Source of the DNA: an uncultured Verrucomicrobiota bacterium
GTDB lineage: Bacteria; Verrucomicrobiota; Kiritimatiellia; CAIQIC01; Lenti-01
Direction: 5' to 3'
Length of the DNA: 64,000 nt
NCBI GenBank assembly: GCA_964647595.1
Contig: CAZYGH010000015.1
Coordinates: 1-64,000, forward strand
Shown here: piece after piece, positions 1 through 64,000 of the stretch
Numbering within the stretch: position 1 is the stretch's first letter
How the letters are laid out: each line of letters opens with the position of its first letter
The notes under the pieces: model-generated
The model's database searches: none
Seen by the model: only the letters and a program-made list of their open reading frames with translations
Told to the model about the DNA's origin: nothing
Program-made: the position numbers and the translations under genes

Positions 1-1010
1 AGGATGCTCCAAGGGCGTTCGCCTTCGATTTCGCCGCTGTCCGCGTTGATCACCACATTGAAGAGCTTGCCCTTGTAATTATAAATGGTGAACCAGATCG
101 GTAGCAGGACGTATTTGAAGGTGATGTCGTTATAGGCGGTTTTCTTTTCGTGGATGCGCTGCTTGTCGCCGCCGATCTCGCGGTGGATGGCACTGGTGAT
201 CGCCTCTTCTATTTGTTCGCGGGCGTTTTCGGAGGCGTCGCGCACGTCCACGGTATAGCTCTCCGCGTGGAATCCGGCGATGTAGGCTTCGTTGTATTCC
301 ACCATGCCGTTCAGGTTCCATTTGTTCAACTGGCGGGTCAGGCCATCCGGCAGCGAATGGCTTCCGGGAACCAGCAGATCGTCAAAATTCTTTTGAATGG
401 TGCCGGATTTGGGCGTCCAATGGGTCTCGGTCCGATAGGTGGTGTTGCCCTTGGCATCTTTGCCGCTGGCCACCCGGCGGCTGTCTCCGCGCTCGCCGCG
501 GTACCAGGTGGAAGTCCAGGCGTCAAATGTCCAGAAGGGGAAGTAGATGCCTTTGAGCTGGCCACTGGCATAGGCCAGGCGCTTGAACCCGACCGGCGCG
601 AACCACAATCCCTTGAGCCAAACCTCCAGCTTCTGATTGGATTGCTCCTTGGCCAGCTTGAAGGGCAGCACATACTGTGGAGCCATCACCTTCTGGGTCT
701 GGGCGGGCACCTGCAATTGGGCACCGCAAAAATCGCAGAACCCGGCGGTCACGCTCGGCTGCAGTGTGGTCTCCCCACCGCATGTGGCGCACTTGACCAG
801 CTTGACTTCCTGCCCGGTTGCGCCGAGGTTTTCCTCGTATTGCTGCAAATACTCGTTGAAGTTGATTTCCTTTTGCTCGCTGGCGCTGACGGGGCCTTGG
901 CCTTGGATTTCGTTGGCGCAGCCGCAATAAGAACAAACCAGACTGGTGGTGCCAACGCCGAACCCCAGTTCCGCGCCGCACTGCTTGCATTTGAATTTCG
1001 GCGGATTCAT
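1..1010 (-). CDS. Zinc-ribbon domain protein, partial (runs off the left edge); possible YdjG/YdjH-like partner of the adjacent SPFH protein
   Basis: Minus-strand frame starting at ATG 1008-1010 reads MNPPKFKCKQCGAEL...CSYCGCAN...CATCGG...CDFCGAQL, two tandem CxxC...CxxC zinc-ribbon modules followed by a conserved-looking domain (KGIYFPFWTFDAW). No stop falls inside the window. It sits 10 bp downstream of the SPFH gene on the same strand. Confidence 0.5.
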   Translation of the reverse strand, partial: MNPPKFKCKQCGAELGFGVGTTSLVCSYCGCANEIQGQGPVSASEQKEINFNEYLQQYEENLGATGQEVKLVKCATCGGETTLQPSVTAGFCDFCGAQLQVPAQTQKVMAPQYVLPFKLAKEQSNQKLEVWLKGLWFAPVGFKRLAYASGQLKGIYFPFWTFDAWTSTWYRGERGDSRRVASGKDAKGNTTYRTETHWTPKSGTIQKNFDDLLVPGSHSLPDGLTRQLNKWNLNGMVEYNEAYIAGFHAESYTVDVRDASENAREQIEEAITSAIHREIGGDKQRIHEKKTAYNDITFKYVLLPIWFTIYNYKGKLFNVVINADSGEIEGERPWSI

Positions 1011-1020
1011 GCGGGTTCCT

Positions 1021-2157
1021 CTAGCTCATCGGAGGCGGCATGGGGGGCGGCATCGGAGGAGGCACTTGGGCAAATAGCGCCGCCAATTCGGGCACGGAGC
1101 CCGCCGCACTCCACCCCGGCATGCCCGCCGACCAGACCATAGTCGCCGCAGTCAATGCGCCCTGCCGGGCGTATTGCGCCAGCGTTTGGGCGTCAAACGG
1201 ACCAGCCTGCTGGTTGTTGATGACCGCGTGGAACATCTTTTGCATCGGGAGCGGCGGCGGGGCTGCAGGAGCCGCCTGGGGGGCCATCATGCCGGCGCCC
1301 ATCATTTGTCCCAGTCCAATGCCGGCGCCCACGCCGACTCCGGCGCCCGCGGCGCCCGAGGGATTGGCGGCGGCGGCCTTCAACGCTTCCAACTGCTGAA
1401 GCTGGGCAAAGTTGACCCCGGCGGCCTGAGCGGCCTGAGCTTCGGCGGAGAGATCGGCTATGCGGTTGATGCGCCGCATGGTGTCTTCGCAGAACTCCGT
1501 GCCCTCGATGCGGAAATCGGTGATCGTGAAACCCAGCGTCTGGAATTCCTTAGCCAGCTTGACCTTGCAACCCGCGGACAGTTCCTGCCGCTGGCGGTCG
1601 ATGTCCGCATAGCTGAACCCGGATTCGGCAAAATAATCGGTGAGCGGTTCCACGATGCGCGCGGACATCACACTGCGAAAATCGGAGAGATGGTAATCCG
1701 GTGCGGATCCAATGACGTTCACGAAAAATGCGCGGGCATCGGCGATTTGGAACGAGTAGTTGCCCCGGGCGCGCAGGGCAACGGGGAATTTATAAACGGG
1801 ATCGCTGTACTTGACCAGCGAGGAGGTTCCCCACTTCTGGTCGAGGATCTGGGTCTTCTTGAAGAAGTAGATGCCCACCTTGTGCTCGCTGACAAAGGCC
1901 TGCATGAACTTGGTGAGGGTGGTCCAGAAGGGAATGTTGGCGGTCCTCAGTTCGAAAACGCCTTCCTGTTCCCAAACAGCCTCAACCTTTCCCTCGTAGA
2001 CGAAAATGCAGCCCTGGCCGGGATTGACGATGAGTTTGGAGGCATTCTTAATTTCGTCGCCGCTGTCCGACCAGCGGTGGAACAGCACGTCGGGCTGCGG
2101 ATTGTCCCATTGAATGACTGACCGCAGTTGGTTTTTAATGGAATTGAACAAGCCCAT
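1021..2157 (-). CDS. SPFH/band-7 (stomatin-prohibitin-flotillin) domain protein with a C-terminal DUF4339-like GYF-type module and a Pro-rich tail
   Basis: 378-aa ORF. The central region matches the SPFH fold pattern of the COG4260/YdjI-like virion-core-protein family. The C-terminus GPFDAQTLAQYARQGALTAATMVWSAGMPGWS resembles the DUF4339 motif. It ends in a PPPMPPPMPPPMS tail. Confidence 0.65.
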   Translation of the reverse strand: MGLFNSIKNQLRSVIQWDNPQPDVLFHRWSDSGDEIKNASKLIVNPGQGCIFVYEGKVEAVWEQEGVFELRTANIPFWTTLTKFMQAFVSEHKVGIYFFKKTQILDQKWGTSSLVKYSDPVYKFPVALRARGNYSFQIADARAFFVNVIGSAPDYHLSDFRSVMSARIVEPLTDYFAESGFSYADIDRQRQELSAGCKVKLAKEFQTLGFTITDFRIEGTEFCEDTMRRINRIADLSAEAQAAQAAGVNFAQLQQLEALKAAAANPSGAAGAGVGVGAGIGLGQMMGAGMMAPQAAPAAPPPLPMQKMFHAVINNQQAGPFDAQTLAQYARQGALTAATMVWSAGMPGWSAAGSVPELAALFAQVPPPMPPPMPPPMS

Positions 2158-2243
2158 GATCCGTCCTCCTGTTGATAAACGTTTTGAAAAACGGTAATGG
2201 GGTTGACCGGCAAAGTCAACAGGCGACAGTCTTCGTGTTCCCT

Positions 2244-3752
<1,509 letters not shown>

Positions 3753-3867
3753 TTACTTGCGGCCAGAACCTAGCCACCCCCTCTCCCTCTGTCAAGCCCG
3801 CGCTACCACCCATTTCCCAACCCCTTTTCCCTCATGTGGTTAGTTGCCGCCGTTGTTGGCTCCCCCC

Positions 3868-3942
3868 GTTTTCCACAGAATGGAAAAATGTTTCTCGTTT
3901 TTTCCACACAATGGAAAAAATGTTTCCACAGTGTGGAAAACT
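3868..3942. repeat. Copy 1 of a dispersed 75-bp triple-palindrome element (TTCCACAnnnTGGAA modules)
   Basis: Reads GTTTTCCACAGAATGGAAAAATG...TTTCCACACAATGGAAAAAATGTTTCCACAGTGTGGAAAAC. Near-identical copies occur at 18367-18440 and 47079-47151. Confidence 0.8.
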
Positions 3943-4028
3943 CGGATGGTGAAGTTTCTCGGCAAATGCCCCACTCCAACCTCGACGACGGTTGACACTC
4001 CCCTGCCACCTTTGACAGTCTGCCGACC

Positions 4029-5018
4029 ATGAAAACACGGTTCATGAGGATTCGTTTCTATTGTTTGTATTTCGCGGTCGGCCTTGTATGGATGGGGGGC
4101 GCAACGGCAAGCGGTCAAAACGTATCCTGCCTCGGACAACTGGTGCCGGGCGAACGCGTTCTCATCCTTTCCGCGCCGCCCGATTCCATCGTGGGAGAGT
4201 TGCACGTCAAACGTAGCGACCGGGTGGAGAAGGGTGACGTTCTGGCAGTCTTGCGCGACCAGCCCACTCAAGCCGCCAAGCTCGAACTGGCCCTGCAGAA
4301 ACTCGAATCGGCCCGCATCGAATTTCACCGCATCCAAGCCGGCGAGCGCCCGGAAGCCATCGCAGCTCAGGAGTCCTTGATCGCCGCCCATCGCGCCGAG
4401 GCCGATCTGGCCGAACTCCGCCGTGGCCGCTTCGCGCAACTGTTGAAGGAAGCCTATTTGGAGCAGGACCGCTATGACGGACAGGTGGCCGAATTGGCCG
4501 TCCTGCAGGCTCGCATCCGTCACGAGGAAAGTGTGCTTGAGGGAATGCAATCGGGACGGAAGGAAGATGTCGCCCAAGCCGATCTGGGAGTCAAAATGGC
4601 CGAGGCCGAGGTGGCGGCCGCCCGTTCGGATTTGGAATTGCAAACCCTCCGCGCGCCGTGTGCAGGGGAAATCGTCGAGGTCCACGCTTGGCCCGGCGAA
4701 AGCACGGGTGCAAATGGGGCACTGGTAAGTCTGGCCGAAACCGACCGCATGAGGGTGCTGGCCGAGGTGCACGAAAACGATTTGTCGCGGGTGACCATAG
4801 GACAGCGGGCGCGCATCCGCGGCGCGGCCCTCCCTTTTGAATTCGAAGGAACCGTGGTGGAAATTGAACACGTCTTCGCAGACAGCCGCATGTTTGCGCT
4901 CGTCCCCGAGGTCTATGTGGATCGCCGCATCATGATGGTTCGCATTCAGCCGGACGATCCGGCCAAACTGGCCCCCTATTGTCAGGCACACGTCACCATC
5001 CTGATGGAAGCCCCATGA
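4029..5018 (+). CDS. HlyD/DevB-family membrane fusion (periplasmic adaptor) protein of an ABC exporter
   Basis: 329 aa with an N-terminal TM/signal segment, coiled-coil middle and beta-barrel C-terminus. Its stop overlaps the downstream permease start (ATGA at 5015-5018). Confidence 0.7.
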   Translation: MKTRFMRIRFYCLYFAVGLVWMGGATASGQNVSCLGQLVPGERVLILSAPPDSIVGELHVKRSDRVEKGDVLAVLRDQPTQAAKLELALQKLESARIEFHRIQAGERPEAIAAQESLIAAHRAEADLAELRRGRFAQLLKEAYLEQDRYDGQVAELAVLQARIRHEESVLEGMQSGRKEDVAQADLGVKMAEAEVAAARSDLELQTLRAPCAGEIVEVHAWPGESTGANGALVSLAETDRMRVLAEVHENDLSRVTIGQRARIRGAALPFEFEGTVVEIEHVFADSRMFALVPEVYVDRRIMMVRIQPDDPAKLAPYCQAHVTILMEAP

Positions 5019-6199
5019 ATCCACTCGGCGGGCTAAGAGACTTCTGGATGCCCGGCGGTATTCCATTGGCGTGGAGGCAGCTCATGGGCGAGAAGAAGCG
5101 CTTCGCCGTGGCCGTCGTCGGCGTGGCGTTCGGAGTCGTGCTGATGCTCTTTCAATTGGGCATCTTCCGCGCCTTCATGCTCATGGTGGTCCGTCCCATC
5201 GCCACTTGGCGGGGCGAGCTGGTCATGGTCAGCCGCGATTTCCAGTACATCATCGCAACCGAACCCTTTCCCGAACGCCGCCTCGTTCAGGCACAGGCGT
5301 TGCCCGAGGTCGGCAAGGTGTATCCGCTACGGCTCCGCTTTGGCCAGTGGCGGCATCCAGACACCGGCCGCCAATGCGATATTGCCCTGTTCGGCATCCG
5401 CCCCGACGCCAATCCCTTCGTCCTACCGGAAATCGAGGCGCAACTCGGGATTCTTTCGCTGGCCGACGGTGCGCTTTACGACGAGCTTTCCACCGCCGAT
5501 TATGGCGATGTTGCCGCGCGACTCCACCAAGATGGCGTGCTCATCGGCGAAATGAACAAGCGCCGGATCCGAGTGCTGGGACTGTTTTCTCTTGGTGAAA
5601 CCTTGGCCGCCTACGGCAACGTGATCGTCGGCGCAGAAACCTTCCAGCGGATTCAGGAACGAAAAGCCGACCTGATCGAACTGGGCATGATCGAGTTGGT
5701 GCCGGGCGCCGATGCGGCGGCGGTAGCTGCCCGCCTCAAAGAGTTGTTGCCGAAAGATGTCGACATCCTGACACGCGCAGAGCTGATGAGCCGCGAGCAA
5801 GCCTATTGGCAAGCCAACACGCCGCTGGGGTTCATCGTGACGGCAGGCCTAGTCATCGCTCTCTTCGTGGGCGCCATCATCGTCTATCAGATCCTCTACA
5901 CCGACATCAATGAGCACCTCCGGGAATACGCCACCCTCAAGGCCATGGGCATGAGCGATTTCTTTTTCATTCAAATCCTGTTGCAGGAGGCCTGCATTCT
6001 GCCCGCCTTCGGCTTCATCCCGGGCCTCGCCCTATCCGCCGGGCTGTTCTGGCTGGCGGAAACGGCCGGCAATCTGCCCACCCGACTCAATGTTTCCGAT
6101 ACCGCTTGCATTGCCGGATTGACCGTGGCCATGTGTCTCGTGGCTGGCCTCTGCGCCACCCGCCGCCTGCGGGCGGCCGAACCAGCAGACATCTTTTAA
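5015..6199 (+). CDS. ABC transporter permease, FtsX/DevC family
   Basis: Four TM segments with a large periplasmic loop, and the C-terminal FtsX-type TM bundle (…LKAMGMSDFFFIQILLQEA…). The start is ambiguous between 4979 and 5015. Confidence 0.7.
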   Translation: MNPLGGLRDFWMPGGIPLAWRQLMGEKKRFAVAVVGVAFGVVLMLFQLGIFRAFMLMVVRPIATWRGELVMVSRDFQYIIATEPFPERRLVQAQALPEVGKVYPLRLRFGQWRHPDTGRQCDIALFGIRPDANPFVLPEIEAQLGILSLADGALYDELSTADYGDVAARLHQDGVLIGEMNKRRIRVLGLFSLGETLAAYGNVIVGAETFQRIQERKADLIELGMIELVPGADAAAVAARLKELLPKDVDILTRAELMSREQAYWQANTPLGFIVTAGLVIALFVGAIIVYQILYTDINEHLREYATLKAMGMSDFFFIQILLQEACILPAFGFIPGLALSAGLFWLAETAGNLPTRLNVSDTACIAGLTVAMCLVAGLCATRRLRAAEPADIF

Positions 6200-6200
6200 C

Positions 6201-7451
6201 ATGGCCTCCGACCCTCTCATCTCCGTCTCCGATCTCTCCCACACCTTTGGAGAAGGTGCCGCCGCACGAACGGTGCTGAACCACGTCAGCGTTGATTTCT
6301 ATCCCGGCGAAATCACAATCGTGATGGGCCCCTCCGGCGCCGGCAAAACCACGCTGCTGACCCTGGCCGGCGCCCTGCGCTCCGTCCAGACCGGTAGCAT
6401 CCGCGTCGCTGGCTGCGAACTGCGCGGGGCGTCTGCCCTCGAGCGCCTCAGCGTACGTCGGAAAATCGGTTTCATTTTTCAGCATCACAACCTGTTGTCC
6501 TCGCTCACCGCACGCGAAAACGTCCAAACGGGATTGGCCCATCTGGCGGGTCTGGCACCTTCAGAAATCCATCGACGCGCGGGCCTGATGCTTCAGCGCG
6601 TGGGATTGGCCGGACACGAGGACAAGCGCCCCGACCAACTTTCCGGCGGACAGCGCCAACGTGTCGCCATCGCTCGAGCTCTCGTGCGCGAGCCCACTCT
6701 CATTTTGGCCGACGAACCCACCGCCGCCCTCGACAGTCATTCGGGGCGCGAAGTCGTCGATATCCTCCAAAAATTGGCCCGCGAGCAACACTGCGCCATC
6801 CTGTTGGTGACCCACGACAGCCGCATCCTGGACATCGCCGACCGAATGCTGACCCTCGAAGACGGCCACATTGAGGAAAGCCATTTCGCACTCGACCGCA
6901 TTCGCGCCCAGCTGGGGGACGCACTTTCCGCCATCGCCAACTATCCAGCCCAGTGGCTCGGGGACTCGCCAACCGAACAAAAATCCGACGCTCCACTCGC
7001 CCGGACTCATCTCGACAAGGCACGCAACGAGGCCTCCACGCTTTCTGCGCGTAGCCTGAACCCCGAACTGTCTCGCGCCGTCGACCGTCTCGAAAAAGCG
7101 GCCGGAAAAATTCACCAACTGGAAGAAGACGTCCGGCGGTTTCTTGATCGATCCACGTCGTTGGAAACTCCGAGCTTGAAAGAATCCGTGGATCCCCTGA
7201 ACCAAAGTTTGGAATTCCTGCTACTGGAAATGTCCAGCGCCTGGAAAACGAATTCGCGGGAGGATGTTGAACAACTGGCCCGCCTGACAGCCGACCGCGG
7301 CGACACAATGAATAGCCTGCGCCGCAAACGCCGCGAAACCCCACCTTCTTCATGGAGCGAAGAAACCTACGCCCGCTATTCCGACCTCACCGACCTGTTC
7401 GCCCGTATCGTCTTCTTCCTGCACACCCTAGTCCGCACGAAGGACGGATAA
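6201..7451 (+). CDS. ABC transporter ATP-binding protein (DevA/LolD/MacB-like) with an unusual ~190-aa C-terminal extension
   Basis: Walker [10 protein letters not shown], signature [15 protein letters not shown] and Walker [12 protein letters not shown] are all in the first ~225 aa. The remaining ~190 aa are predicted helical/coiled-coil with no recognisable domain. Confidence 0.8.
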
Positions 7452-7495
7452 GAAACGCGCCCCCCCCAGCCCTGATCGGGGCAGGGGTTCTGGAT

Positions 7496-7819
7496 TCACC
7501 CCACTTTCCCATCCACATGGTTCAGAATAGCTGAAGCCTCTTCGGCGTCCGATGGGGTCACCATAAGGCGGATGCCCGTTATCACATTCAGATTGGGAGT
7601 CATTCCCCCGCAGTCGTCCTTCTGGATGGTTGAGCCTATTCCGTGGGCTTCCAGAGTCATTTGGGCGACTTCTGCCAGCATGTTGTCGGGAAAGGTGGCG
7701 ATAGGGACTTGGGCTGGAGATGGCATATGGGGTTCTCCGTTGGTTAGGTATCCATGTTGACTAGGTTTCGGATTCGACAACTCTGCAAACGCTTTGGCCA
7801 CAGGTTTTGCATCTTCCAT
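7496..7819 (-). CDS. Hypothetical protein, weak DUF2007-like (putative signal-transducing) C-terminus
   Basis: 107-aa ORF in a lower-GC islet. The C-terminal RLMVTPSDAEEASAIL resembles DUF2007. It overlaps the next ORF, so one of the two may be mis-called. Confidence 0.3.
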   Translation of the reverse strand: MEDAKPVAKAFAELSNPKPSQHGYLTNGEPHMPSPAQVPIATFPDNMLAEVAQMTLEAHGIGSTIQKDDCGGMTPNLNVITGIRLMVTPSDAEEASAILNHVDGKVG

Positions 7820-7997
7820 TCAAGATCAGGTCCATTTGTATCATCTCTATGGATTCGAGCATCATCTCAACAGGAACAAGGCAATGGACACACCAAACAT
7901 TGGCCAGAATTGCTTCCCGTTCCAACTGCGGAAGATTTTCCCATCGTCTTTTTGCTTCTGGATCGAACGAAGTATTTGGCCGCATGGGCATAATCAT
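7761..7997 (-). CDS. Hypothetical small zinc-ribbon-like protein
   Basis: 78 aa with CxxC...(26)...CxxC spacing (CVHC ... CKTC). Lower GC than the flanks. Confidence 0.25.
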   Translation of the reverse strand: MIMPMRPNTSFDPEAKRRWENLPQLEREAILANVWCVHCLVPVEMMLESIEMIQMDLILNGRCKTCGQSVCRVVESET

Positions 7998-8178
7998 CTT
8001 CTTTACCCTTTCTTCTCAGGAGAGTCTTGTCGGCCCCAGTGGGATTACAATGGCCAAAGTGGTTGATCGGAGAATAGCGAAAACCGAGATGGGCGGCAAT
8101 TCGAGATGAGGCAGCAGACCATGTCCGGGAGCCGTTTTGTCTCGGGTTTGTTCGAGAGGCCGTTTTCTGGCTTTGAAA

Positions 8179-9069
8179 TCAGACCCCATCGCACCTCTTC
8201 CCGGTACGGGTCAATCGGCTGAAAATTGGTATGACCACGGCTTGAATCTCCTCCAGCGTCGAGGCAAAATCTTGGGGAACAGAATGAATGGGGTTCTTCC
8301 GTAGCATGGCGGTCCATTGGGCTTGCTTTGCCTTTGCAAATTCCTTGGAGAAACATACGGGATTGTTCGGGATATCTGTCCTGCGATGGGCGAAGGTCGC
8401 CGAAATGGCTTCTTGAAGCAGACCGGGATCGAGGGCGGTGTTGCTGAATAGGAGCCAGACGTCCAGAAAGTCTTTCATTCTGCTATTGAGTTCTCCCAAG
8501 AAAACCATGGCTTGAAGTTTTTCGGCTATCGCAGTTTCCACGGGATAGGCACGCAGGCGGGGTCTAGGCATTCCCAGCAACACGGGATAGTCAATCAAGG
8601 TGGGGGCGGGGGTAATGACGTCGCCGAATCCCACGTCCACCTGCATGGCAATTCGTGCTCGCCCCAGATACCCGCTGAACCGAGCACGCACTCCGGCGTA
8701 ATCGGCATCCTCCTTGATTCTCTCCGTCTTCATGGATTCAGCATCGAAACGCATTCCGTCGTCCGATACGGCATGGAGGCAGGCAGACTGAAGCAATTTC
8801 CGAACGCTCGCCTCCGAATTGTCGGACCAACCCATCAAATCAATATCGCGGGTCGGACGAAACGGCAGGTTGGCATGGGCCGTCAACAGCAGCGCCCCCT
8901 TCAGAACAAAATGCCTGGATGCCGGCGACTGGCCCAAACGATAGAGGAATCGCTCCATTGCGAAATATTGGAGCAATTCATTGAACAGGCGATTACGCTC
9001 CTTGGCAACGACCAGCAATCGATCATGAACGGAATGAACCCTGTGGATTGGTTTTTCGCTCCGAGTCAT
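8179..9069 (-). CDS. abiEii: AbiEii/AbiGii-family nucleotidyltransferase toxin (type IV toxin-antitoxin system)
   Basis: 296 aa of the DUF1814 nucleotidyltransferase fold (…HFVLKGALLL…DIDLM…). It overlaps the upstream antitoxin gene by 4 bp. Confidence 0.85.
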   Translation of the reverse strand: MTRSEKPIHRVHSVHDRLLVVAKERNRLFNELLQYFAMERFLYRLGQSPASRHFVLKGALLLTAHANLPFRPTRDIDLMGWSDNSEASVRKLLQSACLHAVSDDGMRFDAESMKTERIKEDADYAGVRARFSGYLGRARIAMQVDVGFGDVITPAPTLIDYPVLLGMPRPRLRAYPVETAIAEKLQAMVFLGELNSRMKDFLDVWLLFSNTALDPGLLQEAISATFAHRRTDIPNNPVCFSKEFAKAKQAQWTAMLRKNPIHSVPQDFASTLEEIQAVVIPIFSRLTRTGKRCDGV

Positions 9070-9704
9070 AGCGTCGCCTCCAGATAGGGTCTCATCGCGT
9101 TGTGGACTCGGCAGATTCGGGCGAAGCGCATCAGCTCATCGCCTCGAAACTTTTTCGCCCGATATCTACGAATCGCATCCAGCACCACATCCATGCCGAT
9201 CTTGTTGCGGTATTTGAAACAGTCGGCGATGGTCTTCTCTGGGCCATACAAACGTACCGAGTTTCCATCGATTTTATGGGTTTCAATTCCCTCCGAATAC
9301 GCCTGTCCCGTAAACCAATACAGATGCGTTGGCGGATATTCGAGGCGTGGAGGTTCAGACCCGCGAGGGAGAGCGAATTCAACTACATGGGGAACCTCGT
9401 CCGTCAGATCATGGAAGGCGAGCGCAGAGAGCAGGCAGATGACGGCACGAGGGATCTTACGAGCAACCGCAATCAGATCAGGCTGGGTATGCGGGGGATA
9501 ATCAACCAGACGATACAGCCCCCTTCCCATGGTTTGGATCACCCCTTGGTCCCGAAGCCGATAGAGCGTCGCCGGGAAAATTCCGTACGGCCTCGCCTCG
9601 ACAAAACGAAGGATTCCTCCATGAGTTCGGAAAACGCTGACAACTTCTTTTGTATCCGCAATCACTTTTCTATGGCTATGATCGTTTTTCATAGATACCA
9701 GCAT
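9066..9704 (-). CDS. abiEi: AbiEi-family antitoxin/transcriptional regulator (type IV toxin-antitoxin system)
   Basis: 212 aa with an N-terminal winged-HTH AbiEi_4-like region and a C-terminal AbiEi domain, in the canonical order with abiEii. A likely alternative start is MKNDHS at 9692, which would leave the palindrome at 9697-9722 just upstream. Confidence 0.85.
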   Translation of the reverse strand: MLVSMKNDHSHRKVIADTKEVVSVFRTHGGILRFVEARPYGIFPATLYRLRDQGVIQTMGRGLYRLVDYPPHTQPDLIAVARKIPRAVICLLSALAFHDLTDEVPHVVEFALPRGSEPPRLEYPPTHLYWFTGQAYSEGIETHKIDGNSVRLYGPEKTIADCFKYRNKIGMDVVLDAIRRYRAKKFRGDELMRFARICRVHNAMRPYLEATL

Positions 9705-9722
9705 ATATTAATTTATGCTGGT
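9697..9722. promoter_or_regulatory. Palindromic candidate operator at the abiEi start
   Basis: ACCAGCAT-atattaatt-ATGCTGGT, perfect 8-bp arms. AbiEi proteins are known to autoregulate through inverted repeats in their own promoter. Confidence 0.5.
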
Positions 9723-9892
9723 AAAATATTCCTTTTCCTTCATCTGTCAATGCACAATCCGAATGAGATATCCAAGCCCCAAGACAGCCCAAATTCCCGG
9801 TAAGGTTTTGGCAAGGATTTATGCCATTCTATGCATTCCTGTGCATCTCTCTGCAATTTTGATTATTTGCACAATCCATTGAAGGGCAACAA

Positions 9893-9925
9893 AAAGCCCC
9901 GAAACGGGGAGTTTCGGGGCGTTAG
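9893..9925 (-). terminator. Rho-independent terminator downstream of the fadL-like gene
   Basis: GCCCCGAAAC-ggggag-GTTTCGGGGC stem-loop. Read on the minus strand it is followed by a T-run (rc ...GGGGCTTTTTGTT). Confidence 0.6.
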
Positions 9926-9942
9926 CCTAAATGGGCTGAATT

Positions 9943-11178
9943 TTACAGCTTGTAGCCAAGAGAAACAGCGATCATGTGGGCATCGCCATCCTTGAATTCG
10001 CCGGAGAGCACGCCATCGGCGGGACGCGCCGTGATGTCGCGGTCGTCGATCATCAAGTAGGTATAGGCCAAGTCGCACGAGAAATCGCCCTGCTTATAGC
10101 CGAGGCCGGCCGAAAGCAAATTGCGGTCGTTCGCAGGAACGATGTAATCAGCGTGTTCATCCGAATCGGGAGTCATATCGCGGATATAGCCAGCGCGCAA
10201 GGCCCACGCTTCGTTCAACGCATATTCGGCACCGATCTGATAGCGGATCACGTCATCCCAATCCTTCGGGGTCACGCTGGTGGGCCTCTGACCTAGGAGG
10301 GGCGGATTGAATTCGATGGCCAACTCGTCATACGAGCTCCACATCGTGTAAACCACGCCCGCGTTGATCGTCAGCTTCTCCGTGGCTTGGACGGAAGTGC
10401 CGAAGCGCAAAATACCAGGCGTTGTAATGTCGCCGCTGCCCTCGCCGCCGGGAAGCAAGGGATGAGTTACATCGTAATCACCTTCGACGGACTGCTTGAC
10501 TTCGCTATCATAGGCCAAACCAAAGGACAGCCAATCGGTCGCCTTGTAGAACGCGCCAAGGTTGTAGCCAATGCCCCAGCTATCACCCTTCATGTGGAAC
10601 TGCAGGTCGGGATCCACAAACGGGGTTCCCGTGGGAATGGCCTTATTCAATTCGAACTCAAACCATTCGGCTCGAACGCCAACAGCCAACGACAAATTAT
10701 CCAACACCTTGACGGCGATGGACGGATTGATGTCGATGCTCTGAATGGTGGCCTCCTGACAGTTGTAGCGGCCCATCCAGTCGTCATCGAAGTCAATGCC
10801 CAGCCCATAGCGGCTGAACACACCCACGCCCGCCCAGACCTTCTCGTTGATCTGATGGGTCACATAGGCATTGGGCGGCGTCCACCACTTGCTGTCTGCT
10901 TCGTTTTCCACCGTGCCAGCCGGAGTGACCGTCGTCACAGACTGGGCAGGACGGATGAAAGTCGCACCCGCTTCCATCTGTGTTCCCGACAATTCGGTCA
11001 TTCCGGCGGCGTTGTTGTACAACACCGAGGGGGAGGCTGGATCCGCCGTCACTTCTGTACCCATGGCGTTACCACGAGCGCTACCTTCATAGATACCAAA
11101 ACCCGCGCCCAACACAGTCTGCGCGGCCAACGTCGCCGCAACGCACAGCGATCCGGCGAGGAGCTTACTTTGTTTCAT
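9943..11178 (-). CDS. Outer-membrane transport protein, OmpP1/FadL/TodX family
   Basis: 411 aa with signal peptide MKQSKLLAGSLCVAATLAAQ, beta-rich composition and a C-terminal aromatic-type barrel terminus. Confidence 0.7.
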   Translation of the reverse strand: MKQSKLLAGSLCVAATLAAQTVLGAGFGIYEGSARGNAMGTEVTADPASPSVLYNNAAGMTELSGTQMEAGATFIRPAQSVTTVTPAGTVENEADSKWWTPPNAYVTHQINEKVWAGVGVFSRYGLGIDFDDDWMGRYNCQEATIQSIDINPSIAVKVLDNLSLAVGVRAEWFEFELNKAIPTGTPFVDPDLQFHMKGDSWGIGYNLGAFYKATDWLSFGLAYDSEVKQSVEGDYDVTHPLLPGGEGSGDITTPGILRFGTSVQATEKLTINAGVVYTMWSSYDELAIEFNPPLLGQRPTSVTPKDWDDVIRYQIGAEYALNEAWALRAGYIRDMTPDSDEHADYIVPANDRNLLSAGLGYKQGDFSCDLAYTYLMIDDRDITARPADGVLSGEFKDGDAHMIAVSLGYKL

Positions 11179-11355
11179 TTTAATACTTTTCCTTTATATG
11201 TTACAGCGGCCAAGAGGATTAATAAACAACCTTCACCCATCTCGTCCGGTTATGTCTCCCCTCCCACAATGGAAGAAGAGTGGGGGATTGGACAGTAAAA
11301 CGATTTTGTTGGCAAGTTTTTTTGACAACAAATTTGGCTAAACGGAAAAATAGAC

Positions 11356-12423
11356 CTACAGCAAGGGACCCAAATACCGCTTCAAATCGGCGGCCAAATC
11401 CTGCTTTTCATAGCGGGCCAGGCGTTCCCGCTGGCCCTTGAGAATGGCGGCCCGGAGGGGTTCGTCTTCCGCCACCCGTCCCAAAACTTCGGCAATCAAA
11501 TCAAACCGCTTCTCGCGCACCAGCACACCAGCGCCGTCCATCGTTTCCGGAACCGCCCCGGCCGCAAAGGCCACCACGGGCAAATCGTGCGTCATGGCTT
11601 CCAATAGCGGAATGCAAAAACCCTCGTGGTCACTCAGGCACAAAAAGGCGCGCGACACTTCATAATAGGCATTCAGCTCGTCCTGCCGCACCGAACCGAC
11701 CAAATCCACATTCTTGAGCTGAAGCTCTCGCGACCGGGTCAGCAATAGCGCGTGATACTGCTCCATGCCGGCATAGGACCCCACATGAATGAGGCGAGAG
11801 GCCGGCTGCACATAGCGCTGGAAATAGTAAAAGGCATTGAGCAAATCCTCGATTTTCTTGTTCGGCGCACACCGCCCCACAAAAAGAATATTCACCATTC
11901 CATCGCGATATTGCCTCAAAATGCGCCGATCCGGCTTGGCCCGTAGCGTGGAAAAATCCAACACCAAAGGAAGCACGTGCGGGTTGGCGTGACCCATCTC
12001 CGCGATTTCTTCCGCATTGAAACGGCTATCCGCCATGACCACCTCGGCCGCTCCTGCAAGGGTACACGCCTGTTGGCGGCCGCGGTCGAGCATGTGGGCG
12101 GTCTGCTCTTGCACTCCACGAAAATACTCGGGCGGCGTGATATTGTGATACAAAATGGCCTTCCGACCCGGCAACGTTGGAAAGAGGTCATTGACTTCCG
12201 ACCCAATCGATAAATGCAACAGCACCACATCATCCGGACGAAAATCTCCCCGACTGGTTGCCAAGTCACGCGCTTCTCCCCGCAATTCGGGCAGAATGCG
12301 TTTCTGCTCGGAATACACATGCGAATCGAATCCCCACGACCGGAACAAGGCGCGCATGACCCGCACCTCGTTGCTGATGGCGTCTCCGTTAGCATATCCC
12401 GCCACAATTTGATGAATCGCTCG
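11356..12423 (-). CDS. Glycosyltransferase family 4 (GT-B fold)
   Basis: GT4 C-terminal signature EGFCIPLLEAMTHDLPVVAFAAGAVPETM. The ORF extends to 12660 through a Lys/Arg-rich leader that overlaps the divergent gene, so the start at MRAIHQ (12423) is preferred. Confidence 0.7.
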   Translation of the reverse strand, partial: RAIHQIVAGYANGDAISNEVRVMRALFRSWGFDSHVYSEQKRILPELRGEARDLATSRGDFRPDDVVLLHLSIGSEVNDLFPTLPGRKAILYHNITPPEYFRGVQEQTAHMLDRGRQQACTLAGAAEVVMADSRFNAEEIAEMGHANPHVLPLVLDFSTLRAKPDRRILRQYRDGMVNILFVGRCAPNKKIEDLLNAFYYFQRYVQPASRLIHVGSYAGMEQYHALLLTRSRELQLKNVDLVGSVRQDELNAYYEVSRAFLCLSDHEGFCIPLLEAMTHDLPVVAFAAGAVPETMDGAGVLVREKRFDLIAEVLGRVAEDEPLRAAILKGQRERLARYEKQDLAADLKRYLGPLL

Positions 12424-12424
12424 C

Positions 12425-15091
12425 ATGTGTCCTTTTTCCAGTGGGGGGCATCCTAGCGGGAAGGTGTCTGCCGAATCAAACCCCGATTTCGCCGTTTGGC
12501 CTTTGGCTTGCCTCCCGCCCCCGCGATACCCTACCTTGTGCCGCGTGAACCTGCGCGCAATTCCAACCCGTTTCGGCTTTGCCGGCCTGCTCTTGCTGGC
12601 GGGCCTCCTGCTATGGGCAGCCACGGCTTGGCCCTTGCCTCGCGTTTTTTCGGAGGCCATTCCTCACACCAATCTCAATCCTGAGTCGCAAACCGTCCGC
12701 CCCATCACCTCCGGCGACCACCTCCAACTGCTCTACCATTTCTGGTTGGGCCTCGATGCCCTCACCGGCCACTCGCCGTTTTTTCACAACGTCTATGAAT
12801 TCAATCTCGGCGACGACACCGCCCGCCTTCAGCCCGACCTCTACTACATGCCCTTCTCCCTCGTCTATGCCGCCGTAGCGCCCCGCGCCGGACACGCCGC
12901 AGGCTGGAATGCGGCGGGCCTTGCCTCGGTTCTCCTCGGCATTCTTTTCACCGGTCTTCTCGCTCGTCGCTTCACCGCATCGCTTCCCGCCGCCCTGCTG
13001 GCCACCCTGATCGCTGCCTCATTTCCCTATCGCTGGATCACGCTCTTCACCGGCTCGCCCACCGGCTTCGCCATGGCCTTCCCCCCCCTGTTGTTCTACG
13101 GGCTGGATCGCGCCATCCGCGATCGCTCCCCCATCGGCGGACTCCTAGCCGGATTGGCCCTGTTCTTTTCCTATACAACCGACTTGCACGTCTTTTATTT
13201 CTCCGCCCTTGCCGCTCCCTTCTTTGCAGCGCTTTCGTTTGTGCGCACCACACCAGGGCCCCGCGACTGGCCCGCCGCCGCTCGACGCTCCGTACTTCCT
13301 CTTCTGCCCTTCGTCCTCTTGGCGTCGGCGGCAGTCGCCATCAGCGTACTCATGAGCCGCCACTTGGCCGATTCCGTCATGGCCGCCGGACGCACCATCG
13401 GCGAAATCTCTTCCTACTCCCCACCCGCCGCCGGCCTCATCTCCACCGCACGCGCCGGCATGGCCAACCACGCTTATGTGGGCATAGCCTTTTTCACGCT
13501 CTTCACTGTCAGCCTCATCGCTTGGCTTTTATCATTTCCTCGCCACAAAATCGCCGAACGCATCGCCGTGGCAGCTCTCGTCGCCGCCGGAGCAACCGTC
13601 ATTCTGCTGGCCCTGGGTGCCAACGCTCCCCTCGATGGCTTGCCCATTCGCGCCGCTCGCAAACTGATTCCCAAGTATACGATGATTCGCCAAACCGTGA
13701 AAATCTACGGCCTCCTGCCCACGGTAATAGCGCCGCTGTTGGCCCTTCTCTTCAGCCGCCTCTTCGCAAATCGCCGAACACCCCTTCGCCTAGCTTCCAT
13801 CGGATTGATTTCTACTCTTTGCCTCTGGACTCTCATTCAATTTCTCACCCAAACCTCTCCCGGCTTTTGCCGCCTGCCGCGCGAAAATGCCGCCTATGCC
13901 GCCGTGGCCCAAGACGACACCGCCAACGCCGGACGCCCCGCCCACGCCTTAGCCCTTCCTCTCTGGCCCGGCGATTCCCACTGGACCAGCCTGTATGAAT
14001 ACGCCGTCATGCTATCGCGCGTCCGCCTAGTCAACGGCTATGCCCCGGCCGTTCCCCAAAACTACTTCACCAACCTCTTCAAAGCCTACGAATCGCTCAA
14101 CCAAGGCGTCGCCACCGACGAACAACTCGACGGCCTTCTTTCCCTCGGCGTCCGCCATCTTCTTCTCCACGCCAATGCCTTTCCCGAACAAGTCTCGCCC
14201 TTCCCCGCCGCCGCAACTCTCCGTGCCCTCGTCGGACACCCCCGCCTCGCGCTGATCGCCGACGATGGCCAAATCTTCGCCTTCCGCATTTTGCCCAAGC
14301 ACCCCATTGAACACACTCCTCACTGCAACTGGCCCTACGACCTCTATGCCGCCGCCCGCCAGTGGAGCTGGATTCCGCCTCTCGAAATTTCCAACGCCCA
14401 AACCGCCCCCCTCCTCCTGCGCGCCCCCGTTTTCCCCGCGCCCCATCTGCGCATCCTCCTGCGACTCAACGAAGGCTCTTCCCAACCTCTTCTGGTTCCG
14501 CCAAACAACCACGGACTTTCCAGCCTCACCCATCCCATCGCCGGCCTTCCCGATTGGCTCCAAGCCGAATGCCCCAGCCCCACCGGCGCGCTCATCAATG
14601 CCATTTCGGGCCCCGCGGCCCTGACCCACGCCCTTCTCACTGCAGGCGAATGGCCCGCCCCCGCCGCCGACGGCTCCATCCCCATCGCACCCGCCCTCCT
14701 TTTCCACGCCGGGCACTCCGCCCCCGGCGATGACTCCGTCTCCTTCCTCCCCGAAACCGTCCCCGCCGGCATCGTTCTCTACGGCCCCCAGCTTCCCCTC
14801 CCCCCCGGCCTCTACGACATCGACATCACCTACTCCGCCAACCTCCCCGCCGGCACCCTTCGCCTCCTCACCCTCCCGGCTCGCACCCCCCTCGCCTCCG
14901 CTGAACTTCAAGTCGACACCCAAGCCCTCCACGCCCACGGCGAAACTCTCCGCTTCCGCGCCATTTCCATCGACGCCTCCCCCCTCCGCTTCGAACTCGA
15001 CTACACCGGTCAAGCCAACCTCAAACTCCACCGCATCGTGTTTCGCCCCGCCACCCTCCAGCTTCGCGCCATCCCACCCCGAACACCATAA
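12425..15091 (+). CDS. Large polytopic membrane protein, putative GT-C-type glycosyltransferase (ArnT/PMT/YfhO-like)
   Basis: 888-aa ORF with about 12 N-terminal TM helices followed by a Pro-rich extracytoplasmic C-terminal domain. The true start is probably internal, around 12549. Confidence 0.45.
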   Translation: MCPFSSGGHPSGKVSAESNPDFAVWPLACLPPPRYPTLCRVNLRAIPTRFGFAGLLLLAGLLLWAATAWPLPRVFSEAIPHTNLNPESQTVRPITSGDHLQLLYHFWLGLDALTGHSPFFHNVYEFNLGDDTARLQPDLYYMPFSLVYAAVAPRAGHAAGWNAAGLASVLLGILFTGLLARRFTASLPAALLATLIAASFPYRWITLFTGSPTGFAMAFPPLLFYGLDRAIRDRSPIGGLLAGLALFFSYTTDLHVFYFSALAAPFFAALSFVRTTPGPRDWPAAARRSVLPLLPFVLLASAAVAISVLMSRHLADSVMAAGRTIGEISSYSPPAAGLISTARAGMANHAYVGIAFFTLFTVSLIAWLLSFPRHKIAERIAVAALVAAGATVILLALGANAPLDGLPIRAARKLIPKYTMIRQTVKIYGLLPTVIAPLLALLFSRLFANRRTPLRLASIGLISTLCLWTLIQFLTQTSPGFCRLPRENAAYAAVAQDDTANAGRPAHALALPLWPGDSHWTSLYEYAVMLSRVRLVNGYAPAVPQNYFTNLFKAYESLNQGVATDEQLDGLLSLGVRHLLLHANAFPEQVSPFPAAATLRALVGHPRLALIADDGQIFAFRILPKHPIEHTPHCNWPYDLYAAARQWSWIPPLEISNAQTAPLLLRAPVFPAPHLRILLRLNEGSSQPLLVPPNNHGLSSLTHPIAGLPDWLQAECPSPTGALINAISGPAALTHALLTAGEWPAPAADGSIPIAPALLFHAGHSAPGDDSVSFLPETVPAGIVLYGPQLPLPPGLYDIDITYSANLPAGTLRLLTLPARTPLASAELQVDTQALHAHGETLRFRAISIDASPLRFELDYTGQANLKLHRIVFRPATLQLRAIPPRTP

Positions 15092-15137
15092 ACACCGATC
15101 AGCCGCATCCGGCACCCCCCCCCTTCCCAACTGTTGG

Positions 15138-15360
15138 GCGCATCCCCATTTCATTGACTCCAAATCTTCAATATCCAATATCGAATATCCACGTGGGACA
15201 GAACGGGAAGATAGGATGCGCCTAGGAAGCGCACCCCGCCCCGGCGGTTCTGCTGCCCCCCGCCTCCATACTTGAAACTTGGATATTGAACATTGGATAT
15301 TCCTCCATCTGGGAATGGGTTGAGTGACAACCGCTTTAGGTCAATGAAACGGGGATGCGC
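15138..15360. repeat. MITE-like element or structured leader with nested inverted repeats
   Basis: Outer inverted repeat GCGCATCCCCATTTCATTGAC (15138-15158) / GTCAATGAAACGGGGATGCGC (15340-15360). Inner inverted repeat AATATCCAATATCGAATATCC (15170-15190) / GGATATTGAACATTGGATATT (15281-15301). Confidence 0.6.
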
Positions 15361-15427
15361 CCCCAACTGTTCCCCCCCTCCAAAAAAAACGTGCCTCCTC
15401 CCCCTCCATACGGTAGGATGCTGAACA

Positions 15428-16345
15428 ATGAGCCTGCCGACCATCCGAGAACTGCTGAAAGCGCGACGCCAACCGTTGCTCTCCCTCGAATTCTATCCCC
15501 CAAAAGATCCCCTCGGCTTCGGCATTCTCGGCGGCTCCATCGAACGTATGCGCCCCGTCCACCCCGACTTCGTCACCTGCACCTATGGCGCAGGCGGATC
15601 CTCTCGCGAATTCAGCTTTGCCGCTTGGGAACTCCTCTCCCGCATGGGCTTCACTCCCGTCGTCGCCCACCTCACCTGCGTCGGGGCCTCCCGCGCCGAT
15701 CTCGTCGCCCAAATCAACCGTATCTACGACTCCGGCATCCGCAACATCATGGCCCTCCGCGGCGATCCCCCGCGCGGCGAAACTGAATTCACCCCTGCGC
15801 CCGATGGTCTCGCTCACGCCTCCGACCTCGTCGCTCTCATTCAATCCCTTCACCCCGATGTCTGCTGCGGCGTCGCAGGCTATCCCGAGACCCATCCCGA
15901 AGCCCCTTCCCTCGCCGAAGACCTCCGCCGCCTCAAAGAAAAAACCGAGGTCGGCGCCGACTTCATCAACACCCAGCTTTTTTTCGACAACACCGCCTAC
16001 TTCCGGTTTCTCAACGCCGCCCGCGCCGCCGGCATCCAAACCCCCATCCTCCCCGGCCTCATGCCCGTCGCCTCCATCGCCCAGCTCGACCGCGCCCTCG
16101 CCTTTAGCCGCGCCACCGCCCCCCTAGCTCTCCGCGAAGCCCTTTCCTCCGCCCCCAACCCCGAAGCCGCCCGCGCCGCTGGCATCGAATGGCTCATTGC
16201 CCAAATCGATGGACTCATTGCCAACGGCGCCCCCGGCATCCACCTCTACATCTTGAACCAAGCCAAAACCATTTTGGATCCACGCCTCGCCGAATGTCTC
16301 GCACGCTGGCGCCGATCCTCCGACCCACAAGGAAAACGCACATGA
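15428..16345 (+). CDS. metF: 5,10-methylenetetrahydrofolate reductase
   Basis: 305 aa, MetF family (…LSLEFYPPK…TCTYGAGGS…). Its stop overlaps the rfbD start. Confidence 0.9.
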   Translation: MSLPTIRELLKARRQPLLSLEFYPPKDPLGFGILGGSIERMRPVHPDFVTCTYGAGGSSREFSFAAWELLSRMGFTPVVAHLTCVGASRADLVAQINRIYDSGIRNIMALRGDPPRGETEFTPAPDGLAHASDLVALIQSLHPDVCCGVAGYPETHPEAPSLAEDLRRLKEKTEVGADFINTQLFFDNTAYFRFLNAARAAGIQTPILPGLMPVASIAQLDRALAFSRATAPLALREALSSAPNPEAARAAGIEWLIAQIDGLIANGAPGIHLYILNQAKTILDPRLAECLARWRRSSDPQGKRT

Positions 16346-17226
16346 AAATTCTCGTCACCGGTGGATGGGGCCAGCTCGGCTGGGATTGCCGCGAAGTGTT
16401 CACCCCCAAGCACGAAGTACTCGCCCTCGACCTGCCCAATCTCGACATCACCGACGCCAACAGCGTCGACGGAGTCCTCAACCTCTGGAAGCCCGACGTC
16501 CTCGTCAACTGCGCCGCCTATACCGCCGTCGATCGCGCTGAAACCGATGTCGCCAAATCCTGGCACGTCAACCGGGATGGACCCGCTCTCCTTGCCTCGC
16601 GCGCCAAAGCCCACAACATTTTCCTCGTTCACGTGTCCACCGACTATGTCTTCGATGGCGTACGCCCCGTCCCCCAACCCTATCTTGAAACTGACACCCC
16701 AAATCCCTCCAGCGTCTACGGCAAAAGCAAGCTCGCCGGCGAACGTGAAATCCAAGAACACGATCCCCGCCACGCCATCCTGCGCACCGCATGGCTCTAC
16801 GGTTCCCACGGCTATAACTTCCTCAAAACCATTCTGCGCCGCGCCGTCAACGATCCCCAAAAAGGACTCCGCGTTGTGAGCGACCAGTACGGCACCCCCA
16901 CCTGGTCCCGCCGCCTCGCCAAACAAATCCTCGCCGTCGTCGAAGCCGACGCCGCCGGACTCTTCCACGCCTCCGGCGAAGGCTATTGCTCCTGGTTCGA
17001 CTTCGCCAAAGAATTCATTTCCGCCATGCAGCTCGACTGCGAAGTGCGCCCCTGCACCACCGCGGACTATCCCACCCCCACCGTCCGTCCCGCCAACTCC
17101 ATCCTCGAGAACGCCAACCTCAAGAAGGCCAACCTCAATCTCATGCAAGACTGGCGCGAAGACCTCCGCGAATACGCCTCACGCTACCGCGAAGCCCTCC
17201 TGCGCGAAGTAAAAACCCAGTCATGA
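16342..17226 (+). CDS. rfbD: dTDP-4-dehydrorhamnose reductase
   Basis: MKILVTGGWGQLG Rossmann N-terminus and the Y...K motif of the RmlD family. Its stop TGA overlaps the rfbB ATG at 17223-17226. Confidence 0.85.
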   Translation: MKILVTGGWGQLGWDCREVFTPKHEVLALDLPNLDITDANSVDGVLNLWKPDVLVNCAAYTAVDRAETDVAKSWHVNRDGPALLASRAKAHNIFLVHVSTDYVFDGVRPVPQPYLETDTPNPSSVYGKSKLAGEREIQEHDPRHAILRTAWLYGSHGYNFLKTILRRAVNDPQKGLRVVSDQYGTPTWSRRLAKQILAVVEADAAGLFHASGEGYCSWFDFAKEFISAMQLDCEVRPCTTADYPTPTVRPANSILENANLKKANLNLMQDWREDLREYASRYREALLREVKTQS

Positions 17227-18287
17227 GCCGCACCTTCCGCAACCTGCTGGTCACCGGCGGCGCCGGCTTCATCGGCGTCAACTTCATCCGCTGGCTCTTT
17301 GATCAACCCGACGGCCCCGCCCGCATCATCAACGTCGACAAGCTCACCTACGCCGGAAATCCCCTCTCGCTCCTGGATCTCACCGAGCGCGTCGGCAACC
17401 GCTATGTCTTCGTCAAGGCCGACATCTGCGATGCCCCCAAGATGAAGGACATCATCGAACAATTCGACATCGACTCCATCGCCCACTTCGCCGCCGAAAG
17501 CCACGTCGATCGCTCCATTGTCGCCCCCGACGAATTTGTCCGCACCAACATCCTCGGCACCTATACCCTCCTGCAAGCCGCCCGCGAACACGCCTCTCAA
17601 ATTCAAGTGTTTCACCACATTTCCACCGATGAAGTCTTTGGCTCCCTCGGCCCCACCGGCTTCTTCACCGAAGAAACCCCCTACTCCCCCAACTCCCCCT
17701 ACTCCGCCTCCAAGGCATCGAGCGATCACCTCGTCCGCGCCTACCACGAAACCTACAAACTCCCCACCACCCTCTCCAACTGCTCCAACAATTACGGCCC
17801 CTACCAATTTCCTGAAAAACTCATCCCCCTCATGATTCTCAACGCCATCGAAGGCAAACCCCTTCCCGTCTACGGCGACGGCATGAACATCCGCGACTGG
17901 CTCTTTGTCACCGACCACTGCTCTGCCATCTGGCGCATCATGCAGCAAGCCGCCTTCGGCACCACCTACAACGTCGGCGGCCGCAACGAACTCCCCAACC
18001 TCCGCGTCGTCGAAAAAATCTGCGACCTCGTCGACGCCAAAGCCCCCCCCCTCCCCAGCGGAAAACCCCGCCGATCCCTCATCACGTTTGTGAAAGACCG
18101 CCCCGGCCACGACCAACGCTACGCCATCGACTGCTCCAAGATCGAACGCGACCTCGGTTGGAAACCCGCCGAAACGTGGGCCACCGGCTTTGAACGCACT
18201 GTCAACTGGTACCTCGCCAACGCCCCTTGGTGTACCCAAGTCCGCTCCGGCGAGTACCAAAAGTGGATCGCCACCCACTACACCTGA
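17223..18287 (+). CDS. rfbB: dTDP-glucose 4,6-dehydratase
   Basis: MSRTFRNLLVTGGAGFIGVNF Rossmann motif and YSASKASSDHL catalytic motif. Confidence 0.9.
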   Translation: MSRTFRNLLVTGGAGFIGVNFIRWLFDQPDGPARIINVDKLTYAGNPLSLLDLTERVGNRYVFVKADICDAPKMKDIIEQFDIDSIAHFAAESHVDRSIVAPDEFVRTNILGTYTLLQAAREHASQIQVFHHISTDEVFGSLGPTGFFTEETPYSPNSPYSASKASSDHLVRAYHETYKLPTTLSNCSNNYGPYQFPEKLIPLMILNAIEGKPLPVYGDGMNIRDWLFVTDHCSAIWRIMQQAAFGTTYNVGGRNELPNLRVVEKICDLVDAKAPPLPSGKPRRSLITFVKDRPGHDQRYAIDCSKIERDLGWKPAETWATGFERTVNWYLANAPWCTQVRSGEYQKWIATHYT

Positions 18288-18366
18288 CCCGCCATCCCCT
18301 CCGCGTTTTCTCGCCCTACAGGCTCCCCCTTTCGACTATCACAGTTAATTAATTGTGATAGCTCGC

Positions 18367-18440
18367 GTTTTCCACACAATGGAAAACTTTTTTTCGATTT
18401 TTCCACACAATGGAAAGAATGTTTCCACACTGTGGAAAAC
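18367..18440. repeat. Copy 2 of the 75-bp triple-palindrome element
   Basis: GTTTTCCACACAATGGAAAAC...TTTCCACACAATGGAAAGAATGTTTCCACACTGTGGAAAAC followed by TTATTTTTT. It lies between the convergent rfbB and pseudopilin genes. Confidence 0.8.
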
Positions 18441-18457
18441 TTATTTTTTGAGCCCGA

Positions 18458-19096
18458 TTACGGCAGCGGGCGAACCGTAGACCACGTCACCCCATCGCGC
18501 ACTTTGTAGCGCGCCAAAACCCCCCGATCGCCCACCCGCGTGTACCACGTGGAAGCCGCCAGCGGCACCTGATCGAGCGAACCCTTTGGTGTGTCTGCTC
18601 TGGGCCCCACACTCCACACCACCCACGCCAACTGCGAATTCGGCGAATCGTCCGCCTTCCCCGTCGTGGCTTGGCACGACGGAAAATCGTCCGGCACCCA
18701 CACCGGATAGCGGTCGTCCTGCTTCGACCCGTTCATCCAGTAGTTTTCCGGTGCGGCATATTTATACGTGTTGCCCGAATGAAACGGATCTTCCAGTAGC
18801 GTCGAGGTTTTCGTGCGCGTGTTCTTTGGCAAATAGCCGCCATCTGCCAATTCCTGCGGCAGTTGCAACACTTCCCCTTGATCCGCCGCCATGCACGACA
18901 CCACCACCGGCGGATAGCACTGGTGGTCCGTGCGGTATGCCTCCAACGCCACTTCCACCGTCTGCAAATCGCCAACCACCCGCGCCACGCGCGCACGCTC
19001 GATCGACGCCAAGACAGGCGGCGCCGCCAGCGCGACCAACAAGGCCAACACCACCAGCACCACCAGCAACTCAATCAAGGTGAATGCGTTCTTCAA
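18458..19096 (-). CDS. Prepilin-type N-terminal cleavage/methylation domain protein (pseudopilin-like)
   Basis: N-terminus MKNAFTLIELLVVLVVLALL carries the class III signal peptide motif (FTLIEL). Confidence 0.75.
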   Translation of the reverse strand: MKNAFTLIELLVVLVVLALLVALAAPPVLASIERARVARVVGDLQTVEVALEAYRTDHQCYPPVVVSCMAADQGEVLQLPQELADGGYLPKNTRTKTSTLLEDPFHSGNTYKYAAPENYWMNGSKQDDRYPVWVPDDFPSCQATTGKADDSPNSQLAWVVWSVGPRADTPKGSLDQVPLAASTWYTRVGDRGVLARYKVRDGVTWSTVRPLP

Positions 19097-20145
19097 TCGA
19101 CCTTTTTCAATCTATAGGCACGATTCGACGACATGCTGTTCTCTTCAATCACAATCCTCTTTACAGGCGTGATATCGACTTCGCTCCAGTTCCCGGGTCC
19201 GCCATCCGAGGCTTCCAGCACGTAGCCCTCGTAATCCGAAGAGAAGCTCACCGCCATTCCGCCCGAAGCGCTTCTCCCCACTAGGAGCACCGGCTCAAAT
19301 TCCTGCACAAATAGCTCATAGCCATTTGTGTTGCTGTTTTCCTGATTCAAAATACCCGTCGCCGAAAACACCGTTGCGGTGGAACGAGGAGTCTCCAAAT
19401 CCGTCAACGGCATTCGCAGTTGAAAGCTCCGTCCCCGATCGTCCGTGACCATGCACACACGATCCGTCCAATTGGTCTTTCCCCACCCATTCGTGTTTGT
19501 CAGCCGAAGGCCATCCAACCGCACCCGCATTCCCTGATAATGCTCTCCGCCCGTCGCTCGCGTTTCATCAAAAATGGCGCTGTCATCGGCGTTCTTCAAA
19601 TCCGCCAGCGTAAGGGCCTCCGCCTGCGGCAATCCCACATTCGCCTTCACCAGCGCCACGTCGAAATTATTCGATGCTGTGGTGCGATGAGCTTTGTTGA
19701 TATTCATCTTGCCGTTGTAAAACAACGCCTTCCGCGCCGTCACCTCCACCCGATCGCCCTTGCGAAACTTGCGCCCGTTTCCATCGTACATCACCCGTTG
19801 CATTTCGCTGTTCCACTCCGCCTCGGTGTAGTTGTTTCCGGCAAGGAAACTCATCTGCGCCATATAGAGCGCCGTTCCGCCCCGATCGCCCGCCTCCACC
19901 GCCTGAATGAACAATTGAAACTGCCCGCCCGTTGGAGGAGTTGTCGCCTCCGGACGAAACGCCATCTCCAGCATCTCTTCCGGATCATTCACGATCACGC
20001 CTTGGATCGTAAAGGGGATGCCCCCACCCCACGCGCTTTCTCCGTTCGTCGTCACCGCCTGCAACTCCGCATGAGTCACCACGGCAGTCTGCGCCAGCGC
20101 CGTCGAACACCAACCCAACCCCAAAATGACAATCCACGGTTTCAT
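19093..20145 (-). CDS. Secreted hypothetical protein, cotranscribed with nikR
   Basis: 350 aa with signal peptide MKPWIVILGLGWCSTALAQ and no recognisable domain. It has 4-bp overlaps with both flanking genes. Confidence 0.5.
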   Translation of the reverse strand: MKPWIVILGLGWCSTALAQTAVVTHAELQAVTTNGESAWGGGIPFTIQGVIVNDPEEMLEMAFRPEATTPPTGGQFQLFIQAVEAGDRGGTALYMAQMSFLAGNNYTEAEWNSEMQRVMYDGNGRKFRKGDRVEVTARKALFYNGKMNINKAHRTTASNNFDVALVKANVGLPQAEALTLADLKNADDSAIFDETRATGGEHYQGMRVRLDGLRLTNTNGWGKTNWTDRVCMVTDDRGRSFQLRMPLTDLETPRSTATVFSATGILNQENSNTNGYELFVQEFEPVLLVGRSASGGMAVSFSSDYEGYVLEASDGGPGNWSEVDITPVKRIVIEENSMSSNRAYRLKKVD

Positions 20146-20147
20146 GC

Positions 20148-20588
20148 CTATGCCCTGTGATCCGTCGTCGTGATCGTCAACTTCCCGTGCTTCACCCCGC
20201 GCACCGCCGCCAATCGATCCGCCAACTCTCGCACCTTGTCCGCCCCCCCCCGCACCACCAGCACCTCCAAGCAGTCGTGATGGCTCAAATGCACGTGCAT
20301 CACCGAAACAATTAACCCCTCGTGATCGTGCTGAATGTCCGTCAACTTCGCCTGCAAATTCCGCGCATGGTGGTCATATACCAGCGTGATCGTCCCCGCA
20401 ATTTCCTGCTTCCCGCGCCGCGATCGGTGCTCCACCACGTCCTCCCTCACCAGCTCGGCCACCAGCGCCGATCGACTCGCCGCCCCCTTTTCTGCCACCA
20501 ACTTGTCCAGCTCCGCCGCCAAGGTGTTCGGAAGCGACAGGCTCAACCGCGTAGCCCCCACTTCCATATCGTTATTACTTTTTTTCAT
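20148..20588 (-). CDS. nikR: NikR-family nickel-responsive transcriptional regulator (ribbon-helix-helix plus C-terminal metal-binding domain)
   Basis: RHH N-terminus (TRLSLSLPNTLAAELDKL) and NikR C-domain ligands (HHARN…HDHEG…MHVHLSHHDCLEV). The ORF extends to 20624; the start could be MEVGAT or MKKSNND. Confidence 0.7.
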   Translation of the reverse strand: MKKSNNDMEVGATRLSLSLPNTLAAELDKLVAEKGAASRSALVAELVREDVVEHRSRRGKQEIAGTITLVYDHHARNLQAKLTDIQHDHEGLIVSVMHVHLSHHDCLEVLVVRGGADKVRELADRLAAVRGVKHGKLTITTTDHRA

Positions 20589-20686
20589 TTTTGTATTACT
20601 TTCAAATACCGCTCCTCTCCGCAAGGTTTATTCATTGGATTTGCGATTCTGCCCGTTCCGTGTATTCTTCTCCCCGTGTGAACTAG

Positions 20687-21997
<1,311 letters not shown>

Positions 21998-22024
21998 TCC
22001 ATCGGCCCCCTTGGCCCGACAACT

Positions 22025-22059
22025 CCCCTGCGCCCCGCAAGGACGCAGGGGATTTTTTT
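22025..22059 (+). terminator. Rho-independent terminator after eno
   Basis: CCCCTGCG-ccccgcaagga-CGCAGGGG followed by ATTTTTTT. Confidence 0.7.
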
Positions 22060-22063
22060 GAAC

Positions 22064-23806
22064 TCACGCCGCCGGGAAACGACAACTCACCCGCACGCCC
22101 CCGCTCTTCCCCGGCTCCACGGTCAGCTCGCCGCCAAACACCTCCGCGCGGTGGCGCATAATGCGCAATCCATTTCCCCCTTCTCGGTCCGGCTTTTTGT
22201 TCGCCGCAAATCCACACCCATTGTCTTCAATGGTGAGAAGCCCCCCCTGCTCATCAAAATCCAATGTCAACACGATGCGCTCCCCCCCCCCGTGCTTCGC
22301 CGCATTATTCACCGCCTCCTGCGCGATGAGGTAGACATGCTCCGCCGTCCCCACATCTCGCGGCCGCCCCTCCCGCTCGGCATAGAACTCAATATCTTTC
22401 TGGAAGAGTGCGCTCGATTCCTCCGCCAACCGCCGCAACGCATCCGGCAATCCATCCTCTGTCAACGCCACCGGGGCCAGTCCCCGCGCAATGCGCCGCA
22501 CCTGGCTCACCGCCTCCTTCAAGGTCGACGCAATTTGCGCCGCATCCGTCTCGGCCGCCCCATCCGCACCGCTCATTCGCTGACGATATGCCCCGAACAA
22601 ATACATCGCCCCCGTCAACTTTTGCCCCAGCGAATCATGCAAGTCGCGCCCGATCCTCGCCTTCTCGTGGCCGCTGATTCGCAACACCTCATCCTCCAGC
22701 TCCCGACGCTCTTCCATCACCTCTTTCAACTTCCGATTCGTCGCCGCCAATTCCGCCGTGCGCATCTTCACCAGCGCCTCCACCCGACGCGACCGCCCCG
22801 CCATCATCAAAAGCAATCCAGCCAGCCCCAGCGAAACCGCCAGCCCGACCACCAAAATCACCGTCGGCGTTCTCGATTTGGCCGCCGCCCAATATGCAGG
22901 ATCCGCCTCCGCCACAAATCGCCACTCTTGATTCGCTAAACTAAATTGCCGCTCAAATTTCCACGCCCCCGTCACCCGCTCCTGCTTCTTGTCCACTTCC
23001 AATCGCGCCACAATGCCGTTCACTCCATCCCCCATCGCCGTCGACAACATTCGCTTCGGCTGAAACAAACCCACCGCAAACCCGATCAATTCGCCCGTTC
23101 CACTCCCCGCCATTCGACTCCCGTCCGGGCCATACACAATCGGCGCAAACATGTAGAGTTCACCCCCACTATCCTTCCCCATCACCGCCCCGGCTGGCAC
23201 ACCACCCAGCGCAAATACCCCTTGCTGAATCATGGACGCAATGGCCGCCCGATCTTCCGCACGCGCACCAAAATCATAGCCTGCCGGAATACCCAACCCT
23301 CCCGGCGGAGTCTGATACGTCAGCGGAAAATATTCTCCTCGAAGCGGCATCGACTCAAACCCACCCTTGCCATCCGCCCTCACCAACAGATTCCCCGCCC
23401 CCCCCTGCTTCTCATAGGTCGCACGCATGTCGTGCGGAATACTCTGCGCAAATCCATAAGCACCCAAAATTCGACGCTGATAAATCATTCCCTTGCGCAC
23501 AATCTCGTCAAAGGCCTCCGCCGAGACTTGATCCGATAGACTATGCAGTTGCCGAATCGAATCCAGCACCTCCATAAACAACTGAATCTCTCGCAAGGTG
23601 CGGGAAAAATACTTGTCCGACGACTGCTGAAATTCCTCTTGGACTCGAAGCCGCTCTTGCCGCTCCTGCGAACGCGCCACCCAGAACGTGGACCCCAGCC
23701 CCACTCCCATCACCAACAAGGCCACGACCACTTGCCAGCTCGCCGTTCGAATCCCCGCAGTCTTCTCGACCCCGCCCGTTGTTTTCGATGAGTCATTTCG
23801 CTTCAT
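22064..23806 (-). CDS. Sensor histidine kinase, CHASE-like extracytoplasmic sensor plus HisKA_3 (NarX/LiaS-type) plus HATPase_c
   Basis: H-box RDLHDSLGQKLT, two TM segments bracketing a periplasmic domain, and a C-terminal ATPase (G-boxes DNGCGF…GNGLRIM). The start is taken at MKRNDSS; the ORF extends to 23899. Confidence 0.8.
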   Translation of the reverse strand: MKRNDSSKTTGGVEKTAGIRTASWQVVVALLVMGVGLGSTFWVARSQERQERLRVQEEFQQSSDKYFSRTLREIQLFMEVLDSIRQLHSLSDQVSAEAFDEIVRKGMIYQRRILGAYGFAQSIPHDMRATYEKQGGAGNLLVRADGKGGFESMPLRGEYFPLTYQTPPGGLGIPAGYDFGARAEDRAAIASMIQQGVFALGGVPAGAVMGKDSGGELYMFAPIVYGPDGSRMAGSGTGELIGFAVGLFQPKRMLSTAMGDGVNGIVARLEVDKKQERVTGAWKFERQFSLANQEWRFVAEADPAYWAAAKSRTPTVILVVGLAVSLGLAGLLLMMAGRSRRVEALVKMRTAELAATNRKLKEVMEERRELEDEVLRISGHEKARIGRDLHDSLGQKLTGAMYLFGAYRQRMSGADGAAETDAAQIASTLKEAVSQVRRIARGLAPVALTEDGLPDALRRLAEESSALFQKDIEFYAEREGRPRDVGTAEHVYLIAQEAVNNAAKHGGGERIVLTLDFDEQGGLLTIEDNGCGFAANKKPDREGGNGLRIMRHRAEVFGGELTVEPGKSGGVRVSCRFPAA

Positions 23807-23919
23807 ATCCCCAAAACCTACACCGTCTCTTCTGAAATGCGCGACACGAAAATAGACCGCCCGAAAACAAGATTGAAACCATCCGAGTTCCCATGCCACA
23901 GTAGTTTCGTGTTCCAGCC

Positions 23920-24279
23920 ATGAATGTATTCTTTTCTAAACACAATTCCGGCTTCACCCTCATCGAAGTACTCGTCTCTCTGGCCCTTTGCGTTTTGTTG
24001 GCCACATCCACCGCATCCGCCATTGCCTTTGCCGCCCGTGCCGAACAACTCGCCGCTCGCCATGGAGAGGCCTCCCTCCTTCTTCCATCCCTCTACGCCG
24101 CACACCGCCTACGCCCCGATTCTCTTCCCGTTGTTCCTCCGGGTTGGCGCGTCGAGTCCACAACCGAAATCGTGAAGCGATCGGATGAAATACGGATGGA
24201 ACGAGTTCTCCTTTCCGTCCACTCCCCTGGCCATGATACCGCCGACTTCACCCTGCGCATTCTGGACGACACCCCATGA
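23920..24279 (+). CDS. Prepilin-type N-terminal cleavage/methylation domain protein (pseudopilin)
   Basis: Class III signal motif GFTLIEVLVSLAL near the N-terminus; 119 aa. Confidence 0.7.
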   Translation: MNVFFSKHNSGFTLIEVLVSLALCVLLATSTASAIAFAARAEQLAARHGEASLLLPSLYAAHRLRPDSLPVVPPGWRVESTTEIVKRSDEIRMERVLLSVHSPGHDTADFTLRILDDTP

Positions 24280-25577
24280 GCTCCAAGCCTAAAACAACCC
24301 CCACCCTCGTTATTCTCGCCGCCGCCCTCGGCTGGAATCTGATCGAGAAGCATAAACCCAAAACCAAAATAACCTTTCGCCCCATCTCGCCTGGCCCCCT
24401 TTCCCTGACCTGTCCCGCACAAGCCACCTTGCGCACCGCCCTCCCCCCCTCCCGACATGGCATCGTCGCCTCTGGCTGGTTCCATCGCGATCTCGCTCGG
24501 CCCCATTTCTGGGAACAATCCGCCGCATTGGTTCGCGGTCCCCGCATCTGGGAAAACGCTCGTTCCAACGGCCAAACCGTCGGAATGTGCTTTTGGCAGC
24601 AAAGCCTCGGTGAATCTGTCGATCTCGTCATCTCCCCAAAACCCATTCACAAGCACCACGGTGGAATCGTGATGGATTGCTATACTCGCCCCGAACCTCT
24701 CTATACCCAACTGTGTGCCGATATTGGCCGCCGCTTCGACCTCTACCATTACTGGGGCCCAATCGCCCGCACCAAAGTCGGCCGCTGGATTTCCGAAGCC
24801 ACCCTTCGCATTCTGGCCCGCCCCGATGCCCCCGACCATCTCTTGGTGTATCTCCCCTCCCTCGACTACGATCTTCAGCGCCACGGCCCCGATTCCCCCC
24901 AAGCCGCCGCCGCCCTCACCGAAACCCTCTCCCAAATCGAGCCCCTCATCGCCGCCGCCGAAGCACAAGGCCGTCCGTGGCTCCTCACCGGCGACTACGC
25001 CATCGAGTCCGTCATCCCCGGCGACGGCGCGGTCTTCCCAAACCGCCTCCTTCGCGCCGCCGGACTCTTCCACACCCGCGAAACCGCCCACATGCTTTAC
25101 CCCGACTTCTTCACCTCTCGCGCCTTCGCCATTGTCGACCATCAAATTGCACACGTGCACGTACCAAACCCCGCCGATCTCCCACGCACGCGCGAACTCC
25201 TCGCCTCCGAACCCGGCATCGATCAAATCCTAGACCGCGCCGCACAAACCGAACTCGATCTGTTTGTTCCCGAACGATCCGGCGACCTCCTTCTCATCGC
25301 CGCCCCCGGCCGCTGGTTTGCCTATCCCTGGTGGACCGATCCGCGACAAGCCCCCGACTACGCCAACCAGATGGACATCCACAACAAGCCCGGCTTCGAC
25401 CCCTGTGAACTCTTCTTCGGCTTCCCCCCTCCCCACACCTCGCAAAAGACGCACAAAATCCGCGGCACCCACGGCCGCTCCGGCCCCGGTCACGAAATCG
25501 CCGCCGCCGGCCTTTTTCCCGAAGCCAAAAGTTTGGATGGACTCGCCTCCGCCCTCCGCGAATCCATAACCTCCTAA
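24276..25577 (+). CDS. Alkaline phosphatase superfamily protein (nucleotide pyrophosphatase/phosphodiesterase-like)
   Basis: 433 aa. The call rests on general similarity to the Verrucomicrobia/Planctomycetes AP-family proteins; it overlaps the upstream pseudopilin by 4 bp. Confidence 0.5.
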   Translation: MSSKPKTTPTLVILAAALGWNLIEKHKPKTKITFRPISPGPLSLTCPAQATLRTALPPSRHGIVASGWFHRDLARPHFWEQSAALVRGPRIWENARSNGQTVGMCFWQQSLGESVDLVISPKPIHKHHGGIVMDCYTRPEPLYTQLCADIGRRFDLYHYWGPIARTKVGRWISEATLRILARPDAPDHLLVYLPSLDYDLQRHGPDSPQAAAALTETLSQIEPLIAAAEAQGRPWLLTGDYAIESVIPGDGAVFPNRLLRAAGLFHTRETAHMLYPDFFTSRAFAIVDHQIAHVHVPNPADLPRTRELLASEPGIDQILDRAAQTELDLFVPERSGDLLLIAAPGRWFAYPWWTDPRQAPDYANQMDIHNKPGFDPCELFFGFPPPHTSQKTHKIRGTHGRSGPGHEIAAAGLFPEAKSLDGLASALRESITS

Positions 25578-25680
25578 GCCTTATTCGATAAGGCATCTTG
25601 GAAAACTCTACAGACTACGCCCGGCGTGGAACCCGGTCCTCCAGAAAACTGTCTAAACCGAAGTTCCAGCCCAATTTTTC

Positions 25681-25889
25681 GATAAATTGGGTTCCCGCCA
25701 GCCAGTAGCCAGTGCAACACTGGCTACAGCCTGGCGGGGGATATTACAATAACTGAACTGGGGTATCCAGTTGGCTCATGTGCCACAATATGTAGAGGTG
25801 CTAGGAAGAGATTCTGTCCATAAACACACCACATGTGGCACGTACATGAGTTAAGTAGATACCCCAGTAACTGAATTCAATTATTGTAA
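25681..25889. other. Highly structured intergenic segment (large hairpins, possible ncRNA or MITE remnant)
   Basis: A 21-bp stem CCCGCCAGCCAGTAGCCAGTG/CACTGGCTACAGCCTGGCGGG sits at 25681-25740. An imperfect inverted repeat ATTACAATAACTGAACTGGGGTATC (25744-25768) / GATACCCCAGT…ATTATTGTAAT (25857-25889) encloses an inner CATGTGCCACA/TGTGGCACGTACATG palindrome. Confidence 0.5.
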
Positions 25890-26064
25890 TTTGTGAAATC
25901 TCCCAATCCATTTTTCCTTTGCGCCTCTTGCAAAACTCCCGGCCGCACCCCTTGCGGCAACGATTCCCGTCACCCGTTTTACAATTCTGAATCTCGCCTT
26001 TCTGGAAACAAGAAGTGGCCCTCCCCGTCTCGACGAACGCCCCGACCTGTGGAATACTACCGCC

Positions 26065-27273
26065 ATGAAACCGTCCACAAGTGGCCACCCGCGCATCCGG
26101 CCCGCCGCCAAGCGCTTGTCGCCCAAACAATCCCTGCTGGAACAATGGAAGGAAAGCCAGGAACGCCTCCGCATCGCCCTAGGTTGCGCCAATATCGGCG
26201 TGTTCGATTGGAACGTGGCCACCAACCGGGTCGTCTTCATTCACCCCCGCACCGCCATGTCGGATAACGCCCTCGCGGCCCAGGAAGTCGACGCCGCCCA
26301 CTGGTTGGCCACCACCCATCCCGACGACATCGCCCGCGCCCGCGGCGAAGTCGACCGCGCCGTCATCGGCGAAACCGATGGTTTCGCCATGCGCTACAGA
26401 ATGTTGGCGGACCCGTCCCAAAGCAATGAATGGACGGTCGTGCAAAGCCGCGGCCAAGTGCGGCAGCGGGATGCCCGTGGCCGCGCGGTCCGCATCCTGG
26501 GGGTCTTTGAAGTCGTCACCCATCTCGCCGCCCGCGAGGAACTCGATCGCCAGCGCGATGCTCAACTCACCCGCGCCACCCAGATCGCGGCCCTGGGCGA
26601 ACTGGCGTCCAGCCTCGCCCACGAAATCAACCAGCCCCTCGCCACCCTCGCGGCTTACCTCCAGGCCAGCGCCCGCGTGCTGAAAAAGGCGGACTCCGGA
26701 AACACCGAACTGCTCGCGACGCTGCGGAAATGCGAACGCCAGTCCCAGCGCGTCGCGGAAATCGTCCGCCGCCTCCGGGGCTTGTACAGCGAAAAACGGG
26801 TCGCCAGCGAACCCTGCGACCTCGTGGCCTGCGCCCACGAAGTCTTCCACCTCCTCCGCCGCGAAATCGAAGAGAACCACGTCCGCGTTTCCCTTGCCTG
26901 CACCCACAAGAAGCTGGTGGTTTCCGCCGACCGCCTTCAGATCGAACAGGTCCTCTACAACGTCGTCCGCAATGCCGTGGACGCCCTGCGCCATTACGGC
27001 TCGGGTCGCGGTTCCGTCTCGCTTTCCATCCGGCGCACCGCCAACCGCGTGCGCATCCGAATCTCCGACAACGGCCCCGGCATTCCGGCCAACATCCGCC
27101 ACCGGATGTTCGAACCGTTCTTCACCACCAAGCCCAACGGAACCGGACTGGGCCTGAGCATCAGCCGATCCATCGTCGAAGCCCATCGCGGCCGGCTCGA
27201 CCTCGACCCCAAAACAAGGCGCGGATCCGCGTTCGTCATCGAATTGCCCACCGATCGCTCGCCCAAAAAATGA
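26065..27273 (+). CDS. PAS-domain sensor histidine kinase (HisKA plus HATPase_c)
   Basis: H-box SLAHEINQPLATL; N, G1 and G2 boxes (…RNAVDAL…DNGPGIP…GTGLGLSISR). Confidence 0.85.
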   Translation: MKPSTSGHPRIRPAAKRLSPKQSLLEQWKESQERLRIALGCANIGVFDWNVATNRVVFIHPRTAMSDNALAAQEVDAAHWLATTHPDDIARARGEVDRAVIGETDGFAMRYRMLADPSQSNEWTVVQSRGQVRQRDARGRAVRILGVFEVVTHLAAREELDRQRDAQLTRATQIAALGELASSLAHEINQPLATLAAYLQASARVLKKADSGNTELLATLRKCERQSQRVAEIVRRLRGLYSEKRVASEPCDLVACAHEVFHLLRREIEENHVRVSLACTHKKLVVSADRLQIEQVLYNVVRNAVDALRHYGSGRGSVSLSIRRTANRVRIRISDNGPGIPANIRHRMFEPFFTTKPNGTGLGLSISRSIVEAHRGRLDLDPKTRRGSAFVIELPTDRSPKK

Positions 27274-27902
27274 AAACCGCGGAACAGCCGACCGTATTCG
27301 TCGTGGACGACGAACCTGAATTCGTCGCAGCTCTGGACATGCTGCTGCAAACGGCCAATCTGGCCGTTTGCGCCTTCACGTCTCCGCGCGCTTTCCTGCG
27401 GGCCATCCATCCCGACGATCCCGGTTGCGTCCTGCTCGATGTCCGCATGCCGTCCATGAGCGGCCTCGAAGTTCAGGAGGAACTGATCCTGCGCGGTTGC
27501 CGGCAACCGGTCTTGTTTCTCACCGGCCATGGCGACATCCCCATGGCCGTGCGGGCCACCCGCGCCGGCGCCCTCGATTTCATCGAAAAACCGGCGCGGG
27601 ATACCCTCCTTCTCCAGCGGATTCGCGCCGCCCTGAAACTCGATCGCACCCGCCGCAAAAAGCTGGCCGCCGCCGCCGAGGGCCACCGCCGGACAAAAGA
27701 ACTATCGCCCCGCGAACTTCAAATCGGCCAACTGCTTGCGCAGGGCCTGTCCAGCGCGGAGATGGCCCGGAAATTGAAGCGCAGTGTTCGCACGGTGGAA
27801 ATGCACCGGTTGCGCTTGCTGCGTCGCCTGGGCGTCCGCAATACGGCCGAAGCCGTGCGCGAAATCATCGCAGCCGGCTTGGTCCCTCCGGAAATCGGGT
27901 AA
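27270..27902 (+). CDS. Response regulator, REC plus LuxR/FixJ-type HTH
   Basis: The receiver has the conserved acidic DD near its N-terminus (VFVVDDEPEF), the phospho-acceptor Asp (VLLDVRMP) and the conserved Lys (DFIEKP). A C-terminal LuxR HTH follows (LSPRELQIGQLLAQGLSSAEMARKL). ATGA overlap with the kinase. Confidence 0.85.
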   Translation: MKTAEQPTVFVVDDEPEFVAALDMLLQTANLAVCAFTSPRAFLRAIHPDDPGCVLLDVRMPSMSGLEVQEELILRGCRQPVLFLTGHGDIPMAVRATRAGALDFIEKPARDTLLLQRIRAALKLDRTRRKKLAAAAEGHRRTKELSPRELQIGQLLAQGLSSAEMARKLKRSVRTVEMHRLRLLRRLGVRNTAEAVREIIAAGLVPPEIG

Positions 27903-27939
27903 ACGCCCAAAACCGGCGAGATCCTCCGGTCGCCCCCCC

Positions 27940-29343
27940 TCATTCAGACTTCAGCAGCGTTTCGTTCGTCCACCCGCCCCCCAGTGCCTTGTAGAGCGAA
28001 AGAAGATCGTTGAGTCGGCGAACGTGCACGTCGAGCGCCGCCTGCTCGGATTGCATCAGGCTCCGCTCGTTTTCCAGCACCTCGAGCTGCGACAGCAACC
28101 CTTCCTCGAATTTGGCGCGGGTGATCTCGTTGGCCTTTTGCAAGTCCTCCACCGACTCGTCCGCCTTCCGTTGCTGAGCCGTCCGGCTGTCCAAGCTGAT
28201 AAGCGTGTTTTCCACTTCCTGGAATGCCTTCACGACCGTGCTCCGATATTGGTCCGAGGCAATCGCCAGCTCCGCCTCCCGCACCTGGACCTGCGCCTTC
28301 TTGCCCGAATCGAAGATCGGAATGCTGACCACCGGCCCTCCCTTCAGCGCCCATTGGGTCAACAGATCTCCGAACGATCCACTCACCCCGCCGGCGCGCC
28401 CGGTAAGCGAAATTGACGGCAACCGGTCCAGCCGCGCCTGTCCCGCAAGATTGTACGCCGCCAGCACGCGGTATTCCGCCGCCAAGATGTCCGGCCGCCG
28501 CTCCAGCAGATCGGAGGGCAGGCCCGCGGGAACTGGAACCGTTCGGATCGACCCGCGCAAGGAAGCCGGGGCGATGGATAGCGTCCCAGGCGCCTGTCCC
28601 AGCAGGGTGGCCAAACTGTTTTCCACCGTGGCCCGGTCGCGCTCGATCTCCTGCCGTTCCCGCTCCAATCGCCGCCACTCGGCGCGTTGGCGTAAGACCA
28701 CGTCTCGCGACACCATGTTTTCTTCCGCGCGGGCCCGGTAGATGCCCTCGATCCGTTCCGAGCTGGCGATGTACCGCCCATAGATCCCGGCCAGTTCGTC
28801 GAGCTGGCGCAACCGGAAGTAGAGCCGGGCCGCTTCGCCGGCGATTTGCAGATGCGTCGCGCGCCAATCCGCCCCCGAGGCTTCGATCTCGGCTTCGGCG
28901 GCTCGCGTTCCCTTGGCCAGTTTGCCCCAGATGTCGATTTCCCAGTTGAGGCCCGCCCCGACCTGATAGCTCTCCGTACTCTGCTGAGGCCCCGGTCCGG
29001 GTTCCTGCAGTTCAAACGTCGCCCCCGCATCAACCCCCAGCGTGGGCCACCTCCGGCTGTTCGCCAAGCCCGCCTGCGCCCGCGCCCGCTCGATGCGCCC
29101 CGCGGCCACCTGCAAATCATAGTTGCCCGCCAGCGCCTGCTCGACCAGCCCGGCCAACTGCGCATCCCCGAACTCACGCCACCAATCCGGCCGCAAGGTG
29201 GCGACGTCTCCGGCAGACCGCCCCTCCGCGGCCTTCCACCCGGCAGGCTCCGGAACGTCCGGCCGCGAATAGTCCGGCCCGCCGAGCTTCGCGCAACCCG
29301 CCGCCACCACGCAGGCGGCCATCAACAGGATCGGGGTTTTCAT
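27940..29343 (-). CDS. RND efflux outer-membrane factor lipoprotein, NodT/OprM family
   Basis: Lipobox (VVAAGCAKL) and two tandem OEP repeats. Confidence 0.85.
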   Translation of the reverse strand: MKTPILLMAACVVAAGCAKLGGPDYSRPDVPEPAGWKAAEGRSAGDVATLRPDWWREFGDAQLAGLVEQALAGNYDLQVAAGRIERARAQAGLANSRRWPTLGVDAGATFELQEPGPGPQQSTESYQVGAGLNWEIDIWGKLAKGTRAAEAEIEASGADWRATHLQIAGEAARLYFRLRQLDELAGIYGRYIASSERIEGIYRARAEENMVSRDVVLRQRAEWRRLERERQEIERDRATVENSLATLLGQAPGTLSIAPASLRGSIRTVPVPAGLPSDLLERRPDILAAEYRVLAAYNLAGQARLDRLPSISLTGRAGGVSGSFGDLLTQWALKGGPVVSIPIFDSGKKAQVQVREAELAIASDQYRSTVVKAFQEVENTLISLDSRTAQQRKADESVEDLQKANEITRAKFEEGLLSQLEVLENERSLMQSEQAALDVHVRRLNDLLSLYKALGGGWTNETLLKSE

Positions 29344-32300
29344 TTCGCTTTCACCTTGAAGAATTGCGCGTACAGAACCGGAACGACGAACAAGGTCAGC
29401 ACCGCCGCGAAGGTCAGGCCAAACATGATGACCACCGCCAGCCCCTGGAAAAACACGTCGCTCAGCAGCGGCACCAGCCCCAGCACCGTCGTCACCGCCG
29501 CCATCAGCACCGGACGCGTGCGGTCGATCGTCGACTCCACGATCGCCTCCATGCCGCCCTTGCCGCTGCGCATTTCCAGATCCATCTGGTCGATCAGCAC
29601 CACCGAATTCTTGATCAGCATTCCCGCCAAACTCAGGAATCCCAGCGTCGCCATGAAATCAAACGCCACGCCCGTGATCAGCAATCCCGCCGCCACCCCG
29701 ATGACCGCCAGCGGCACGGTCAGGAAGATGATCGCGGGCTGCCGGATCGCGTTGAACAGCATGACGATCAGCACCACCATGATCAGGAAGGTCAGCGGCA
29801 TCGTGCTGGCGATTCCCGCGTTGGCATTGTTCGAAGCCTCGTAATCCCCTCCCCATTCCAGCTTGCAGCCTTCCGGCCGGGGCAATGCTTCGATGGCCGG
29901 ACGCAATTCGTCCAACAGGACCTGGCTGGGACCGCTGGCCGGATCGCACTGCGCCGTTATGGTACGCTCGCGATCCCGACGAAGGATCAGCGGATTCTCC
30001 CACTGCGTCGTCCAGCCGCCAATGAGCTGACTCAACGGGATGTTCTCCCCCGTAAGCCGACTGGTCGCCGTGATCCAATCAAGCTGGTCGCGTTGGTCGC
30101 GTTCCTCTCCCGACAGCCGCGCCACGATCGGCAAGACGTCCTCGCCCTCGCGATACGCCCCCACCCGGCGCCCTTCCCCCGCCAGTTCCAGGGCGGCGGC
30201 CACCTCCGGCCGCGACACTCCCAATGGGGCCGCCACCTCCTCGCGCAACCTCGCCCGCGCAACCTTCACCGGCTGGCGCCAGTCGTCTTTCACGTTCACC
30301 CCCAGCGGATGGGACCGCATCAGGTCCTTGGCCTGATTGCACAAGGCACGCAGCGCAACCGAATCGTCGCCGGAAAACCGCGCCTCGATCGCGCTCCCGC
30401 CGCCGGGACCCAGCACGAATTTCCACAGCTTGGTTTGCGCATCCAGATAGTGGGCGTCCAGCTCCGCCCGCAGCCTCTCGATCAACGCGGGAATCTCCCG
30501 GTGGTCCTTCACCGTGATCAGCAATTGCGCGTAGCCGGGATTGGCATCCTCCGGCTTGTAGACCAGCATGAAGCGGATCGCCCCCCTCCCCACCCACGTG
30601 GCCACCGACTCCACCCCCTCCAGCCCCAACACGAAGGTTTCCAGCTTCTGCGTATCCGCCAAGGTCCGATCGATGTGCGTCCCCTGCGGCAGCCAGTAGT
30701 CCAACACGAACTGCGGCCTCGCCGATTGCGGGAAAAAGGCCGGCGGAACCTTGCCGAATCCGTAGAGCCCCAGAACCAGCAGCCCGGCCATCGCGGCCAT
30801 CACCGTGCCGCGCCGCCGCAGCGTCGCGTAGAGCAACCGCCGATACGCTCCGGTCAACCGCCCCTCCCCCGCCGGCGCCGCCCCCGCCTTGGGCGCCTTC
30901 AGGAAATCCACGCACAGCAACGGCGTGGCCGTCACCGCGAACAGCCAGCTCAGCAACAGCGAGATCGCGATCACCTGGAACAGCGACTTGCAATATTCGC
31001 CCGTCGAGTCCGGCGAAAACCCGATCGCCGCAAACGCCATGATGGCCACCAGCGTCGCCCCCAGCAGCGGCCAGAGGGTTTGCCCCACCACCGCCCCCGC
31101 CGCCTTCACCCGGTCTTCCCCGCGGCCAATGCGCACCAGAATCCCGTCCGTCACCACGATGGCGTTGTCCACCAGCATCCCGAGCGCCACGATCAGCGCC
31201 CCCAGCGAAATGCGCTGCAGCTCAATTCCCATCATCTGCATGAGCACGAACGTGCCCGCCACGATCAGCAGCAGCACCGCGCCGATGATGACCCCGCTGC
31301 GCCACCCCATGAACACCACCAGAACGCCCACCACGATCGCCAGCGCCTCGAACACGCTCACGACGAATCCGCTCACCGCCGCCCGCACCGTCTCCCCCTG
31401 GAACGAAATCACGTGCAGCTCCATGCCCACCGGACGCCCCGATTCCAGCTCGGCAAGCCGGGAACGCACGGCATCGCCCATCGCCACCACGTTGCCCCCC
31501 ATTTCGGTCGAAATCCCAAAGCCAATCGCGGTTTTCCCATCCACCCGCAGCACCGCCCCCGGCGGCGTCTGGTAGCCGCGCACGATCGTCGCCACGTCCC
31601 TCAGCCGCACCGTCGAATCCGCTCCCGCCAACACCAGATCCCCCAGGCGGGTCCACGAATCCGCCGCGCCGTCCAGCGCAATCCGGATCCGCTCGTCGCC
31701 CGTCTTTGCCATGCCCGCGCCCGCCACCGCGTTCTGCTGCTGCAATTGCTGGAAAACCGCATCCAGCGGAATGCCGAATTGCCCCAGCCTCGCCCGCGAC
31801 AGCTCCACGAATAGCGTCTCGGGCTGCTCGCCCCAGAACGCGATGCGGGCCACGCCGTCCACCTGCAGCAGCTCCTTGCGCAACCGCTCCGCATAATCCT
31901 GCATTTCCGCCGGACTATACCCATCCCCGGTCACCGCCATCAAAATGCCGTACTCGTCCCCAAAATCGTCGTTCACAATCGAGGGCTGCGCCCCCGGCGG
32001 AAGCTGCCCCTGCACGTCGGCTACCTTGCGGCGCACTTCGTCGTAGATTTGCGGAAGATCCGCCTTGCGGAAGGAATCCTTGAAGTCTGCCTTCACGATG
32101 GACAACCCCGCCTGCGAAACCGACATGACCTCTTTCACCTGCCACATGCTCTGCAGCGCGGACTCGATCCGATCCGTCACCTCCGCCTCGACCTCCTCCG
32201 GCGATGCGCCCGGATAGCTCGTCACCACCGGACACGTCTTGATCGCCACGGCCGGATCTTCGAACCGCCCAAGCTTCGGATACACCGCCAACCCGCCGCC

Positions 32301-32366
32301 CAAAATTAGCAGCGAAAGCAGATACGTGATCACGCGCTTCTGGATGCAGTATTCCGCCAGGGTCAT
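29340..32366 (-). CDS. RND multidrug efflux permease (AcrB/HAE1 family)
   Basis: 1008 aa with 12 TM segments and two large periplasmic loops; typical AcrB N-terminus (…FFIRRPI-like). Confidence 0.9.
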   Translation of the reverse strand: MTLAEYCIQKRVITYLLSLLILGGGLAVYPKLGRFEDPAVAIKTCPVVTSYPGASPEEVEAEVTDRIESALQSMWQVKEVMSVSQAGLSIVKADFKDSFRKADLPQIYDEVRRKVADVQGQLPPGAQPSIVNDDFGDEYGILMAVTGDGYSPAEMQDYAERLRKELLQVDGVARIAFWGEQPETLFVELSRARLGQFGIPLDAVFQQLQQQNAVAGAGMAKTGDERIRIALDGAADSWTRLGDLVLAGADSTVRLRDVATIVRGYQTPPGAVLRVDGKTAIGFGISTEMGGNVVAMGDAVRSRLAELESGRPVGMELHVISFQGETVRAAVSGFVVSVFEALAIVVGVLVVFMGWRSGVIIGAVLLLIVAGTFVLMQMMGIELQRISLGALIVALGMLVDNAIVVTDGILVRIGRGEDRVKAAGAVVGQTLWPLLGATLVAIMAFAAIGFSPDSTGEYCKSLFQVIAISLLLSWLFAVTATPLLCVDFLKAPKAGAAPAGEGRLTGAYRRLLYATLRRRGTVMAAMAGLLVLGLYGFGKVPPAFFPQSARPQFVLDYWLPQGTHIDRTLADTQKLETFVLGLEGVESVATWVGRGAIRFMLVYKPEDANPGYAQLLITVKDHREIPALIERLRAELDAHYLDAQTKLWKFVLGPGGGSAIEARFSGDDSVALRALCNQAKDLMRSHPLGVNVKDDWRQPVKVARARLREEVAAPLGVSRPEVAAALELAGEGRRVGAYREGEDVLPIVARLSGEERDQRDQLDWITATSRLTGENIPLSQLIGGWTTQWENPLILRRDRERTITAQCDPASGPSQVLLDELRPAIEALPRPEGCKLEWGGDYEASNNANAGIASTMPLTFLIMVVLIVMLFNAIRQPAIIFLTVPLAVIGVAAGLLITGVAFDFMATLGFLSLAGMLIKNSVVLIDQMDLEMRSGKGGMEAIVESTIDRTRPVLMAAVTTVLGLVPLLSDVFFQGLAVVIMFGLTFAAVLTLFVVPVLYAQFFKVKAK

Positions 32367-32370
32367 GGCC

Positions 32371-33444
32371 TTAATCCTGCCCGGACGTTTCGTAGGGCTT
32401 CACCGCCTGCCCTTCGCTCATGGTATGCACGCCCGAAACCGCCACGATATCGCCAGGAACCAGCCCGGAGAGAATCTGGATGTCGCCGCCCCGCGTTTCC
32501 CCCACTTCCACGTCTTGCCGATGAACGCGCATGGCCTCGGCATCCACCTTCCACACCGATCGCCGACGGGCATCCTCCGAAAATACCGCAACCTCCGGCA
32601 CCCAGCAATTCCTTCCGATCTCCGGAGCATCGCGAATCTCCAAATCCAGCGTGACCGACATGCCCGGCAGGATGGCCTGTCCCTCGGGTGCCCGCAGGGC
32701 GAATACCGCCGGATACGTCAGCGTGTCGGGATTGGCCTCCGTGGCGTATTCCACAACCGTGATCGGAAACGCCTGCCCCGGCAGATGCTCGAACCGAGCA
32801 TGGATCTGGGCGTTAGTGGTTTTTCCCACGCGCAAAAGGAATCGTTCCGGCAAATCGATTCGAATGCGATAGCTGGATAAATCGTGAAGGACCGCCACCG
32901 TTTGCCGGGGCTGCACAAGCTGGAACCGGTCCGCCGGCGTCGCCGCGATCCGTCCGGCAAACGGCGCCCGCAGCGCCGAAGCCTCGATGTCCTTCTCCAC
33001 CTGCTCCAGATCGGACTTGGCGGCATTGTAGTTCGCCTGCGCCCGGTCCAGATCCGCCTGCGCCACCGCCTCCCGCTCGAACAATCGCTGGAAGCGTTCG
33101 TATTGCAGCCGCGCTTCCTCGAAACGGGCGCGCCGGGCCTGCGCCGCGATTTCCAGGTTCCTCGCATCCAGGCGGGCCAGCACCTCCCCCTCCTGGACCT
33201 CCTGCCCCGGTGTCGCGTAGAGCTCCGTCAGCACGTCGCTCCGCTCAAACGACAACTCGGCCCGCCGCGCGGCCTCCACCCGGCCCGCGGCCGAGAACGA
33301 AACCACCGACACCTGCTCCGCGACCGACGCAAGTTTCACAGGCCGCGCCGCTTCTGGATCAGACGCGGGAACAACCCGGCCACACCCTCCGGCCACGGCA
33401 ATCAAGGAAACCAACAGCGGCATGCACCATCGCGCGTTTGACAT
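32371..33444 (-). CDS. RND efflux periplasmic adaptor (membrane fusion protein)
   Basis: 357 aa with a lipoprotein-like signal, coiled-coil hairpin and beta-barrel domains of the HlyD/AcrA family. Confidence 0.85.
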   Translation of the reverse strand: MSNARWCMPLLVSLIAVAGGCGRVVPASDPEAARPVKLASVAEQVSVVSFSAAGRVEAARRAELSFERSDVLTELYATPGQEVQEGEVLARLDARNLEIAAQARRARFEEARLQYERFQRLFEREAVAQADLDRAQANYNAAKSDLEQVEKDIEASALRAPFAGRIAATPADRFQLVQPRQTVAVLHDLSSYRIRIDLPERFLLRVGKTTNAQIHARFEHLPGQAFPITVVEYATEANPDTLTYPAVFALRAPEGQAILPGMSVTLDLEIRDAPEIGRNCWVPEVAVFSEDARRRSVWKVDAEAMRVHRQDVEVGETRGGDIQILSGLVPGDIVAVSGVHTMSEGQAVKPYETSGQD

Positions 33445-33500
33445 GAATCACAACTCCTACTTACTGGATCATGGTGGACATTACAGTATAAATACTGTAT

Positions 33501-34775
33501 ATGTCAAATATGCAGGATGACTTCATGACAACAATCCCTGAATCCATACATCCCACACCCTCCCGTTTCGCCTGCCGTCTTCCCAAGTTGGGCATGCTGT
33601 TGCTATCCGTGATGAACCTCTCCGCCGGCTGCGTCGGCTTGCGCCAGTACAACCGCGAGCCGAACGAATACCTCCGCACCGTCCGCAGCCCCGATTCGAA
33701 GGCCGAAGCCGACCTGTGCATCGTCGAGTTCGACGACGAAGGAGAATTCTGGGACCACCGCCAACTCGCCGCCGCGCTCAGCCTGATCCAAAAACGCAAC
33801 GCCGAATCGCCCCGCGGCATCGTCGTGCCGATCTATATCCACGGATGGAAGAACAATGCCGACTGGTCCCGCGAAGACGGCGATTTGCGCATCATCGCCG
33901 CCGACCTCGCCCTCTCCGCAAGCAAACTCGCTTCTTCGAGCCAACCCCATCCCCAACGGGTGGTCGGCATCTACATCGGCTGGCGCGGCGACACCGTCAA
34001 TGGGGGTTGGCTCAAGCAACTCACGTTCTGGAACCGCCTCATGGCCGCCGACCGCGTCGCGTCCATCAATCTCAAGGAATCCCTCGTCAAGATCATGCTC
34101 ACCGCCAAGCAGAAGCCCAACTCCAAGGTCATCATGTACGGCCACTCCATGGGCGGGCGCATCCTCTTCAACGCCATGTCCACCTCGCTCGTCAACATGT
34201 CCATCAACCCCAATTCCGATAGCCAGGTCCTGCCCGTCGACCTCGTCCTCATGGCCAATCCTGCCGTGCGCGCCGTCGATGTCGCCCGCTTCGTCGATTT
34301 GCTGAAGCGCTACCGCGTCGCGCTCATGGTGAAAGGACCCGACGGCTCGGATGTTCCCGCCCATGGCCCCCTGATCGCCTCGATCACCTCCGAGGCCGAC
34401 ACCGCCACATCCCGCGCCTTCCCCTTCGGCCAAAGCCTTGTCCGGCCCTTCCGGGCCTATCGGGAGGATTCCCCGCCCGGCCGCCCCTCCCAAGGCTATC
34501 TGGCGGCTCATACCGACGGCCACACCGATCTGCTCCTCAGCCATCGCGCCACCCTCGTCGACGGCAAAGTGGAACTCACCCCCGTGCCGGACCGTTACAA
34601 CGACACCCCCTACTGGGTCATCCGCGTGCCCAAGGAAATCTGCCGCAATCACGGCGACATCGCCAACCCGCGCATGAACGAGCTGGTGGAAATGCTCCTC
34701 CACATGCGCGATGCCTATACCTCCACAAATTGGCCACGCCTCAAAACAGATCCCTTCCCCGACCCGCCCCCTTAA
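33501..34775 (+). CDS. Alpha/beta-hydrolase lipoprotein (esterase/lipase-like, GHSMG nucleophile elbow)
   Basis: Lipobox LSAGC and GxSxG motif YGHSMGG. No closer family was recognised. Confidence 0.55.
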   Translation: MSNMQDDFMTTIPESIHPTPSRFACRLPKLGMLLLSVMNLSAGCVGLRQYNREPNEYLRTVRSPDSKAEADLCIVEFDDEGEFWDHRQLAAALSLIQKRNAESPRGIVVPIYIHGWKNNADWSREDGDLRIIAADLALSASKLASSSQPHPQRVVGIYIGWRGDTVNGGWLKQLTFWNRLMAADRVASINLKESLVKIMLTAKQKPNSKVIMYGHSMGGRILFNAMSTSLVNMSINPNSDSQVLPVDLVLMANPAVRAVDVARFVDLLKRYRVALMVKGPDGSDVPAHGPLIASITSEADTATSRAFPFGQSLVRPFRAYREDSPPGRPSQGYLAAHTDGHTDLLLSHRATLVDGKVELTPVPDRYNDTPYWVIRVPKEICRNHGDIANPRMNELVEMLLHMRDAYTSTNWPRLKTDPFPDPPP

Positions 34776-34870
34776 ACAAAAGTTTTGCAAGAGGCGCGTT
34801 CGATGTGCCCGTTCCGTTTTCCGGCTTCCTCGTCTTCGGCTGTTTTCATGAGTTCATGAGTTCGGTGGGC

Positions 34871-36604
34871 TCACTTCTTCGGCGCCAGCGCCTGCCCCGC
34901 GCCCAAATCTGAAAGCCCCGCCTTCTCCAAATCGGTCCACAGGGTGCCCGGCCCCGCGTGCAAGATGTTGATCTTGAGATCGTCGCCCAACGTCGATGCC
35001 AACGTCCACAAATTATACGCTTCGGCATCGCCAAAGGCCTTCACCTTCAACTGCAATCCCTTCGCCCGCTCACCCTCCACCAAACTCACCACCTGCGCAT
35101 CGGCCGTGCCCAGCGTGGTGATGCGTTCGGCATTCACCCCTGCCGTTTGCTTTTCAATTTCCGCCGCCTGCCGCATCGTGTCGCCCTGAATCTCGGCCAC
35201 TTGTTTTTCTTCATCCGCCTTGATGATGGCCTTGATCTTTTCTGTCTCCTGCGCGACCTGCTCGCGACGCTGCCCAATCAAGCTCAATTCCGTATTCAGT
35301 TCGGCCTGCTTCTTGGCCGTGTTTTGTTTCTCTTGGTTCGTCAGATTCTGCTCCTGCGCCAAACTGGCCTGCTGAATCGGATCCAAAATCTGCTCCGGCA
35401 CGTTCACATGCCGAATCAGCGCATTATGAATGCGAATTCGCTTCTCGCTCAGCGTCACCGCCAGCGAATCCGTCAACTCGTTCTGAAACTTCTCGCGGCC
35501 TTCGCCCACAATGAAGTCCTTCGCCCCATACGCCGAACCTTTCAGCCGCGACACCGACAAAATTTGCGGCATGATCACTTTGTCCACCGCCGCCGGCAAA
35601 TCGCCATAGGTCCGGAACAGCCAAGCCACATCTTTCGGCAACAACTCAAACTCCACTGTCATGTCCAAGCTGATTTCAAACCCGTCGCGCGATGGAAATT
35701 CAACAAATTGATTCAGCACAAACGACAGCGAGGCTGGCGCAGGGGCCGGTGCGACATCCATCATCTCCATCGCCTTGTCTTTCTTTCCCCCTACGCTCTT
35801 GGTGGCAGTCGCCACTTGGGACGCCGGAGCCAACCGCCCCAACCGCATTCCCGAACTGGACTCCGACCGCATATAATCCGCCCGCTTCTCCTGCTGTTCC
35901 TGAATCACATTCAACTGCAAGCGATCCATCGCCGCATTTTGCGAGGCCATCAGATTTTTGGTGATCACCGCGCCGCCGCCCTTGCCCAGGAGCGACACCT
36001 GATTCACACCAATTTCCAGCACATCCACTTTGTATTCCCGCGGGTTCACATAATATAACCCCGGCTGGAGCACATCGCTCCTCACTCCCTTTTCTCCGCT
36101 CTTCGCAAATTGGCTTGGCTCTGTCTGCGTTCCGGATAGCGACGTAATCACCCCGTCATATCCAATCGGAATGCCAATCGCATCCACAATGTCAATTTGG
36201 TAGCCCACCGGATTCATGCGATATTTTCCCGGACCCAACACATTCCGCCAAATGCCTTTTTGACCGCGCTTGGCCAAAAAATCTCCCTCGGGCAACTCCT
36301 CGCCGACCTTCGAAGTCACGATGCCCACCTTGCCCGGCGGAATCGAAACCACCGGACGAATCTCGCGCTCATAGAACCACGGATTCAGGAAGTGCCGCCC
36401 CTCGCCCAGCACCTCTTCCTGAATACCCTGCTGCCCCTTCTGCGCCAGAATTTGTCCGGGTGGCAGTTCTTTTCCCATTTTGGAGGTAATCACGGCCATC
36501 TGGTCGGGCCCCACATAGAATCGGCAAAAGCCCCACTGCCACAGCAACCACACACCCAAAACCGCCGCCACCACCGTCAATCCCATCTTTACTGTGCTTT
36601 TCAT
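34871..36604 (-). CDS. SPFH/band-7 domain membrane protein with about 4 N-terminal G-x-LPxGQIL…KGI…VL-PG-Y-NP repeats and a long coiled-coil tail
   Basis: 577 aa. N-terminal TM segment, then four ~45-aa repeats, then the SPFH core (…DMTVEFELLPKDVAWLFRTYG…). Confidence 0.65.
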   Translation of the reverse strand: MKSTVKMGLTVVAAVLGVWLLWQWGFCRFYVGPDQMAVITSKMGKELPPGQILAQKGQQGIQEEVLGEGRHFLNPWFYEREIRPVVSIPPGKVGIVTSKVGEELPEGDFLAKRGQKGIWRNVLGPGKYRMNPVGYQIDIVDAIGIPIGYDGVITSLSGTQTEPSQFAKSGEKGVRSDVLQPGLYYVNPREYKVDVLEIGVNQVSLLGKGGGAVITKNLMASQNAAMDRLQLNVIQEQQEKRADYMRSESSSGMRLGRLAPASQVATATKSVGGKKDKAMEMMDVAPAPAPASLSFVLNQFVEFPSRDGFEISLDMTVEFELLPKDVAWLFRTYGDLPAAVDKVIMPQILSVSRLKGSAYGAKDFIVGEGREKFQNELTDSLAVTLSEKRIRIHNALIRHVNVPEQILDPIQQASLAQEQNLTNQEKQNTAKKQAELNTELSLIGQRREQVAQETEKIKAIIKADEEKQVAEIQGDTMRQAAEIEKQTAGVNAERITTLGTADAQVVSLVEGERAKGLQLKVKAFGDAEAYNLWTLASTLGDDLKINILHAGPGTLWTDLEKAGLSDLGAGQALAPKK

Positions 36605-38160
36605 TGGGCACCGCCTTTCGCCGCCGCCGGTACATACCCTTGCAGCAATTCTCCCAGCCCTCCGCCTTGATCGCCGCTCAAAATCGAACGAATCTTCGGC
36701 CCGATGCGCCCATAGAACGCATAGCGCGCCAGATTGATTCCCGTACCAAACGCCTTCACCTGATTCTCCATCACGCCCGCCTCCGCCTCGTTGCGCATGC
36801 GAATCACATTCCCCTCCGCCGTCGCCTGCAACAACTTAGCCTCTGCCTGCGCCTTTGCCGCCGCATTTTCGAGCTTGGCCACTTCCAAATCCCGATTCGC
36901 CCGCGTCAGCTTCACTTCTCGTCCCTGCTCCGCCTCAATCACCGAACGAATCCGCCGCGTATCCGCCTCCACCTTCTCCTTGTTCTGCACCGCCAGCATC
37001 TCTTGCTTCACCAGCTCGGCCTCCGACTTCGCCTGCTCAATCTGCTGCCCATATTTATTCGCATCCTGCACCGCCACTTCGCGGTCGCGAATGATGCTGG
37101 CAATCGCATCCGGCGGCGTAATGTTGCGAATCAACACCGACTTGATGTCCACCCCCCACGTCTTGCACTGCGCAATCAAATGCGCCTCCAAATTGTCTTG
37201 GAACTTCTGCCTCGTCGCACCCGCAATATAATTTTTTGCCGGATTCTTGCTACCCTCAATACGGCTAAACCCACGCGCCTTCGGTAGCACAATCTTCTTG
37301 AGAATGTCGTCCATGTCGCCCACCTGATGTGTCAGCAACGCCGCCTTATCTCTCCACAACGCGTATTCAATCGTCCCCTCCACATTCACTGTGAATCCGT
37401 CCAACGTCAAAAAGTTGATCGCATCCTCGCCGCTCATCTCAAACCTCTGGCTCTGCAAATTCACCTCCGTCACAATCACCATGTACGGATTCAAATAATA
37501 CGTTCCCGCATCAAGAATTTCCGGCTTCACGCCCTTCATTCCCTCTTTCACCAAAAACGTGTTGCGATCCGCTTCCGAAACCTCGCCATTCAACACATCC
37601 AGCCCCGTCAGCACCGTCACCACGCCGCCAAATCCAGGCCGAATCGTAATCGCATCCGGTAGCGGCTGCTGTACGCTATACGCAAACGGATTGATGCGGT
37701 ATTTTCCCGGCCGCAACACCTCCGGCACGATCCCCTTGTAGCCCTCCGTTGCCAGAATTTGTCCGCCCGGCAACTCATTGCCATACAGCCGCGTCAGCAC
37801 CCCCAGCTTGCCCGCCGGAATGTCCGTAATCTGACGAATCTGCCAACCCCAGTGATACGGATTCCGGAAATAGCGCCCTTCCGCAAGCACATCCAGTTGA
37901 ATCCCCTTCTGCCCTTCCTCCAGCGCCAGAATCTGCCCAGATGGCAAGTCTTTTCCCGTCTTGCGAATCAGCACCGCAATCTCGCCCGGCCCCGGCTCGA
38001 TCCGGCAGAAAAACCAAAACCAAATCGGCAAAAACAGCACCGCTGCCAAAATCAGCAACGGCGTCAACAGCACCTTCAGGCCCGGCCCACTGGGGGCCAC
38101 CGGCTTGCGCGAGCGGTACGTTGTGGGCATCGGGGGCGGAGTGAATTCTTTCTCTTCCAT
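36601..38160 (-). CDS. SPFH/band-7 domain membrane protein (paralog of the downstream gene) with the same 4x N-terminal repeat
   Basis: 519 aa with the same repeat module (GKDLPSGQILALEEGQKGIQLDVLAEGRYFRNP…) repeated about 4 times before the SPFH core. It overlaps the next gene by 4 bp. Confidence 0.7.
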   Translation of the reverse strand: MEEKEFTPPPMPTTYRSRKPVAPSGPGLKVLLTPLLILAAVLFLPIWFWFFCRIEPGPGEIAVLIRKTGKDLPSGQILALEEGQKGIQLDVLAEGRYFRNPYHWGWQIRQITDIPAGKLGVLTRLYGNELPGGQILATEGYKGIVPEVLRPGKYRINPFAYSVQQPLPDAITIRPGFGGVVTVLTGLDVLNGEVSEADRNTFLVKEGMKGVKPEILDAGTYYLNPYMVIVTEVNLQSQRFEMSGEDAINFLTLDGFTVNVEGTIEYALWRDKAALLTHQVGDMDDILKKIVLPKARGFSRIEGSKNPAKNYIAGATRQKFQDNLEAHLIAQCKTWGVDIKSVLIRNITPPDAIASIIRDREVAVQDANKYGQQIEQAKSEAELVKQEMLAVQNKEKVEADTRRIRSVIEAEQGREVKLTRANRDLEVAKLENAAAKAQAEAKLLQATAEGNVIRMRNEAEAGVMENQVKAFGTGINLARYAFYGRIGPKIRSILSGDQGGGLGELLQGYVPAAAKGGAQ

Positions 38161-38249
38161 GGTCGCTTCTCCTCATCCGTTCCGCCTGCGCGGAACCCTT
38201 GCTAAAAAAACCGGCCCACGCGAGGCCGGTTCATCCTGTTTCAAATGGT

Positions 38250-38660
38250 CTATCGAATCAGCAAATCCGGCGGCGGCCGCGTATCCCGCCCCGGCACCAC
38301 AATCTGCGAAGCCCGCTCCCGTTGCATCGCCTCCATCTCCGCCCGCAACGTCGCTATGGCCTTCTTGATCGCCGTCGGGAAACCCGCCACCGCATCTGCC
38401 AGCGACTGTGCCCCCTCCACCTCTCCACTCAGCGGCAACACGCCCCCCGGCGTCATCACCTGCGTCGCCACCGTATAAATGGCCTGCCGCGTCGGATCCT
38501 CCACCCCAGCCGCCGTCACCGGCACCAACTTACGCAACGTCCCCGCCTTCAAATCCGTATACGATTCCTCGCGATACAAATTCGCTCCATCCATCAAAAT
38601 GTCACTGCCTGCCTGATCTGCCATGATCGTCTCCTTGAGTGCCCATCGTTGCTTTTGCAA
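38250..38660 (-). CDS. Hypothetical soluble protein between the sigma-factor gene and the SPFH pair
   Basis: 136-aa ORF with no TM segment and no recognised domain; the true start may be MADQAG at 38624. Confidence 0.4.
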   Translation of the reverse strand: MQKQRWALKETIMADQAGSDILMDGANLYREESYTDLKAGTLRKLVPVTAAGVEDPTRQAIYTVATQVMTPGGVLPLSGEVEGAQSLADAVAGFPTAIKKAIATLRAEMEAMQRERASQIVVPGRDTRPPPDLLIR

Positions 38661-38693
38661 GCCCGACCTGCCTTGCCGTCGGACGCCTGCCTA

Positions 38694-39524
38694 TCAATCC
38701 TTTAACATCAATTCCCTCAGCGACTCCAGCGCCTGATTCTGCAACTGGCGCACACGTTCCCGCGTCACGCCCAGTCGCACCCCCACTTCCTCCAGCGATT
38801 CCGCCTCCACCCCATCCAACCCGAAACGCCGCTTCAAAATCAGTTGCTCGCGAGCGCTCAGCGACTTCATATACACCGCCATCTCTTCCAGCAACTGATG
38901 ATCGTTCAAATCATCAAATGGCGATTTGGCATCCACATCGCTCAACGTGTCGCCCAAATTCTCCCGCCCATCCTCGCCCAACGGCACATCCAATGAACTC
39001 GGCCGCTGCGACACCTCCAACCAATAGCGCACCGTCTTCTCTGGCACATCCAGCCGAATCGAAAGCTCCAACGCCGATGGAACTCGCCCCAACTCGTGCG
39101 ACATCGTCTCCTGCATCCGCCGCATCCGAAACAACTTGTCCACCATGTGCGACGGCAACCGAATCGTCTTGCCCTGGTTCGCCAGCGCCCGCCGGATCCC
39201 CTGCTTGATCCACCACGCCGCATACGTACTCAGCTTGCCACCCTTTTTGGGGTCAAACCGCTCCACGGCCTTCATCAGCCCCATGTTCCCCTCGGAAATC
39301 AAATCCAACAACGGCAACCCCAACCGCGCATAATCCCCCGCAATCTTCACCACCAAACGCAAATTCGCCCGAATCATTTGGTGCCGCGCCGCCTCGTCCC
39401 CCTTCTTGATCCGCTTCGCCAGCTTGATCTCCTCCTCCGGGGTCAACAATTCCACCTGCCCGATTTCCTTCAGGTAGATCCGCATTCCTTGGTCGTCGCG
39501 TTCGTCCATGGCCCTATACTCCAA
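38694..39524 (-). CDS. RNA polymerase sigma factor, sigma-70 family (group-2/RpoS-like, lacks region 1.1)
   Basis: Region 2 ([54 protein letters not shown]), region 3 and region 4 HTH ([22 protein letters not shown]). Confidence 0.85.
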
Positions 39525-39606
39525 AACTTACGCAAAAATTGCAAGCATCCGCACTACCCCAATTCCAAACACCCCCCGCCTCACATGTACTCCCCCTCTA
39601 CGCCGA

Positions 39607-39831
39607 TCAGGTCTTCTCCCGGAACGTGATGCGGCCCTTCGTCAAATCAGTTGGACTAATCTCCACCGTGACTTTATCGCCCGTGGTGATTTTGATGAAA
39701 TGCCGTCGCATCTTACCCGAAATGTGCCCGAGAATCTCGTGCCCATTGGTCAGTTTTACGCGGTACATCGTAGCAGGTAATACTTTGATTACCTCGCCAT
39801 TCACTGTGATCAGATCCGTTTCTTTCGCCAT
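39607..39831 (-). CDS. infA: Translation initiation factor IF-1
   Basis: 74 aa; [42 protein letters not shown] is the canonical S1-like IF-1 sequence. Confidence 0.92.
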
Positions 39832-39953
39832 AACTACTGCATCGCTCCTTTTCCCACAATCTTTGAAAGTAGCAGGTTCCTCCCGCCATATGCAATCCTA
39901 TAGAAAAAGGGCGTGCATCCGGAATTCTTGGACCGCCCCGGTTCAACCTTCGG

Positions 39954-40053
39954 CTATATAAACAAGGTCGGCCCGCTTTCCTTGGCCCGTGCGATGAATG
40001 TCGCCACGCCCGCCACCTCGTCAACATCGATCAGCTCCTCGCGCGTGAGGCCC
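39954..40053 (-). pseudogene. Orphan 3' fragment (last ~33 codons plus 26 bp of downstream sequence) duplicating the end of the CoADR-rhodanese-TusA-DsrE gene at 47726
   Basis: 39929-40053 is near-identical to 47700-47825. It encodes …GLTREELIDVDEVAGVATFIARAKESGPTLFI* and is truncated 15 bp before the IS left inverted repeat. Confidence 0.65.
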
Positions 40054-40068
40054 AGCAGAGGGGGCAGA

Positions 40069-41163
40069 GGGGTCAGTCCCGTATTCTAGTAATCTTCGCC
40101 AGACGATCCCTCTGTTTTGCCAGATGAGGCTCCTCCGTTGTTTCAATTCTCTTGGGATATCGGCTCAGGCAGTCGGCTCTCCCCATATTCAAACGACAGG
40201 CAATCCAAGCGTTGGGTATGGAGGTGTGGCGACGAAGCAACCAGGCCAGCAAACATTTCTCGTCAGAGCTTTTTGCACCTGCAACAATCTCTCGTTCATC
40301 GATCTTCAAAACTTGCAGCCCCGCCTGTAAAAGCGCTTCCGCCTTTCGCTCGTCATGAAGATCCACTTCCTCCCCGGAATACGACGCTCGATTTTTCTCC
40401 CCCATCTGCACATCAATCAACTCGCCTAGCCTTTCCCGAAACTCTTCCGGCCCCAAAAACCAACCCCGCCGAATCTTCTTCCATTCCCTATCCGCCTCGC
40501 GGGGATTCTCGGCGTGGAGAATTTCAGCCACACGCTTCTGCATGAGCCGACCATAGGCTTTTCGCCCCGCGGTGTTGTCCGCTAACTGCCGAGCACCCAA
40601 CACACGCTCCAAAACAAGCCATGCCGGACGATTAGAGGAACGTGCGTAGGCCGGATAACTGCTCCACGGATAATCCAACAAATCGCCGATCTTCAGATCA
40701 AACAATCCAGCCCGAGCAGGGTTGAGATGGATATACGAAGCGACGGCTTCCAAATAACCATCATCATCCGTATGAACTGGCAACGCCTTGTATCTCCCTT
40801 GAAACAGATGCCCCCACCGCCGATGACGAGCATTATATCGCTGGGTATAGGTGCCTTGAAGCCACTTCATACCAACCACCAAATTCGGCTCCGGCGTTTC
40901 CAGCAAAACGTGATAATGATTGCCCATGAGAACATAAGAATGAATGCGCCAGCCGCACCGCTCGCAAACCTCATCCAGAGTATCCAGAAAGACCCGACGA
41001 TCCAGATCGTCCGCAAAAATCTCTTGCCCCCCGTTCCCGCGACACATCACGTGATAGACCGCCCCACAATATTCTACTCTTGGTTTTCTTGGCATCGTGT
41101 CCACACCCTCTCATAAGTCTCCATGCCATTCAATCACTATTACTAGAATACGGGACTGACCCC
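40069..41163. mobile_element. Insertion sequence with perfect 25-bp terminal inverted repeats carrying a single HUH (IS200/IS605-like Y1) transposase gene
   Basis: Left inverted repeat GGGGTCAGTCCCGTATTCTAGTAAT (40069-40093); right inverted repeat ATTACTAGAATACGGGACTGACCCC (41139-41163), exact reverse complements. No obvious target-site duplication. Confidence 0.8.
40073..41104 (-). CDS. Transposase, HUH/Y1 (IS200-like/RAYT-like) with extended C-terminal domain
   Basis: 343 aa with HUH motif GNHYHVLLE and catalytic Tyr region YIHLNPARAG; the C-terminal ~150 aa form a DnaA-C-like helical extension. Confidence 0.8.
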   Translation of the reverse strand: MDTMPRKPRVEYCGAVYHVMCRGNGGQEIFADDLDRRVFLDTLDEVCERCGWRIHSYVLMGNHYHVLLETPEPNLVVGMKWLQGTYTQRYNARHRRWGHLFQGRYKALPVHTDDDGYLEAVASYIHLNPARAGLFDLKIGDLLDYPWSSYPAYARSSNRPAWLVLERVLGARQLADNTAGRKAYGRLMQKRVAEILHAENPREADREWKKIRRGWFLGPEEFRERLGELIDVQMGEKNRASYSGEEVDLHDERKAEALLQAGLQVLKIDEREIVAGAKSSDEKCLLAWLLRRHTSIPNAWIACRLNMGRADCLSRYPKRIETTEEPHLAKQRDRLAKITRIRD

Positions 41164-41282
41164 TTTTCGTCGAATCGGATTCCGGCGACGCCATCATCTT
41201 CGGCACCAACCTCGTCTATTCCGGCTACTCCCTGTCCGCCTCAGCAAACACTGGAACTGCCGATATTATCATCGATCCCTAA
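41164..41282 (+). pseudogene. Stranded C-terminal fragment of a disrupted gene (adhesin/autotransporter-like repeat tail)
   Basis: A frame running out of the IS right inverted repeat reads …ESDSGDAIIFGTNLVYSGYSLSASANTGTADIIIDP* with no start codon or upstream body. Confidence 0.35.
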
Positions 41283-41339
41283 TCCGACCCTCACGACAAG
41301 GCCGGGCCAAAAGCCCGGAGATTCTGGACAAGATAAAGA

Positions 41340-41750
41340 AATACTTTCAGCGATAGTTCCCCCCCCCCTCTCTCGCGGCCTTCCCCCCTTACACGTCGCG
41401 CTGTCGCGCCGCTACGCTGGACCCTCGCGGCGCGTGGGCGCCGCTCGGGGATAGCCGCCCCCGCTTCGGCCACGGCCACGCCGCTGACGCGGCTGGGCGC
41501 GGCCTGCGCAGGGGGCGGCTGTCCTCGCCGCTGGCGCGGCTGCGGGTGGAACTCGCTCGCGGTGCGCTCGCTCGCCTCTGCCTCGGGCTTTGCCCTCGGC
41601 ACCCACGCGGGCCTGTGCCCTTCGGGCAAAGCGGCCCGCGTGAAGATCGGCGGGGTTCTTCGCGGCGTTCTGCCGCGCTCTTCCGCCCTGCGGGCTTCGG
41701 GTGGGGGCGCGCGCGTCTTCTATCATTGTCCTGTGGCGCAGCCACATATC
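41340..41750. repeat. GC-rich noncoding repeat A (inverted relative to repeat B at 47240-47700)
   Basis: Shares reverse-complement words with B, for example GCCGCCCCCGCTTCGGCCACGG vs CCGTGGCCGAAGCGGGGGCGGC and CGCGCCGCTACGCTGG vs CAGCGTAGCGGCGCGG. Only Arg/Pro-rich junk ORFs are present. Confidence 0.6.
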
Positions 41751-41756
41751 CAAGGA

Positions 41757-42308
41757 TTATTCCTTAACAATTTCACCATTCCGAAGGAAGTACCCCATCA
41801 AAACACCCCAGTCACGCAGAACGCCGATGAAGGTGACCGAGTCTCCCTTTTTCAGCATTAATGCCTTCTGACCTTCCGAGTCTTTCAAACCCACAGTCAC
41901 ATCTGAAGTCAGGGTTAATTGCTTCATTTTGATACCCATGGAAGTTCCAGAAACCGAGGCAACTTGGCCGGTCCATTTTACCTTTTTTCCTTCGTACTGC
42001 TTCCACTTTTCTTTCTTCTGGATTTCAGTAGCATCCGAACTGGAGGAAAAGAACTTGTCAATCTCGGAAAAAGTTATCGCTGAAATAGGCGCGGCATTGT
42101 CTGCGGCCTGTTGTTTTCCTTGGGACTCCTTGAATGATTTGGACATCCATACGCCAATTCCAATACAGACTAAAATGACGAGAAGCAACTTAGTACCGCA
42201 CCCCGTCTGGCTATTCTTTTTCTTCAGCACGGCACCGCATTTCGGACACGATTCAGCCGACTTGCTAACTTCCGTTCCGCACGACTTACATTCTTTCATT
42301 TTGCTCAT
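41757..42308 (-). CDS. Hypothetical membrane protein: N-terminal zinc ribbon, one TM helix, extracytoplasmic domain (AT-rich, likely horizontally acquired)
   Basis: 183 aa with CKSCGTEV…CPKCGAV, then LLLVILVCIGIGVWM. GC is about 40%, against about 62% for the neighbourhood. Confidence 0.5.
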   Translation of the reverse strand: MSKMKECKSCGTEVSKSAESCPKCGAVLKKKNSQTGCGTKLLLVILVCIGIGVWMSKSFKESQGKQQAADNAAPISAITFSEIDKFFSSSSDATEIQKKEKWKQYEGKKVKWTGQVASVSGTSMGIKMKQLTLTSDVTVGLKDSEGQKALMLKKGDSVTFIGVLRDWGVLMGYFLRNGEIVKE

Positions 42309-42410
42309 TGTTGTACCCTTGGTTATGTGTTTCGTTAATTAAATATTGGCAGTGGCAATCAGCCGATACATTCTCACTGCGAGATTTTTACGGGCGTGGC
42401 TGGTTAGCGC

Positions 42411-43747
42411 TTAGAATTCAAGTGCGGCTTTCTTCTTTGCCTCTTCGGCTGCCTTTTCTTTTTCCTCTGCTACCCGGCTTGCTTCCTGTTGAGCCTGATC
42501 TACCTCGGCCTTGTAGGCAAGATAATGCCTTGTTAAGTTAAGATCGTACACTTCAAGGGATACTTGTCTTGACATTGCCTTTGCGCTTTCAAGTTTTTTA
42601 TCAAAGATATTTTCTGAGTAGGTCTCTTCAAATGTTCTGTTATAGTCATCGTATATCTTTCGAATCAAGTAGAAGCCCGGTATGGATTCATTACTGGTGT
42701 TCTCCACGGCTTTCTTTAACGCATCGTACGACTCAAAATCTGTCTGCCGATAAATTTCCATACAGATGCTTGGGTGGTTAAAGAATACTTTACGATATTC
42801 CTCAATATCCATTTTGGTTACCTGATAAGAATTGGAATTCCCGCTGATAAGCCTGACGAACACCGCGTCATTGGTAAGCACCAAGATATTTCGCGAATAT
42901 GTACATGTGTAGGGGGAAAGCTCAATGCTCTCCTTAACTATCTCATCACGGGCAACAATCTTGAAGCTCGCCTTGAACTTTTCTTTTGCACGCATTCCAA
43001 TATCCTTGACGCTTGTGCCTTCAGGGAAGGTCTGTGCAACACCCAAAAGCGCGCACGAACTCTTTGATTCACCATCACGCGCATCGCCCAAAAAGAAAAA
43101 TGAAAGAGCCTGGTAATTTGGGTCATTTGACACATACAATGACGGCAGTATTGAAACACCATCAATAAGCACCGTGTGCGCAGACATTTCTTCGTCTTCC
43201 TTTTCAATGACGAGCCGCTCGGGATCGGAATCCATATCCACCGTGTCCTCAGACATTTCTTCGTCTTCATTTTCTAAGTCAAGTCGCTCGGGATCGGAAT
43301 CCAGTTTGTAGAGTAAATATGCATAACTCGTCCCTGAATAAAATTCTTCTTTGTGGAGAGGAATGTGCTCAAGGTTTACCGAAAATGACGGATACTGGAT
43401 GGCATCTATAACACTGGCGATCTGTTCTGGAGTTGCGCCGTTCATCATGTAATCACCGATATACATATCAATGCCATCTGGTGACTCTTCTATTCTCTGC
43501 CTTACCGCTTCCCCCGATGAAGAAAGATTATGGGTCTTTCCAGCCTTTTTATCGGCAGATGATTTTTGGGCATCAAGCACCGCTGGAACAATCTGTTGAC
43601 CAATCCCTATAGCAACTCCAAGGGTGTCAGCCTTTCTCCACCCCGCCGACAAGGTAATAAGGCATAGAAACATAACAGTCTTAATGATTGCTGAATGCTT
43701 GAACGGGCTTTGTATCCATAAGGTATCGAAACGATTTTTTGTGCTCA
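42411..43747 (-). CDS. Hypothetical secreted/membrane-anchored protein with an acidic tandem repeat (AT-rich, likely horizontally acquired)
   Basis: Start taken at MSTKNRFD (ORF extends to 43874). Signal/anchor IIKTVMFLCLITLSAGW; tandem repeat DSDPERLDLENEDEEMSEDTV / DSDPERLVIEKEDEEMSAHTV; C-terminal coiled-coil KEKAAEEAKKKAALEF. Confidence 0.5.
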
Positions 43748-44185
43748 TACTTCTCTTTTTCTTTGAGGGTTCAGTTTCCAAAAATAATGGTCTGATTTTC
43801 GCGCCCGCGAAAAAAAAGTGGGCGCAACTTTTTTTCATGCCGCACCCTGGGCCACTACGCCCTGAAACGAACACAAACGAAAGTGCGCCCTATAGGCGCG
43901 TCTCTCGCAGTTCGCTCGTTTCAATGAATGTAGTGGATTCGGGTGCGACGAGTTCTGCAATAACGCAAAATCTAAAATGTCGAAAATCTATTGCTGGTCT
44001 GTTGCGTTCTCCTTGTCGGCAGGAGATGAATTCCTTACCGATGTGCCAAGAGTAGCAAAGAGGGGTCTGCTCGTCCAGCCTTGGGCAAGGGTAGAACTTG
44101 GCCAAAAATAACACTCGCCAAATCGAAGGGATCGCAAGAGACTATCCAGCGATTGGTTCATGCATCCGAAATTAAGGAGAAGCCA

Positions 44186-46438
44186 ATGAAAATAGGCCTG
44201 CAAATATCGAGTGATCCTTCCGCTGTCCAATCACATGGTGGGTGCGCAGGCAAAAGGCTGGGGATTATCTGCGGTCTGATGATCGGCGTTGTCGTGTTTT
44301 CCGGCGCTGCAACCGCGCAGGAAACGGCAGGAGATTCCTCGGCGTTGCTCCAAACCATGGTGGACGCGGGAATGATCACCCAAGAAGAATATGAGCAAGC
44401 CTTGGCGCGTGAAGGGCAGCTTGGTGAGGCTACCGCTCCCGCAATCGCTGATGACATGACATCGACAGCAACGCCTAAACGCGAATACAAAGAATTGACC
44501 TATGACGCGCGTCGGAAAGAAATGCAGGCGCGTTTGCCGGGGCTGGCCGAGCAGTTGGGGGCAGACTATCAGGCCAAGTTGCAGGCGGCAGTGTTGGCGG
44601 CAAGGCAATATGGATTGGAGATGCGGCAGGAATTCACAAACGGCGTTGTGCGCGAACTGGTGGCTTTCGAGAACGGAATGCCCAGATATTTTACCACCCA
44701 CAACCAGAACGCCGCCCGCACGATTTCTGCGGATCGGGTCTGGCCTTCCGGCACCAATGGATTTGCCCTGACGGGCAATCAAACGACGCTTGCCATATGG
44801 GATGCCGGGGCGGTGGATGGCCGTCATATTGAATTTCAGGAAAATGGCGTGACGCGCGTCCAACAGAAAGACGCCGCCCCTTCGGTGCACTACCATTCGA
44901 CCAGCGTTGCCGGGACCATGATTGCCACGGGGTACTACCCTTCCTCCCACGGAATGGCTCCTGTCTCCCGACTCTCCGCATACGATTGGAGCAATAACCT
45001 CGCCGAAGTGACGATTGCGGCGATCAGCAACGAGATTCGGGTCTCCAATCACTCTTATGGTTATGTGCAAGGATGGTCATCGAACTCCAGTTTGGGGGTT
45101 TGGGAGTGGTTGGGAAGCGTCTCCATAAGCACGAACAAGGATTGCGAGTTCGGCCGTTATTCGAGCGTGGCAACCAATATCGACAATGTGGCCTATGGCG
45201 CACCATATCATTTGTGCGTTTTTTCCGCAGGAAATGACCGGGGCGAGGGGCCGATCTCGCAACCCGTCACTCATCGCGTCTGGATACCCGGAAGCGGATG
45301 GGTCTATACCAACATGGTCCACGAGAAAGATGGCGGCTCGGCGGGTTACGACTCGGTGAGCCATTATGCTTGCGCTAAAAACATACTGTCCGTCGGAGCT
45401 ATCTACGACATCACCAATGGCTATCAATCGACGCAAGATGTCGTCATGACTTCATTTAGTTGCTTCGGCCCCACCGATGACGGCCGCATCAAGCCGGATG
45501 TCGTGGCAAACGGGGTCGCTTTGCTGTCTCCCATTTGGGTAAGCCCTCCCACCAATTATTATGACTCCTTGAGCGGCACCAGCCAAGCGGCCCCCGGAGT
45601 TTCTGGCGCAATGGGGTTGTTGCTGGAACTGCAAAACACGATACGCGAGACGAATCACCCTTTGCTGGCCTCTACCCTGAAGGGTCTTGTGATTCATACA
45701 GCGGATGAGGCTGGAAATGTCGGGCCAGATTATCGTTTTGGATGGGGCTTGGCCAACATACTTCACGTGGCGCAGCTGATGACCGAAGATGCAGATTGGA
45801 ATTCGCGACCGCATATCAAGGAAACCCGGTTGGTGAACGGCGACTATATCCAGTTTCAAGTTTTAGGAGGAGCAAACACGCCCCTGAAAATATCGATCAC
45901 ATGGACCGATCCCCCCGGAGCCGCGCACCCCGTTGCGCTCGATCCAACCAATCTTGTTTTGGTGAACGACCTCGACTTGCGTGTGATCGGACCGACAGGC
46001 ACTACAAATTACCCTTGGATATTGGACCCAACCAATCCCTCTGCCGCCGCCCTCACCGGCGACAACTACCGGGACAATGTGGAACAGGTCGCCATATTTC
46101 AGCCTTCCAATGACTGGTACACCGTAAAGATCACCCATAAAGGGACGCTGGCGGGAGGAGTCCAAGATGTGTCTATCATCATCGATGGCAACCAGCCAAC
46201 CAATGCACCCGAGTTGGCCATTGCGGAATATTACCGCACGACGAATGCAACCCATTGGATAGAATGGCCGGGCGTGGTGGGAAGCCTTTATAGAATCGAG
46301 GCGATTGGAGATATGATGGACACCAATGATTGGGGGGCCGTCGCCGACGATATCTATGCCACAAAAGATGATTTCATCTGGGAAGACTCGAACCCGGAAT
46401 CAATCACGAATTTCTATAGGGTAAGAGAAATCCAGTAA
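44186..46438 (+). CDS. Subtilisin-like serine protease (peptidase S8) with C-terminal proprotein-convertase P-domain
   Basis: Catalytic His (HSTSVAGT), oxyanion Asn (FSAGNDRG) and Ser (SGTSQAAPGVSG). P-domain-like jelly roll (NLVLVNDLDLRVIGPTGT). Signal-like CGLMIGVVVFSGAATAQ. The start is taken at MKIGLQ; the ORF extends to 44081. Confidence 0.8.
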   Translation: MKIGLQISSDPSAVQSHGGCAGKRLGIICGLMIGVVVFSGAATAQETAGDSSALLQTMVDAGMITQEEYEQALAREGQLGEATAPAIADDMTSTATPKREYKELTYDARRKEMQARLPGLAEQLGADYQAKLQAAVLAARQYGLEMRQEFTNGVVRELVAFENGMPRYFTTHNQNAARTISADRVWPSGTNGFALTGNQTTLAIWDAGAVDGRHIEFQENGVTRVQQKDAAPSVHYHSTSVAGTMIATGYYPSSHGMAPVSRLSAYDWSNNLAEVTIAAISNEIRVSNHSYGYVQGWSSNSSLGVWEWLGSVSISTNKDCEFGRYSSVATNIDNVAYGAPYHLCVFSAGNDRGEGPISQPVTHRVWIPGSGWVYTNMVHEKDGGSAGYDSVSHYACAKNILSVGAIYDITNGYQSTQDVVMTSFSCFGPTDDGRIKPDVVANGVALLSPIWVSPPTNYYDSLSGTSQAAPGVSGAMGLLLELQNTIRETNHPLLASTLKGLVIHTADEAGNVGPDYRFGWGLANILHVAQLMTEDADWNSRPHIKETRLVNGDYIQFQVLGGANTPLKISITWTDPPGAAHPVALDPTNLVLVNDLDLRVIGPTGTTNYPWILDPTNPSAAALTGDNYRDNVEQVAIFQPSNDWYTVKITHKGTLAGGVQDVSIIIDGNQPTNAPELAIAEYYRTTNATHWIEWPGVVGSLYRIEAIGDMMDTNDWGAVADDIYATKDDFIWEDSNPESITNFYRVREIQ

Positions 46439-46451
46439 GGGGAGCCGCGCC

Positions 46452-47042
46452 GTGCGCAACTTCTTTGCCATGTCAATCGCATGCGTCGTGCTGGCTTTCG
46501 GCCCCGGCGCAAGCGCGTTCCCGAGCATCGTATGGTCGGGAATACAGGACATCGACACCGGCTATTTGCCAATGGATTTGAATCAGGATTCCATCGTGGA
46601 TTTCCTGTACACATTCACTTTGATGGCGGAATTTTCCGTGACTTCCCAAGGCGCAAACAGGACCGGCGGTCCGTTGTCCGCAGGAACCGTGATCGATCAA
46701 TCGCTTTCGGATTATTGGCAAAGCGGTTCGCAGACAATGGCGCAATGGATAAGGCTGCTTGACGACAATACGGTGAGTTTCGGGCCATGGGCCGGAGTGG
46801 ACAACGGCTATATGGGTTTGGAATTCGAGGCCGCTGGGCAAACATACTATGGATGGGCGCGAATCACGGCGGATTATGACGACATTTATGTGGTCATCCA
46901 TGAATGGGCATACGAATCAACCCCAGGTCTCGGCATTGCCGCTGGGGCAACCGGGGTGATACCTGAACCAGCAACGGCCACGCTGATTTGCATTGGGGGA
47001 CTGGGCCTTGCCCTTTGGAAGAGGCGCAGGGTAATAATGTAA
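46452..47042 (+). CDS. PEP-CTERM sorting-domain protein
   Basis: Signal peptide plus C-terminal VIPEPATATLICIGGLGLALWKRRR (PEP motif, TM helix, Arg cluster). Confidence 0.8.
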   Translation: MRNFFAMSIACVVLAFGPGASAFPSIVWSGIQDIDTGYLPMDLNQDSIVDFLYTFTLMAEFSVTSQGANRTGGPLSAGTVIDQSLSDYWQSGSQTMAQWIRLLDDNTVSFGPWAGVDNGYMGLEFEAAGQTYYGWARITADYDDIYVVIHEWAYESTPGLGIAAGATGVIPEPATATLICIGGLGLALWKRRRVIM

Positions 47043-47078
47043 GCATGTCTTATAAATTCGGATCATGTCGCGGCGCAG

Positions 47079-47151
47079 GTTTCCACAGTATGGAAAACTT
47101 TTTCGCGATTTTTCCACACAATGGAAAGAATGTTTCCACAGTGTGGAAAAC
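47079..47151. repeat. Copy 3 of the 75-bp triple-palindrome element
   Basis: GTTTCCACAGTATGGAAAAC…TTTCCACACAATGGAAAGAATGTTTCCACAGTGTGGAAAAC followed by a T-rich run. Confidence 0.8.
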
Positions 47152-47239
47152 TTGGTTTTCAGGCTGTTCTCCGGGGTTTTCTCGCGCGTTCAGGCGAAAC
47201 GGGGGCGTTGCGTGCGCAGCGAGGATCTACTCAGGGGGC

Positions 47240-47700
47240 TGTTAAAACTTCCTAGAGGATTGAGAGACCATGCCGCGGAGCGCCGTCAGGCGCGACCCCA
47301 GTCCCGACGCGCCCCGCGCGGTCGGGACGGTGCCGGGCGCGGTCCAGAGTCCGCGCCTGGCAGGTAGGCCGCCGTGAAGCAAGTGGCCCCGAGTTTCACG
47401 CGTAGCGGGACACTCGGGGCGAGTTGCAGGCGGCCTTGCAGCGCCTTTAAAGGCGCGGACGGACAAGCGGCGTTGGAAATCCGCCGTCCTCGGCGGATTT
47501 GAACGACACGCGTAAGCGAAGGCGTAGCCTGAGCGCGGATCGGAGGCGGGGTTGGGCTCGCGGCGAGCTGCCGCGTACCGCATCTCCGTGCGCGCCCCAC
47601 CCGGAGCCCAGCCGTGGCCGAAGCGGGGGCGGCCAGCCACGAGCGGAGCGAGGGTCAGCGTAGCGGCGCGGCAGGAATCTAAAATGGTCGGCTCTTTTCA
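47240..47700. repeat. GC-rich noncoding repeat B (inverted partner of repeat A)
   Basis: 460 bp at roughly 75% GC without a credible ORF; shares an ~80-bp core with the reverse complement of 41400-41480. Confidence 0.6.
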
Positions 47701-47725
47701 TGGACCGCCCCGGTTCAACCTTCGG

Positions 47726-50158
47726 CTATATAAACAAGGTCGGCCCGCTTTCCTTGGCCCGCGCGATAAACGTCGCCACGCCCGCCACCTCGTCTACATC
47801 GATCAACTCCTCGCGCGTGAGGCCCATGACACCCATGGCCATATCGCAGGCAATAAACTTTACGCCCATCTGACGCGCGTTGCTCAGCATGTCGGGCAAC
47901 GACGTAATATTTTGGCTCGCCATCACATGCTTCATCATCTCCGTGCCCATTCCCGCCATATGCATCTTAGAAAGCGCCAATTTCGACGCGCCCTTCGGCA
48001 GCATGAAGCCGAACATCGTGTTCAGCAAACTCTTCTTCACCTGCGGCCCCGGGTTCTTCCTTAACACGCTCAAGCCCCAGAAGGTGAAGAAAATGCTGAC
48101 CTGCATCCCTGCTGCGGCCATGCCGGTAGCGAGGATGAGCGCCGCCAGTGCCTTATCCAGATCGTTGCTAAACAACACCATCGCACCGGAATTGCTGCTT
48201 CCAACCGTTGAGACAGACGGCACCGAGGTCCCCTTTCGAACAACGGCTTCGATGTAGGTATCTTTCCTCGTCAACTTGACAACCTTGTGACCACTGCTCT
48301 GCGCCCAATTGCTCAGGTCGGGAGCAAACCCCGATGCACCCAGCACTTTGATCGTGGCACCCGCCGGAAGTCCGTCCAATTCCTTCTTGATGCGCACCAC
48401 GGGACCGGGACATTGCAAGGGACGCACATCCACCACCGTCTTGGGCTCGTCATCCTCCGATGTGATCTGGGGTCCACCCTCGCTACCCGTGCAAGAAAGT
48501 GCAATCTGATCGTCGGAAGGCATCCACTTTTCAGGCTGAAATTGCTTCCACGTCAGATAGCCGCCCGTCAAGTTGGCCGCATCGTAGCCGAGTTGTTTCA
48601 AAATCCGTTCCGCCACATACCCGCGTAACCCCTGCTGGCAATACGCCACGATCAGCCGATCTTTGGGCAACTCGAATGCACGGGCTCTCAGTTGATGTAG
48701 CGGGATCGGAATGGCCCCTTTCATGACGCCTAACGCCACCTCCGCCGGTTCGCGAACATCCAGCAAAAGTGCGCCTTCGGGCAATGCATCCGCCTGAACA
48801 ATCTTGGAATCGCCATTCAACACATTGGTCGCAATCATGCCGGCCACGCTGATCGGGTCCTTCGCCGAACTGAAAGGCGGCGCATAGCAAAGCTCCATCT
48901 CCGCCAGTTGTCTCACATCCAGTCCCGCCCGCATCGTCACCGCCAACACGTCCGCCCGTTTGTCCGCGCCCTCGCTCCCGATGATCTGGCCACCGTAGAT
49001 TTTACCGTCCGCACCAAACATCAATTTGATGTGCAAGGCGGTCGCACCGGGATAATAGCCCGCATGAGAACCCGGATGCAGATAGACTTTCTGATACGCT
49101 TTCCCCATCGCTTTCAGCCGCGCCTCCGTGTGCCCGCAACTCGCCGCTGTCAGCCGCCCCACCTTCACCACCGATGCGCCATACGTTCCCGCATACCGAC
49201 TGTTGCGCCCCATGATATTGTCCGCCGCAATTCGCCCTTGCCGATTCGCCGGTCCCGCCAACGGCACCGCCGTGGGCTGCCCGAACACAGGGTCGATCAC
49301 CGACACCACATCCCCCACCGCAAAAATATCCGGATCCGCCGTGCGCATCTGGTCATCCGTGACGATATGTCCACGCGGCCCAATCTCCAGCCCAGCCGCC
49401 TTGGCCAGCCCCGAATTGGGCTTCACGCCCACACACAAGGCCGCCACATCCGCCGTCCACGAACGTCCATCCTTCACCGTCACACGGACTCCGCCGCCCT
49501 CCACGGAAGCAAACGCCGAAACCGACGCTCCCAATTCAACCACGATGCCCGATAGGCGCAACTCTTCCGCCAACAAGGAACTCATTTCCTCATCCATCGT
49601 CGGCAACAGTTGCTTGCCCATTTCCAACAACACCACCTCCAGCCCGCGATGCCGCAGACTCTCGGCCAATTCCATCCCCACAAATCCGCCGCCCACAACG
49701 ACCACCTTCTTCGCATCCGCATCCAGCTTCTTGGCAATGCGATCCATGTCCTCCAGCGTCCACAACGGCAACACTTCCGGCAAATCGATTCCCGGCAACG
49801 ATAGGTGCATCGGCGAGGACCCCGTGGCGATCACCAACTGGTCATAGCGCTCTTCACGAATGCTTCCATCTTGGCGATTCAATACACTCACCACCTTGCG
49901 TGTACGATCCATCCCCGTCACTTCATGATTCACCCGCACATCCACATTGAATCGGGCGCGAAAATTTTCGGGAGTCATCACCAGCAACCAGCTTCGTTCC
50001 GGAATGATCTTCCCCAAATGATAGGGCAGCCCGCAGTTCGCATACGAAATATGCGGACCCCGCTCAAACATCACAATTTCGGCCTTCTCATCCAACCGCC
50101 GCAACCGCGCCGCCGCACTGGCCCCTCCCGCTACACCACCAATAATGACTGTTTTCAT
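47726..50158 (-). CDS. Four-domain sulfur-trafficking oxidoreductase: CoA-disulfide reductase/NADH-persulfide-reductase-like (FAD/NAD) plus rhodanese plus TusA-like plus DsrE/DsrF-like
   Basis: 810 aa. N-terminus MKTVIIGGVAGGASAA with redox Cys SYANCGLPY; a rhodanese active-site region; TusA motif LQCPGPV; C-terminal DsrE-like domain ending …ARAKESGPTLFI. Confidence 0.8.
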   Translation of the reverse strand: MKTVIIGGVAGGASAAARLRRLDEKAEIVMFERGPHISYANCGLPYHLGKIIPERSWLLVMTPENFRARFNVDVRVNHEVTGMDRTRKVVSVLNRQDGSIREERYDQLVIATGSSPMHLSLPGIDLPEVLPLWTLEDMDRIAKKLDADAKKVVVVGGGFVGMELAESLRHRGLEVVLLEMGKQLLPTMDEEMSSLLAEELRLSGIVVELGASVSAFASVEGGGVRVTVKDGRSWTADVAALCVGVKPNSGLAKAAGLEIGPRGHIVTDDQMRTADPDIFAVGDVVSVIDPVFGQPTAVPLAGPANRQGRIAADNIMGRNSRYAGTYGASVVKVGRLTAASCGHTEARLKAMGKAYQKVYLHPGSHAGYYPGATALHIKLMFGADGKIYGGQIIGSEGADKRADVLAVTMRAGLDVRQLAEMELCYAPPFSSAKDPISVAGMIATNVLNGDSKIVQADALPEGALLLDVREPAEVALGVMKGAIPIPLHQLRARAFELPKDRLIVAYCQQGLRGYVAERILKQLGYDAANLTGGYLTWKQFQPEKWMPSDDQIALSCTGSEGGPQITSEDDEPKTVVDVRPLQCPGPVVRIKKELDGLPAGATIKVLGASGFAPDLSNWAQSSGHKVVKLTRKDTYIEAVVRKGTSVPSVSTVGSSNSGAMVLFSNDLDKALAALILATGMAAAGMQVSIFFTFWGLSVLRKNPGPQVKKSLLNTMFGFMLPKGASKLALSKMHMAGMGTEMMKHVMASQNITSLPDMLSNARQMGVKFIACDMAMGVMGLTREELIDVDEVAGVATFIARAKESGPTLFI

Positions 50159-50262
50159 GATCGATCCTTCTGATAATTGGTCGGCATCGTATCACGGTTT
50201 CTCCCCGGCAACAAACTCTATGGATTCTGGTTTCCCATTTTTTTATTTGCCATTTTGGCCTA

Positions 50263-50284
50263 TTCTGGTATTGTAGTACCAGAA
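50263..50284. promoter_or_regulatory. Palindromic candidate operator upstream of the Rrf2 regulator
   Basis: TTCTGGTA-ttgtag-TACCAGAA, perfect 8-bp arms, 17 bp upstream of the Rrf2 start. Confidence 0.5.
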
Positions 50285-50300
50285 TAAAGGAAACCACGAT

Positions 50301-50738
50301 ATGCCCGGCCTTCTCCACATCCCCGAATCTATTTCAATTGCACTCCACACCTGCCTTTGGATTGCGGACGGTAAAGACGATTTTCGCCCGTCCCCCACAA
50401 TCGCGAAAGAACTCGGCTTTTCCTACAACCACTTTGCCAAAGTCGTTCAACGCCTCGTCCGCGCGGGCCTCCTCGAAACAGAGCGCGGGCCTCGCGGGGG
50501 CATCCGTCTGGCCCGCGACCCCAAACTCATCCCTCTAATCGAAATCTATGAGGCAGGTGGCGGAGAACCTCTTCTTCCCCATCGGTGCCTTCTCGATCCA
50601 CGAATTTGTCCAGGGCGAGCCTGCGCCCTCGGCCGCTTGGTCGAACAAGAAAATTCCCGCCTTCATCACCAACTGACGAAAACGACTCTTGCCGAACTCG
50701 CGCGCTCCTTTGACCGAACCAATCTGAAATCCCAATGA
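50301..50738 (+). CDS. Rrf2-family transcriptional regulator (NsrR/IscR-like, three-Cys cluster ligands)
   Basis: 145 aa with Rrf2 wHTH N-terminus and a C-x(6-7)-C-x(4)-C pattern (HRCLLDPRICPGRACALG). Confidence 0.8.
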   Translation: MPGLLHIPESISIALHTCLWIADGKDDFRPSPTIAKELGFSYNHFAKVVQRLVRAGLLETERGPRGGIRLARDPKLIPLIEIYEAGGGEPLLPHRCLLDPRICPGRACALGRLVEQENSRLHHQLTKTTLAELARSFDRTNLKSQ

Positions 50739-51439
50739 AACGAAACATCATTTCCATCAACGAATCCCTTTGCAATGGCTGTGGCCTCTGCGTGTCGGCC
50801 TGTCACGAAGGTGCCCTCCAAATGGTCAATGGCAAGGCCAAGCTCGTCTCCGACACCTATTGCGATGGCCTCGGCGATTGCCTGCCCGCCTGCCCCACCG
50901 GCGCCATTCAAATCATCGAGCGCGATGCGGAGGAATATGATGAAGCCGCCGTTGCGGCTCGCATGACGGCACCCAAGCCCCCTCTGCCCTGCGGCTGCCC
51001 CGGCCAGATGGCCAAATCCATCGCATGCCAACCTAGTGCACCAAATGCCTCTTCGACTCCAAACGCCCCCGTAGCACAACTCGCCAACTGGCCCGTGCAA
51101 ATCAAACTCGTCAATATCCACGCGCCCTATTTACAAAACGCCTCCCTTCTCATCGCCGCCGACTGCACCGCTTTCGCCTATCCGGACATTCACCACCGCT
51201 TCATGCGAAACAAGGTCACCCTTATTGGTTGCCCCAAACTCGACGAAGGCGATTACGCTGAAAAACTCACGGCCATTCTTCAGGCCAACGAAATCAAAAG
51301 CATCACCGTCCTGCGCATGGAAGTCCCCTGTTGCGGCGGCATCGCCACCGCCACTCAACGCGCCCTCCAAGCCAGCGGCAAAATGATCCCTTGGCAAATC
51401 GTCACGATTTCGACGGAAGGGCAAATCCTTGAAGACTGA
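50735..51439 (+). CDS. 4Fe-4S dicluster ferredoxin-domain protein (hcp-associated)
   Basis: CNGCGLCVSACHEG and CDGLGDCLPACPTG motifs plus additional Cys clusters; ATGA overlap with the Rrf2 gene. Confidence 0.7.
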   Translation: MKRNIISINESLCNGCGLCVSACHEGALQMVNGKAKLVSDTYCDGLGDCLPACPTGAIQIIERDAEEYDEAAVAARMTAPKPPLPCGCPGQMAKSIACQPSAPNASSTPNAPVAQLANWPVQIKLVNIHAPYLQNASLLIAADCTAFAYPDIHHRFMRNKVTLIGCPKLDEGDYAEKLTAILQANEIKSITVLRMEVPCCGGIATATQRALQASGKMIPWQIVTISTEGQILED

Positions 51440-51453
51440 AGTCAACATCCATT

Positions 51454-51534
51454 CCTCTCACAGAGATTCACAGAGGGTCACAGAGGGAAACCAACAGATT
51501 CTTCTCCGTGAACCTCTGTGCACCTCTGTGAGAA
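51454..51534. repeat. TCACAGAG/CTCTGTGA hairpin repeat element in the hcp leader
   Basis: CCTCTCACAGAGATTCACAGAGGGTCACAGAGGG … CCGTGAACCTCTGTGCACCTCTGTGAGAA; a related copy lies at 63955-63998. Confidence 0.65.
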
Positions 51535-51606
51535 AACATTCTTCGGCTGTCCCTCCTGAATCCTGAATTCATTTTATAAAGAAAACCAACCAAAAGGAGA
51601 ACTCCC

Positions 51607-53160
51607 ATGAGTATGTTCTGTTTTCAATGCGAGCAAACGGCAGGCGGCACCGGCTGCACCCGTTCCGGCGTCTGCGGCAAAACCCCCGAAGCCTCCAACC
51701 TGCAAGATGACATCACAGCGGCCATGATCACGCTGGCCCGTGCCGTCGATGGCCAGCCCGCCGACGCCAAAATCGAGGCGCTTTTCATGGACGCCCTGTT
51801 CATGACCGTCACCAATGTCAACTTCGACCCCGCCGACCTCACCGCCATGCGCGACCGCATTCTTCGCGCGGCCGTTGCCGCAGGCGGCGCAAACTCGTAT
51901 CGCCCCGAAGATCTATTCCACGGCGACACGGATGTGGTCTCCCTGCGTTCCACGCTTCTCTTTGGTATGCGCGGCATGGGAGCCTATGCTGCCCACGCCC
52001 GCGTTCTCGGCAAGACCGACCCCAAGGTTTCCGCCTGGTTTCAAAAAGGCATGAAGGCTCTCGGCGAGGATCACACCGTCGCGGAATGGCTCAGCCTCAT
52101 CATGGAATTTGGCCAGATCAATCTCGCGTGCATGGCCCTGCTCGATGCCGCCAACACAGAAGCCTATGGCCACCCCGAGCCCACCCGCGTGTCCACCACG
52201 CAGGAAAATGGCCCCTTCATCATCATCACCGGCCACGACCTGCACGACCTCAAAATGCTACTCGAACAGTCCGAGGGAAAGGGCGTCAACATCTACACCC
52301 ACGGTGAAATGCTTCCCGCCCTCGCGTATCCCGGCCTCAAAAAATACGCCCACCTCAAAGGCCACTTCGGCACCGCATGGCAAAACCAACAAAAGGAATT
52401 TGCCGATCTCCCCGGCGTCGTGCTCTACACCACCAACTGCATCATGCCCCCGCGCCCGACCTACATCCAACACCTCGCCACCACGGCCGAAGTGGGCTGG
52501 CCCGGCGTTCAGCACATCGCCGCCGATGAGCAGGGTCGCAAAGACTTCACCGGCATCATCCTGCAAGCCATCGCCCTCGGAGGCTGGACGGAAACGAAGC
52601 CCGGTGCTTACGAACTCATGACCGGCTTTGCACGCAACGCCGTCATGTCCGTCGCCGACAAGCTCATCGACGCCGTCAAAGCGGGCGCCGTCAAACACAT
52701 CTACCTCGTCGGGGGTTGCGATGGCGCCAAACTCGGCCGCGACTACTACACCGAGTTCGTCGAAAAGACTCCCAAAGACACGCTTATCCTAACGCTCGCC
52801 TGCGGGAAATTCCGCTTTAACCACTTGCAAGACCAGTTGGGAACCATCGGCGGCATTCCGCGCCTACTCGACATGGGCCAGTGCAACGATGCCTACTCCG
52901 CGATCCAAGTGGCCGTCACTCTCGCCAAAGTGTTCAACTGCGGCGTGAATGATCTGCCCCTCTCGCTGATTCTCTCTTGGTACGAGCAGAAAGCCGTCTG
53001 CATTTTGCTGACGCTTCTCTCGCTCGGCATCAAGAACATCCGCATCGGGCCAACCCTTCCTGCGTTTGTTTCTCCCACGGTGCTCAAGGTGCTCGTCGAA
53101 CAATTCGGCCTCACCCCCATCACCACGGCCGACGCCGACCTGAAGGCCATCGCCGGCTAA
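51607..53160 (+). CDS. hcp: Hybrid cluster protein (hydroxylamine reductase)
   Basis: MFCFQCEQTAGGTGCTRSGVCGK N-terminal Cys cluster; 517 aa of the Hcp class. Confidence 0.95.
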   Translation: MSMFCFQCEQTAGGTGCTRSGVCGKTPEASNLQDDITAAMITLARAVDGQPADAKIEALFMDALFMTVTNVNFDPADLTAMRDRILRAAVAAGGANSYRPEDLFHGDTDVVSLRSTLLFGMRGMGAYAAHARVLGKTDPKVSAWFQKGMKALGEDHTVAEWLSLIMEFGQINLACMALLDAANTEAYGHPEPTRVSTTQENGPFIIITGHDLHDLKMLLEQSEGKGVNIYTHGEMLPALAYPGLKKYAHLKGHFGTAWQNQQKEFADLPGVVLYTTNCIMPPRPTYIQHLATTAEVGWPGVQHIAADEQGRKDFTGIILQAIALGGWTETKPGAYELMTGFARNAVMSVADKLIDAVKAGAVKHIYLVGGCDGAKLGRDYYTEFVEKTPKDTLILTLACGKFRFNHLQDQLGTIGGIPRLLDMGQCNDAYSAIQVAVTLAKVFNCGVNDLPLSLILSWYEQKAVCILLTLLSLGIKNIRIGPTLPAFVSPTVLKVLVEQFGLTPITTADADLKAIAG

Positions 53161-53213
53161 TGGAACACTCCACCACGGATCAACACAACGGTGGTTGGTC
53201 CGTGGTTGGCTTT

Positions 53214-54641
53214 TTAGTCCTGATCCATCGAAATTTGTTCCAACGTGCGCCCCTTGGTCTCCTGCACAAACTTCTTCACAAAGAAAAACGCCACCACGCC
53301 AAACGCCGCATAGATCCCATACGAAACGCCCAGCCCAAAATTCTTCAGAAAACCTGGGAACGTCATCGTGATGATGAAGTTGGCCACCCAATTGGAAAGC
53401 CCCGCAATGGCCAGCGCCGCGCCGCGGAATTTATTCGAAAACATTTCGCCCAACATCACCCACACAATCGGGCCCCACGTGCAGGCAAAGAAGGCGATAT
53501 ATCCGTTGGCGGCAATCAGCGCTAGCAATCCGGCAGACCCTTCCATCGTCAGCCCTTCGCCTCCTTGCTTCGAGGCAAATGCAAAAATCAAGCCCAGCAG
53601 TCCCAACATGACGGCCTGCCCCAACGCCCCGATCAACAGCAGCGGCTTGCGCCCCAATTTATCCACCAGATAAATGGCCACAAACGTGAAGACCACATTC
53701 ACACTTCCGTTAATCACATTCGTCAGCAACGCATCGGACTCGGTGAAACCAGCCGCCTTCCAAAGAACCGCGCCATAATAAAACACCACATTGATACCCG
53801 TGAATTGCTGCAAGGCGGCAATGACAATTCCCGCCCATATCACAGGGTGAATTTTCCGCGTCTTCTCGTTGATCACGTCGGACAATTGCGGACGATGTTC
53901 GCTGCGAACCGTCTTCTGAATCTCTTCTACTTGTTGATTCGCCATTTCCAGATTGGAAATTCCAGCCAACACCTTCAACGCCTGCTCCGTTTTTCCAATC
54001 GCCACCAAATAGCGCGGTGACTCCGGAATGGCGACCATGCAAACCAAAAACGCAAAGGCCGGGAACAATTCCATCCAGAACATCCATTGCCAGGTGCTAA
54101 ATCCAAACCACATCACTTCGCTGGCGCCGCCCGACACGGATGCCAAATGGTAATTGCTGAAAAAGGCTGCGAACAATCCCAACACAATGGCGAGTTGTTG
54201 AAGAGAGATCAGTCCACCCCTAATTTTGGGCGGTGCAATTTCCCCGATATAGGCGGGCGACAAAATGCTCGCGGCACCAACCGCCAAGCCTCCCAACACG
54301 CGGTACACCACAAACTCCACCGACCCCTGAGCAATTCCGGAGCCCCACGCGCTCACAATAAAAGCCACGGCCGATAGAATCAAAACCCACTTTCGTCCCA
54401 TCTTGTCAGCCAACGTTCCGGCAAAAAACGCACCCGCCGCACACCCCAACAACATGGAGGCCACATTGAACCCCGTGCCCACGGCATCGGAGTTGAAGGC
54501 CACCTGCAAAGCCCCCACCGCTCCATTGATCACGCCACTATCAAAGCCAAACAAAAAACCGCCCAAGGCGGCAGAAATGGCGAGAAAGAAAATCCGGGGC
54601 ATGTTGTTTTTATCTGCAGCTTGAATCGCATTCGTTTTCAT
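53214..54641 (-). CDS. MFS transporter, sugar porter family
   Basis: 475 aa with 12 TM segments and the sugar-porter signatures (GRKPLLLIGALG, PESPRYL, FFACTWGPIVWV). Confidence 0.85.
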   Translation of the reverse strand: MKTNAIQAADKNNMPRIFFLAISAALGGFLFGFDSGVINGAVGALQVAFNSDAVGTGFNVASMLLGCAAGAFFAGTLADKMGRKWVLILSAVAFIVSAWGSGIAQGSVEFVVYRVLGGLAVGAASILSPAYIGEIAPPKIRGGLISLQQLAIVLGLFAAFFSNYHLASVSGGASEVMWFGFSTWQWMFWMELFPAFAFLVCMVAIPESPRYLVAIGKTEQALKVLAGISNLEMANQQVEEIQKTVRSEHRPQLSDVINEKTRKIHPVIWAGIVIAALQQFTGINVVFYYGAVLWKAAGFTESDALLTNVINGSVNVVFTFVAIYLVDKLGRKPLLLIGALGQAVMLGLLGLIFAFASKQGGEGLTMEGSAGLLALIAANGYIAFFACTWGPIVWVMLGEMFSNKFRGAALAIAGLSNWVANFIITMTFPGFLKNFGLGVSYGIYAAFGVVAFFFVKKFVQETKGRTLEQISMDQD

Positions 54642-54706
54642 ATGTTCCTATCCGTTAGCATCCCATGTCACTCTTACCTGAATTCGCCGATAATATCATT
54701 CAATAC

Positions 54707-57700
54707 CTATTCCCCACCGCGTCGTTTCCACTTCGGCTCCGGAGGGGCGCGCAAACCGGCCTGCTTCACTGTTCCCACATAGAGCCCATCCACAATCTTC
54801 TCGCATTCTTTCACCAACGCTTCCGAAACGCGCACATGCAAACTGTCGGACGCGCGCAAATAGACTTTGGCATTGTCGGGATAGAGCAGGCAAATATTCA
54901 CCGGCGTCGATCCTGTATGACGTCGAAGAACATCCTTGAGGCTCCGCATCCGTTGCTCCGTCCACGTCCCCACATTCACATGCAAACTCAGTCCCAGCGT
55001 AAACCGTGCAGGCACTTCTTCAATCGGATACACCTCATCCACGGCCAGCGTGTTGCCCCCCCCCCCGTTGTCCTGCCTCACACTACCGCACAACATCACC
55101 GCCGCATCGGGCTGGAGATAAATGCCATATTTTTCAAACGCCTCCGGAAACGCAATGGCCGAAATCGCACCATCGAGCGTATCGAGCCGAAACGACAGCA
55201 TGCCCCGCGGCGACTCGTCTTCATTTTTGGGTTTTGTGAAACGCTTCTGGGCATTCACCACCAGCCCGCCAATCCGCGTTCGCGTTTTCTCCGACAACGT
55301 GGCAAACCCCACCGCATCGCACTGATTATATTTTTCCAGCGTCCACGAACACGCCAACAACGGATGCCCCGAAATATAAAACCCAATCAGCTCCTTCTCA
55401 AAAGCCAACATTTGCTTTTGAGGCCACGGCTCGCCCGCCGGCAAATCCTTGTCGGTCATGACCACGCCCGCCACATCATCCCCGCCCAGCAAGTCGAACA
55501 GCGACGATTGCCCCGCCGCCTTGTCTTTCCGAACCGACGCCGCATAGCCCATCGCCGTTTCAATGCCGCCGAACAACTGTCCGCGCATCAATCCCGTGAA
55601 ATCAAACGCGCCGCATTTCACCAGCGCCTCAATCGCCTTTTTGTTCACGTCGCCGTTGACGATCCGCTCGCAAAAATTCACCAGCCCCTTGAACGGACCG
55701 TTGGCCTCGCGCTCTTTCACGAGCGCTTCGACCGCCGCCGATCCCACCCCTTTAACGCCCGCCAAGCCATAGCGAATAGCCCCCTTCACCGGCGTGAACC
55801 GCAACCCGCTTTCATTCACATCCGGCGGCAATACCGAAATGCCCATCTTCTGCACATCGGCCACCAGCACCGGCAACTTGTCGGTGTTGCCAATTTCGGA
55901 CGACAGCATCGCCGCCATGAATTCGACCGGATGGTTCGCCTTCAAATACGCCGTCTGGAACGTCACGATGCCATACGCCGCCGAATGCGACTTATTGAAA
56001 CCGTACGACGCAAATTCCGAAATCTGATCGAAAATCTGGCCCGCCTTCGCCGCCGAACAGGTTTTCTTTTTGACGCAGCCTTCCGTGAACGCCTCGCGTT
56101 GCTTGGCCATTTCGTCGGCCTTTTTCTTGCCCATGGCGCGGCGCAAAATATCGCCTTGCCCCAAACTGAAACCGGCCAACACGAAAGCCGCCTGTTGCAC
56201 TTGCTCCTGATAAATCATGATGCCGTAGGTTTCGTTCAGCACCGGCTCCAGCAACGGATGCGGATATTCGATCGGCTCCCGCCCATGTTTGCGCGCGATG
56301 AATTTGGGAATCATCGCCATCGGCCCCGGCCGATACAGCGCAATCAACGCAATGAGCTCTTCAATCTTGTTGATCTGCAATTGCCGCAGCAAATCGCGCA
56401 TGCCGTCGGATTCCACTTGGAACACGCCCACCGCATCGCCCCGCGCCAGCATCTCGTAGGTCTTGGGATCATCCAGCGGCAAGTTGTCCGGATCGGGTTC
56501 GACGCCGGTCGTGCGCTTCACATTCTCGCACGCCTCTCGCACCACCGTCAGCGTCTTAAGCCCCAAGAAGTCCATCTTCAACAGGCCCGCTTCTTCCAGC
56601 GGCCCCGATTCCCATTGGGCGATGACGTTGCCTTCTTTGTCCTTCGTCAGCGGAATCAGCTCAATCAGCGCCTTCTCCCCAATCACCACGCCCGCCGCAT
56701 GCGTGCCCGTTTGGCGCGGCATATCTTCCAACGGCGGTGCGAACTTCATGATCTCCCGCGCATACTCATTCGTTCGGCACGCCTGCGCAAAATCCACGCT
56801 ATCCTTCAACGCTTTTTCCAGCGTCGTCCCCGGCAATTCCGGAATCATCTTGGCGAGCTTGTCGCACTCGGGCAGCGGAAATTCCAGCGCGCGGCCAATA
56901 TCGCGGATCAGCGTCTTGGCCCCCAGCGTGCCATACGTCACAATCTGCGCGACGCTATCCATGCCGTATTTTTGCCGCACATATTCGATTACTTCGCCGC
57001 GCCGCGCTTGGCAAAAATCAATGTCGAAGTCCGGCGGTGACACACGATCCGGATTCAAAAACCGCTCAAAGATCAGCCCATAGCGCAACGGATCAATGCC
57101 CGTAATCCCCACCGCAAATGCAATCAAACTGCCCGCGCCCGAACCGCGCCCCGGCCCCACCGGAATCCCCATCTGCTTCGCCGCATGAATGAAATCCCAC
57201 ACCACCAGAAAGTAATTCAGAAAGCCCGTTTTCTCGATTACGGCCAACTCGTGAAAGAATCGCGTCGAGATCACCTTCTCACGGTCGTCCTTCGGATGCT
57301 CGATGTCCTCCACCCCAAAATGCCGCCGCACCCCTTCGGCCGCAATCTTCGTCAAATACAGCTTATGCGTCAGCCCGTCCGGACATTTGTAATTCGGGAA
57401 ATGCGGATTCTTCTGTCCCCCCAGCGCCAGCTCCACATTGCAACGCTCCGCAATTTTCCACGTATTTTCGATGGACTCCGGCAACTCCCGAAATAAGTGG
57501 CGCATCTCCTCTTCGCTCTTCAGGAAGAATTGATTGGACCCATAATTCATCCGGTCCGTCTCGTTCCACTTCGCCTGCGTTTGCAGACAGAGCAACATCT
57601 CATGCGGAACCGAATGTGACTCCTCCAAATAATGCACGTCGTTCGTCGCCACCAGCGGGAGCCCCATCTTTCGCGCCAGTTCCACCATCTTGCGGTTGAC

Positions 57701-58279
57701 GTTCTTCTGCGACTCCAACCCGTGATCCTGCAGCTCGAGATAGAAATGATCCTTCCCCAAAATCTCGGAATACTCCCCCGCCAATTGAAACGCCTTGTCC
57801 TCCAGGCCATCGCTCAACGCCTCGGCCACTTCCCCCTTCAAGCACGCCGACAGCCCAATCAAGCCCTCGTGATATTCCGCCAACAGCGGCCGATCAATGC
57901 GCGGCTTGTAATAATATCCGTCCAGATGCGCCTTGCTCACGAGCTTGATCAAATTTTCAAATCCGCGCTCATTCTCCGCCAGCAGCACCAAATGATTCGC
58001 CTGCCGCCCATTCACCAGCGTTTTTTCGCGATGGCTCCCCGCCGTCACATAAATCTCGCACCCCATCAGCGGCTTAATGCCATGCTTGCGCGCCGCCTTG
58101 TAGAAATGCACCGCCCCATACAAATTCCCGTGGTCGGTGATCGCCATCGCCACCTGCCCCAACTTCCGCGCTTGATCCATCAGCGGGCTATGATGCTTTT
58201 CACCCCGATCCAACGCACACATCCCATCCAACACGCTGTACTCGGTATGCAAATGCAAATGGGCAAATTTGGGTTCCAC
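54707..58279 (-). CDS. dnaE: DNA polymerase III alpha subunit
   Basis: 1190 aa with PHP domain N-terminus (FAHLHLHTEYSVLDG), polymerase core and OB fold. Confidence 0.97.
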   Translation of the reverse strand: MEPKFAHLHLHTEYSVLDGMCALDRGEKHHSPLMDQARKLGQVAMAITDHGNLYGAVHFYKAARKHGIKPLMGCEIYVTAGSHREKTLVNGRQANHLVLLAENERGFENLIKLVSKAHLDGYYYKPRIDRPLLAEYHEGLIGLSACLKGEVAEALSDGLEDKAFQLAGEYSEILGKDHFYLELQDHGLESQKNVNRKMVELARKMGLPLVATNDVHYLEESHSVPHEMLLCLQTQAKWNETDRMNYGSNQFFLKSEEEMRHLFRELPESIENTWKIAERCNVELALGGQKNPHFPNYKCPDGLTHKLYLTKIAAEGVRRHFGVEDIEHPKDDREKVISTRFFHELAVIEKTGFLNYFLVVWDFIHAAKQMGIPVGPGRGSGAGSLIAFAVGITGIDPLRYGLIFERFLNPDRVSPPDFDIDFCQARRGEVIEYVRQKYGMDSVAQIVTYGTLGAKTLIRDIGRALEFPLPECDKLAKMIPELPGTTLEKALKDSVDFAQACRTNEYAREIMKFAPPLEDMPRQTGTHAAGVVIGEKALIELIPLTKDKEGNVIAQWESGPLEEAGLLKMDFLGLKTLTVVREACENVKRTTGVEPDPDNLPLDDPKTYEMLARGDAVGVFQVESDGMRDLLRQLQINKIEELIALIALYRPGPMAMIPKFIARKHGREPIEYPHPLLEPVLNETYGIMIYQEQVQQAAFVLAGFSLGQGDILRRAMGKKKADEMAKQREAFTEGCVKKKTCSAAKAGQIFDQISEFASYGFNKSHSAAYGIVTFQTAYLKANHPVEFMAAMLSSEIGNTDKLPVLVADVQKMGISVLPPDVNESGLRFTPVKGAIRYGLAGVKGVGSAAVEALVKEREANGPFKGLVNFCERIVNGDVNKKAIEALVKCGAFDFTGLMRGQLFGGIETAMGYAASVRKDKAAGQSSLFDLLGGDDVAGVVMTDKDLPAGEPWPQKQMLAFEKELIGFYISGHPLLACSWTLEKYNQCDAVGFATLSEKTRTRIGGLVVNAQKRFTKPKNEDESPRGMLSFRLDTLDGAISAIAFPEAFEKYGIYLQPDAAVMLCGSVRQDNGGGGNTLAVDEVYPIEEVPARFTLGLSLHVNVGTWTEQRMRSLKDVLRRHTGSTPVNICLLYPDNAKVYLRASDSLHVRVSEALVKECEKIVDGLYVGTVKQAGLRAPPEPKWKRRGGE

Positions 58280-58413
58280 AGTCCACTTTCTCCGGAAAAA
58301 CGATGCCCTTCCGTTCTAGCTCATCCCCCCCCCGAATCCAAGCCCTTTCCGTGTCGAGTCCTGATTTCCGTTCACGCGATTCTTTACAGTCCCTCCATCC
58401 TTCCCTATAGTCC

Positions 58414-60729
58414 GTGCACTTGCGTAGCATGAACGAAAAAACCATCCATGTTGAACTGCCCTCTTGGGCTTCTTTCGTGCTCCGGCTACTCCGGCGGCTT
58501 GCGTTCTCCTTGATCGTTCTTCTTTTCACCTTCACTCTTCTGGAACTCGTGGCGGCCTATTTCTTTCCAGGACGTTCCACTCGCTTCCTTGTGGAAGGGG
58601 AAGCCAACGGAAAACCGGTCTGGATGGATAATCAATTCTTCATGTACCGCTTTTTTGCAGAGCGCTTTGCCCACCCTCCCCTACCCATTGTAGCCTTAAA
58701 AACTCCAGAGCCCGGCACCTTGCGCGTCTGCTTGCTGGGTAGTTCAGAAGCGATGGGAGAACCCGATCCGTCCTTCGGTCTCGGACGCCAGATGGAACTC
58801 ATGCTCCAAAACCGCTACCCCGGACATCCCGTCGAAGTCATCCACATGGCGATCGATGGCGGAAATTCCCACGTCTTGCGGGAAGTCGCCCGCGATGTGG
58901 AGCGCCTTCATCCCAATGCCGTTATTATCCTAACCGGCAACGACGAAGTGGCAGGCCCCTATGGGCCCGCCTCCGGATTGGGCCGCTTCCATCATGGAGC
59001 CCAGCTGGCACGGTGGATGGTTCTCTTTTCCCGCACTCGCCTTTCTCAACTGTGCATCGCCAGCATCAACCGACTTTTCCCCGCTCGGGTCGACACCGAC
59101 GCATGGCGTAACCAAGAACCCATTACGCTCAAAGGTCGGCTATCACCTCAAGACCCTCGACTCGAATCGGCCTATCTTTCCTTTCAACAGAATCTTGAGG
59201 AAATCTTTCGACTGGCATCCCAGTTTTCACCCGTCGTCATTGCCTGCACCGTACCTGTCAATCTCCGCGATTGTGCCCCATTCGCCACGAGTTTCCAAAA
59301 AGACGAAGCCACCGCTCAAGAGGTCCGCGAAAAGTTGCGCGCCGCCCTTGCCGCAGAAGCCTCCACCAACCGCATCGACGCCACCCGACTTCTTTCGGAT
59401 GTGATTCGGCGCGACCCCACCCACGCCGAAGCCCTCTTTCGCGCGGCCCGAATGGCTCTGCAGGATAATCGCACGGCCGAAGCCACCGCCCTCTTCTCCC
59501 GCGCTCGCGATGCGGATGCCCTCCGATTGCGTGCCGATTCTCGAATCAACTCAATTCTCCGCGAATCTTCTGCCGCCGCTTCTGTTTCGCTTTTCGACGC
59601 TGAAGCTCTGTTTGCCATCCGTTCGCCCCAGGGAATTCCCGGACGCGAACTCTTTCTGGATCATATCCATTTCACGTTTGAGGCTCATCATCTGCTCGCC
59701 TCCTCCCTCATCGATCGCATGGAATTCCTCCACGCGTTCGAGCCCGAACCCACCGGTCCTGTCCCTAACTCCGAAACCCTCGCAGGCGACTTGCTCTACG
59801 ATCCTTGGGGCCGCGCTGCCCAGTTGGATTTTGTGATGGCTCAACTGTTGTCCCCCCCCTTCCGGCGCCAGTTGGATAACGCAGAAACCTTGGCCCTCCT
59901 TCATCAAGAAAAGCAACTCTTGGCCTCCCGCGTCGCCGCTATTTCACCCGCCAACACTCGGGCCATTTTTTCGCGACGCCAAAACAGTCGACCTGACGAT
60001 GCCTGGTTGGCCGCGCGAACCTCATGGTATTTGTTGAATGCCAACGACGCCCCCAACGCCGAAGATGCCGCTCAAACCGCATTCAACCATTGGCCCCATC
60101 GCTTGGATATTCGCGCCCTGCTAGCCCTGACCCGCGTCCATCAAGGCCAATCGGCTGAAAGCGGCATCGCCCTTCTCCGCCCCGCCCACTCCGACACCGG
60201 CTATTACGACATCAGCCTCTCGATCCAAATCGGCCGCGAACTCAACAAAACCAAACGCTATGCCGAAGCCCGCCCCTGGCTCGAGTATGCCCTCCAACGC
60301 GACGCATGGAACTCCGAATCCGCTATTGCCCTCGCCGAAACTCTCCACCGTCTGGATCAGGGCAGTCAAGCTGTTGAGGTTCTTCAAAACGCCATCTCCA
60401 AGAACCCCAAAAATCCTCTCCTCTGGGAAGAAATCGCCGCTCTCTATTGTCTCCAAGGCGACTGGGATATCGCCACCGAATGCTTTACAAAATCCGAAGA
60501 GATTGCGCCTTATCGTTATGAACGACTATTCAAGTGGGCCGACGCCCTCGTCCGTCTGCGTCAGTATGATCGCGCGGCCGAACCCATCCGCCGCTACCTA
60601 TCTGCCGTTCCCGAAGACCCCGATGGCGTAGCCCTACAAGCCCTCATTCAGGCCAACCGGCCCCAGAAGAAAGAGCCCGCCCCGGAAGCTCCGACCGATA
60701 AACCTTCCCGCAAGTTCCCTTGGGAATAG
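58414..60729 (+). CDS. SGNH/GDSL-hydrolase-like domain plus TPR-repeat protein
   Basis: N-terminal TM segment, VCLLGSSEAMG block, and C-terminal TPR-like helical repeats. Confidence 0.45.
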   Translation: MHLRSMNEKTIHVELPSWASFVLRLLRRLAFSLIVLLFTFTLLELVAAYFFPGRSTRFLVEGEANGKPVWMDNQFFMYRFFAERFAHPPLPIVALKTPEPGTLRVCLLGSSEAMGEPDPSFGLGRQMELMLQNRYPGHPVEVIHMAIDGGNSHVLREVARDVERLHPNAVIILTGNDEVAGPYGPASGLGRFHHGAQLARWMVLFSRTRLSQLCIASINRLFPARVDTDAWRNQEPITLKGRLSPQDPRLESAYLSFQQNLEEIFRLASQFSPVVIACTVPVNLRDCAPFATSFQKDEATAQEVREKLRAALAAEASTNRIDATRLLSDVIRRDPTHAEALFRAARMALQDNRTAEATALFSRARDADALRLRADSRINSILRESSAAASVSLFDAEALFAIRSPQGIPGRELFLDHIHFTFEAHHLLASSLIDRMEFLHAFEPEPTGPVPNSETLAGDLLYDPWGRAAQLDFVMAQLLSPPFRRQLDNAETLALLHQEKQLLASRVAAISPANTRAIFSRRQNSRPDDAWLAARTSWYLLNANDAPNAEDAAQTAFNHWPHRLDIRALLALTRVHQGQSAESGIALLRPAHSDTGYYDISLSIQIGRELNKTKRYAEARPWLEYALQRDAWNSESAIALAETLHRLDQGSQAVEVLQNAISKNPKNPLLWEEIAALYCLQGDWDIATECFTKSEEIAPYRYERLFKWADALVRLRQYDRAAEPIRRYLSAVPEDPDGVALQALIQANRPQKKEPAPEAPTDKPSRKFPWE

Positions 60730-60744
60730 GCGCTTTCCCACGGC

Positions 60745-61455
60745 TCATTCACCTTCTGCGCGAACCGTCCGCCGAAATCCGGTTTCCTTGGCCCTCCACA
60801 TCACATACGCCGTCATTGCATATGGCAACAGAAACAGCGTGCGCGCCTCGCTCGGCAAACCCGAAAGCTGAACCAGCACGGTTTCAGCCCCTGCCTCCAG
60901 CACGCCCGCGTGATAATATAGCCAAGCCAACGCACAAGCTGTGCATCCACTAAGCCACAGAACCATTCCCCATCCGGCCGTCGATTCGCGCCTCAAGGAA
61001 ACATCGCCCATCCATCGTGCGCTCTCACCCGCCAGTCGATTCAACTCCACCAACATCCCTGTCATCACAAGGATAAACACCCCCGAATTCACTGCAAAAA
61101 AGAGTTTCGTGGGCAGAACATTCCACCATACCAAAAACGGGCACAGAAAAATGGCCGCAAATCCCAACAGCGAAGTGCGACTGATCTGGCTCCGCCACCG
61201 GGCCGTCAGCTCCCCACACGCTCTCAACATCCAAAGCCCCACCACCAACGGCAGAAACGAAATCCAAAAGGCCACAATCCTCCAACGCACGGGCACATCC
61301 GACCGCATCGCTACGACATGCATCGCCGAAATCAGTAGTAGCCCCCAAAAAATACACGAAAATCCTCGCGACATCCGCAACCAGCGTGCCGTTCCACCGT
61401 TCACTCCTCCCGCGCCTGTCTCCGGCATCGGCGGTGGCCCATTCAATTCGTTCAT
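60745..61455 (-). CDS. Hypothetical polytopic membrane protein downstream of the glycosyltransferase pair
   Basis: Start taken at MNELNG (ORF extends to 61758 through a Gly-rich leader); about 5 TM helices; ATGA overlap with the upstream GT4 gene. Confidence 0.4.
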   Translation of the reverse strand: MNELNGPPPMPETGAGGVNGGTARWLRMSRGFSCIFWGLLLISAMHVVAMRSDVPVRWRIVAFWISFLPLVVGLWMLRACGELTARWRSQISRTSLLGFAAIFLCPFLVWWNVLPTKLFFAVNSGVFILVMTGMLVELNRLAGESARWMGDVSLRRESTAGWGMVLWLSGCTACALAWLYYHAGVLEAGAETVLVQLSGLPSEARTLFLLPYAMTAYVMWRAKETGFRRTVRAEGE

Positions 61456-62561
61456 CGTCCCTTGCCTTCCATCAATCGATTCATCTCCGCCCGCAACCCT
61501 TCCAAGAAGCGCTGCTCGCCAAACAGTTCCGCGTGTGCCCGAATGGCCGCCACATCCCACTCCACGCTCTCCGCGCGCGTCGCCGCCATCGCCAACGCCT
61601 CGGGCGTTTGCTCGCGAAAGAAAATACCCGTCTGCCCATCCTTCACGGTTTCCAACAATCCCCCTCGGCCAAATGCCAACACCGGTTTTCCACACGCCTG
61701 CGCCTCCAGCGGCACAATTCCAAAATCTTCCTCCCCCGGAAACACCAGAAAGCGACACCGCCGATACAGCTCGCGAATGCCCTCGTCCGGCACTCGCCCC
61801 AAAAATTCCACATTCGGCGCCGCCATTTTTTTCAGCGCCTCCAGTTCGGTTCCCACCCCCGCCACTTTCAACGGAAATCCCATCTGCGAATACGCCCGAA
61901 CCGCCAAATCCACCCGCTTGTACGGCACCAGAGCCGACACCACCACATCATAGCCGTCATGCCCCCCCCGCCCATCCGGCGTAAAAAACTGTGTTGCCAC
62001 CGGCGGATACACCACCCCCGCCTCGCGCCCATAAAATTTCTCAATGCGCGCCTTCACATATTGGCTAATCGCCACAAACCGATCCACTCGCGCACTCGCC
62101 CCCCGATCCCACTTTCGCAACCGCGAAAGCGCTACATCCAGCACCGCACGCTTAAGGCGGTTTCGCCCGAAATAATCTTCCTGCATCGACCACGCATACC
62201 GCATCGGCGTGAAGCAATAGCACAAATGCTTGGCCCCCTTGGACGGCACCAGCCCCTTCGCCACACAATGACTCGTGCTCAACACCAAGTCCGTCCCCTC
62301 CGGCACGCGGAAGGATTCCATCGCCATCGGAAACAGCGGCAAAAACCAGCGATAGGAATTCAAAAATCCTGGCACGCGCTGCAACCCCGACACATGTACG
62401 TTTCGATTCCGTATCGCCTCCGACACCATCTCGGGCCGATACAACAACGTATAAATCTCCGCCTGCGGAAACTCCTTGCAGATCAAGTCGAGACATCTCT
62501 CGCCCCCGCGCATGCCATTCAGCCAATCATGCGCCAACGCCACCGTCCAGTTGCGGCTCAT
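61452..62561 (-). CDS. Glycosyltransferase family 4
   Basis: Start MSRNWTVALAHDW at 62561 (ORF extends to 62894); GT4 C-terminal EDFGIVPLEAQACGKPVLAF motif. Confidence 0.8.
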   Translation of the reverse strand: MSRNWTVALAHDWLNGMRGGERCLDLICKEFPQAEIYTLLYRPEMVSEAIRNRNVHVSGLQRVPGFLNSYRWFLPLFPMAMESFRVPEGTDLVLSTSHCVAKGLVPSKGAKHLCYCFTPMRYAWSMQEDYFGRNRLKRAVLDVALSRLRKWDRGASARVDRFVAISQYVKARIEKFYGREAGVVYPPVATQFFTPDGRGGHDGYDVVVSALVPYKRVDLAVRAYSQMGFPLKVAGVGTELEALKKMAAPNVEFLGRVPDEGIRELYRRCRFLVFPGEEDFGIVPLEAQACGKPVLAFGRGGLLETVKDGQTGIFFREQTPEALAMAATRAESVEWDVAAIRAHAELFGEQRFLEGLRAEMNRLMEGKGR

Positions 62562-63817
62562 GAAATTTCTCCATCGATCCTCTTGCAAGACTCTGTCCCA
62601 ATCGGTCGGGACGGAGCCCGCCCCTCTGGAGGGACGACCTCCGTGTCGTCCGGGTTCGTTGTGCAAGAGTCTCCATAGAGCCGCAACACCGCCTCGGTAG
62701 CCGCCTGCCACGAAAACCCTTTCGCCTGCGCCAGCCCCGCCGCCCGTAACCGCGCCGCCGCCTCCGGCTTCGTCAACACCTCGCGTAGCGCCGCCGCCGC
62801 ACCCGCCACATCCTCCGGATCCACCAACCGCGCCGCCGCACCCGCCACCTCCGGCAAACTCGCCGCCGTGGAACACACCACCGGCGTCCCACACGCCATC
62901 GCCTCCAGCACCGGCAACCCGAATCCCTCATAGCGCGACAACAGCGCCAGTACATCCGCCTCCTGAACCGCCTTCAACAGCCCCGCATCATCCACATAAC
63001 CCGACCACTCCACGCGATCGGCCACTCCCAGCCGCCGCGCCGTATCCCCCGCCTCCGGATAGCGCACATCCGGCGACCCCACAATCCGCAACTGCGCATT
63101 CACGCCCCCCTCGCTCACCAGCCGCGCAAACGCCTCCACCAGCCCCACAACATTCTTGTACGGATCGCAACGCCCCACATAGAGCACCGTTTTCACCCCA
63201 CTCCGCACTGACGGTTTTTCACCACCCGGCACATACCGCGCATCCACCCCATCGGCCGCCACCACGATGCGCTCCTCTGGAATTCCCAGCCACTTCACCA
63301 TATCCCGCTTAGCCGATTGGCTCCCCGTCACCACCCCATCCACCCGACGCGCAATCTCGTTCATCAACGCCCGGTACACCGGAAAAAACCGCGTCTTCAA
63401 CGCGCGCGGCGTAAACTCCGGATGCACCAACGGAATCAAATCATGAATGTTGCAAATACACTTCGTCGCATGAGGCTTGCGCCTCGGAAACGCAGGCAGC
63501 GGCACCATAAAATTCGTGGAGTGGTACACATCAATCTGCTTCTCCCGTAGCCACCGCGCCACCGCAAACTGGCCACGCAAGCTAAAGACGCCATACGGCA
63601 ATTCTACAAACTCAAAATTCCCTTTCCCCGCCAACTCCGCCGTCTGCTCAATAAACGCCCGCCGCTCCCCATCGCGCACCAGCACCCAAAACTGAAAATC
63701 CCCTCCCCGTTTCCCCAGTTGCCGCAACAGTTCCAGCGTATAACGACCAATGCCGCTGAGTTCCCGAAAAACCCACCGCGCATCCACCGCAATTCGCCTC
63801 TTCTGAACTGAATTCAT
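62558..63817 (-). CDS. Glycosyltransferase family 4
   Basis: Start MNSVQKRRIAVDARW at 63817; EGFGLPVLEAMACGTPVVCS motif; 4-bp overlap with the downstream GT4. Confidence 0.8.
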   Translation of the reverse strand: MNSVQKRRIAVDARWVFRELSGIGRYTLELLRQLGKRGGDFQFWVLVRDGERRAFIEQTAELAGKGNFEFVELPYGVFSLRGQFAVARWLREKQIDVYHSTNFMVPLPAFPRRKPHATKCICNIHDLIPLVHPEFTPRALKTRFFPVYRALMNEIARRVDGVVTGSQSAKRDMVKWLGIPEERIVVAADGVDARYVPGGEKPSVRSGVKTVLYVGRCDPYKNVVGLVEAFARLVSEGGVNAQLRIVGSPDVRYPEAGDTARRLGVADRVEWSGYVDDAGLLKAVQEADVLALLSRYEGFGLPVLEAMACGTPVVCSTAASLPEVAGAAARLVDPEDVAGAAAALREVLTKPEAAARLRAAGLAQAKGFSWQAATEAVLRLYGDSCTTNPDDTEVVPPEGRAPSRPIGTESCKRIDGEIS

Positions 63818-63954
63818 CCCGCGCAGTCTAGTCACCCCCCTCCCCTCAATCCAGCCCATTCTCTTTTGATGAGTCTTTCAAAGTTGGATATTCACATCTT
63901 AAACCCCTCTCGCAAAGGACGCCAAGATCGCCAAGAAGTGAATCCACAACCTCT

Positions 63955-63998
63955 TCCTCTCAGTGAATCTCCGTGAACTCTGTGAGAGAAAAAATTCC
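63955..63998. repeat. Second copy of the TCACAGAG/CTCTGTGAGA element (truncated by the window end)
   Basis: CCTCTCAGTGAATCTCCGTGAACTCTGTGAGAGAAAAAATTCC parallels 51502-51535. Confidence 0.55.
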
Positions 63999-64000
63999 TT

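Follow-up and report, generated by a model that had tools for sequence, protein, structure and literature searches.

Modular interspersed palindromic repeats of Kiritimatiellia, located between genes and also in frame within them

Three palindromic arrays in the window

The sequence under study, referred to as the window, is a stretch of 64,000 nucleotides of contig CAZYGH010000015.1 from an uncultured Verrucomicrobiota bacterium assigned to the Kiritimatiellia. It contains three near-identical elements of about 76 bp, all on the plus strand (Table 1). Each is composed of three 17-bp palindromic modules with offsets of exactly +31 and then +22 in all three copies. A preliminary description of the window, made from its sequence alone, had listed three near-identical palindromic elements of about 75 bp ending in a perfect palindrome. 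Both points were borne out: the third module is perfect in the window copies, while in each copy the right arm of modules 1 and 2 begins with A in place of G. The palindromy assigned to the modules also stands, but the formula is better written TTTTCCAC-N3-GTGGAAAA, and the centre 'caa' given for the first module has to be corrected, since copy 1 reads ...CACAgaaTGG and copy 3 ...CACAgtaTGG. Searching the window for TTTCCACA-N3-TGGAAA with up to two mismatches gave 19 strand-matches compared to 0.35 expected, a number reached in none of 100 shuffles. The looser pattern TTTCCA-N5-TGGAAA detected the nine array modules and two sites at chance level, but nothing else. The consensus of the modules is TTTCCA-Y-N3-R-TGGAAA.

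Table 1. Features of the window mentioned in the text
Feature	Position	Strand	Remarks
guaB	2244-3704	-	start 166 nt from array copy 1
Array copy 1	3868-3943	+	modules 3870-3886, 3901-3917, 3923-3939
HlyD-family fusion protein gene	4029-5018	+	start 89 nt from array copy 1
GDP-mannose-dehydratase-like gene	16986-18287	+	convergent partner at array copy 2
Accessory perfect palindrome CTATCACAGTTAATTAATTGTGATAG	18336-18361		26 bp, upstream of copy 2 at 6-7 nt from its first module
Array copy 2	18367-18442	+	modules 18369-18385, 18400-18416, 18422-18438
Pilin-like N_methyl gene	18458-19096	-	convergent partner at array copy 2
RAYT-like Y1 (HUH) transposase gene, 343 aa	40073-41104	-	Pfam Y1_Tnp 3e-11; NCBIfam REP_Tyr_transpos 56 bits (below the cutoff, 80)
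Small ORF	46452-47042	+	ends 36 nt before array copy 3
Array copy 3	47078-47153	+	modules 47080-47096, 47111-47127, 47133-47149

The gene context agrees with the positions described before. Copy 1 is located in the divergent promoter region of guaB (minus strand) and the HlyD-family gene (plus strand), and each of the other two copies is placed where the ends of two genes converge. Copy 3 is followed by a conserved GC-rich non-coding segment and then by the 3' end of an 810-aa CoA-disulfide-reductase-like gene on the minus strand. T-runs had been noted after copies 2 and 3; one is present after copy 2 (ACTTATTTTTT), but copy 3 continues with TTGGTTTTC. The sequence directly downstream of copy 2 is TTATTTTTT. 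The accessory 26-bp palindrome in front of copy 2 was absent from the earlier list. Accessory AT-centred palindromes also adjoin the arrays at loci L012, L021, L040, L077, L100, L042, L026, and L070; their arms differ between genomes, but palindromy is kept, and they constitute an optional module.

No tRNA or tmRNA genes were found in the window. Rfam searches gave no match at gathering thresholds across the window and none at E <= 1 for the region from 41.2 to 47.75 kb. Other assemblies harboring the proteins of the window represent the same strain and contain the same arrays, and the window is also matched by a JGI metagenome contig.

Surroundings of the third copy

Copy 3 is part of a segment of about 7.6 kb bracketed by 130-nt direct repeats (39925-40054 and 47697-47826), which are 95% identical and duplicate the 3' end of the CoA-disulfide-reductase-like gene. 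The segment deviates in GC content (0.44 at 42-44 kb) and GC skew and is a candidate for an inserted segment; no integrase was seen in it. Besides the array, it harbors the RAYT-like gene, a Zn-ribbon ORF, a 487-aa ORF, an S8 peptidase, and a small ORF, whose product has a PEP-CTERM-looking tail by eye and no Pfam match. The 487-aa ORF (42411-43874, minus strand), also without Pfam match, contains two tandem 69-nt copies of 84% identity (43161-43298). Plus-strand GC skew is unusually strong, about -0.2 to -0.39 over nearly all of the 64 kb, and changes sign only at 1-2 kb and about 44-48 kb.

The GC-rich segment downstream of copy 3 (47172-47609, about 440 nt) is 92-94% identical to positions 5601-6121 of locus L089 from a different MAG species, and there it also abuts an array, which has eight modules. 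A partial inverted copy is located at 41363-41715. The sole ORF of the segment is of low complexity, and Rfam yielded no match for it with the threshold relaxed to E <= 1. The segment may represent a further repeat or possibly a structured RNA.

The RAYT-like gene is bracketed (40068-41164) by perfect 26-nt inverted repeats, AGGGGTCAGTCCCGTATTCTAGTAAT. Members of its family are numerous in Kiritimatiellales/Pontiella and often occupy contigs of about 1.1-1.5 kb, and in Verrucomicrobia bacterium S94 a very similar repeat, present in tandem copies, borders a homologue. Judged from these arrangements, the gene and its 26-nt repeat look like a REPtron of their own. A C-terminal HTH resembling DnaA domain IV, which had been considered for the RAYT-like protein, was unsupported by Pfam.

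Occurrence of arrays in other genomes

One genome per species was scanned with modules 2 and 3 as the query, which builds the 22-bp step into the search pattern. Arrays were detected at no fewer than 108 loci in at least 22 species-level assemblies, and the listed matches all derive from Verrucomicrobiota, Kiritimatiellia or 'Lentisphaerae' MAGs. In total, at least 117 arrays with at least 395 modules are present in these assemblies, about 90% of them not inside genes, and one incomplete MAG alone contains at least 22. The elements belong to a real family of repeats, palindromic, modular, and interspersed, and are not confined to the three sites of the window.

No array match was obtained in viral contigs, plasmid records or phage records. 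Arrays were also not found around guaB of 80 metagenomic relatives (up to about 6 kb each, identity at most 76%), but these loci say little, because none of them is from a close relative. The 21 kb of strain S94 contained no array either. In the literature search, the 17-mers appeared in no paper, and repeats of Kiritimatiellia were not reported. The palindromic array family has apparently been undescribed so far.

Array anatomy and sequence conservation

Among the listed matches, arrays consist of two to nine modules. Start-to-start steps in these matches are 22 bp (136 cases, set by the search pattern), 31 bp (97), and 30 bp (19), and rarer steps of 40-43, 50-52, and 61-64 bp occur with none in between. 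Several of the longer steps represent a normal step plus an inserted 20-nt GC hairpin. Two types of units can be distinguished. The first, of 22 bp, consists of the perfect palindrome TTTTCCAC-N3-GTGGAAAA and a 5-nt linker. The second, of 31 bp, consists of the variant TTTTCCAC(A/G)C(A/T)ATGGAAAA, which may also be written TTTCCAC(A/G)C(A/T)ATGGAAA, and a semi-conserved 14-nt spacer, aCTTTTTCGCGATT. The three-unit form of the window with the ends GTTTTCCACA...TGTGGAAAAC is the commonest longer form and recurs in many species. Array boundaries are sharp, (a)GT-TTTCCAC ... GTGGAAA-ACTT, and the flanks are without information. The six outer arm positions correspond to the consensus in 94-98% of 403 modules from the listed matches, in which the centre pair is C..G in 211, C..A in 100, T..G in 84, and T..A in 8 cases.

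Variant modules that keep palindromy were observed at two loci. At L022 (5172-5188), TTTACGTA-C-TACGTAAA is found in 31-bp register beside an array, and at L036 (2723-2739), TTTCTACGCAATAGAAA shows a compensatory C-to-T / G-to-A change. Other sequences are associated with arrays as well. In assembly CAZMOR01 (L037, L048, L049, L050, L055), arrays are flanked by the inverted pair CCCCATGCGGGGAATCGCGGCTCA / TGAGCCGCGATTCCCCGCATGGGG, and in several other species (L008, L017, L035, L036, L065, L086) a segment of about 100 nt ending ...GGCTCGGCACTCGGCTAT is located between or beside arrays. From these nested segments, the intergenic repeats are seen to be nested mosaics.

Placement relative to genes and transcription

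Genes around the 117 listed arrays were predicted by a simple GC3-based gene caller, which reproduced the JGI calls on L109. Forty-two arrays are intergenic between tandem genes, 25 between convergent and seven between divergent genes, 24 were scored as 'inside', and 19 were unclassifiable. Many of the 24 'inside' arrays are artefacts, because ORFs can run through stop-free arrays. The ratio of 25 convergent to 7 divergent positions is a real bias toward gene 3' ends. Mapping against gene starts and ends thus reveals a positional pattern, and the proposal of a REP-like family in the preliminary description holds for a dispersed, multi-copy palindromic repeat present in at least 22 species.

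The same bias would be expected if the elements were intrinsic, partly bidirectional terminators or mRNA-stabilising 3' hairpins that had spread as a family. Copy 2 gave three terminator-like calls, each a hairpin with a T-rich tail, both strands of the elements fold clearly below shuffled controls (z -3.4 to -7.5), and many copies end in ACTTTT(TT). Terminator-likeness among the window copies is, however, limited to copy 2, and the stems contain only three G-C pairs. Sequence information is zero right after ...GTGGAAAACTT, that is after ACTT, and therefore the T-run is not part of the element; it is not conserved. The orientation of arrays relative to transcription is unbiased in tandem pairs (15 vs 14 among the listed matches), the array of L030 stops 20 nt short of the start codon of pheS, and others are situated in frame in intact dihydroorotase, TilS, TatD, and permease genes. 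A terminator family as the general role, which had been considered initially, is very unlikely on these grounds.

The second role considered initially was a triple operator, and the arrays could accordingly be operators for a transcription factor controlling a regulon that includes guaB. The 17-bp palindromic modules at helical-turn spacing, the position of copy 1 in a divergent promoter region, and the arrays upstream of pheS in four species, where they occupy the same place and comprise four to eight modules where counted, are in line with such a function. Against it, divergent positions on the promoter side are the least frequent, with 7 of the 74 intergenic arrays that were classified among the listed matches, and the number of modules varies from two to nine. 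The 108 genes nearest to arrays belong to 135 unrelated Pfam families of diverse housekeeping functions without enrichment, guaB homologues of at most 76% identity are array-free, and copies are also present in coding regions. In addition, the spacers between sites are conserved and repeat-like, unlike those of independent operators. Operators of a regulon are highly improbable, but the associated idea of a dimeric DNA-binding protein acting at the half-sites is still plausible.

All-against-all clustering of ORFs up to 2.5 kb from arrays yielded only orthologous housekeeping sets. Neither this clustering nor the Pfam assignments of the 108 nearest genes revealed an enrichment of transposases, integrases or HTH proteins near arrays, and no transposase is among the 108 genes. 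A weak correlation was detected between array orientation and GC skew (p = 0.004), which could be caused by replication-linked insertion or by the same C-to-T bias that is behind the skew.

Arrays in frame within genes

About nine of the 117 listed arrays (about 8%) have coding signal to either side that continues in the same frame. Individual checks covered five gene families carrying in-frame arrays: an amidohydrolase of the dihydroorotase type from three species (L004, L033, L047), in which one Amidohydro_1 match spans the insert; TilS (L022), with the array between the PP-loop and TilS_C domains; TatD (L078), with a single domain match (11-271) across the insert; an OppB-like permease (L091), with the array in a loop; and a YfhO-like membrane protein in two species (L015, L071). 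In four of the five families, Pfam domains either run through the insert without a break or are recognised to its left and right. The assignment of the YfhO-like protein is based on a weak match below cutoff and on in-frame conservation in two species only.

In the dihydroorotases, the loop between HAEDE.F and HH.RRP comprises 7-9 residues in homologues of other phyla, and the dihydroorotases of this lineage (about 60-94% identity) carry an array-encoded peptide in it. Loop length varies across 18 aligned homologues, and the series extends from a 'VENS' remnant (419 aa) to two, four, and about seven modules (431-506 aa), all in frame. Array peptides are read in different frames in different dihydroorotases. 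In the three species, the inserts have 54, 54, and 105 nt, all multiples of three. All eight modules are perfect at their half-sites, with flanking third codon positions only 0.51-0.72 identical. From these data, the array is old in this gene and changes size by units. Perfect half-sites amid diverged third positions, a conservation above the neutral level, are held by something other than protein-level selection. Possible causes are a protein that recognises the half-sites and homogenisation by copies elsewhere. In three dihydroorotase homologues (P0164, P0165, P0187), the array-derived loop contains, in frame, a further repeat that is GC-rich and encodes GRHGGRPSMEGRAPSRPD. A GC-rich palindromic stretch that flanks the array of L045 (1958-2000) is possibly related to it.

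Stop trinucleotides are nearly absent from arrays. On both strands, 82 are present in 9206 nt of arrays compared to 1187±22 in composition shuffles, and 78 of 127 arrays among the listed matches have no stop in six frames. In the spacers, TA occurs at 0.09 of expectation and TG is low; against a first-order Markov control, spacer stops number 41 vs 65±9. The depletion in spacers is mostly a result of the near-absence of TA. Avoidance of stop codons as a design was rejected for this reason; under the Markov control it is mostly avoidance of TA, an observation which is no proof of selection. Because stop codons are nearly absent, arrays are tolerated in ORFs.

The unit might alternatively be primarily a coding repeat. 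Palindromic amphipathic repeat coding elements (PARCELs) are repeats of this kind, and intergenic copies would then represent decayed genes. Six frames nearly free of stops, the peptides FHTVEK, FPQCGK, and STVWK recurring in real proteins, and arrays that supply an ATG or GVG-type start and a Lys-rich N-terminus before a signal peptide (L023, L082) would be compatible with this view. The steps of 22 and 31 are, however, both 1 mod 3, so that consecutive units shift the frame and no single peptide repeat results, and it is the DNA palindrome that is conserved, not the peptide. Arrays with same-frame coding signal on both sides are also few, as described above, and a search of a protein database with array peptides found just four small hypothetical proteins, probably due to a word-index limit. 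A coding repeat is hardly credible as the origin of the family.

At several loci (L023 3090-3242, L082 3884-4015, L099, L086, L103), the last module is often followed immediately by an N-terminus resembling a signal peptide, for which the module can provide the start codon and Lys, as in ...fsMVWKT-VAVLAWLAGAGARA and in stVWKI-LPLAASLALVGC with a lipobox. Array-supplied starts could be obtained simply by chance, because ORFs run through arrays.

Half-sites as possible protein binding sites

The half-sites resemble DnaA boxes, for which the consensus is TTWTNCACA. Each module consists of two convergent DnaA-box-like 9-mers, and each window copy contains three exact TTTTCCACA 9-mers and one GTTTCCACA, which has one mismatch to the consensus. 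TTTTCCACA fits this consensus, which may not be the lineage's own box; neither dnaA, dnaN nor oriC lies in the loci analysed. Origins of cyanobacteria use TTTTCCACA as their box (PMC4674748). Among the listed matches, TTWTNCACA is matched by one half or both in 317 of 395 modules (80%), with both halves matching in 94. Within 22-bp pairs, half-sites follow each other every 11 bp in alternating orientation, and the other spacings are near multiples of about 10 bp, as for binding on one face of the helix. Arrays might accordingly be binding platforms kept by selection for a conserved host protein, either DnaA, for titration or as a reservoir, or a nucleoid-organising protein. This is the main rival to the interpretation given below and, from the sequence features available, possible but doubtful.

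A function for the host would be supported by several observations. Particular bases are conserved in at least 22 species beyond mere complementarity, and in the dihydroorotase gene the half-sites have remained perfect amid diverging third codon positions. The weak correlation of orientation with GC skew points in the same direction. The long persistence of arrays in several species at orthologous sites (dihydroorotase, YfhO-like, upstream of pheS) is as compatible with a host function as with a selfish element. Several observations speak against DnaA. Among the listed matches, 20% of the modules are without a consensus box, and the variable positions, C/T at position 7 and A/G at position 8, are in the CACA end which DnaA needs. 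Several of the 41/51-bp spacings result from an inserted 20-nt GC hairpin and not from phasing. DnaA is universal, yet the array family was not found in the sampled relatives (short guaB flanks and 21 kb of S94). The DnaA-box clusters datA, DARS, and the DBCs of B. subtilis are similar in that 9-mers are spaced by whole helical turns. The arrays differ from them in being many, with at least 22 in one MAG, dispersed and near-identical, with conserved spacers, and in occurring also in frame within coding regions. Dispersed, multi-copy, and partly intragenic arrays argue against a DnaA cluster.

A more far-reaching version, which we regard as rather unlikely, is that arrays are lineage-specific platforms selected at the DNA level, also within coding regions, bound by DnaA or by a dimeric nucleoid protein recognising TTTTCCA one turn apart, and not merely selfish. 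If so, they would serve a chromosome-wide process as sites of titration or organisation that are mobile and can expand, and new protein loops, start codons, and N-termini of signal peptides would be by-products.

Relationship to known repeats

The arrays were compared with several types of known repeats. As in the REP/BIME elements of Enterobacteria and Pseudomonas, short palindromic units are highly repeated, mostly extragenic, and conserved across related species; they form mosaic arrays with few fixed linker types, which favor gene 3' ends and operon-internal spacers. Array units differ from REPs in being shorter (17-19 bp), self-palindromic, strictly spaced by 22/31 bp, and in some cases translated in frame. 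A GTAG/GTGG-type head beside the REP palindrome is the cleavage site of RAYTs. The arrays have no such head, since the flank (a)GT-TTTCCAC...GTGGAAA-ACTT merely extends the palindrome. A link to a REPtron, as known for REPs, is not apparent, and no Y1 gene was found beside any array among the listed matches. The RAYT-like gene of the window, flanked by GGGGTCAGTCCCGTATTCTAGTAAT, was rejected as the partner of the arrays, because it has its own, different 26-nt inverted repeat and the same pairing exists in S94 without arrays.

With MITEs, pneumococcal BOX, Neisseria Correia, and mycobacterial MIRU elements, the arrays share a small size (about 76 bp for the window element), multiple copies, sharp boundaries, and inverted ends of 10 nt (GTTTTCCACA / TGTGGAAAAC). 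They are also AT-rich relative to the genome and have other repeats nested inside or beside them, and their modular build with variable unit number is similar to BOX and MIRU. Unlike MITEs, they are not associated with a target-site duplication: the longest string shared by an array's own flanks averages 3.64 nt compared to 3.92±0.18 for mismatched flanks (n = 28). In about 860 kb of array-bearing loci, no parent IS or transposase with the same ends was seen, and an autonomous copy is not known.

To our knowledge, a change of repeat number in frame within a single enzyme loop has not been described for Rickettsia palindromic elements (RPEs), the third type of element considered. RPEs occupy intergenic sites and are also inserted in frame into unrelated housekeeping genes (MITE review PMC10969869). 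Both kinds of repeat add peptide to a tolerated loop of an intact gene. There is no sequence relationship, however, and RPEs are single elements of about 100-150 bp from obligate intracellular alpha-proteobacteria, whereas the present arrays consist of tandem 22/31-bp units in environmental Kiritimatiellia with unit number changing in frame within one gene. By analogy, the arrays appear most like REP/BIME and MITEs in architecture and placement and like RPEs in their in-frame life within genes. Because neither a GTAG head nor a cognate RAYT nor a target-site duplication was found, they fall outside the REPtron and MITE families, and they should be regarded as a new family of the REP/MITE general kind.

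Interpretation

We favor, with a probability of roughly 0.6, the explanation that the arrays are a non-autonomous repeat, which spreads and changes its unit number, is kept uniform by recognition of the half-sites or by homogenisation, and is tolerated because it is poor in stop codons. New sites would be reached by the arrays, and their length would change through the gain or loss of entire units. Their uniformity would be maintained by a trans-acting protein reading the TTTTCCA half-sites, either a transposase/recombinase or a host DNA-binding protein, or alternatively by homogenisation among copies. With few stop codons in six frames, they would be tolerated almost anywhere, in intergenic DNA as well as in surface loops of proteins. 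The effect on the host would be mostly neutral. Local side effects are possible, for example hairpins in the RNA at 3' ends or, as at copy 2, weak termination in some cases, but would not be the reason for the existence of the family.

For genome analysis, the arrays have practical consequences. They break MAG assemblies, and some contigs end inside arrays. Spurious ORFs run through them, and gene calling in this lineage can be misled. The conservation of half-sites across at least 22 species points to a sequence-specific protein. Rickettsia RPEs are the textbook case of repeats that are both intergenic and in frame within genes. If the non-autonomous repeat proposed here is real, the arrays would be a free-living example from the PVC group of a palindromic repeat located both between genes and in frame in essential enzymes.

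Follow-up and report, generated by a model that had tools for sequence, protein, structure and literature searches.

The window (the whole 64-kb stretch of uncultured Verrucomicrobiota DNA analysed here) holds, between the 3′ end of a DsrE-fusion gene and a displaced copy of that end, a transposase gene, a gene remnant and a cassette of four genes flanked by GC-rich noncoding blocks (Table 1). The gene set was as an earlier note on this DNA had listed it, namely a zinc-ribbon/TM protein of 183 aa (Zn183), an acidic-repeat protein of 445 aa (p445), an S8 protease of 750 aa and a PEP-CTERM protein of 196 aa. GC content falls to 0.41–0.46 over ~41.8–44.0 kb, compared with a window mean of 0.584, confirming the drop described in that note, but its statement that GC then stays depressed was too strong, with 44.1–47.05 kb just mildly reduced (0.52–0.575). 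Overall GC of the low-GC cassette is 0.45, with GC3 of 0.46 in the p445 gene and 0.53 in the Zn183 gene, against 0.70–0.78 in flanking core genes; the S8 and PEP-CTERM genes stand at 0.62. The p445/Zn183 pair is compositionally foreign.

Table 1. Features of the cassette and its flanks, in window coordinates.
Feature	Position	Strand	Description
infA	39607..39831	-	Intact; IF-1, 74 aa; PF01176
DR-B	39925..40054	-	Displaced 130-nt copy of the DsrE-fusion gene 3′ end
TIRtron	40068..41164	-	RAYT-like Y1 (HUH) transposase gene within perfect 26-nt inverted repeats
Gene remnant	41165..41320	+	3′ remnant (...GTADIIIDP, stop; frame-1 translation) and terminator-like hairpin
blockL(+)	41345..41716	+	Copy, truncated distally, of a dispersed noncoding element that is GC-rich with multiple hairpins; GC 0.76
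Zn183	41757..42308	-	183 aa; N-terminal zinc ribbon, one TM helix, C-terminal OB-fold domain
p445	42411..43748	-	445 aa; orphan membrane-anchored protein
Divergent intergenic region p445/S8	43749..44185		Kept along with S8 in L103 and L089
S8 subtilase	44186..46438	+	750 aa; Peptidase_S8 112.6 bits; signal anchor, C-terminal beta domain
PEP-CTERM protein	46452..47042	+	196 aa; TIGR02595 19.9 bits (cut-off 16)
tripal	47079..47153	+	Palindrome GTTTTCCACAnnATGGAAAAC three times; dispersed, precedes blockR in composite boundary
blockR	47172..47585	+	Second GC-rich noncoding repeat type
Delta-blockL(-)	47586..47674	-	Inverted blockL copy, internally deleted, distally truncated
DR-A	47697..47826	-	Native DsrE-fusion gene 3′ end and 29 nt downstream
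DsrE-fusion gene	47726..50158	-	810 aa; CoA-disulfide-reductase/rhodanese/TusA/DsrE fusion (Pfam); conserved flank

The D, H and S motifs of the S8 protease are visible in its sequence (DAGAVD, HSTSVAG and GTSQAAP), and with 5fax and 1wmd as closest PDB entries its nearest solved relatives are the KP-43/SubHal subtilases; the P-domain that had earned it the label ‘kexin-like’ was not detected. In Pfam, the PEP-CTERM protein scored 19.1 bits, under the cut-off of 20.7. p445 has no match in PADLOC, Pfam or NCBIfam; its N-terminal anchor and C-terminus (...KKAALEF) are conserved, its ectodomain is highly divergent, and its acidic repeat (2 × 23 aa, 43161–43298) corresponds to a 69-nt tandem repeat. 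Zn183 is a small membrane partner gene, in whose place YccF stands in some relatives. The pair had been put forward as a candidate defence or surface system; PADLOC was negative for it and structure prediction returned generic folds only. Both AT-rich genes encode orphan envelope proteins.

At the left edge, infA is not part of the cassette, and its location differs from that in relatives: an identical IF-1 protein occurs in L090–L098 (L-numbers denote comparative loci) in the context mutS<->infA->guaB, and nucleotide homology of the infA segment is limited to 39607–39899. An ORF at 39713–40027 was rejected as a stranded fragment, since it overlaps the intact infA. The gene fragment reported at this edge does exist as a 38-codon 3′ piece with a hairpin, cut off by the TIRtron; no homolog of it was found in the fetched loci. 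The reported insertion sequence with terminal inverted repeats is likewise genuine. Its 343-aa Y1_Tnp gene (40073–41104, minus strand; 43.9 bits; GC3 0.55) reached 56 bits against REP_Tyr_transpos, beneath the cut-off of 80, and its inverted repeats (40068–40093 and 41139–41164), for which shuffles gave 0 matches, carry GGGGTCAG; the GGGGWSAS TIR motif and the definition of TIRYT/TIRtron have been published (PMC3733652). Although it had been supposed to belong to the structure of the island, it is an incidental TIRtron, lying outside the repeat-bounded unit and absent from the other 200+ loci. Apart from this Y1 gene, no recombinase is annotated within ~10 kb of the cassette, and no homolog of a large serine recombinase (LSR) was found in the 64-kb window.

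The duplicated DsrE-fusion fragment at the outer flanks was borne out. DR-B runs from the last 33 codons, 29 of which tblastn matched, through the stop codon to 29 nt downstream, and forms with DR-A a direct repeat, 95% identical and ~7.8 kb apart, whose coding part holds five differences, all five synonymous, leaving 29 aa identical. Orthologues of the DsrE-fusion gene reach 80–84% aa identity in Verrucomicrobiota MAGs with conserved synteny (Hcp-Fer4-Rrf2-DsrEfus...sigma), and the interval between it and sigma-70, in which the cassette lies and which holds differing genes in L003, L004, L010, L011 and L015, is a hotspot that is variable clade-wide. A classical genomic island might have integrated site-specifically at the DsrE-fusion 3′ end, bringing a replacement gene end, in which case the 130-nt repeats would be attL and attR and the integrase would later have been lost. 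The position of the repeats at the extreme flanks and the compositionally foreign content between them agree with such an origin, as do the exclusively synonymous differences, which suggest that both copies evolved as functional gene ends before joining. However, we consider it rather improbable, given that no integrase was found between or near the repeats, that DR-B is parted from the cassette by the TIRtron and the remnant of an unrelated gene, and that relatives with the same cassette differ in their outer flanks (LSR in L205, EF-Ts in L207); homology-facilitated illegitimate recombination or a truncated second gene copy would explain the duplication equally well.

Two GC-rich noncoding blocks in inverted orientation do bracket the cassette, but not as the ~400-bp repeats of each other that had been described. 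Homology between them extends over ~76–100 nt only, with a 39-nt arm at 90% identity, because the right block (47172–47674; GC 0.68–0.81) is a second repeat type, blockR, fused to an internally deleted, inverted copy of blockL; once the right copy is seen as such, the inverted bracket is real. In this copy a short CCACCCG-AGCC repeat marks the point where the start of the core meets a mid-block module, and full-length inverted blockL occupies the same position in L118, L129, L144, L149 and others. The left copy has its sharp ‘proximal’ end at 41716, toward the cargo. Copies of blockR, 88–96% identical, occur in ~28 loci, each abutting blockL(-), and in other contigs it is always an inverted blockL whose proximal end they adjoin; blockR is present also in L100/L101 and L209–L211. 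The tripal palindrome (21 strand-wise matches vs 1.1 expected, with further copies at 3871–3938 and 18370–18437) lies elsewhere beside blockR in many loci, and just 3′ of infA in relatives.

A blockL 27-mer used as a search pattern matched 97 metagenome stretches, and 80 loci were examined for an LSR. All of the comparative data are short-read metagenome contigs, many ending within repeats, so copy orientation, pairing and apparent inversions may be subject to assembly ambiguity. Full-length blockL is noncoding, ~0.6 kb long and has two sharp ends: the proximal end, where (TT)AAGA meets CGCGCGCGCCCCCACCC, is common to 41 distinct copies, and the distal end, ...ACAGGCCGCCAT, gives way to at least five unrelated flanks. 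Its invariant core spans ~75 nt; since the search itself required the central 27 nt, the lack of variation there is in part a product of the selection. With redundancy removed, 9 of the 11 two-copy loci were inward-facing, compared with 25% expected, and in most cases inward-facing inverted pairs enclose 4–11 kb of variable cargo. Among blockL cargo are type I (hsdRMS), MmeI-like and type III-like (ResIII + RE_endonuc) restriction systems, a Schlafen helicase, a TIR-like set, IS3 and giant surface proteins; pairs of S8 and PEP-CTERM genes are recurrent cargo, with such a pair adjoining blockL at 13 or more other loci. The long flanks of L170/L176 have core genome (SerS, TilS; GC3 ~0.8) on the distal side of blockL and cargo on the proximal side. 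blockL is a GC-rich repeat, previously without a name, that in dozens of related contigs marks the edges of interchangeable surface/anti-phage gene blocks, often with an LSR gene as neighbour.

The GC-rich blocks outperform shuffled controls in folding (z = −3.6 for blockL and −5.1 for blockR), a few blockL stems have compensatory flips (e.g. GGGCAACGCCC / GCCCCTTGGGC), and both blocks in the window lie downstream of outward-reading operons, all of which would suit functional RNA or transcription elements (3′-UTR structures, terminators, insulators or a new ncRNA) rather than recombination substrates. Such a role is very unlikely: both strands fold about equally well, hairpin modules of blockL are gained or lost as whole units, and the orientation of blockL to the neighbouring gene is random, the proximal end facing a 3′ end in 29 cases and a 5′ end in 24. 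This lack of orientation, the absence of any Rfam match for the blocks and a covariation term of ~0, with most pairs invariant and essentially no signal, identify blockL as a DNA-level and not an RNA-level element.

Among relatives, each sub-module of the window is kept, missing or exchanged independently of the other; the repeats are conserved much better than the genes they bracket, and breakpoints fall within conserved segments. L103 shares 94% nucleotide identity over window positions 43600–46095 (S8, the intergenic region and p445 up to about codon 49), past which it carries a p445 allele of only 35% aa identity and YccF, then blockL at 96%. L089 has S8 and PEP-CTERM at 87% nucleotide identity and p445 at 74% aa identity, with YccF replacing Zn183, then blockL at 97%; blockL is thus 96–97% identical to both copies though the adjoining genes differ. 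blockR and tripal are joined straight to the p445 upstream region in L100/L101 and L209–L212, without S8 or PEP-CTERM, and S8 directly adjoins blockL in L147, L176 and L186, without the p445 pair. A genuinely empty site was not observed for the lineage, as even the nearest genomes reach only ~80% amino acid identity. Relatives differ from the window rather than sharing its gene order with a uniform GC profile, and the different contents of the slot in L089, L103, L100/L101 and L205–L212 uphold, on both counts, the earlier suggestion of a horizontally acquired or rearrangement-prone cassette. The cassette is real, foreign-looking, accessory and exchangeable.

Homologous exchange, site-specific recombination and transposition are each possible as the means of its movement. 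We favour, with some reservation, the interpretation that the window from 41.35 to 47.67 kb is one accessory cassette of a lineage-specific, blockL-bounded exchange system. Non-essential gene blocks would sit between inward-facing inverted blockL copies, one side usually with tripal and blockR added, and the window cassette would be a mosaic of the S8 and PEP-CTERM pair with the strongly foreign low-GC pair of p445 and an inner-membrane partner (zinc-ribbon/TM/OB-fold here, YccF elsewhere). We infer that the repeats serve as portable DNA-level recombination substrates, at minimum offering homology for allelic exchange and inversion and possibly recombinase sites too, and recombination between them would allow strain-to-strain cassette exchange. 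The window copy is probably decayed and immobile, because both blockL copies are distally truncated and one also has an internal deletion, a recombinase is absent and a TIRtron lies at the edge. Homologous exchange alone fails to explain how >40 unrelated cargo sequences meet blockL at the same nucleotide, or the preference for inward-facing inverted pairs; these two features favour site-specific recombination or transposition, as does the association with LSRs (14 of the 80 loci, with L205 for the window cassette type).

In those 14 loci an LSR (Resolvase + Recombinase + Zn_ribbon_recom) lies 0.2–1 kb past the blockL distal end. L205 has a p423 + Zn183 cassette of the window type, after which come blockL, blockS and an LSR; this LSR shares 96% identity with the blockL-adjoining LSRs of L124, L156 and L165, and those three bound a different cargo. 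An LSR-driven cassette platform (integron-like or SCC-like), with blockL or its sharp proximal end as the recombination site, could insert, excise and invert cassettes, the window copy being a decayed non-autonomous cassette once dependent on an LSR in trans; we hold this to be a credible though doubtful alternative. It would account for the nucleotide-sharp junctions with different cargo, but an LSR is out of reach in 66 of the 80 loci as well as missing from the window, no att-like short repeat was identified, and blockL consists of 0.4–0.6 kb of hairpins, whereas known LSR att sites measure ~40–50 bp. One and the same HsdR + blockL flank adjoins one end of a cargo in L112/L184 and its other end in L119, as expected from inversion between inverted sites, and an LSR gene between ~345-nt inverted repeats was observed in both orientations; this evidence is possibly assembler-made, as the inverted repeats exceed read length, and inverted sites would yield inversion, not excision or integration. 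Also in keeping with such a platform, an hsdRMS cassette in L122 is flanked by directly repeated composite boundaries, and SCC elements, too, rely on LSRs, with integration into a gene 3′ end and defence cargo arranged in tandem (PMC11470126).

As a discrete 0.6-kb unit dense in hairpins, with two sharp dissimilar ends and without coding capacity, blockL could itself be a non-autonomous mobile element, either a MITE/PATE-like ssDNA hairpin moved by Y1/HUH or, in pairs, the long TIRs of cargo transposons, making the bracket a consequence of transposition. We judge this unlikely, as neither a target-site duplication nor an empty site was found and some paired-copy loci lack the common distal-end motif, but the A-rich (TT)AAGA that preferentially precedes the proximal end resembles short target motifs of IS200/IS605 elements, and outward-facing pairs ~1.4 kb apart (L139, L150, L182) resemble small elements with inverted ends. 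Insertions of a ~26-nt palindrome (GTCCCGACC..GTCGGGAC) are present in blockL at no fewer than four different sites, indicating that palindrome mobility is active in the lineage. The RAYT-like gene 190 nt from the window blockL copy would suit this reading, but it has its own unrelated TIRs and no homolog beside any other blockL copy.

Within the exchange system that we favour, our best guess is that p445/Zn183 is a variable envelope/surface module under diversifying pressure, e.g. from phage, a guess drawn solely from how the pair is built, how far it has diverged and what types of cargo fill equivalent slots. In other lineages, the p445 family forms an islet with pgl on one side and a conserved gene of 240 aa (hyp240) on the other, where p445 and YccF are found in L104–L107 and L099; pgl and hyp240 are adjacent in L003 and L010.

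The segment at 41.35–47.67 kb, in which Zn183, p445 (445 aa), an S8 subtilase gene and a PEP-CTERM gene lie between GC-rich blocks, stands apart from the rest of the window in composition. GC content falls to 0.41–0.46 at ~41.8–44.0 kb against a window mean of 0.584, as the earlier note had reported; its further statement that GC stays depressed through 47,050 applies at this depth only to ~44.0 kb, with values of 0.52–0.575 at 44.1–47.05 kb. GC3 is 0.70–0.78 in core neighbours, 0.46 in p445, 0.53 in Zn183, 0.55 in a Y1 transposase gene and 0.62 in the S8 and PEP-CTERM genes. GC skew is strongly and uniformly negative (to ~−0.45) across nearly all 64 kb and is ~0 only at 41.4–47.6 kb, a further sign in the composition that this DNA is foreign or inverted. 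Matches to the window are a JGI metagenome contig of 115 kb (3300020048, Ga0207193_1000164) and two contigs from ENA. Among species-level genomes, the closest are MAGs of Verrucomicrobiota, whose DsrE-fusion protein, encoded by the conserved right flank, is only 80–84% aa identical. Between the DsrE-fusion gene and sigma-70, every relative examined carries different genes; an empty-site test on GTDB genomes returned no true empty site, the closest being ~80% aa identical with different interval genes, and an exact infA look-up meant for the same test located that gene elsewhere in relatives.

Coordinates of the features discussed, in the window unless a comparison locus is named
Feature	Sequence	Position	Strand	Remark
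infA	window	39607–39831		intact
infA with 68 nt upstream	window	39607–39899		between DsrE-gene fragment and sigma-70
130-nt direct repeat, left	window	39925–40054		
130-nt direct repeat, right	window	47697–47826		
Gene fragment	window	41165–41283		true fragment
blockL, left copy	window	41345–41716	+	distally truncated
Assembly breaks, mapped	window	41450–41619		
69-nt tandem duplication in p445	window	43161–43298		84% identical
tripal, first copy	window	3871–3938		
tripal, second copy	window	18370–18437		
tripal, third copy	window	47081–47148		
blockR	window	47172–47585		
Palindrome-related stem in blockR	window	47300–47330		
blockL, inverted copy	window	47586–47674	−	internally deleted
DsrE-fusion gene	window	47726–50158	−	conserved right flank
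blockS pair	L118	213–561 / 2410–2758		
blockS pair	L165	50–395 / 2125–2470		
Tandem ~273-nt units	L127	3201–4256		three to four units, 77–82% identical

What had been proposed as a rearrangement-prone cassette proved exchangeable when relatives were compared, the same slot having different contents in L089, L103, L100/L101 and L209–L212 (L-numbers denote comparison loci fetched from relatives and metagenomes). In L089, the PEP-CTERM and S8 genes match at 87% nt, p445 at 74% aa and the left GC block at 97%, with YccF replacing Zn183. L103 shares the S8 gene, the intergenic region and the first ~49 p445 codons at 94% nt, beyond which come an allele only 35% aa identical and YccF; identity is back at 96% in the GC block. 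In L100/L101 and L209–L212, S8 and PEP-CTERM are absent and the p445 upstream region directly adjoins the right GC block and its triple palindrome; in L147, L176 and L186, the GC block immediately adjoins S8 and the p445 pair is missing. The P0008 and P0006 lineages have pgl and a conserved 240-aa gene on either side of a p445+YccF islet; L003 and L010 have the two side by side, inside the same interval between the DsrE-fusion and sigma genes. The cassette is an accessory, compositionally foreign and modular segment within a clade-wide variable interval. The breakpoints of the mosaic lie within conserved segments, which is consistent with homologous exchange, and we infer that the repeats mediate the exchange of cassettes.

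The S8 protein matches PF00082 at 112.6 bits with Asp/His/Ser triad motifs in its sequence, placing it in Peptidase S8 (subtilase). The kexin-like label given to it earlier has to be dropped: a P_proprotein (P/homo-B) domain was not found at E ≤ 0.01, and its best solved relatives are KP-43 (4e-18) and SubHal (3e-17). The PEP-CTERM protein scores 19.9 bits with TIGR02595 (cut-off 16) and 19.1 bits with Pfam, just under 20.7, and its C-terminus, ...IPEPATATLICIGGLGLALWKRRRV, combines the PEP motif, TM helix and basic tail of a sorting signal. The AT-rich pair had been put forward as a candidate defence system; PADLOC 2.0 returned 0 families for p445 or Zn183 at E ≤ 0.1, and only weak generic subtilase/IetS matches for S8. 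Nothing in NCBIfam or Pfam matched p445, and a profile of its alignment searched against 1.84 billion representatives recovered its own family alone, without remote relatives. Its homologs form only ten clusters and are always followed by a small membrane protein, YccF or Zn183; the C-terminal domain of Zn183 is predicted to be a five-stranded OB barrel, as in tRNA_anti-like/OB-fold envelope lipoproteins. This orphan family is now placed among fast-evolving, horizontally exchanged envelope genes. A tandem duplication in the window p445 allele encodes a second acidic 23-aa repeat (DSDPERL..EDEEMS), of which the nine other alleles have one copy or none. Distant homologs (35–39% identical; L083–L088, L104–L107) lie in 45–48% GC regions beside other small zinc-ribbon or DUF4234 membrane proteins, with an Xre-type HTH gene directly upstream in the P0008 lineage and an AAA_15/AAA_21 ATPase nearby in L084; these surroundings hint at a defence-island-like neighbourhood.

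The blocks bordering the cassette are noncoding, with a GC of 0.76 for the left one (blockL, a dispersed element) and 0.68–0.81 for the right one. Both of the ~400-bp inverted GC-rich repeats described earlier are real blocks, but within the window they share only ~76–100 nt. The right block consists of blockR, a second repeat type, joined to an inverted blockL from which both the distal part and the middle, between two short CCACCCG-AGCC repeats, are missing; this accounts for how little sequence the two blocks share. The composite, in the order tripal (a three-palindrome element), blockR and inverted blockL, is usual at one cassette end, as in the window. BlockL is ~100% conserved over ~120 nt among contigs whose coding genes are 80–94% identical or unrelated, and a 27-mer taken from its core has matches in 97 metagenome stretches, most of them sampled in anaerobic digesters and bioreactors. 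Window features were mapped onto the first 80 loci and 41 distinct blockL copies were aligned. The proximal end is sharp to the nucleotide, (TT)AAGA/CGCGCGCGCCCCCACCC, and is followed by a ~75 nt core that is invariant, in part by construction because its central 27 nt were the search pattern. Past the core, hairpin modules are gained or lost whole, with a few stem flips, and G-run iterons come last. Complete copies end as sharply in ...ACAGGCCGCCAT, followed by at least five unrelated flanks; blockL is therefore a discrete unit of ~0.6 kb with dissimilar ends, and a search for terminal inverted repeats (TIRs) of its own showed its two termini to be unrelated.

On either strand, the folding of the blocks is better than that of shuffled sequence. 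RNA consensus folding of 31 copies gave a covariation term of ~0, which leaves no case for a conserved RNA fold. The gene adjoining the proximal end faces blockL with its 3′ end in 29 contexts and with its 5′ end in 24, on which ground a 3′-UTR or terminator role is rejected. Rfam 15 held no match at E ≤ 1 in window 38.5–48.5 kb except a chance snoRNA (17 bits), and none at E ≤ 0.1 in L205, L129, L118 and L165. Because covariation is near zero, Rfam matches are absent and gene orientation is balanced, we conclude that blockL acts as DNA and not as a transcript.

In non-redundant loci with two exact blockL copies, nine pairs are inverted and inward-facing, enclosing 4–11 kb, one is outward-facing (~1.4 kb apart) and one is direct, against 25% inward for random orientation. 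Their cargo includes restriction systems (hsdRMS, MmeI-like enzymes and a ResIII+RE_endonuc protein with DUF4268), a Schlafen-type helicase with a MazG-like gene, a set of TIR-like, dTMP-kinase and deaminase genes, IS3, giant surface proteins of 1300–1580 aa and, in at least 13 loci, S8+PEP-CTERM pairs of 31–87% identity. Elsewhere, the repeat family that brackets the window cassette also lies around restriction systems and surface genes. In L170 and L176, SerS and TilS (GC3 ~0.8) lie distal to blockL and cargo lies proximal to it. A large serine recombinase (LSR; Resolvase+Recombinase+Zn_ribbon_recom) lies just past the distal end in 14 of the 80 loci, its gene set between GC-rich inverted repeats of ~345 nt (blockS) that are 90–100% identical, one of which overlaps the 3′ end of the gene; besides the tabulated pairs, blockS pairs occur in L127, L125, L168, L171 and L156. 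Relative to blockL, LSRs of 96% identity lie in either orientation (L124/L205 vs L165/L156), suggesting that the recombinase segment itself inverts, unless the difference is assembly ambiguity. The order p423-Zn183-blockL-blockS-LSR in L205, where the LSR is 96% identical to those beside different S8/PEP-CTERM cargo in L124, L156 and L165, links the recombinase directly to the cassette type of the window. Searches with LSR queries (tblastn) found nothing in the window, and among called genes within ~10 kb of the cassette the only recombinase Pfam is Y1_Tnp; the window copy looks decayed and has no recombinase. In other loci, a flank of HsdR and blockL lies at the S8 end of a cargo in L112 and L184, and the same flank lies at the blockR end of that cargo in L119, at identities of 99.6% and 97.7%. 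Inversion between the inverted copies would give this arrangement; because the repeats exceed read length, it could also be the assembler's choice. Single-nucleotide junctions, the excess of inward pairs and the association with an LSR suggest a site-specific or transpositional component.

At the outer flanks, the duplicated 130-bp fragment of the DsrE-fusion gene was confirmed: the two direct repeats are 95% identical, and the five differences in their coding part are all synonymous, which shows two diverged functional alleles of the DsrE-fusion gene end brought together. Integration or homology-facilitated illegitimate recombination could have produced this duplication. It is not linked to the unit between the repeats, since the outer flanks differ in relatives that carry the same cassette. 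The stranded gene fragment of the earlier note survives as a true fragment left of blockL, but infA is intact. Relatives L090–L098 encode an identical InfA protein in a mutS<->infA->guaB context, and relatives with synteny from the DsrE-fusion gene to sigma have nrdR, not infA, before sigma; it seems that this essential gene has moved into the variable interval.

An insertion sequence had also been placed at the left boundary, and a Y1_Tnp gene (343 aa) does lie there between perfect 26-nt inverted repeats, AGGGGTCAGTCCCGTATTCTAGTAAT, which have 0 matches in shuffles. The protein matches PF01797 at 43.9 bits (cut-off 23) and carries HUH and YIHxNP motifs (NHYHVLLE and SYIHLNP in the translation). 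IS200/IS605 identity is rejected (NF033573, 16.5 bits against a cut-off of 55), the gene having flanking TIRs whereas IS200/IS605 ends have none, and the REP-associated tyrosine transposase model NF047646 gives 56.2 bits against a cut-off of 80. TIRs of RAYT-like 'TIRYT' genes ('TIRtrons') carry the motif GGGGWSAS (Di Nocera et al., PMC3733652), which GGGGTCAG within the window repeats fits; with its Y1/HUH transposase domain the element is a TIRtron, and we regard it as having inserted secondarily at the edge, outside the cassette proper. Its TIR occurs twice in the window and in none of the 204 fetched loci, which also contain no copy of the gene. Mobilisation of blockL by this transposase is rejected, neither a homolog nor a TIR copy lying near any other blockL. 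The setting resembles REP/BIME clusters, REPtrons and TIRtrons (PMC3733652) in having, outside genes, mosaics of GC-rich palindromes whose units come and go whole, and a RAYT-like Y1 transposase flanked by GGGGWSAS-bearing TIRs. Those TIRs are unrelated to blockL, however, and no other blockL locus has the TIRtron. BlockL, though extragenic and built of modular hairpins, differs from BIMEs in its conserved unit order and ~75 nt core, and is one ordered unit of ~0.6 kb with defined ends rather than a variable string of REPs of 20–40 nt each.

We class the window system as a repeat-bounded, exchangeable accessory cassette, for which several precedents offer partial parallels. Neisserial minimal mobile elements are variable cassettes in a fixed slot, swapped between strains through conserved flanks, and NIME/dRS3 and Correia elements are dispersed structured noncoding repeats beside variable surface genes that serve as substrates of recombination or integration. 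The window system shares with them fixed-slot exchange and dispersed structured repeats next to surface genes, but its flanks are a dispersed repeat of 0.4–0.6 kb with 76% GC and two sharp ends, arranged in inward-facing inverted pairs, frequently near an LSR, in an uncultured Verrucomicrobiota lineage. The pdif modules of Acinetobacter plasmids, whose 28-bp sites are used by XerC/D, are likewise discrete accessory modules between inverted recombination sites, adjacent ones forming arrays, yet nothing at the window system resembles a dif site. Sedentary chromosomal integrons with near-identical attC repeats are reported to carry defence cassettes (bioRxiv 10.1101/2024.07.02.601686). Similarities to integrons are a structured repeat at each cassette border, sharp junctions to unrelated cargo that includes anti-phage systems, and a recombinase gene at the edge of some arrays. 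In contrast to integrons, the recombinase is an LSR rather than the tyrosine recombinase IntI, the cargo is multi-gene (4–11 kb) with its own promoters, and blockL repeats are 4–10 times longer, lack the RYYYAAC/GTTRRRY core sites of attC and are mostly inverted rather than direct. An integron is therefore rejected: IntI is absent, the proximal junction is (TT)AAGA/CGCGCG and not GTTRRRY, and boundary copies are inverted. SCC/SCCmec elements, which use LSRs, integrate at a conserved gene's 3′ end between direct repeats and build tandem mosaics of cassettes with defence genes (PMC11470126). In the window, the 3′ end of the DsrE-fusion gene is present as a 130-nt direct repeat; other DNA lies between this repeat and the cassette, and its length greatly exceeds that of an SCC integration-site sequence. 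The att repeats of SCC are short, and no 0.6-kb hairpin element accompanies them. Within the window, assignment to SCC fails because an LSR is lacking, and there is no ccr-like gene; an LSR is present in relatives (14/80 loci, L205).

In a broader reading, which we consider rather unlikely to hold as a whole, blockL with blockR, blockS and tripal would form a previously undescribed system of cassettes in Verrucomicrobiota of anaerobic digesters, analogous to the integron but based on a serine recombinase, with the p445 pair as an envelope defence or exclusion module. The structured ~0.6 kb GC-rich element would be both the border and the recombination site of interchangeable multi-gene cassettes carrying restriction systems, other defence genes and surface proteins; the adjacent LSR would insert, invert or excise them, and p445 plus YccF/Zn183 would be a new envelope-level module of defence or exclusion. 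That the window element represents such a platform is a real possibility, though an unproven one and, in our judgement, less likely than not. If the repeats are recombination sites, they would offer bacteria a new route for filing and shuffling multi-gene defence and surface modules, through a serine instead of a tyrosine recombinase and in a phylum that has been little studied. With one 27-mer, 97 accessory-gene cassettes were recovered, many with recognisable restriction systems and others with unknown genes only, and blockL could serve as bait in the discovery of further defence or surface systems, a use to which attC sites of integrons have already been put. Even the minimal reading, portable homology for allelic exchange, documents the architecture of a hotspot. 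It likewise documents three or four repeat families that are absent from Rfam and from the literature searched, where work on LSR-associated cassette arrays or Verrucomicrobia GC-rich repeats yielded no description of the element.

Several smaller features accompany these repeats. Tripal (~75 nt) comprises three palindromes, GTTTTCCACAnnATGGAAAAC, at spacings of 31 and 22 nt; the palindrome has 21 strand-wise matches vs 1.1 expected, and tripal is always intergenic. Besides its three window copies, it lies just downstream of infA in L090–L098, immediately after that gene in six relatives, and has 1 to 5 units in other contigs; possible roles are those of a protein-binding array or a terminator. 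A palindrome of ~26 nt, (C)GTCCCGACCnCGAAGnGnGTCGGGAC, is inserted at at least four different positions inside blockL copies (alignments A7/A8; L171, L186, L117, L129, L137, L152, L146, L154 and L123), and a related stem, GTCCCGAC...GTCGGGAC, occurs in the window blockR. It looks like an active REP-like mini-element within the larger repeat, some copies being CGTC-tagged. Independent assemblies break at different positions inside blockL (the ends of L002, L089, L103 and L101 and the start of L096), which fits a multi-copy repeat or coverage loss at 76% GC and warns that short-read contigs under-represent blockL junctions. In L127, tandem units of ~273 nt lie on the cargo side of a blockL copy that adjoins an LSR.
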